Source: Minisyncoccota bacterium
Lineage (GTDB): Bacteria; Patescibacteriota; Minisyncoccia; Phycocordibacterales; UBA918
NCBI GenBank assembly: GCA_043786195.1
Contig: JAYVWI010000049.1
Coordinates: 1 to 26,813 of the forward strand
Length of the DNA: 26,813 bases
Direction of reading: 5' to 3'
In this document: positions 1 to 26,813 of the stretch, one piece after another
Layout of the letters: each line of letters starts with the position of its first letter
How positions within the stretch are numbered: position 1 is the stretch's first letter
Made by a program: the position numbers and the translations under genes
Notes under the pieces: generated by a model
Told to the model about the DNA's origin: nothing
What the model saw: only the letters and a program-made list of their open reading frames with translations
Databases searched by the model: none

Positions 1-2
1 AC

Positions 3-3000
3 GCATCATTGAGCGCTGCGAGTAGTGCTTATTCCACTTCTTCGGCAATTGCTAATATTGATCCCTCTAAGTACACCGGTGCCACCTACTACTTTGAAGT
101 AGTGGCCAGTACTACGTCGGCAACCAATGCTACAGTGTCGCTTGTCACCACTGCCGGAGTAGCCGCTAAGACAATTACTATCAACGGCACCGCCTATGCC
201 CGGTACCGGTCGACGTCATTTTCGATTGGTGCGGCCACTGACTATCAAGTTCGCGTCAATAACGAAGCTGTCGGCAAGGGCGTTATCGCTGCTCGTTTGG
301 TCATACTACAAAATAACAACCCCATCAGCGTCACCCAGACGCAAGTGGAGGTGGGAAATAGTCAGACCTATACTTCTGGTACCGCCGCCACTTTTACTGC
401 GCCAAAGTATTGGAAATACACTTCTTCAAAGTGGGACGGATCACCGACGTTCTACGCTGAAGTAACCTACGCCCGTACCGTTGATGCGACGATAGCCTCA
501 TCGACTACTTATACTACTTCAGGTTCACGCAGCTTTACCGTACCGAGTGCCGTAGCAAGTACGACGGTTGTTAAATTGTGGGGAGGAGGAGGTGGAGGAG
601 GGGCAGCGTCAACCAATACAACAGGTTCTGGTTCTGGAGGTGCAGGGGGACAGTATGCCGTGAAAGTTATTTCTGGCTTGGCTGGCCTTTCCAAAACAGT
701 TGCTGTGGGAATTGCTGGTATAGGAGGCGTATCTACTGTAGCAGGTACTCGTGGTGCGACTTCGACATGGGACACTAATGTCGTAGTGGCTGTGGGAGGT
801 GCTGGCGGCGCTATCAACTCCGGCGCTGGCGGTGTTGGCGCAACTACTAATGGTGTTGGTGATACAGTAAGGGCAGGAGGTAGTGGTGCTGCCGGCACCT
901 CAGCTGGTGTCTCTGGAGGTGGTGGTGAGGGTGGCTGTTCTACTCAGACGGGAGCGAGTGCTAGTGCCGGAACCGGAGGAACTAATGCCTGCGATGGAGG
1001 TGATGGTGCCAACGGTATTTCCATCAACGGTACCCCGTCTGTGGGTACAAATCCTGGAGGAGGAGGTGCTGGAGGTCGTTCGACAGGTAACCCAAACGCT
1101 GACGGTAGTACCGGTGGTGTAGGTAAGGCCGTCATTGCTTACAATCTTAACGCTAGTGCTACTACCACCATTACCTTACAAGAATCCGACGGTACTGGAG
1201 ATGGCTTTGTGGGGTGGGCTGACAAAATCACGATTGTCTCGGGCGGGTCGGCGTCGACGCCGACCCGCGTCCGCTCAAGTTCGTTCACTCCAACAACAGG
1301 ACGCAATTACCGTATCGCTTTTAAAGAAGGCTACAACGGTGCTACCCACGCTATTTATAATGCCAAGATTATTGTTGATCAGGCCAGCTCACCGACCAAG
1401 CTCGAAGCGCAGTATCTGCTCGCAACCAAGACGATTGGGAGTGGTACCGCTTTGCAAAAAAACCTCACCTATTGGGATTCCGCCGAATGGACAAACTCCG
1501 CCAATACATACACTCATCAAGTCGACTCGGCCGACAACTCAACATCGGTGGTAGAGGTGGACACATCAGGCGGGACGCAAGTAACTGGTTCAGTGATGAC
1601 TTCACCAGACAACTCTGGTGTGTCTTCATCGATGACGATGCCGAGCACCGGAGACTTGGACATGAAGGCTACCACCAACAACGGCAATGTTTACGCCAGC
1701 CGTATCTTAGTCGCCGTGACCCCCGACACTACCGCTCCAACTCCCAATCCATACTTCACGACACTACCGACCTCGACCTCGACCGACCGCGTCTCCATGA
1801 CGTCGGTCGCTATCACCGACGCCAATGCGGTGTCGTATTACTTCAATCCTGTCGCTGGTACTTGTGGTGGTAACACAGGCACCGGCACTACGACATCGGG
1901 GTGGCAAGCAAGTAGAACTTACACCGACATCGGACTCCAGGTAAATAAATGCTATGCGTATACGGTCACCGGTAAAGATGCCGCCAACAACACCACCGCC
2001 ACATCAACCGCTTCAACCACGTACACACTGGCAGCTGTGCCGGGAGGAATGGCGTACACTAATGGTTTCGTTACAGTAACTTCAATCAAAATTACCAATA
2101 CCGAAAACGGCAATCCTGCGAGTAATCCAACAACTAATTTTGCCGTTCACGCATCAAGTACAGGAGACAGTGTCTGGAATAATAAATGGGTCAGTAATTC
2201 AGCGGGAGCAAGTTCTACTGCACATTGGCTCTCTGACTCCCAGTTAGACAACATGGTGCTGTCTAACTTAAAACCAAATACTAAGTACGATTTTGAAGTC
2301 GTTGCTCGTAATCAAAACTCTATATTGACTGCCACCAGTACCCGTACAGGTACGACGACGCGCCCTGACGTGACAGCTCCGACTCCAAACCCAGCGACGT
2401 ATTCTTCAGTGCCAAACGATACTGGCACCACGCAGATGAGCATGACCGCAACTGCAGCGAGTGATATTAGTACGCCAATTTCATATTACTTTGCGGTCGG
2501 AGCCGGTAGTTGTGGAGGTAATTATGGTACCGGTGGAACTGACTCAGGCTGGCAGACGAGTACTAGTTACACTGATACGGGACTCGATATAAATAAATGT
2601 TATGCCTACACCGTACAGTCTCGTGACTCTTTGAGTAATACCGGTACGGCTTCGGCCGCCTCCCAGGCGTACACTACTGCAGCGGTACCGTCAGCTCCGA
2701 CGATAAGCACCCAGACTGATACCACCTTCACTCTTACTAATAATCAAAACGGCAATCCGACCAATACCACCTTTGCTGTTCATGTTGCAACCGCTTCACC
2801 TTCGGATGGGACTTGGAATGGTAAATATGTAGACGCCAGTGGCAACCCTTCAGCTGCGGCGGTTTGGTTATCGGACGCACAAATTGATGGTCTGGTGGTT
2901 ACCAGTCTTCAGTTCTCGACAACCTATCCAGTAGAAATCATGGCGCGCAATGGTGATAGCGAGCAGACAGCGTATAGTAGCCAGACCAATGGTATTACTA

Positions 3001-3716
3001 CCGCCGATAGCCATGCACCAAGCCCCAACCCTCCGACATTTTTATCAAACCCATCAAACGATAGTGTGAGTCAAATATCAATGACAGCTAATGCCATTAC
3101 TGATCTTTCGACACCTGTGTCGTACTACTTTGCGGCAGTGACCGGCTCTTGTGGCGCTAATGTAGGGACTGGAGGTACTGACTCTGGTTGGCAAACTAGT
3201 ACGAGTTACTCTGACGCTGGGCTGCAAACAAACAAATGTTACGGCTACACTATTACTGGTAAGGACAACGTAGGTAATACCAGCAGTGCCTCATCTGCTA
3301 CAGTGACGTACACTTCAGCTGCTGTGCCAGGACAACTGACGCAGGTTTCTAATACCACCAACACTATTACTATTTCAAATAACGCTAATGGCAACCCGTC
3401 AGCTAATCCGACCACCTACTTCGCCGTCTACATCAGCGCCACTTCACCAACTGACCTTACTTGGGACGGAAAGTATGTTAACGGTAGTGGTAATCCGTCA
3501 GCAGTAGCTGTTTGGCTGACTAATTCTCAGCTCACCAATCTCGTCATCAACGGGCTGCAAGCGTCGACGGTATATACCGCTGCAGTAAAAGCAAGAAACG
3601 AAGATACTGATGAAACATCGTACGGAAGTACCCAAGCTCTCACTACCGGTACTGCAGCAAGCTACGACAATCGACTCATGGGAGGTATTCGCCTCAAGGG
3701 CATCAAGCTTTTCTAA
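3..3716 (+). CDS. Giant extracellular/surface protein, 5'-truncated by the window edge: three beta-rich modules, a glycine-rich domain, and 3 x (Cys-containing FN3-like + FN3-like) repeats
   Basis: Frame is open from base 3, so the TTG at 9 is probably not the real start. Ser/Thr/Gly/Asn-rich. Contains LWGGGGGGG...GGVGKAVIAY (Gly-rich domain) and FN3-like motifs (YTDxGLxxNKCYxYTV; LxxxTxYxxxVxARN) repeated at 1722, 2364 and 3003. Confidence 0.85.
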   Translation, partial: ASLSAASSAYSTSSAIANIDPSKYTGATYYFEVVASTTSATNATVSLVTTAGVAAKTITINGTAYARYRSTSFSIGAATDYQVRVNNEAVGKGVIAARLVILQNNNPISVTQTQVEVGNSQTYTSGTAATFTAPKYWKYTSSKWDGSPTFYAEVTYARTVDATIASSTTYTTSGSRSFTVPSAVASTTVVKLWGGGGGGGAASTNTTGSGSGGAGGQYAVKVISGLAGLSKTVAVGIAGIGGVSTVAGTRGATSTWDTNVVVAVGGAGGAINSGAGGVGATTNGVGDTVRAGGSGAAGTSAGVSGGGGEGGCSTQTGASASAGTGGTNACDGGDGANGISINGTPSVGTNPGGGGAGGRSTGNPNADGSTGGVGKAVIAYNLNASATTTITLQESDGTGDGFVGWADKITIVSGGSASTPTRVRSSSFTPTTGRNYRIAFKEGYNGATHAIYNAKIIVDQASSPTKLEAQYLLATKTIGSGTALQKNLTYWDSAEWTNSANTYTHQVDSADNSTSVVEVDTSGGTQVTGSVMTSPDNSGVSSSMTMPSTGDLDMKATTNNGNVYASRILVAVTPDTTAPTPNPYFTTLPTSTSTDRVSMTSVAITDANAVSYYFNPVAGTCGGNTGTGTTTSGWQASRTYTDIGLQVNKCYAYTVTGKDAANNTTATSTASTTYTLAAVPGGMAYTNGFVTVTSIKITNTENGNPASNPTTNFAVHASSTGDSVWNNKWVSNSAGASSTAHWLSDSQLDNMVLSNLKPNTKYDFEVVARNQNSILTATSTRTGTTTRPDVTAPTPNPATYSSVPNDTGTTQMSMTATAASDISTPISYYFAVGAGSCGGNYGTGGTDSGWQTSTSYTDTGLDINKCYAYTVQSRDSLSNTGTASAASQAYTTAAVPSAPTISTQTDTTFTLTNNQNGNPTNTTFAVHVATASPSDGTWNGKYVDASGNPSAAAVWLSDAQIDGLVVTSLQFSTTYPVEIMARNGDSEQTAYSSQTNGITTADSHAPSPNPPTFLSNPSNDSVSQISMTANAITDLSTPVSYYFAAVTGSCGANVGTGGTDSGWQTSTSYSDAGLQTNKCYGYTITGKDNVGNTSSASSATVTYTSAAVPGQLTQVSNTTNTITISNNANGNPSANPTTYFAVYISATSPTDLTWDGKYVNGSGNPSAVAVWLTNSQLTNLVINGLQASTVYTAAVKARNEDTDETSYGSTQALTTGTAASYDNRLMGGIRLKGIKLF

Positions 3717-3723
3717 GACGTTC

Positions 3724-3763
3724 AAAAGCGCGCAACTGACCAACTGGCCAGTTGCGCGCTTTT
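3724..3763. terminator. Bidirectional intrinsic terminator
   Basis: Perfect 15-bp inverted repeat AAAAGCGCGCAACTG / CAGTTGCGCGCTTTT with a 10-nt loop, 7 nt after the stop codon. Confidence 0.8.
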
Positions 3764-3780
3764 CCATTGCCGCCTACAAT
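3752..3780 (+). promoter_or_regulatory. sigma70-type promoter of the holin-family gene (near-leaderless)
   Basis: TTGCGC (3752-3757), 17-nt spacer, TACAAT (3775-3780), then 8 nt to ATG 3789. Confidence 0.6.
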
Positions 3781-3788
3781 ATAGCTCT

Positions 3789-4130
3789 ATGACAATCATA
3801 CTTCGTCTTTTGTGGAATGCTCTCGGACTATTACTTATCGCTAATTTTATACCAGGCATCACAGTGAATAGTTTTTATACCGCCGTCATCGCCGCCCTTA
3901 TTCTCGGAGTCTTCAATGCAATCTTAAAGCCCATCCTCGTCATCCTGACACTACCTATCACCTTACTCACCCTAGGCCTATTTACCTTCGTCATCAACGC
4001 CGCACTCTTCCTCTTCGCTGCTTCCTTCATCGAAGGCTTCGCCGTAACCAACTTCTGGTACGCTCTCCTCGGCTCATTCCTCATGAGTGTCATCAGCACC
4101 ATCGGCCACACCTGGATTGACGGAAAGTAG
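3789..4130 (+). CDS. Phage-holin-family (superfamily IV, YvlD-like) 4-TM membrane protein
   Basis: 113 aa hydrophobic protein with family motifs NAILKPIL, LTLPITLLTLGLFTFVINA and GF.V..FW.AL.GS. Confidence 0.8.
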   Translation: MTIILRLLWNALGLLLIANFIPGITVNSFYTAVIAALILGVFNAILKPILVILTLPITLLTLGLFTFVINAALFLFAASFIEGFAVTNFWYALLGSFLMSVISTIGHTWIDGK

Positions 4131-4155
4131 ACAGTCATTGCAGTCTCAGAAAGTA

Positions 4156-4189
4156 ATACAAAAAGCCAGCATATGCTGGCTTTTTGTAT
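4156..4189. terminator. Bidirectional terminator (34-bp perfect palindrome)
   Basis: ATACAAAAAGCCAGCAT|ATGCTGGCTTTTTGTAT equals its own reverse complement, with A5/T5 flanks. Confidence 0.8.
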
Positions 4190-4279
4190 AGTTAAACTTC
4201 AAAGCAAGCATATTTGATTTAGATTAGTAAAGATGTATAGTGGCAGAAGTATTTGTTGTGATCTTTAAGGAGACTCCAG

Positions 4280-4981
4280 ATGACAGAAGAGCAGCTTTTT
4301 TCGATGGATGTCGAGGACTGGGAAAACTATTTCCTCAACCGTTCAAACACCCATGAAGTCACTCCCATGATTGGTGGGCTCACTAAACTAACGATGTTGC
4401 AGGGGTGGTGGAATACACTTTCTCAAGACCGTCAGCTCGCAATGTATCCCAAGCTAGTCCAGGCGGTGCTCAACCGTTGGGGTGACCTTTCGATGGCAGT
4501 GAGAAAAGACTACGAATCTAACCCTGTCGAATATGTCGCCGCCCTGGCGTTTGATGACAAATATCAATTTCGTGACTACCTCCGCCCGTACTACAATCGT
4601 CTTTGGCAGGAAAGTCCGAGGCCGCACGGAAAGGAGTTGTGCTGGATCGCACTCAACTCGCAGGCGCAGCTTCCCGTCAGTAGGGCAGAAATCGGACTTC
4701 TCTTTGAGCTTCAAAACTGGGGACTTATCGCTACGCGTATTGCTACAAGCAAGGGCTATACGAATGATGCAATTGAGCTTCTGGGCCTTTTAGAGGAGAG
4801 AAGCAGTGAAATTAGCGCCTTTCAAATCGATTCGCTAGTGCGCGCTGGTTTTCCCAAGCTGAAGGGTTTGCGCTGGCTTAGTAAGTTTAATGGGGATGAA
4901 TCTTTCGCAAAACGTCGGATTTCTCGTTGGCAAAAAGAACTCATTGCCGAAGGTCTTCCTCACGAAGAAGTCTTCCGGTAG
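4280..4981 (+). CDS. Hypothetical protein (orphan, predicted helical, soluble)
   Basis: 233-aa ORF with AAGGAG at 4267-4272, 7 nt before the ATG. Possible promoter TTGATT(4214)-16 nt-TATAGT(4236). No family recognised. Confidence 0.7.
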   Translation: MTEEQLFSMDVEDWENYFLNRSNTHEVTPMIGGLTKLTMLQGWWNTLSQDRQLAMYPKLVQAVLNRWGDLSMAVRKDYESNPVEYVAALAFDDKYQFRDYLRPYYNRLWQESPRPHGKELCWIALNSQAQLPVSRAEIGLLFELQNWGLIATRIATSKGYTNDAIELLGLLEERSSEISAFQIDSLVRAGFPKLKGLRWLSKFNGDESFAKRRISRWQKELIAEGLPHEEVFR

Positions 4982-5038
4982 CCGCTATGTTGGGGAAAAA
5001 AGAGTCATGTCTTTCTTTTTCAGCCCAAGCGGTTTTTT
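4982..5038 (+). terminator. Probable intrinsic terminator of the orphan gene
   Basis: Imperfect long stem (CCGC/GCGG, TTGGG/CCCAA, GAAAAA/TTTTTC) followed by T6. Confidence 0.5.
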
Positions 5039-5062
5039 AATTAAAGAGTCCAGAATGAATAG

Positions 5063-5209
5063 AAGCGCCTGGATAAATAGATTACCGTTGATAGTTTGAG
5101 TCCCTTTCCAACTCGCTGCAGCTGGATTCTCCCCTCGGAAGGTCGAATCCAGCTAAGCGCCTGGATACATTCGCAATAGTCGCACTACGTGCTCGTTTGC
5201 TCATGCAGC
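5063..5209. repeat. Structured intergenic element: 13-bp direct repeat around a 10-bp hairpin
   Basis: AAGCGCCTGGATA at 5063-5075 and 5155-5167; AGCTGGATTC/GAATCCAGCT at 5120-5129 and 5145-5154; GCAC-TAC-GTGC at 5182-5192. Confidence 0.55.
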
Positions 5210-5219
5210 CTTGACACCG

Positions 5220-5248
5220 TTGCGTTTTCACCGTATTTGAGGTACTGT
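5220..5248 (+). promoter_or_regulatory. Promoter of obgE (near-leaderless)
   Basis: TTGCGT, 17-nt spacer, TACTGT, then 8 nt to ATG 5257. Confidence 0.5.
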
Positions 5249-5256
5249 GCTGTCCT

Positions 5257-6234
5257 ATGTTTGTTGATGAATTAACTATTTATGCGAAGGCGGGTAACGG
5301 TGGTACCGGCGTTGTTCGCTGGCGCCAAGAGAAGTTTAAGCCTATGGCGGGTCCTTCTGGTGGTGATGGTGGCCGTGGAGCGGATGTTTTTGTTCGTGCC
5401 GTACGAGACCTCAATCAGCTCGCAAAATACACCGGAAATAAGAACTTTATGGCCGAGGATGGTGTGGCCGGCATGAGCGACAGTTGCACCGGAAAGAATG
5501 GTGAGACCTTCTATATTGACGTTCCTGTAGGCTCTCGCATTACTGACATCGACCGCAATCGAGAGATTGAACTCACTGAAGAAGGTCAAACCGAACGTAT
5601 TCTCAAAGGCGGAGGCGGTGGGCTTGGTAACGAATACTTCAAGTCTTCCACTAACGTATCACCGACAGAATCGACTGGCGGTCATCCTGGTGAAGCAGGT
5701 AACTTCCTTGTTGAAGTCCGGCTGATGGTAGATATTGGATTAGTAGGACTGCCAAATGCCGGTAAGTCTACATTGCTTAATGCTATGACAAACGCCCAGT
5801 CTCGTATCGGAGCGTATCCTTTTACCACACTCGAACCACACCTCGGCGATATGTACGGATTTATTATTGCTGACATTCCTGGCCTTATCGAAGGCGCCGC
5901 AGAAGGGAAGGGACTTGGTCACAAGTTTTTACGCCACGTCGCTCGTACCAAAATGATTTTGCACCTCGTCTCTCTGGAGTCAGAACAACCGGAAGCAGAT
6001 TATTACACCATTCGTAATGAGCTATCACAGTACGACAAAGCCTTAGGAGAGAAGGAAGAGTGGATTATTTTGACCAAAAAAGACCTTGTAAATCAAGCTC
6101 AAATTGACGAGGTTGAAAAGGCACTTGCCAAAACTAAGAATCGTGTGATTGTTGTAGGTCAAGATGACCTAGAATCGTACAAAAAACTTCGCGACACACT
6201 TGTCTCACACCTTCGAGAAACGTACAATACCTAG
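5257..6234 (+). CDS. obgE: GTPase ObgE/CgtA (no C-terminal OCT domain)
   Basis: MFVDE..I...AGNGG, Gly-rich Obg N-terminal domain, GLVGLPNAGKSTLL, YPFTTLEP, DIPGLIEGA.EGKGLG, TKKD. Confidence 0.97.
   Translation: MFVDELTIYAKAGNGGTGVVRWRQEKFKPMAGPSGGDGGRGADVFVRAVRDLNQLAKYTGNKNFMAEDGVAGMSDSCTGKNGETFYIDVPVGSRITDIDRNREIELTEEGQTERILKGGGGGLGNEYFKSSTNVSPTESTGGHPGEAGNFLVEVRLMVDIGLVGLPNAGKSTLLNAMTNAQSRIGAYPFTTLEPHLGDMYGFIIADIPGLIEGAAEGKGLGHKFLRHVARTKMILHLVSLESEQPEADYYTIRNELSQYDKALGEKEEWIILTKKDLVNQAQIDEVEKALAKTKNRVIVVGQDDLESYKKLRDTLVSHLRETYNT
6200..6228 (+). promoter_or_regulatory. Candidate internal promoter for gatB within the obgE 3' end
   Basis: TTGTCT, 17-nt spacer, TACAAT, then 17 nt to ATG 6246. 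Confidence 0.4.
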
Positions 6235-6245
6235 CACATAAATAT

Positions 6246-7652
6246 ATGAGTTACGTACCAACCATTGGCCTTGAAGTTCATGCTGAATTAAAGACCGCGA
6301 GTAAGATGTTTTGTGGGTGTAAAAACAATCCGCATGATGGAGAACCAAATGCGTACACCTGCCCGGTCTGTCTCGCACACCCAGGAACGCTTCCAGTAGC
6401 AAATATTGAAGCAATAAAAAAAGTGCTCATGTTTGGGAAGGCCGTCTCTGCGACAGCAGCGACTTTTTCAGAGTTCGACCGAAAGAATTATTTTTATCCA
6501 GACATCCCAAAAGCCTATCAGATAAGTCAGTACGCCTATCCGTTTTTGAAGGGAGGAAATTTAGCTGGTGTTGAACTTACGCGAGTGCATCTTGAAGAAG
6601 ACACCGCTCGTAGTAATCACGAAAAAGGAGACTTCAGTCTGGTCGACTTCAACCGTGCCGGAGTTCCACTTATGGAACTCGTGACTGAGCCGGTTATTCA
6701 CGATGCAAAAACAGCCGGAGCTTTTGCTCGCGAGCTGCAACTTCTTCTTCGAACCCTCAATATTTCTGACGCCAATATGGAGCGAGGAGAAATGCGTGTC
6801 GAAGCCAACATCTCAGTGTCAAAGGACGCTGACAAAATGGCTACAAAATATGTTGAAGTCAAAAATCTAAACTCATTTAAAGCAGTTGAAGGAGCGATTT
6901 CTTTTGAGATACAACGACAGATAAAGCTGCTGGAAGAGGGAGGAACAGTCGTCCAAGAGACTCGCGGCTGGGATGAAGTAAATCTCCGTACAGTCTCGCA
7001 GCGAACAAAAGAGACGGCTAAAGACTATCGCTATTTTCCAGACCCTGATCTTCCAAAAATGAAAATTGATGCATCTCTTTTAAACGAGATAATGCCTAAA
7101 CTACCTAATGAAAAAAGAGAATTCTATCAAAATCTCGGATTAACGAGAGAGGGAATTGAACTGATAATTTCTAACATGCCGATGGACAAATTCTTCGCAG
7201 AGTTAACAATTGGAGGTTTACTTCAAACCCCCGAAGCTATCAGACTAGCGGCAAACTATGCGACTTCGGATCTCATTGCAGTACTTACAGCTAACCCAAC
7301 CTTCAGCTTGTCGGCTCTCGGGACTAAGAATTTTGCTGAGCTTATGAATATGCTTGCTGCTAAGGAAATAAACTCCCGTGTGGCAAAGGATTTGCTTCCA
7401 GAACTCTTTATTTCGGGCGTGTCTCCGCAGGAATTGGCAACCGAACGAAGCCTACTTCAAACCTCTGACGCCTCTGCCTTCGATGCTATTGTCAAAGAAA
7501 TTATCCAAGCTAATCCGGCTGTGGTACTAGAATATAAAGCCGGCAAGGAGTCAGCTATTCAATTCTTTGTCGGGCAGGGAATGAAAGCTACTCGAGGTTC
7601 TGCTAATCCGACGCTTCTACTTGAGAGCTTCAAAAAAGCCTTAGAAAACTAG
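6246..7652 (+). CDS. gatB: Asp-tRNA(Asn)/Glu-tRNA(Gln) amidotransferase subunit B
   Basis: IGLEVHAEL, FDRKNYFYPD.PK.YQISQ, HLEED, DFNRAGVPLMELVTEP, E.KNLNSF, QETRGWD, DYRYFPDPDLP. Confidence 0.97.
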   Translation: MSYVPTIGLEVHAELKTASKMFCGCKNNPHDGEPNAYTCPVCLAHPGTLPVANIEAIKKVLMFGKAVSATAATFSEFDRKNYFYPDIPKAYQISQYAYPFLKGGNLAGVELTRVHLEEDTARSNHEKGDFSLVDFNRAGVPLMELVTEPVIHDAKTAGAFARELQLLLRTLNISDANMERGEMRVEANISVSKDADKMATKYVEVKNLNSFKAVEGAISFEIQRQIKLLEEGGTVVQETRGWDEVNLRTVSQRTKETAKDYRYFPDPDLPKMKIDASLLNEIMPKLPNEKREFYQNLGLTREGIELIISNMPMDKFFAELTIGGLLQTPEAIRLAANYATSDLIAVLTANPTFSLSALGTKNFAELMNMLAAKEINSRVAKDLLPELFISGVSPQELATERSLLQTSDASAFDAIVKEIIQANPAVVLEYKAGKESAIQFFVGQGMKATRGSANPTLLLESFKKALEN

Positions 7653-7730
7653 TGATCTCTGATAGTCGAGAAGTAATGCACTGTTGGGGATAAACCAGCG
7701 GTGCATTTTTCTGTTACAATATTCACACGT

Positions 7731-8927
7731 ATGGAGGTCGTGATCTTTGATGGTAAGGAGTATGTTAAAGCGTCTGTACTCGCTAAGAAATTTCGTTATA
7801 CAGCTGATTATCTCGGACAACTTTGTCGAGGCAAAAAAGTAGATGCTCGGCTCGTGGGACGCGCTTGGTATATCAACCTCGAGTCACTCAATGACCATCG
7901 CGACGGACGATATAAGTCCACTACAGTAAAGGTCATCGAGACTTCACCTGCAACAACTATTATTCCGACCCAAAGACCTCGCAGTAACTACTTATCTCGG
8001 ATAGATGTAGAACCAATTTTGAAGAGGAAGACCGTCGCTATTCTTAAATCAAAACACGGGATTGTAACTGAGTTCCCGGTAAAGTACGAGACAGACGAGT
8101 ATTCGTTAATACCAAGAGTAAATAAGGCTGCCGTTTTTAAAAGCGTCGTTATCGAACAAGTCGATGCAGAAAAGATTAAGGTTCATAAGGAGGAATCAGC
8201 AATAACTAATTTTAAAGCGGAAGCACTCCCGGAAGTTTTTCTTAGAGGAACGCTGAAAGTCGCTGGTCTTGAAGAGGCCACGGAGTCCCTTCTCGAAGAA
8301 AGTGAAAAAATAGACCTAGAAACAAAGCCAGGACGGCTGCCAACTCAAATGAATGAAGAAAAAAAAGCCTCGGTAGTTTCGGTGAGGCTTCTAAAACGAA
8401 GATCTAATGTCGAAGTAGCCCGGCATCCTCAGCGGGTGTCAGATAAGACGGCTCGGGACACAGGGGTGCCTACGACTATCCCGATTGTTATTGAAAAAAC
8501 AACTCATCGGCCTGAGTTAAAACCTGTTTTAATAAAAACAACACCAGAATTTGCTTCCAAAGCCCTAATAATTGCAAAACCAGCTTCTCATGTTGTTGCA
8601 CAGCACACCCCAAGGTTGGTGCACACTGCCCCGATAACTGTTCGAATGGCGTCTATAGCCTCAAATCAGTCACTGCCGAGGACTACAGCAAGCTTCAAGC
8701 CAGAATCAGTTGTGAGTAAAGAGGCGCGAAGAAAAGCAAAGAAGAGCACCTCGAAGCCAGTTGGCTGGTGGGCGCCTTTGACGGTATTATTTTTGGCCTG
8801 CACTTTGGCTGCCTTCGTACTTAGTTCTACTCTTGAGATTGTCGTCACGAAGCAGGTGTATCGATCGCATGTCGTGTCGAGTCCCCAGACATTTTTTGCG
8901 TATCTCGAGGCCTTGAAAAAGTACTAA
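7731..8927 (+). CDS. N-terminal excisionase/MerR-like HTH protein with long low-complexity linker and C-terminal TM helix
   Basis: YTADYLGQLCRGKKVDARLVGRAWYI motif; TM WWAPLTVLFLACTLAAFVLSSTL from 8766. Start moved from GTG 7701 to ATG 7731 because TGTTACAAT (7712-7720) lies 10 nt upstream. Confidence 0.75.
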   Translation: MEVVIFDGKEYVKASVLAKKFRYTADYLGQLCRGKKVDARLVGRAWYINLESLNDHRDGRYKSTTVKVIETSPATTIIPTQRPRSNYLSRIDVEPILKRKTVAILKSKHGIVTEFPVKYETDEYSLIPRVNKAAVFKSVVIEQVDAEKIKVHKEESAITNFKAEALPEVFLRGTLKVAGLEEATESLLEESEKIDLETKPGRLPTQMNEEKKASVVSVRLLKRRSNVEVARHPQRVSDKTARDTGVPTTIPIVIEKTTHRPELKPVLIKTTPEFASKALIIAKPASHVVAQHTPRLVHTAPITVRMASIASNQSLPRTTASFKPESVVSKEARRKAKKSTSKPVGWWAPLTVLFLACTLAAFVLSSTLEIVVTKQVYRSHVVSSPQTFFAYLEALKKY

Positions 8928-9002
8928 TTTTTATACACAGTTTGAGTCTATTTTGGAGCGGTATTTTAGTCGATTTAGCTTTATAATTAAAGTTAAATCG
9001 GT

Positions 9003-9755
9003 ATGACGAGTAGCCTCGAAATTAATGGTAAAAAGTTGCACAGCATAAAGTATGCTGCCACCCATTTTGGCTATTCCCGTGACTACGTTACTCGCCTCGC
9101 GCGGGAGCAAAAAATCATCGCCGCACAAATCGGTCGACAGTGGTTCATCGACATCGACTCGCTTGGTAGTTACTCGTCGACAATGGCACTTGAGCAAAAG
9201 GTTCGACAGCAACAGCTGAGTGAAGAGCGCAAGCGCGAACGTCAACTTACAGAACGTATCGAAAAGAACGAGATCGAGCGAGCTCACTACACGCGTCGGC
9301 TGGCGATACGTTCAAAAGTCGTCGCTGCCGCCGTCTTGCTTCTCGGTCTCACTAGTGGTGTGGCTATTGAACGGATTCCATCCGTCTCGGTGCAACTTAA
9401 CCGGCAGGTGGCGAGCGCGCCGTTCATGCAGTGGTTTCAAGGGAGCGCGAATCTAGAGCTCGCACCGCAGCCAAAAGAAAACCAGCCAACTCCGCAGGGA
9501 GCTGAGGTGGTGAATTTTTCTCATGAAGCGTTTCGACTATCGACAATGGCTGAGCCAACCGATGGCGTCCTTTTACTTCCGGCCGCCACTAGCGGCACTT
9601 CGTCTATCGATGTAAAAAAACTCTTTTCTGACGACGTCAGGATTTTGAAGGATGAAAATGGGCAAGAGTACGTTGCTCAGGTAAGCGAAAAAGGAGAAAC
9701 GATTCGAAAAATCGCCTTTGTTGTAGTGCCGGTTAGTACTGAAAAAACACCATGA
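9003..9755 (+). CDS. Second HTH-coiled coil-TM protein with extracytoplasmic C-terminal domain
   Basis: YSRDYVTRLAREQKIIAAQIGRQWFI motif, E/Q/R-rich coil, TM at about 9318-9368. TATAAT at 8982-8987. Confidence 0.78.
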   Translation: MTSSLEINGKKLHSIKYAATHFGYSRDYVTRLAREQKIIAAQIGRQWFIDIDSLGSYSSTMALEQKVRQQQLSEERKRERQLTERIEKNEIERAHYTRRLAIRSKVVAAAVLLLGLTSGVAIERIPSVSVQLNRQVASAPFMQWFQGSANLELAPQPKENQPTPQGAEVVNFSHEAFRLSTMAEPTDGVLLLPAATSGTSSIDVKKLFSDDVRILKDENGQEYVAQVSEKGETIRKIAFVVVPVSTEKTP

Positions 9756-10071
9756 GTATTTTCATTCGTAAAATTTCAGTGTTACTCCTGAGCCAGAACC
9801 TTCACCAACAGCAGATCCCGTTCCTGGTCTAGTACCAAGATATGCGCCCGAGCCAACTTCAAATCCAGACCTTGTCATATAAAATAAGTACCCAAACTCA
9901 CGATGAGGCCTTGAAACATATGGTTAGACCACAAAAGCGAAGGTAAGCGACGTATAACATACGTATGTATGTAGAAGGTTATGCACAGAAACCTTAGAAT
10001 TGTAGCCTAGAGGAGGATATAAGTTGATATTATGTAAGGAGTTCATGTAGCAGTAGCATTTAATTATCATT

Positions 10072-10785
10072 ATGAAAACATATTTAGCCAAAACAGAAGT
10101 TTTATCATACGCCGCCTTACAAGCATTGTTGTCAGCAATTCTTGTCCTCAGCCTTCTGTTCGCCGGTTTTATCGTCGCCGAGCCACGCATCAGTCACGGT
10201 CAATCAGACACTAAAACTTTCCGAATCCGTCAAACCATTACTGACGAGACATCTTTTTTTGTTTCACCGCCAAACGTCACGATGAACGGCTCAATCAGTG
10301 GTATTACTGGAGGAAATGCCACAGGTAGTTCACGTTTTGTTGTAAAATCAAACAACTCATCTGGCTACTACGTTGAAATTGCTTATTATAACAACCCCGG
10401 TGCGTATGCTATGTTTGGGGACAAAGACTCAGGCGAACAGCTGCGCGACTACGGTGGAGATGTGGCGGGTGAACCTTCGTACAACTTCACTGCCAGTACT
10501 GCCGCACAATTTGCCTACACGGTAAACTCATCAACAACTGGTGACACTGACGCTTCTTTCAAAAACAACGGTTCAGCGTGTAACACTGGTGCTACGCAGA
10601 CATTTGGTAAGTGTTGGAAGAAAGCAACAACTTCAGCTTTCCGTATCATCAGTCGTGCTACAGCCGCTACAGCTGGTGCAACTTCGACCGTTTACTTTAA
10701 GGTAAATGTACCGTCTGGCGCCGTCCCAATCCCTACTGCTCAGACCTACACTGCTACTGCTACCTTGTCAGTGTTTACCCAATAA
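10072..10785 (+). CDS. Secreted WxL-like/pilin-like beta-sandwich protein (putative major subunit)
   Basis: Long signal peptide (about 43 aa). GYYVEI and YTATATLSV resemble the two WxL-type strand motifs but lack Trp. Carries a C-x10-CW pair and is paralogous to 11848-12609. Confidence 0.7.
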   Translation: MKTYLAKTEVLSYAALQALLSAILVLSLLFAGFIVAEPRISHGQSDTKTFRIRQTITDETSFFVSPPNVTMNGSISGITGGNATGSSRFVVKSNNSSGYYVEIAYYNNPGAYAMFGDKDSGEQLRDYGGDVAGEPSYNFTASTAAQFAYTVNSSTTGDTDASFKNNGSACNTGATQTFGKCWKKATTSAFRIISRATAATAGATSTVYFKVNVPSGAVPIPTAQTYTATATLSVFTQ

Positions 10786-10806
10786 GGTACTCTGTAGTCA
10801 CACTAT

Positions 10807-11829
10807 ATGGCTACTTTTGCTCGGACATTTCTAGTTTTTGCATTGCTTATAACACCTCTCCAAGGAGAGGTGTTTGTGCGTGCGCAAGAAGCTTCCTCTA
10901 CCGCTTCTACGACACCTGTGGTCGCAGAGCAGCAAGGAAATTGGTATCGCTCTGAACGAATCGAAGGAAATATCGAAGTGGGGGACTTCGTGGTTGGGCC
11001 TGGCCGAGCAGAAATCACTGTTTCGCCCGGCGAAACAGTGATTCAAGAAATCACCGTCACCAACCGCATTAGCAAGAACCGTACCTTTAATCTTGAAGTA
11101 GAAGATATCACGGGTAGTGCTGATGGAAGTAGTGCCGTCAGCCTTACAAACGGCCAGCGTGGCCCGTATAGTATCAAAGACTACGTCTCATTCCCCCAAA
11201 AAAGTTTTACCCTAGACCTCGGTGAACGTGCTCGCATCCCAGTAAAAATCACCATCCCTGCCGACGCTGAGCCAGGTGGTTTTTATGGAAGTGTCCTGGT
11301 GTCTACCGACCGATCTCCAGACGAAAAAGCCGATGACGTTTCTCGTTCACCAGTGATTGCTCGGATTGGTTCTTTGCTTTTCGTTCGAGTTCGCGGCGAT
11401 GCCGAAATCGGCGGTCAAACCAAAAGTATCAGCACTGTGGGTGACAAAATGTGGTACGAAAAAGGTCCAATAAACCTCAGTATTGCCTACGAAAATACCG
11501 GAGTAGTTCACGTCAATCCTTATGGAGAGGTGTCTATTAAGAATATGTTTGGTGAGGAAGTGGGGTTTGTCGAACTCGATCCATGGTTTGTACTCCCTAA
11601 GTCGCTTCGTAGTCGAGAGTTTGACTGGGACAGAGAGTTCCTTCTTGGTCGCTACACAGTCACAGCAAAGATAAATCGGGGGTACGATAACAAAATTGAT
11701 GAAGTTTCAACAACCTTCTGGGTTTTGCCGTGGAAGATTGTTCTAGGAGCATTTGCTGTTCTCTTCATCCTCATCTTCAGTCTTCGTGCATTTTTCCGCA
11801 ATTTTGAATTTTCTAAAAAGAAGAAGTAA
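10807..11829 (+). CDS. DUF916/DUF3324-like (WxL-interacting-type) protein with C-terminal TM anchor
   Basis: Signal peptide; EITVSPGE...ITVTN, FTL..GER..IPVKITIPADAEPGG.YG, ENTG.VH..P.G, LGRYTV; ends FWVLPW-TM-KKKK. Confidence 0.75.
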   Translation: MATFARTFLVFALLITPLQGEVFVRAQEASSTASTTPVVAEQQGNWYRSERIEGNIEVGDFVVGPGRAEITVSPGETVIQEITVTNRISKNRTFNLEVEDITGSADGSSAVSLTNGQRGPYSIKDYVSFPQKSFTLDLGERARIPVKITIPADAEPGGFYGSVLVSTDRSPDEKADDVSRSPVIARIGSLLFVRVRGDAEIGGQTKSISTVGDKMWYEKGPINLSIAYENTGVVHVNPYGEVSIKNMFGEEVGFVELDPWFVLPKSLRSREFDWDREFLLGRYTVTAKINRGYDNKIDEVSTTFWVLPWKIVLGAFAVLFILIFSLRAFFRNFEFSKKKK

Positions 11830-11847
11830 ATCTTTTCGGTGAGACAT

Positions 11848-12609
11848 ATGAAACAGGACTTCACCAGATCCGTCGCTCTTGCCATCATCGCTACGGTAGT
11901 GGTTTTGTCTGGGCAACAGCTGAGTTTTGCAGCTGTGGCGTCAAGTACAAATTACAAGCTACAAAGCGACAGTATCAACTTTGGTGGCGGTTTGTCGACC
12001 TCAACCTCATACCGTCAGGAAAGTACTGGTGGTGAAGTGGCGACCGGAGAAGCAACGAGTACTTCATACAAGCTTAAGGCCGGCTATCAACAGATGCAGG
12101 AAGTGTATATCAGTATGACAGTACCAAGTGACGTCACGCTCTCGCCGTCGCTTGCTGGCCTCACGGGAGGTACCTCTAATGGATCAACTACGGTGACAGT
12201 GACCACCGACAGTCCAGCTGGCTATAGTCTTAGTATAAGAGCAGGAAATAACCCAGCTATGCAAAAAGGCGCCAGTACGATCGCTGATTACAATCAAGGT
12301 GTCGACGCAGACTATTCTTTTTCGGTTGTCACCAATGCTGCGAGTTTCGGGTTTTCACCATCGAGTGCGGACGTCGTTACTGCCTTTAAAGATAATGGCT
12401 CTTTGTGTGGCGTAGGTTCTTCTGATGCGCCACTCGCATGTTGGGCTGGACTCACTACATCTCCGATTATTATCTCTCAAGGTAGTGGCTCAAACCACCC
12501 AAGTGGCGCTGCTACCACGGTTAATTTTAGAGTTGGTATTGGAAGTGGTGCCGGAGTTGAGTCTGGTGTTTATACTGCAACCACAACTTTAACTGCTCTT
12601 CCGTTATAA
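11848..12609 (+). CDS. Secreted WxL-like paralog with N-terminal 3x19-aa repeat module
   Basis: ATG 11848 preferred over GTG 11839. GYSLSI, FKDNGSLC-x10-CW and GVYTATTTLTA align with 10072-10785. Confidence 0.72.
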   Translation: MKQDFTRSVALAIIATVVVLSGQQLSFAAVASSTNYKLQSDSINFGGGLSTSTSYRQESTGGEVATGEATSTSYKLKAGYQQMQEVYISMTVPSDVTLSPSLAGLTGGTSNGSTTVTVTTDSPAGYSLSIRAGNNPAMQKGASTIADYNQGVDADYSFSVVTNAASFGFSPSSADVVTAFKDNGSLCGVGSSDAPLACWAGLTTSPIIISQGSGSNHPSGAATTVNFRVGIGSGAGVESGVYTATTTLTALPL

Positions 12610-12616
12610 TAGAGAG

Positions 12617-14191
12617 ATGAGATTTTTACTCGCCCTGCTTTTTTGTCTTGTATTGCCGGCGACGGCAGTATTCGCCAATGATACCGGCGACTTCAACATT
12701 AGAGTATTTGGCTCTGATGACATCGTTGCTCCAACGACTCCTACACTTGCCCAACCGACCCCTATTTCCACTGACCAGATTGATATTTCTTGGTCGGTGT
12801 CCACTGACAATTTCATAGTATCGGGATATGTAGTATCTCGAAACGGGCTTCCAATTGCGACCACGACGCTCACAAATTATTCCGATACCGGTCTGGTCGC
12901 CTCCACGACATATACCTATGCTGTACGTGCATTTGATCCTTCCTTTAATTATTCAAGTTCATCAAACGCGCTATCGACGACGACATTTAAGATTCCGCCG
13001 CCACCGCCAGTTTCTGCTGGTGGAGCACAGAGTACCGCCACGAGAGTGAATCTAGACAAATTTATCGTCACTTCGGGCGTTTCAACCACTACGTTTTATA
13101 TCAAGACTTCTCATCCCGCTCGGTTTGAAATGAGATGGGGAAGAACTAGCTCGTATGAGCTTGGATATATTGCCAATACCAAATTCGTCAGTACGTATGA
13201 GACTACCTTGACTGGCCTTGAGCCAGCGACGACCTACGAATATGAGGTAATCGGGTATACGCCATTTGGAACTGCTTTTGTTCTAGAACGTGGCAAATTT
13301 ACAACTCTCGGCGAGGCTGGCGCGCAGTCCCCAGCGAACGTTAATCGCTTCAAGGCTGTCCCGAACGGACTTGACGTGCAGCTCTCATGGCAACTATCTG
13401 AAGCTGCCAAGTATCAATACGTTCGGATTGTACGAAACCACCTCGGTTTTCCGAGTCACTTGCAAGATGGTGCTATTGTCTATCAAGGAGACGGCACAAG
13501 CTTTACCGATAAAAATATTTTAAGCCAATATTCCCCCGTCTATTACACAGCATTTGTGATGGACGCTGCTGGAAATGTTTCTTCTGGTGCGATTGCAAAA
13601 GCTTATGTAGTAGACGGTAATCCTTCGACCGTAAAACCAAACCCAGAAGGGAAGCCAGATATTAAGCCTGCCGATGGTTTTACTCCTGCTGAAGAAGTTC
13701 CAGCGGGGACACGTATGCCAGATATGTCGGAAATATTCCTACATCAAGCCGACGTCCAGTATTCGTTTTCCAGTCAAAATATCGAACTCGACAGCAACCA
13801 ATACTTCACACTCTCCATCCCCAAAACCGCTGTTTCAGACAATTTGAAGACCATAGTCGTGACACTTACAGATCCAACGGACTCGAGGCAAACATCGTCA
13901 TTCTTACTCCGTATCAATAAGAATAAAACGGCCTACGAAGCAGTTATCGCCCCGCTAGGTTTAGAGGGCACCTCACGGATTTTGGTAGACATCTACGATT
14001 TTGACGCGAAAGTGATAGGAACATTCCAGAAAACAATTACCTTTAAAAATTTGTACAAGATTGGTGCGATGCCTATTTTCCCCGATCTCATTATTTACGG
14101 GTTGAAGCGATTTGCTCCAGTCGTAGCGCTACCGATATTAATTGGTGTGCTTTTCTTTTTCTATCGCCGCCGACACCGCGACCACGCTTGA
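12617..14191 (+). CDS. Multi-FN3/Ig-like surface protein with C-terminal TM anchor
   Basis: Signal peptide; FN3 motif APTTP...ISWS.STDN..V.GY...Y.DTGL..STTYTY.VRAFD; two more FN3-like domains; TM FAPVVALPILIGVLFFFY followed by RRRHR. Confidence 0.82.
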   Translation: MRFLLALLFCLVLPATAVFANDTGDFNIRVFGSDDIVAPTTPTLAQPTPISTDQIDISWSVSTDNFIVSGYVVSRNGLPIATTTLTNYSDTGLVASTTYTYAVRAFDPSFNYSSSSNALSTTTFKIPPPPPVSAGGAQSTATRVNLDKFIVTSGVSTTTFYIKTSHPARFEMRWGRTSSYELGYIANTKFVSTYETTLTGLEPATTYEYEVIGYTPFGTAFVLERGKFTTLGEAGAQSPANVNRFKAVPNGLDVQLSWQLSEAAKYQYVRIVRNHLGFPSHLQDGAIVYQGDGTSFTDKNILSQYSPVYYTAFVMDAAGNVSSGAIAKAYVVDGNPSTVKPNPEGKPDIKPADGFTPAEEVPAGTRMPDMSEIFLHQADVQYSFSSQNIELDSNQYFTLSIPKTAVSDNLKTIVVTLTDPTDSRQTSSFLLRINKNKTAYEAVIAPLGLEGTSRILVDIYDFDAKVIGTFQKTITFKNLYKIGAMPIFPDLIIYGLKRFAPVVALPILIGVLFFFYRRRHRDHA

Positions 14192-14263
14192 GGATAACAC
14201 TCCTCTCACCGACTCGTTTCATGCTGTATAGTTATGGTAGTTATTGTAATTATATAAATAAAT

Positions 14264-15289
14264 ATGGCGCGTGTAGCAATCAATGGATTTGGTAGAATCG
14301 GACGAACGTTTTTTCGTTCGGCATTTCAGCACCCAGATATAGAAATAGTAGCAGTGAACGACCTCGGTAGTATCGAAAACCTCGCGTACCTCCTGACATA
14401 CGACTCGGTTTATGGTCGGAGTCCTTTTGAAGTGAAAGTTGACGGCAAGGACCTGATTGTCGACGGAAAGAAAATTACCTTCTGCCAAGAAAAAGATCCA
14501 AGCATGTTGCCGTGGGGCCAGATGGGGATTGACGTTGTCGTAGAATCAACCGGATTTTTCACGACCTACGAAGGTTCAAAGAAGCATCTCCAAGCGGGTG
14601 CAAAAAAGGTTGTTATTTCGGCACCAGTAAGTGACGATCCGGAAGCCGCTGGTGTGACGGGCGCGACGGTACTTATGGGAGTAAACGACCAGCTTCTCAC
14701 CACCTGCCAGATTACATCGAACGCATCGTGTACCACTAACGCCACCAGTCCACTCGTGGCAATCCTCAAAGAAGTCTGTGGTATCGAAAAGGCGCTTCTT
14801 AACACCACTCACGCCTACACTGCTTCCCAGACGCTCGTGGACGGTCCAAGTAAGAAAGAATTTCGTGATGGTCGGGCAGCAGCGCTCAACATTATTCCGT
14901 CCTCTACCGGCGCAGCCAAGGCGACCACCAAAGCACACCCAGAACTCGCCGGGAAATTTGATGGTATTGCTATCCGCGTACCGGTACCGGTCGGGTCGCT
15001 ACTCGACCTGACATTTGTGGCGTCACGAGATACAACTGTAGAAGAAATCAACAACGCTCTCAAAGCCGCCGCCGCTGATCCAAAGTGGAAAAATATTTTC
15101 ACTGCCACCGAAGAGCCACTCGTGTCTTCTGACATCATCGGTTCACGGGTCGGTTCAATCGCGGATCTCTCATTCACTCGCGTCGTGGGCGGCAATCTTG
15201 TAAAAGTCTTTGCGTGGTACGACAATGAAACCAGCTACACTCAGACCCTCGTCGAACACGTCGCTGCTGCCGCACGAGCTTTAAAATAA
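14264..15289 (+). CDS. gap: Type I glyceraldehyde-3-phosphate dehydrogenase
   Basis: INGFGRIGR, VVESTG, NASCTTN (catalytic Cys), NIIPSSTGAA, WYDNE. Confidence 0.97.
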   Translation: MARVAINGFGRIGRTFFRSAFQHPDIEIVAVNDLGSIENLAYLLTYDSVYGRSPFEVKVDGKDLIVDGKKITFCQEKDPSMLPWGQMGIDVVVESTGFFTTYEGSKKHLQAGAKKVVISAPVSDDPEAAGVTGATVLMGVNDQLLTTCQITSNASCTTNATSPLVAILKEVCGIEKALLNTTHAYTASQTLVDGPSKKEFRDGRAAALNIIPSSTGAAKATTKAHPELAGKFDGIAIRVPVPVGSLLDLTFVASRDTTVEEINNALKAAAADPKWKNIFTATEEPLVSSDIIGSRVGSIADLSFTRVVGGNLVKVFAWYDNETSYTQTLVEHVAAAARALK

Positions 15290-15294
15290 AATAT

Positions 15295-15765
15295 ATGACC
15301 ACTCGTCCCGTCATTCATCTTGCTACTGACCACGCTGGGTTGGAGCGGAAGAATGAAGTGGCCGCCTGGCTTAAAGAAGCGGGGTATGTCGTCATTGATC
15401 ATGGAGCACATCAGTATGACGCGCTCGATGATTTTCCTGACTTCATCAAGCTCGCGGCGGAAGCTGTGAGTAAAGATCCAGTTAGCCGAGCAATTATTTT
15501 TGGTGGCTCAGGGCAAGGAGAGGCGATGGTGGCCAACCGCTATCCTCACGTCCGAGCCACGGTTTTTTACGGTGGCAACGAAGAGATTGTGACGTTGTCT
15601 CGCCAGCATAACGACGCGAATATTCTTTCTGTCGGGGTACGTTTTGTCAGTATCGAAACTCTCGCTAGAATTCTCCCAGGTTGGTTGAGTGAGACAGTAC
15701 TCGCTGACCCGAAGTACGAACGGCGTAATCAAAAAATTGAACGCCTCACCAAAAATCTAGAATAA
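15295..15765 (+). CDS. rpiB: Ribose-5-phosphate isomerase B
   Basis: DHAG, DDFPD, GGSGQGE..VANR, R.HNDANILS.G.R. Confidence 0.92.
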   Translation: MTTRPVIHLATDHAGLERKNEVAAWLKEAGYVVIDHGAHQYDALDDFPDFIKLAAEAVSKDPVSRAIIFGGSGQGEAMVANRYPHVRATVFYGGNEEIVTLSRQHNDANILSVGVRFVSIETLARILPGWLSETVLADPKYERRNQKIERLTKNLE

Positions 15766-15779
15766 ATTTTAATATTCAT

Positions 15780-16445
15780 ATGAGCATTCCAATTGTTCCC
15801 GCAATTATTCCAGCCTCTGAAGCCGAGGTCGTTGAAATGACCAAACAACTGCATTTTTCACACGAACTTCACCTTGATGTTGTTGATGGAAAGTTTGTGC
15901 CAAGCATTGCTTGGCCTTATGAACCCGCTGGGGAAGCTGTCGCCGTGAAGTCACATACTGACAAATACACTCTCGAAGTCGATTTGATGGTAGAGAATCC
16001 TACTGTCGCTGCCAAAGAGTGGGTGAAAGCTGGTGCTGATATGCTGGTGTTTCATATTGAAACTATCGACCTCGCTTCTTTTAAGGACGTTGTCATATAT
16101 GACATTCCGCGCTCTGTCTCAGTGGGAGTGAGCTGTAGCGGCGACACGTTGATTGAATCACTCTTTCCCTATGTTGAGCACGCTGATTATATACAAATAA
16201 TGGGGATTCATATGATCGGTCTCCAAGGGCAGCCATTTGATGAAAAGACGTTTGAAAAAATAAAGCAACTGAAAGAAAAATTTCCACACATACCTGTAAG
16301 TGTCGACGGTTCGGTGAATGAGAGTACGGTTGAGAGACTCGTAAAAGCTGGAGTGGATAGACTAATTGTCGGTTCAGCAATCGTAAAACAAGAAAATAAA
16401 GAAGAGGCCTATAAAAAATTGCGCGCACTTGTGGATGGTGTGTAG
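15780..16445 (+). CDS. rpe: Ribulose-phosphate 3-epimerase
   Basis: HLDVVDG.FVP, FH.E, MG...G.QGQ.F, VDG.VN, GSAI; operon context. Confidence 0.9.
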   Translation: MSIPIVPAIIPASEAEVVEMTKQLHFSHELHLDVVDGKFVPSIAWPYEPAGEAVAVKSHTDKYTLEVDLMVENPTVAAKEWVKAGADMLVFHIETIDLASFKDVVIYDIPRSVSVGVSCSGDTLIESLFPYVEHADYIQIMGIHMIGLQGQPFDEKTFEKIKQLKEKFPHIPVSVDGSVNESTVERLVKAGVDRLIVGSAIVKQENKEEAYKKLRALVDGV

Positions 16446-16462
16446 TGTTACGCTCTTTCGGT

Positions 16463-16471
16463 TGGTATACT
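16463..16471 (+). promoter_or_regulatory. Extended -10 promoter of the transketolase genes
   Basis: TGGTATACT, 10 nt before ATG 16482. Confidence 0.55.
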
Positions 16472-16481
16472 ACTCGTGTAT

Positions 16482-17378
16482 ATGAAGTACCTTACACCGC
16501 ACGAAGTGCAGGCTCTCGAGCTGACAGCTAATGAGATTCGGCAGGATATTATTGAAATGCTTACCGAAGCTGGTAGTGGCCACACGGCTGGCCCGCTTGG
16601 GATGGCTGATATATTTACGCTCCTCTACTTCGCGGTGTTGAAGCATGATCCAAAAAACCCCGACTGGGAAGAACGCGACCGAGTAATTCTATCCAATGGT
16701 CACATCTGTCCAGTGCTCTACGCGACCCTGGCTCGCGCGGGATACTTTGATGTTCACGAGCTGATGACGTTGCGCAAGTTTGGTTCGAGGCTTCAGGGAC
16801 ACCCTCACCGCCAGTCACTCCCTGGTCTGGAGACTAGCTCTGGTCCTCTAGGGTCTGGTCTTTCACAAGCTATCGGGATGGCACTGGCCGAGCGTATGAA
16901 TAATCCTTATTCTTCAAAGTTTTTCTATTGTCTGTGTGGTGATGGGGAGCTTGATGAGGGGCAGATATGGGAAGCGGCGATGTTGGCCGGTAAGGAACAG
17001 CTTAATAATTTAATTGTTATTATTGACCGCAACGGTATCCAGATTGATGGCTTCACTAAAGACGTAATGCCGCTAGAGCCACTGGCTGATAAATTCCAAG
17101 CCTTTGGGTTTGATGTGCAAGAAGTCGATGGACACAATATTCGTTCTGTAAATGACGCAATCGGAAAAGCCCAATCAATCTACGGAATGCCGTCAGTAAT
17201 CATTGCACACACTATCGCCGCCAAAGGTGTCGACGTCTTTGAACGGGACTTCCGTTGGCATGGTAACCCTCCAGGCAAAGGCCCAGAAGACAGGGTGCCA
17301 CGAAGTGAGCAGGCAGAAGTCGCTCTCCAAAAACTCCGCACTTTAGCCGGCATGATTCAATCACAAGACCACTCATAA
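16482..17378 (+). CDS. tkt: Transketolase, N-terminal (ThDP-binding) subunit
   Basis: GSGH, RDRVILSNGH, LQGHP, SGPLGSGL, GDGELDEGQ.WEA...DRN.IQIDG. Start taken as ATG 16482. Confidence 0.93.
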   Translation: MKYLTPHEVQALELTANEIRQDIIEMLTEAGSGHTAGPLGMADIFTLLYFAVLKHDPKNPDWEERDRVILSNGHICPVLYATLARAGYFDVHELMTLRKFGSRLQGHPHRQSLPGLETSSGPLGSGLSQAIGMALAERMNNPYSSKFFYCLCGDGELDEGQIWEAAMLAGKEQLNNLIVIIDRNGIQIDGFTKDVMPLEPLADKFQAFGFDVQEVDGHNIRSVNDAIGKAQSIYGMPSVIIAHTIAAKGVDVFERDFRWHGNPPGKGPEDRVPRSEQAEVALQKLRTLAGMIQSQDHS

Positions 17379-17379
17379 T

Positions 17380-18363
17380 ATGTTTGCCAAACACTTACAA
17401 CCAAATATTGCGACCGGTCCGATTGAAAAAGTTCCCAACCGAAATGGCTTCGGTGAAGGACTGCTCGAAGCTGGGAAACGAGACGAAAATGTCGTCGCTC
17501 TTTGTTGCGACCTCACCGAATCCACCAAGACCGACATCTTTGCCAAAGCCTTTCCGAAGCGCTTTGTTCAGATTGGTATCGGTGAACAAAATATGGCATC
17601 AGTTGCTTCTGGTATGTCCGCGATGGGGAAGGTACCATTCATTATGTCGTACGCCACTTTTTCACCCGGTCGCAACTGGGAACAGATTCGCACTACGATT
17701 GCGTACAATGACGCCAACGTAAAAATCGTCGGTGCCCATGCTGGTATCTCGGTCGGTCCTGACGGCGCGACGCATCAGATGACCGAAGACATCGCGATCA
17801 TGCGCGCTATGCCCAACATGATTGTGATTGCGCCGTCCGATGTACATGAAGCGCGCAAGGTAGCACTGGCTGCTGCGAGGCACATCGGCCCCGTCTACTT
17901 CCGTCTTGGACGGAGCGACGTGCCAGTAGTGACTACACCAGAATCACCGTTTGAAATTGGTAAGGCGGAGCTGATGTATACGCGCAACGCATCGCTTGAG
18001 AAAAAAGTCGGTATCGTTGTCACTGGAACACTTTTATACAACGCACTTATGGCTGCCGTCGAGCTTGAAAAAGAGGGGATTGGTGCATCAGTGCTCCATA
18101 TGGCCACCATCAAGCCGCTTGATACCGAAGCGCTGGCAAAGTTCGCGGCCGAACACGGCGCGATTGTCTCAGTCGAAGAACACCAAGTTATAGGTGGTCT
18201 CGGCAGCGCCATCGCCGAATTTCTAGCCCAGACCAACCCCACCAAAATGTCCATGATCGGCATGCACGACACCTTCGGCCAATCCGGCGACCCCGACCAA
18301 CTAGTCGCCCACTACGGCATGGATATTCCCGCCATCATCGCCGCCACCAAGAAGCTCATTTAA
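17380..18363 (+). CDS. tkt: Transketolase, C-terminal subunit
   Basis: GIGEQNM, GPDGATHQ, GPVYFRLGR, EEHQ..GGLGS; starts 1 nt after the N-subunit stop. Confidence 0.93.
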   Translation: MFAKHLQPNIATGPIEKVPNRNGFGEGLLEAGKRDENVVALCCDLTESTKTDIFAKAFPKRFVQIGIGEQNMASVASGMSAMGKVPFIMSYATFSPGRNWEQIRTTIAYNDANVKIVGAHAGISVGPDGATHQMTEDIAIMRAMPNMIVIAPSDVHEARKVALAAARHIGPVYFRLGRSDVPVVTTPESPFEIGKAELMYTRNASLEKKVGIVVTGTLLYNALMAAVELEKEGIGASVLHMATIKPLDTEALAKFAAEHGAIVSVEEHQVIGGLGSAIAEFLAQTNPTKMSMIGMHDTFGQSGDPDQLVAHYGMDIPAIIAATKKLI

Positions 18364-18367
18364 ATCA

Positions 18368-18400
18368 AAAAACTACCGAACCACAAGGTCGGTAGTTTTT
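18368..18400. terminator. Intrinsic terminator after transketolase, overlapping the next promoter
   Basis: 12-bp inverted repeat AAAAACTACCGA / TCGGTAGTTTTT. Confidence 0.8.
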
Positions 18401-18408
18401 GTTATACT
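18400..18408 (+). promoter_or_regulatory. Extended -10 promoter, leaderless
   Basis: TGTTATACT, 6 nt before ATG 18415. Confidence 0.6.
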
Positions 18409-18414
18409 ATCGAA

Positions 18415-18741
18415 ATGGAATTTAGTGATAAGGTAAAAGTTTGGCTGAGTTGTCCGAAGACTCATGTGGATGTTGTACGGCTAGCTATTGGCGGGGCTGG
18501 TATTGGGACGATTGGCAATTACTCCTACTGTACTTTCGTGACCGAGGGAAGGGGCTACTCCAAGGCTTCGCCAGACACGACTCCTTTTGTGGGAGCAGCG
18601 GGCGAGATGAATGAAGTAGAAGAAATGGTAATAGAATTTTCCTGTAAAAAAGACCAACTCCCATTACTAAAGCAAATTCTAAAAGAACACCACCCCTACG
18701 AAGAAGTAGCGATAGATATTTTTCCGCTGTTAAATTTTTAG
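18415..18741 (+). CDS. Stand-alone YqfO/NIF3-insert (PII/CutA-like) protein
   Basis: AG.G.IGNYSYC.F...G.G, PF.G..GE...VEE, HPYEE.A.D motifs. Confidence 0.82.
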   Translation: MEFSDKVKVWLSCPKTHVDVVRLAIGGAGIGTIGNYSYCTFVTEGRGYSKASPDTTPFVGAAGEMNEVEEMVIEFSCKKDQLPLLKQILKEHHPYEEVAIDIFPLLNF

Positions 18742-18744
18742 TTT

Positions 18745-19728
18745 ATGAAAATTTCTATTAAAGAATTGCGAAGTAAGGTTGTTTCGCTTATGACCCAAAA
18801 TGGTTTTACTCAAGCGGATGCGGAGGTGGTGGCTGACTACATGGTGTGGGCGGAGATGTCGGGGATTGAGACGCAGGGAATTATTAAGCTGACGGGGACT
18901 GAGCCACTACAAAAGATTAAGCCACTTTACGAACCAAAGATTGAGCGTGATACACAGCTTTCACAACTCATTGACGGTGGAGCGAATCCAGCACCACTAA
19001 CAAGTCAGCGAGCGGCAACTGTCGCGATTGAGAAAGCAAAGCACAGCGGCTTTGCGATTGTCGGTGTGCGTAACACCTTTTCTAGTAACGGAGCGCAAGC
19101 ATACTACGCGCAAAAGATTGCAGAGAACGATTTGGTGGGGATTGTCTGTAGTCGCTCGCCGGCAGCGGCAACTGGCTTCGGTAGTATTGATCCACTCTTC
19201 GGTACTAATCCAATTGGTTTTTCTTTTCCAACGAATGACGAGCCAGTAGTGTTTGACTTGGCGACTTCAGCTATGACGTTTTATGGGCTCGTACTCGCAC
19301 ACGCAAAAGGAGAAACTATTCCCCAAAATATGGCGATCGATAAGGAAGGTAATCCAACATTGAACCCGGAAGAAGCCATGAATGGCGCACTTCTATCATT
19401 TGATAGAAGTTATAAAGGTTCGTCCCTCGCCCTCATGATTGAGGTCTTGGCTGGCCCGCTGATTGGTTCTGCTTGGATTGATAATAAAACTTTTGAAGAA
19501 GAGTGGGGTTCGATATTTATCGCGATTGACCCGAATCTACTTATTGATAAGGCAGTATTTAAAAACAATACTTCTGATTTAGTTTCTAAAATAAAAGTAG
19601 CACGTACCGTAAAGGGCTTGGATAAAATTCGCCTCCCAGGAGAACGCGCAGCTGCGTCGCGTAAAGAAGCAGAGAAGTCCGGCTTTGTAGAAATTGAAGA
19701 TGTGATTGCTAGAGAATTAGGATTTTAA
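18745..19728 (+). CDS. Ldh_2-family (type II malate/L-lactate dehydrogenase-like) oxidoreductase, divergent
   Basis: GTNPIGF, DLATS, G.IP...A.D..G.PT..P, YKGS.LA...E.LAG, RLPGE. Confidence 0.85.
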   Translation: MKISIKELRSKVVSLMTQNGFTQADAEVVADYMVWAEMSGIETQGIIKLTGTEPLQKIKPLYEPKIERDTQLSQLIDGGANPAPLTSQRAATVAIEKAKHSGFAIVGVRNTFSSNGAQAYYAQKIAENDLVGIVCSRSPAAATGFGSIDPLFGTNPIGFSFPTNDEPVVFDLATSAMTFYGLVLAHAKGETIPQNMAIDKEGNPTLNPEEAMNGALLSFDRSYKGSSLALMIEVLAGPLIGSAWIDNKTFEEEWGSIFIAIDPNLLIDKAVFKNNTSDLVSKIKVARTVKGLDKIRLPGERAAASRKEAEKSGFVEIEDVIARELGF

Positions 19729-19770
19729 GAGCGATGATACTTGGTACATTTTGTACAATTAATCTGTCAT

Positions 19771-20652
19771 ATGGAAAGAATTAAAATTGGCAATGCGGCG
19801 GGGTGGTGTAAGTCACAGGAACAGGTGGAGGCGCTGGCGTCCTCTGCGGCGGATTTTATTGTGGTGGGTTCGGTGACGCTTGAGCCAAGAGTGGGTAATG
19901 CCGGCAAGACTTTTAATGGAGAGTCACTAAACTTTTCTGGTATGCCAAATCCGGGTATAGAGAAAATTAAGGAAATCGCTCCCGAAATGATTCGTGCCGC
20001 ACATGGGGGAGGGAAGTCGATTATCTTGAGTCTGGGTGGTGGGAGCGTAGAAGAATTTTCTACTTTGTGCACGGAAGCGCTTACATGTGGTTTTGATGGA
20101 ATGGAACTAAATCTAAGTTGTCCAAACGTGATTGAAGGAACTGATCGGAAGACGATTGTTTCTTATGATAAAAAACTTGTCGAGGAAATTATACATTCGT
20201 GTGCGGAGTTGGTGGCACGGCACTCGAGTAACGCTTTTTTGACGGCCAAATTTTCGCCGTTTTCTAATCCGGAGGAGTTGGTGGCGACTGCGCGGGTAGT
20301 AAGTGCGTGCGATATTGCCGGCGTAGTGACACAAAATACCGTACCGAATTGTTTGCTTTTTAATGACGACGGCACAGTGCAGATTGAGACTGCCGACGGT
20401 ACTGGTTGGTCGGGGCTCTCAGGCCCGGCTGTGAAAGCGATGGCACTTGGGCAAGTGAATCAATGGCGCCGAGCACTTAACACTGAAGGTTCAAACATTC
20501 CGGTGTGGGGTGTCGGAGGCGTGGCGACTGGCCGCGATGTGCTTGATATGAAACGAGCGGGCGCGGCCGTTGTACAAGTCGGTACGGCCTACTTTACGCA
20601 CGGCGCAAAAATCTTCGGTGACATTGCCGCAGAATATATCGATCTTTCATAA
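19771..20652 (+). CDS. pyrD: Dihydroorotate dehydrogenase-like FMN enzyme (family 1-like)
   Basis: NAAG, PR.GN, N..G.PNPG, ELNLSCPN (catalytic Cys), GLSG, GVGGV, QVGTA. ATG 19771 preferred because TACAAT lies 11 nt upstream. Confidence 0.8.
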   Translation: MERIKIGNAAGWCKSQEQVEALASSAADFIVVGSVTLEPRVGNAGKTFNGESLNFSGMPNPGIEKIKEIAPEMIRAAHGGGKSIILSLGGGSVEEFSTLCTEALTCGFDGMELNLSCPNVIEGTDRKTIVSYDKKLVEEIIHSCAELVARHSSNAFLTAKFSPFSNPEELVATARVVSACDIAGVVTQNTVPNCLLFNDDGTVQIETADGTGWSGLSGPAVKAMALGQVNQWRRALNTEGSNIPVWGVGGVATGRDVLDMKRAGAAVVQVGTAYFTHGAKIFGDIAAEYIDLS

Positions 20653-20653
20653 C

Positions 20654-20682
20654 AAAAAGCGGTCTCGCAGAGACCGCTTTTT
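20654..20682. terminator. Bidirectional terminator between convergent genes
   Basis: 13-bp inverted repeat AAAAAGCGGTCTC-GCA-GAGACCGCTTTTT. Confidence 0.85.
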
Positions 20683-20686
20683 TCTT

Positions 20687-20725
20687 TTATAAAACTGCAG
20701 AGGGTTACCCTCCGCAGTTTTATAA
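20687..20725. terminator. Second adjacent hairpin
   Basis: TTATAAAACTGC/GCAGTTTTATAA (12 bp), one mismatch, then GAGGG/CCCTC. Confidence 0.6.
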
Positions 20726-20738
20726 GTTCGTGCTTTAT

Positions 20739-21746
20739 TTAGTCTATCTTTGAAGCTACGTACTCAGCAGGGCGGTTGTCCAGGAATTTTTGTAATTCTT
20801 CACGACTGAGGAGGCCAGCTTGGGCTCCGATTTTTTGGACGACTGACATGGAGTTGATGGGGCCCCAAGCTAGCGCTATATCAGGACTGAATCCAAGAAT
20901 AATCGCTGCAGTGAAAGTTGATGAGAACGAGTCGCCAGCACCGGTTCGATCTACGGGGTCGGCTGGATCTGGATACATTGGCATGTGCCAGGCCTGGTCG
21001 TCCGCGTCAATGACATAAGCACCATTTGGTCCGTCGGTGATGACGGGAAGTTTTGGCCCAAGAGCACGGAGTGCACGGATAAGAGTCGGGACGTGCCGCT
21101 CTGTAGACTTCAAAATTTCCTGTGCTTCTTCTAAGTTACAGAAAAAGATTTCGGTATTCTCGTAGACGTCTTTGAGTGCTTCAACACCAAGCTTGATTTG
21201 GAAGGTACCGGGCTGGAAAGCGAGTTTTGTTTCTGGATTGGCTGCGACATAACGAGCGATTTCATGATGGAACTCAATACCGTGTTCGCCGATTGATGAG
21301 AAGTAAAGGAATTTTGGTGGGACGGGGAAGTCGGGAAGAGAGTACGGGTAGGTTTCGTGGTTGATTAAAATAGTTCGCTCTGGTCCGTGGCGGAGTACGT
21401 AGTGATAGTTGGTTTTCTTTCCTTCATGTACTTTCACAAAGTCAGTCGCGATACCTTCTTGGCGCAGCGCATCCAAACACTCCTTACCAAAGTTATCGTG
21501 GCCGAGGTTGGTCACTAGAGCTGTTTCAAGTCCGAGACGGTGGGCTGCTACTGCAGCGTTAGGTGAATTACCTACCGCCGGTACGACAACAACATCTTGA
21601 TAAGGCACTTTGCTTCCAAAGGGCATTTGTAGGATTTTTCGGCCAGTGTCGACGTCTTCGAGTACGGTCGACATGTCCAAGCGAAGTTCAATAAAAGCGT
21701 CCATCAGGATGTCGCCGATAGCGACAAAATCATATTGGTGTGACAT
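20739..21746 (-). CDS. PfkB/ribokinase-family carbohydrate kinase
   Basis: G.D.FG, ITDGP.GA, DRTGAGDSF. ATG 21746 preferred because minus-strand TATACT (21754-21759) lies 7 nt upstream. Confidence 0.9.
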   Translation of the reverse strand: MSHQYDFVAIGDILMDAFIELRLDMSTVLEDVDTGRKILQMPFGSKVPYQDVVVVPAVGNSPNAAVAAHRLGLETALVTNLGHDNFGKECLDALRQEGIATDFVKVHEGKKTNYHYVLRHGPERTILINHETYPYSLPDFPVPPKFLYFSSIGEHGIEFHHEIARYVAANPETKLAFQPGTFQIKLGVEALKDVYENTEIFFCNLEEAQEILKSTERHVPTLIRALRALGPKLPVITDGPNGAYVIDADDQAWHMPMYPDPADPVDRTGAGDSFSSTFTAAIILGFSPDIALAWGPINSMSVVQKIGAQAGLLSREELQKFLDNRPAEYVASKID

Positions 21747-21824
21747 ATGCATGAGTATACCGTAAGAAATCGTCGCTTTTTTTCAAGACCGGGGAATTCC
21801 TGTGTTTAAGGATGGTGATGATTT

Positions 21825-21833
21825 TGCTATACT
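21825..21833 (+). promoter_or_regulatory. Extended -10 promoter, divergent from the pfkB promoter
   Basis: TGCTATACT, 8 nt before ATG 21842. Confidence 0.6.
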
Positions 21834-21841
21834 AGTGAGTA

Positions 21842-23203
21842 ATGAAACAAAGGTATTTTGCTGTCTTTCTCTGTGTCGCTTTATTGACTCCCTATATTGC
21901 TGTACATGCAGAAACTGACATTGAACGAAAGGCGCGACTTGAAGCTGAGCTACAGGCTGTCGAGCGACAAATCCTCACACAGTCACGACTCGTGGCAGAT
22001 AAGCGCGGCGAGCGTCAGTCGCTTGAGCGAGATGTGTCTCTGATTGAAGGAGAAATCAAAGAGGTGCAACTTGGTATCCAGGCGCGGTCAGTAGCCATCG
22101 AACAACTCTCCGATCAAATTGGTGAGAAGGGAGTCGTTCTCGGTATTCTCGAAGAACGGCTAAAAGGTCAACAGGATTCGCTGGCTGACCTGGTACGCAA
22201 GTCAGATCGCTTAGATGATTACTCACTTGTGGAGGTGATGTTGAGTAAACAAAATTTCTCCGACTTCTTTAGTGATGTCGCCACCTACCAAAACCTCAAA
22301 GAGTCACTCGGCGAGTCACTCGGGATTTTGCACAATATCAGACGTGATACCACCGACGAAAAAGATCAGCTCGAAGGGAAGCATGAGACAGAAGCCGAGA
22401 TGAAACGGATTCAAGAATTGGAGCGTGAACACATTAAAGTGAAAGAGAGTGAGAAGAATAAAATTCTCAAAGTGACCAAGGGAGAAGAGAAGCAGTACGT
22501 CGCCTTGCTCGACTCACAAAAACGAACTGCAGCCCAGCTCCGAAACGCACTCTTCCAACTCCTTGGAGGTGGCGGCGCGATTGCTTTTCCTGAGGCGGTA
22601 CGTCTCGCGAAGTACGCCTCGGGGGTGACCAATGTTCCAGCGGCGACGATTCTTGCCATTCTCGAACAAGAAACCAACATCGGTCAAAACCTCGGTAGTT
22701 GTCTCTTTGGTGACCAAAATAGTGGCAAGCCAGTGATGCACCCGACTCGAGACGAGCCAGTCTATAAAGCTATCGCCCAGACGCTTGGCTTTGATCCGTA
22801 TACAAAAAAAGTCTCGTGTCCAATTTACCAAGGTGGCGAACGTGTTGGATGGGGAGGTGCGATGGGACCCTCGCAGTTTATTCCGTCCACGTGGGCTACC
22901 TACGGCGGTATGGTAAATACCGGCAGTGGGTGGGTGTATAGCGAATCAAGTGATGCTATACGCCGCATTAACGGTAGTGGCTCTCCCGCTAATCCCTTCA
23001 ATAATCAAGACGCCTTCATCGCCACTGCTCTCCTTATGCGTGACAATGGCGCCAATGGTACCGACGCTGGCGACCGTCTGGCAGCCTTGCGCTACTACGC
23101 CGGCTGGGGCGGCGCGAGCAATCCAGCTAATGCTTTCTATGGGAATCAGGTGATTACGAGGAAGCAAAGACTGGCGGGCGAGATTCAAGTCCTCGGCGGA
23201 TAA
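21842..23203 (+). CDS. Secreted coiled-coil (PcsB/CwlO-like) protein with C-terminal lytic transglycosylase (SLT/MltB-like) domain
   Basis: Signal peptide, about 200-aa heptad coil, ILAILEQET (candidate catalytic Glu), GAMGPSQFIPSTW, DA..A.A..., A..YYAG. Confidence 0.82.
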   Translation: MKQRYFAVFLCVALLTPYIAVHAETDIERKARLEAELQAVERQILTQSRLVADKRGERQSLERDVSLIEGEIKEVQLGIQARSVAIEQLSDQIGEKGVVLGILEERLKGQQDSLADLVRKSDRLDDYSLVEVMLSKQNFSDFFSDVATYQNLKESLGESLGILHNIRRDTTDEKDQLEGKHETEAEMKRIQELEREHIKVKESEKNKILKVTKGEEKQYVALLDSQKRTAAQLRNALFQLLGGGGAIAFPEAVRLAKYASGVTNVPAATILAILEQETNIGQNLGSCLFGDQNSGKPVMHPTRDEPVYKAIAQTLGFDPYTKKVSCPIYQGGERVGWGGAMGPSQFIPSTWATYGGMVNTGSGWVYSESSDAIRRINGSGSPANPFNNQDAFIATALLMRDNGANGTDAGDRLAALRYYAGWGGASNPANAFYGNQVITRKQRLAGEIQVLGG

Positions 23204-23223
23204 AACCCTAAAATTGGCGATTC

Positions 23224-23298
23224 ACTTTGTCGCCCTACGAAAAAAGACCCTCGCTGGACAGTTTGTCCCACTAGGGTCTTTTTTCTTGGGCTTCGCGT
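23224..23298 (+). repeat. 75-bp palindromic element, copy 1
   Basis: ACTTTGT..CCTAC(G)AAAAAAGACCCTC[G/A]CTGGACAGTTTGTCCCACTAGGGTCTTTTTTCTTGGGCTTCGCGT; nearly identical to 23636-23709. Confidence 0.92.
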
Positions 23299-23353
23299 GA
23301 CTCATCCATTTTAGGGTTTTATAAAGACTGAGTATTGCTAAAAAACCATTATC

Positions 23354-23362
23354 TGATATAGT
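23354..23362 (+). promoter_or_regulatory. rpmE promoter
   Basis: TTGCTA (23335-23340), 16-nt spacer, TGATATAGT extended -10, then 11 nt to ATG. Confidence 0.6.
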
Positions 23363-23373
23363 ACGCGACACAT

Positions 23374-23628
23374 ATGAAAGCTGAAATTCATCCAAAAAAC
23401 TACCGAATGGTAATTTTCCATGACAACACCTCAGGCGAGCGCGTGCTTGTTGGTTCTACTATTGAAACTAAGGCCACTGACAAGTGGACTGACGGTCAAG
23501 AATACCCAATTACTCACGTAGACGTCACCAGTGCGTCACACCCTTTCTACACAGGACAAGAGAAGTCTATGGATATCGCTGGACGCGTCGAGCGATTTAA
23601 GAGCCGAGCCTCAAAAGCGAAGAAGTAG
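23374..23628 (+). CDS. rpmE2: 50S ribosomal protein L31 type B (Zn-independent)
   Basis: MK..IHP..YR.VIF.D, DVTSASHPFYTG, GRVE.F; no Cys; 84 aa. Confidence 0.95.
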   Translation: MKAEIHPKNYRMVIFHDNTSGERVLVGSTIETKATDKWTDGQEYPITHVDVTSASHPFYTGQEKSMDIAGRVERFKSRASKAKK

Positions 23629-23635
23629 GTCATCT

Positions 23636-23709
23636 ACTTTGTCCGCCTACAAAAAAGACCCTCACTGGACAGTTTGTCCCACTAGGGTCTTTTTTCTTGG
23701 GCTTCGCGT
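23636..23709 (+). repeat. 74-bp palindromic element, copy 2 (probably also the rpmE terminator)
   Basis: Second copy, 412 nt downstream of the first; 12-bp stem AAAAAAGACCCT/AGGGTCTTTTTT. Confidence 0.92.
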
Positions 23710-23758
23710 ACCCGACTCACTTTTCCGTCTTTGAGTGACAATGAGTGGATTTCGAGTT

Positions 23759-23767
23759 TGGTATAAT
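23759..23767 (+). promoter_or_regulatory. Consensus extended -10 promoter of def, leaderless
   Basis: TGGTATAAT, 7 nt before ATG 23775. Confidence 0.7.
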
Positions 23768-23774
23768 TTAAGTC

Positions 23775-24311
23775 ATGATAATAAAAAGTGCTACTCAGGT
23801 TGGTAATCCTATAATTCGGAAAAAATCGACGAAGGTTGTTGATTTCAAATCTCCAGAGAATAAGAAAATAATTAAAAACCTGGTGGAGTCTATGCGACAC
23901 CACAATTTGGTTGGTATGGCCGCTCCACAGATTGGTCAAAATGTAAGAATATTTGTAACTGAGATACGAGAAACTAAACTTAGAAAAACTGACAAAAAAT
24001 CAGATATCGATGGATTAAGGATATTTGTTAACCCAAAGGTCGTATCCTTTTCTGAAAAGAAAATGAGTGGCTGGGAGGGTTGTGGCAGTGTCGCTGAATC
24101 AAGCCTTTTCGCTAAAGTGTCTCGTCCAGAGACGTTAGTCGTACAAGCCTTTGATTCCAATGGTGAAAAATTTACTCTTGAAGCAAAAGGACTCTTGGCG
24201 AGAGTTATTCAACATGAGATTGATCATATAGACGGAATTGTGTTTATCGACAAGGCTGACACAAAAACATGCATGAGTCGTAACGAGTATTTGAGGATGC
24301 ACGCGAAGTGA
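23775..24311 (+). CDS. def: Peptide deformylase (non-canonical motifs)
   Basis: VGMAAPQIG, NP, EGCGS, QHEIDH..G. Confidence 0.9.
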   Translation: MIIKSATQVGNPIIRKKSTKVVDFKSPENKKIIKNLVESMRHHNLVGMAAPQIGQNVRIFVTEIRETKLRKTDKKSDIDGLRIFVNPKVVSFSEKKMSGWEGCGSVAESSLFAKVSRPETLVVQAFDSNGEKFTLEAKGLLARVIQHEIDHIDGIVFIDKADTKTCMSRNEYLRMHAK

Positions 24312-24366
24312 TTTAGAGTTTGTTTTATAACCATTTTAGAGTAGTATTGCGACGATATATAAAAGT

Positions 24367-25347
24367 ATGGAATTCGATCAGGATATATTGCAAGGATTTA
24401 AGGAGAACCCTAAGACTCAGTACTTGGCGGGGCAGTTTGAGGTGCTCGCGCGACAGCTGGCTGAATCCGAAGCAATGGCGGCGAGCGACCCAGAAATGGC
24501 TGAGATGGCACAGGAGGAGATAGAAGGTCTCAAGCTACAAATGAAACTTTCTTTTGAAGAGATGGAACGGATTATTGAATCCAACAAAGAAGAAGAGGTG
24601 AAGCCTTACGGTGTGGTGCTGGAAGTGCGAGCAGGCGCGGGGGGGGACGAAGCCGGACTCTTTGCTGAACAATTGGCTCAAGCTTATCTTCGCTATGCGG
24701 AAAAGATGGGTTGGCCGTACTCTGTTGAGTACGAATCTCGTTCCGCATCAGGTGGCTACAAAGAAGCAGCGTTTGAAATCGTTCATCCTAAGGTCTACGA
24801 TGCTCTCCGTTGGGAAACTGGTATTCACCGTGTCCAGCGTGTGCCAGTCACTGAGAAGATGGGACGGATTCATACATCTACAATGTCGGTGGCGGTACTG
24901 CCAATGCGAAAGAAGCCTCTCTTTGAAATTAACCCGGGTGATATCGATATGGAATTTTCTCGCGCTGGTGGGGCAGGGGGGCAGAACGTAAACAAGGTAG
25001 AGTCGGCCGTCAGGCTAGTGCATAGACCTACCGGTATTGATGTTCGCAGCCAGACTGCCCGCTCGCAGCTCAAGAACCGTGAAAAGGCTATGGAACTCCT
25101 GATGGCCAAGCTCGAAGCTATCCATGATGAGGAGGAAGCCAAGCGTCATGCTGACGTTCGTAAGGGTCAAATCGGCACCGGCGACCGCTCTGAGAAGATC
25201 CGTACCTACAATTTCCCCCAAAATCGCATCACTGACCACCGTATCAAGGAATCCTGGTACAACATCGAAGGAGTCCTGGCGGGAGATTTTAAGGCCATTA
25301 TCGATAGTTTGGCTGCTTACGCCGCTGGAGAAACTGTTGCGGAATAA
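24367..25347 (+). CDS. prfA: Peptide chain release factor 1 (shortened N-terminal domain)
   Basis: [26 protein letters not shown] (PxT = RF1 specificity), [25 protein letters not shown]. Confidence 0.93.
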
Positions 25348-25403
25348 GGTCAGCTATGGTAATCTGGCGTCGCTAAGCGTTTCTGCGCTTTTTATTTAAC
25401 ATT

Positions 25404-26180
25404 ATGTCAACTATTAACTCAACACTCATCCAGCGCCTCTTCAATGCAGGCGCACACTTCGGTTTTAAGAAAAGTCGTCGTCACCCAACTGTTATCCCAT
25501 ATCTCTTTACTACTAAAGAAGGTGTCGATATTTTCGATCTCGAAAAGACCGCCACTTCTATTGAGTCAGTCAAAGAATTACTCAAGCAAGCCGGCATGGC
25601 TGGCAAGATTGTCCTCTTTGTTGGTACAAAGGACGAGTCAGCAAAAATTGTTAAAAAAATCGCAGAACAAGTAGAAGCTCCTTATGTAGTCAATCGATGG
25701 ATTGGCGGTATCCTCACTAACATCAGTGAAGTGAAGAAGCGAATCAATCGTCTCGAAGCTCTTACTCACGAAGGTGAGTCAGGTGAGCTCGAACGAAAGT
25801 ACACTAAGAAGGAACGAGTGATGATTGGTCGTGAAATGACCAAGCTCGCTTTCAACTTTGGCGGTATTGCTAAAATGGCTCGCACTCCAGACTACCTCCT
25901 AGTGGTTGACCCACGTCATGACCATATCGCCGTCACGGAAGCACAGTCTAAGAACGTTCCGATTATCGCTATCATGAGTTCAGACTGTGATGCTTCAAAG
26001 ATTGCCTACCCAGTGGTGGTAAACGACGCTTTGCAATCAAGTGTTACGCTCGTACTAGAAGAGCTCGCTGCAGCTTACAAAGAAGGTGTATCAGCCTTCG
26101 TGCCTCGTCCAGTAGTAGCGCGTCCAACAGTTGTCCGTGAATCAGCACCACGTGAGATGGCAAGTCGCCGCCCTCGTTAA
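25404..26180 (+). CDS. rpsB: 30S ribosomal protein S2
   Basis: AGAHFG, DLEKT, LFVGTK, RWIGG.LTN, GGI..M.R.PD, D.D. Confidence 0.96.
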   Translation: MSTINSTLIQRLFNAGAHFGFKKSRRHPTVIPYLFTTKEGVDIFDLEKTATSIESVKELLKQAGMAGKIVLFVGTKDESAKIVKKIAEQVEAPYVVNRWIGGILTNISEVKKRINRLEALTHEGESGELERKYTKKERVMIGREMTKLAFNFGGIAKMARTPDYLLVVDPRHDHIAVTEAQSKNVPIIAIMSSDCDASKIAYPVVVNDALQSSVTLVLEELAAAYKEGVSAFVPRPVVARPTVVRESAPREMASRRPR

Positions 26181-26217
26181 GACCCAGCGACAGCCCTTTG
26201 TTATTATCCTCGTCTAG

Positions 26218-26247
26218 GAATTTGTGGCGGGCTAAAGCCACAAATTC
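26218..26247. other. Hairpin in the rpsB-tsf intergenic region
   Basis: 11-bp inverted repeat GAATTTGTGGC / GCCACAAATTC with an 8-nt loop and no U-tract. Confidence 0.45.
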
Positions 26248-26294
26248 AGACGTAAATTCATAATATATCCTTCGGATATTTATTCATTCATCAT

Positions 26295-26813
26295 ATGGAA
26301 ATCACATCAGTACAATTAAAGGAACTTCGCGATAAGACTGGTATCTCTGTGATGCAGTGTAAACGTGCGCTTGAAGAAGCGGGCGGAGACATGGATAAGG
26401 CGGTGATTATTCTCAAGAAAAAGCGAAGTGAGGCAGCGGAAAAGAAATCTGACCGTGAACTCGGTGCTGGTGCTGTAGGGGTGTACCTGCACAACACCAA
26501 CGAAGTAGCTTCAATGGTGCTCTTAGCGTGTGAGACTGACTTCGTTGCCAAGAACCCAGAATTCATCGCACTTGCGAAGGACATCGCAATGCAGGTTGCT
26601 GCGACAGCGCCAGCTTTTATTGCTCGCACTGAAGTGTCTGAAGAAATCATCCAGAAGGCGAAAGAAGTATTTTTGCCAGAAGTAGAAGGGAAGCCAGAAG
26701 AAATGAAAGAAAAGATTATGGAAGGTAAGCTTTCTGCGTACTTCAAAGATCAAGTGCTTCTCGAACAGCCATTCATCAAGAATCCAGATATGACTATCAG
26801 TGAAATGGTAAAT
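26295..26813 (+). CDS. tsf: Elongation factor Ts (short type), 3'-truncated by the window edge
   Basis: Absent from the ORF track because it has no stop in the window. Own translation: MEITSVQLKELRDKTGISVMQCKRALEE...ETDFVAKN...EGKL...LLEQPFIKNPD. Confidence 0.95.
   Translation, partial: MEITSVQLKELRDKTGISVMQCKRALEEAGGDMDKAVIILKKKRSEAAEKKSDRELGAGAVGVYLHNTNEVASMVLLACETDFVAKNPEFIALAKDIAMQVAATAPAFIARTEVSEEIIQKAKEVFLPEVEGKPEEMKEKIMEGKLSAYFKDQVLLEQPFIKNPDMTISEMVN

Follow-up and report, generated by a model that had tools for sequence, protein, structure and literature searches.

Genetic organisation of the locus

Within the window, the whole stretch of 26,813 nt analysed here, lie four co-oriented open reading frames separated by 21, 18 and 7 nt. 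ORF1 (10072-10785, + strand, 237 aa) is a candidate major pilin, ORF2 (10807-11829, + strand, 340 aa) a candidate membrane-anchored donor-strand chaperone, ORF3 (11848-12609, + strand, 253 aa, with an alternative GTG start at 11839) a putative PamT-like tip or adaptor subunit and ORF4 (12617-14191, + strand, 524 aa) a putative PamR-like terminator or anchor. The coordinates bore out the orientation and spacing given in a first-pass annotation, which had read the genes as an operon for a donor-strand-assembled surface filament and had proposed a comparison of gene order across relatives. Of 36 related loci, 33 show the order ORF1-ORF2-ORF3-ORF4, and contig ends interrupt the remaining three. 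The 33 complete loci contain no further pilin-like gene. Downstream of the operon lie the genes for GAPDH and RpiB, and this housekeeping neighbourhood is fixed. Leader cleavage sites of ORF1 and ORF4 were read by eye.

The non-coding 316 nt 5' of ORF1 (9756-10071, no strand assigned) are presumed to serve as the operon's promoter and leader; promoter-like matches in this stretch were no commoner than in shuffles, and a search of it against Rfam gave no match. A conserved stem-loop of 7 bp (10794-10814, + strand, GTAGTCA / TGGCTAC) lies between ORF1 and ORF2 and places the start codon of ORF2 (10807) at the boundary of the loop and the 3' arm. Pairing was observed in 85.1 % of 222 cells, compared to 20-54 % with slid partners. 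Changes on both sides of the stem were present in seven cells, a value reached by one of 500 shuffles. A hairpin over this start codon would probably hold the output of the chaperone below that of the pilin.

The candidate pilin ORF1

ORF1 begins with a long hydrophobic leader (residues 1-44) in which E37-P38 is invariant within the motif AEPxISHGQ. The mature chain of about 193 aa comprises one β-sandwich domain with a strand at the N-terminus. This candidate donor strand covers residues ~45-60, and translation confirmed its annotated core, DTKTFRIRQTI, at 10207-10239 just after the leader. Among 28 sequences, Q54 and I56 of the strand are invariant, and F50, T55, D58, E59, S61 and F62 are conserved to at least 90 %; strand conservation in the homologues had been named as a check of the filament model. 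The domain itself carries an invariant cysteine pair (C170/C181) and a C-terminal strand YTATATL. Homologues numbered 408 at E ≤ 1e-3. In the AF2 monomer model (pLDDT 91.3), the mature residues 1-15 are not part of a strand, which bears indirectly on the open groove that the first-pass annotation had named as a check.

No Pfam or NCBIfam family was assigned to ORF1, NCBIfam was also blank for 28 homologues, and the family profile retrieved nothing meaningful from the PDB sequences. Foldseek with the ORF1 model, a comparison likewise suggested by the first-pass annotation, returned CfaB, Fim subunits, CfaE, TasA, Csu and PapA as top matches, mostly donor-strand pilins. CfaB and TasA, both named there, were among them, but no match reached E ≤ 1e-3, the best having an E-value of 3.9e-3 (TM 0.41/0.51). 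The model points weakly to donor-strand pilins as the nearest folds. The subunits had been annotated as WxL/pilin-like. The pilin-like half of this label is in line with the folds, within the weakness of the Foldseek matches, but the WxL half was not borne out by Pfam: the WxL domain (PF13731, Pfam) was detected at E ≤ 10 in 0 of 28 members of the ORF1 family and in 0 of 33 of the ORF3 family. The only link to WxL was a language-model lead: among the 30 clusters closest in the Atlas, six carry WxL (score 0.92).

ORF1 could instead form a TasA-like matrix fibre that assembles by itself without a chaperone, with other surface roles for ORF2 to ORF4. The Foldseek matches of ORF1 included 8aur_A, a fibre of TasA (E = 0.022, prob 0.51), and TLP-1a (9ikj_A, E = 0.047), but chaperone-usher pilins ranked above them, ORF1 matched no TasA-type family, and the neighbour ORF2, which is strictly conserved, is folded like a chaperone. 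We regard this reading as highly improbable. A TasA/camelysin-like fibre identity of ORF1 was not supported by fold or family; the match to 8aur_A, at the E-value given above, had TM 0.28/0.25.

The candidate chaperone ORF2

ORF2, a protein with two Ig-like domains, consists of a leader, a DUF916-like β-sandwich (residues 71-165), a second β-sandwich up to residue ~306 and a C-terminal membrane helix (residues 309-332, nt 11731-11802). The model (pLDDT 83.7) has the two β-sandwiches and the C-terminal helix, and a long hairpin of the strands 157-167 and 185-195 with a loop of low confidence. The protein matched Pfam PF06030 (DUF916/WxLIP_PGBD) with 28.4 bits, above the gathering cutoff of 27.3, and 32 of 35 homologues matched this family at E ≤ 0.01. 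On the sequence level, the family profile detected EfmWxLIP1 (9i25_C, 9i1y_A) at about 1e-6, with a best E-value of 9.4e-7. Foldseek with the ORF2 model gave the WxLIP of E. faecium as best match (E = 1.3e-12), followed, with E-values from 1e-6 to 1e-9, by the chaperone-usher chaperones CfaA, CsuC, Caf1M, EcpB, FimC and others. PF11797 (DUF3324) was absent at E ≤ 0.01 from the ORF2 family (0 of 35 and 0 of 150 sequences). Family assignment, profile match and a chaperone-like model with a C-terminal helix favour the annotated role of a membrane-bound chaperone. At E ≤ 1e-3 the ORF2 profile collected 8075 representative proteins, which points to a far broader family.

ORF3, a distant PamT homologue

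ORF3 is homologous to ORF1 (BLASTP E = 3e-19; hhalign of the families E = 2.5e-35). Four motifs listed in the first-pass annotation as common to both paralogues, G(I/L)TGG, GY(Y/S)(V/L)xI, FKxNGSxC-x10-CW and YTAT(A/T)TL, were found in both. The same annotation was mistaken in stating that the second paralogue lacks the strand. Behind its leader, ORF3 has three tandem strand-like units (residues ~31-85) of the pattern [ST][ST]xYx[LQ], namely STNYKLQS, STSYRQES and STSYKLKA, followed by the pilin domain paralogous to ORF1. The first unit stands directly after the leader, and the third aligns with the strand of ORF1.

Against the NCBIfam model of PamT (NF058579), ORF3 scored 42.3 bits with an E-value of 5.5e-11, and the match spans positions 5-132 of the 241 in the profile. 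The equivalog cutoff of this model is 240 bits, so ORF3 is a PamT homologue far below the equivalog level. All 33 ORF3 homologues had the match, with a best E-value of 1.4e-14. By sequence comparison, ORF3 is a distant homologue of PamT, the tip protein of a pilus from the candidate phyla radiation (CPR), and its annotation as tip gained independent support from this match. Longer relatives of ORF3 carry LamG/DUF2341 inserts. The structural neighbours of ORF3 in the Atlas are DUF285/LRR proteins.

Since ORF3 keeps strand-like units, the role as strict tip is insecure, and the protein could serve as an adaptor instead. The same pilus may then have its roles shuffled, with ORF3 as an internal adaptor or minor pilin, similar to ElrC, that accepts and donates a strand, while the tip is encoded elsewhere or absent. 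The positions of the units, right after the leader and at the place of the ORF1 strand, fit such an arrangement, and the available text on the Elr pilus describes operons without a tip and an ElrC whose place is uncertain (bioRxiv 10.64898/2026.10.17.759780). Against it stand the homology to PamT, a proposed tip, the adhesin-like LamG inserts in some relatives and the 33 complete loci in which another pilin-like gene was not found. We consider the shuffled arrangement unlikely and retain ORF3 as the putative tip.

ORF4 and its strand likeness to ORF1

In ORF4, a leader (residues 1-21) is directly followed by the strand DTGDFNIRVFG (12680-12712), as annotated and borne out by translation. The protein continues with tandem FN3 domains (residues ~31-140 and ~160-270) and another region on the C-terminal side, and it ends in a hydrophobic or membrane segment (residues ~499-516, nt 14111-14164) with the basic tail RRRHRDHA. 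The ORF4 sequence contains no LPxTG motif, and no sortase was present among the window ORFs scanned. N-terminal strand, FN3 tandem and membrane segment agree with the anchor function proposed at first pass.

The pattern D[TS]xxFx[IV][RKS] after the ORF4 leader is kept in the window copy and 33 loci. An 8-column PSSM of the ORF1 family (DTKTFRIR) found its best match within the first 45 residues in 30 of 34 ORF4 homologues; for proteins of ~530 aa, about 3 of 34 are expected by chance from position. A 5-column core succeeded in 21 of 34. With 10 columns, reaching into QTIT, the outcome was weak, only 12 of 34 falling in residues 1-70, and the likeness therefore spans about eight residues. The sequence statistics indicate an N-terminal similarity of ORF1 and ORF4 beyond chance, as the annotation of like strands had implied, and the strand is conserved in the homologues of both genes.

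These strands bear on a further reading, a non-filamentous surface complex in which ORF2 and ORF4 are membrane scaffolds that display single ORF1 and ORF3 units on the cell. This corresponds to the older view of csc/WxL clusters: ORF2 falls into a family named 'WxL interacting protein', and DUF916/DUF3324 proteins are described, in the part of the literature available here, as partners that bind WxL proteins and connect the surface of the bacterium with that of the host (PMC10599100). However, such clusters are reported to build donor-strand-exchanged fibres (bioRxiv 10.64898/2026.10.17.759780, available text), the N-terminal strand of ORF1 hardly varies but is left unpaired in the model of the monomer, and ORF4 mimics it. 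Unless subunits donate strands to one another, a conserved, unpaired strand and its mimic are difficult to account for. We judge the non-filamentous complex to be quite unlikely.

Proposed assembly of the pilus

On the basis of homologies, folds, conservation and synteny, the operon probably encodes an usher-less donor-strand pilus, a kind it would share with the Pam pilus of the CPR and the Elr/WxL pilus of Bacillota. Of the four products, one would be the pilin, one a helper bound to the membrane, one the tip and one the membrane anchor, and together they most likely build a thin fibre on the surface of this tiny, symbiotic-type bacterium. The interpretation of the first-pass annotation is supported as a whole, each assigned role having independent evidence.

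Judging from their leaders, all four proteins would be exported by Sec. Fold and family suggest that ORF2 is kept in the membrane through the helix at its C-terminus and that its long hairpin lends a strand to the incomplete β-sandwich of newly exported subunits. ORF3, which bears a lectin-like insert in some relatives, would begin the fibre at the distal end, and ORF1 subunits would join at the base. Each N-terminal strand of ORF1 would enter the preceding subunit's groove with its F-x-I-x-Q-x-I face and lie beside the invariant C-terminal YTATATL strand. As proposed for PamR, ORF4 would bring growth to a stop once its ORF1-like N-terminal strand (F-x-I-x-V) enters the last pilin, and it would tether the fibre to the membrane via the FN3 spacers and the C-terminal helix.

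Within the CPR, the Paceibacteria (Parcubacteria) make up a very large group that is uncultured. The conserved set of four pilus genes is a concrete candidate for the means by which they touch their hosts. Given its fixed housekeeping neighbourhood (GAPDH, RpiB), the operon may encode a core organelle of the cells, plausibly one for host contact.

Comparison with known pilus systems

The model maps almost one-to-one onto two described systems. The Pam pilus belongs to Candidatus Mycosynbacter amalyticus (CPR, Saccharimonadia; PMC13278184, bioRxiv 2026). It has the CPR affiliation in common with the operon here, and in the available text of this preprint it likewise has leaders on all parts, no usher and no sortase, PapD/FimC-like chaperones (PamC and PamD) with a C-terminal transmembrane helix as in ORF2, a PamT-like tip and pilins with paired cysteines. 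The proposed terminator and anchor PamR is RbmA-like, with FnIII domains in tandem, an additional strand at its N-terminus and a helix at its C-terminus, an architecture that ORF4 matches. The pilins differ. PamA and PamB are described as two-domain proteins (38.7 and 55.3 kDa) with an internal linker as donor strand, whereas ORF1 has a single domain of ~190 residues and an N-terminal strand. The pam operon is longer, with two chaperones and PamE, and adjoins ATP synthase genes, whereas the Paceibacteria operon has four genes and GAPDH-RpiB downstream (PMC13278184).

The Elr/WxL pilus of Enterococcus faecalis (Bacillota) shares the pilin design, a donor strand of ~15 residues at the N-terminus and one incomplete β-sandwich. 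It also has a DUF916-family chaperone with a C-terminal membrane helix, a terminator that is essentially a donor strand plus anchor, and tip proteins with variable payloads, as far as the available text describes them (bioRxiv 10.64898/2026.10.17.759780). Elr pilins have WxL domains and the Elr chaperone has PF11797, both missing by Pfam from the corresponding families here. The Elr strand reads [S/T]-x-[G/A]-x-[V/I]-x-F, in contrast to F-x-I-x-Q-x-I in ORF1, and anchoring uses LPxTG and sortase, where the operon here has a membrane helix on an FN3 protein (bioRxiv 10.64898/2026.10.17.759780).

Classical chaperone-usher pili (CFA/I, Csu, type 1, P) resemble the system in the proposed mechanism of donor-strand complementation and exchange, in the ORF2 model, which is similar to CfaA, CsuC, Caf1M, EcpB and FimC, and in the best ORF1 matches (CfaB, Fim subunits, CsuA/B); the likeness is on the fold level only and is weak for ORF1. 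They differ in having an usher and an outer membrane, both absent here, and the ORF2 chaperone is membrane-tethered. Neither the usher family nor PapD_N (PF00345) of Pfam occurred among the 22 window proteins scanned.

The kind of pilus is already known: both 2026 preprints describe, in their available text, the same logic (PMC13278184; bioRxiv 10.64898/2026.10.17.759780). The Paceibacteria operon is a simpler four-gene form from a lineage outside those treated there. Pam pili have been presented as unlike all other filaments (PMC13278184), and the Elr/WxL system is stated to be confined to Bacillota (bioRxiv 10.64898/2026.10.17.759780). A DUF916-type chaperone beside a PamT homologue in the CPR bears on both claims, as worded in the available texts. 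The operon unites candidates for a DUF916 chaperone, a single-domain pilin with N-terminal donor strand, a PamT-like tip and a PamR-like anchor; this mixture of Pam and Elr/WxL features suggests that the two systems are related. We tentatively put forward, as a serious possibility short of an even chance, that Pam and WxL/Elr pili did not arise separately but belong to a single old superfamily, donor-strand pili of bacteria with one membrane that are chaperone-driven and usher-less, with the Paceibacteria operon as the minimal linking form.

Operon architecture and conservation

The operon probably encodes a donor-strand pilus that operates without usher and sortase. This reading had been proposed in the first-pass annotation, the observations of which were largely confirmed, and it is supported by homologies, predicted folds, sequence conservation and synteny. 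Four co-oriented genes on the forward strand, separated by 21, 18 and 7 nt, each start with a hydrophobic leader: ORF1 (10072-10785, 237 aa), ORF2 (10807-11829, 340 aa), ORF3 (11848-12609, 253 aa, with a GTG at 11839 as possible alternative start) and ORF4 (12617-14191, 524 aa). Translation of the window agreed with the strand peptides quoted earlier for ORF1 and ORF4. ORF2 and ORF4 each have a hydrophobic segment near the C-terminus, with basic residues behind it. In the proposed assembly, ORF1 would form the shaft, ORF2 would serve as membrane-tethered chaperone, ORF3 would be the tip or an adaptor, and ORF4 would terminate and anchor the fibre by donating a strand similar to that of ORF1. 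Neither an usher nor a sortase was present among the scanned proteins of the window.

The scan of species-representative genomes yielded 36 loci. The gene order ORF1-ORF2-ORF3-ORF4 was kept in 33 of them, the remaining three (L017, L020 and L036) being interrupted by contig ends. GAPDH and RpiB genes followed downstream in 31 of the 33 complete loci, while the other two stop at ORF4. L017 and L020 are two short contigs of one MAG, each with ORF1-ORF2-ORF3; either the operon is present twice, or the bin mixes strain variants. In the window, the remaining genes have housekeeping functions (Obg, GatB, GAPDH, RpiB, Rpe, a split transketolase, Def, a release factor, S2 and EF-Ts). Two proteins encoded immediately before the operon (7701-8927 and 9003-9755) have a sub-threshold HTH_17/excisionase-like domain at the N-terminus and a hydrophobic segment further on. 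Homologues were located upstream in nine of the 36 loci and directly adjoined ORF1 in six; a regulatory link to the operon is possible. A reading frame that is open at the window start (3-3716) codes for at least 1237 aa, with a marginal Gly_rich_2 match, and is followed by a 113-aa membrane protein of the Phage_holin_4_2 family (3789-4130, E=2.8e-32).

Promoter and terminator scans gave matches no more common than in shuffled sequences, and an Rfam search of the 316 nt upstream of ORF1 (9756-10071) returned no match. Between the pilin and chaperone genes, a conserved stem-loop of 7 bp (10794-10814, GTAGTCA/TGGCTAC) spans the start codon of ORF2. Across 36 sequences, with the consensus TAAGGTAnnCTGTAGTCAnnnnnTATGACTAC, 85.1 % of the cells were paired versus 20-54 % with slid partners. 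Both sides had changed in seven cells; the value was reached by one of 500 shuffles. The stem-loop may determine how much pilin is made relative to chaperone, or may confer stability on the pilin mRNA.

The candidate pilin ORF1

At E<=1e-3, the protein collection contained 408 relatives of ORF1. Those with a name were all annotated as hypothetical protein; where a source was named, it was Kaiserbacteria, Nomurabacteria, Parcubacteria, Pacebacteria or the Patescibacteria group. No Pfam or NCBIfam family matched ORF1, and searches against PDB chain sequences with ORF1, ORF3 or the ORF1 profile gave chance-level matches only. An assignment of ORF1 and ORF3 as WxL domains was ruled out by Pfam. 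In an alignment of 28 relatives, the N-terminal strand was among the best-conserved parts: Q54 and I56 were invariant, and F50, T55, D58, E59, S61 and F62 were conserved to at least 90 %. Outside the strand, E37-P38 ahead of it, the cysteine pair C170/C181 and a C-terminal YTATATL were likewise invariant. The leader (10072-10203) is long, contains a hydrophobic stretch of about 23 residues and ends in an unusually conserved AEPxISHGQ, which may be a special processing or recognition site.

The model of mature ORF1 reached a pLDDT of 91.3 and a pTM of 0.86. Residues 1-15 (SDTKTFRIRQTITDE) lie outside any strand of the monomer model. In the Foldseek search, the top ranks were mostly donor-strand subunits, namely CfaB (3.9e-3, TM 0.41/0.51), Fim subunits, CfaE, TasA, CS20, Csu, PapA and CupE, but no match reached E<=1e-3.

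The candidate chaperone ORF2

ORF2 scored above the Pfam cutoff for PF06030 (WxLIP_PGBD, formerly DUF916; 28.4 vs 27.3 bits), and 32 of 35 homologues matched this family at E<=0.01. By sequence, the ORF2 family profile matched EfmWxLIP1 (9i25_C, 9i1y_A) at about 1e-6. The AlphaFold2 model (pLDDT 83.7) comprises two beta-sandwich domains, a C-terminal helix (309-332) and a long hairpin, the strands of which (157-167 and 185-195) are connected by a loop of low confidence. Foldseek ranked E. faecium WxLIP first (1.3e-12), including an entry described as bound to long WxL; the next ranks were occupied by chaperones of chaperone-usher systems (CfaA, CsuC, Caf1M, EcpB, FimC, CupB2, FaeE), and RbmA was present too.

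The ORF2 profile reached 8075 representatives at E<=1e-3; the stricter limits of 1e-10 and 1e-30 left 3793 and 636, respectively. Among the window ORF2 and the best 149 of the 8075 representatives, PF06030 was found in 79 and PF11797 in none. Two proteins of this set additionally matched PamT, the tip protein of the CPR pilus, which suggests fused or adjacent genes. In three single ORFs (P0244, P0275 and P0314), a DUF916-like chaperone part is joined to a PamT/ORF3-like part. Whether they are genuine fusions or products of read-through gene calling, they show that chaperone and ORF3-like genes are adjacent in other lineages.

ORF3 as a proposed tip or adaptor

The paralogy of ORF1 and ORF3 was substantiated by BLASTP (E=3e-19, 30 % identity over 185 residues) and by hhalign of the two families (E=2.5e-35), and the motifs listed in the first-pass annotation, including two cysteines, are common to both proteins. 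Its statement that the second paralog lacks the strand did not hold. ORF3 carries three tandem strand-like [ST][ST]xYx[LQ] units, the first directly after the leader and the third aligned with the ORF1 strand. ORF3 matched the NCBIfam model "CPR-type pilus protein PamT" with E=5.5e-11 and a score well short of the equivalog cutoff, and the model was matched by all 33 ORF3 homologues.

Seventeen longer relatives have 444-670 aa (P0241-P0257). Laminin_G_3 was above cutoff in three, two of which also contained DUF2341, and a fourth had a sub-threshold DUF2341 match. In L021, the insert of the ORF3 relative (9753-11555) follows the domain's first strand. The longer relatives with Laminin_G_3/DUF2341 inserts support a tip role of ORF3. 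The others comprised one chaperone-ORF3 fusion, one protein with a sub-threshold DUF4131 match only, nine without Pfam match and two with Hint/intein domains; the occurrence of inteins in a pilus component that is secreted is odd. The Atlas model of ORF3 aligned with parts of DUF285/LRR proteins at a TM of about 0.5, and Saccharimonadota was the commonest phylum among the taxon-bearing structural neighbours. This likeness of a predicted structure is to be taken as a lead only.

ORF4 as a proposed terminator and anchor

ORF4 contains two FN3 domains (about 31-140 and 160-270); an LPxTG motif is absent from its sequence. The strand shared with ORF1 had been located directly after the leader, and D[TS]xxFx[IV][RKS] was indeed kept at this position in the window copy and 33 loci. 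With an eight-column PSSM of the ORF1 strand, the best match fell within the first 45 residues in 30 of 34 ORF4 homologues. The five-column core recovered 21 of 34, and ten columns, extended into QTIT, performed weakly with just 12 of 34 within the first 70 residues. Thus the likeness of the two strands is real but short.

Comparison with known pilus systems

Two preprints of 2026 describe related pili. According to the first (PMC13278184), Pam pili of Ca. Mycosynbacter amalyticus consist of the two-domain pilins PamA and PamB, which perform donor-strand exchange via an internal linker strand, the membrane-anchored PapD/FimC-like chaperones PamC and PamD, the single-domain tip PamT, and PamR, an RbmA-like tandem-FnIII protein with N-terminal strand and C-terminal helix proposed to function in fibre termination and anchoring. 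The prevalence of Pam peaks in Saccharimonadia and Microgenomatia. The second (bioRxiv 10.64898/2026.10.17.759780) shows that the Elr/WxL cluster of E. faecalis builds a pilus. Its pilin, ElrD, combines an incomplete beta-sandwich with a donor strand of about 15 residues at the N-terminus; ElrE, a DUF916/DUF3324 protein anchored in the membrane, is the chaperone, and an LPxTG motif anchors the terminator. The authors of this preprint describe the system as confined to Bacillota. In these texts, neither preprint mentions the other system, Paceibacteria or Parcubacteria. Our literature search did not find DUF916 together with Patescibacteria, or Parcubacteria together with chaperone-usher.

The Paceibacteria operon resembles Elr in pilin architecture and chaperone family, but lacks a WxL domain, PF11797 and LPxTG; it resembles Pam in tip and anchor, but lacks a two-domain pilin. 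It is a mixed variant in which defining features of both systems are partly missing. Pam and WxL pili may even belong to a single superfamily, with this operon as the bridge between them, a tentative idea to which we give slightly less than even chances. The donor-strand logic is already described by the two preprints; the four-gene form is a new variant.
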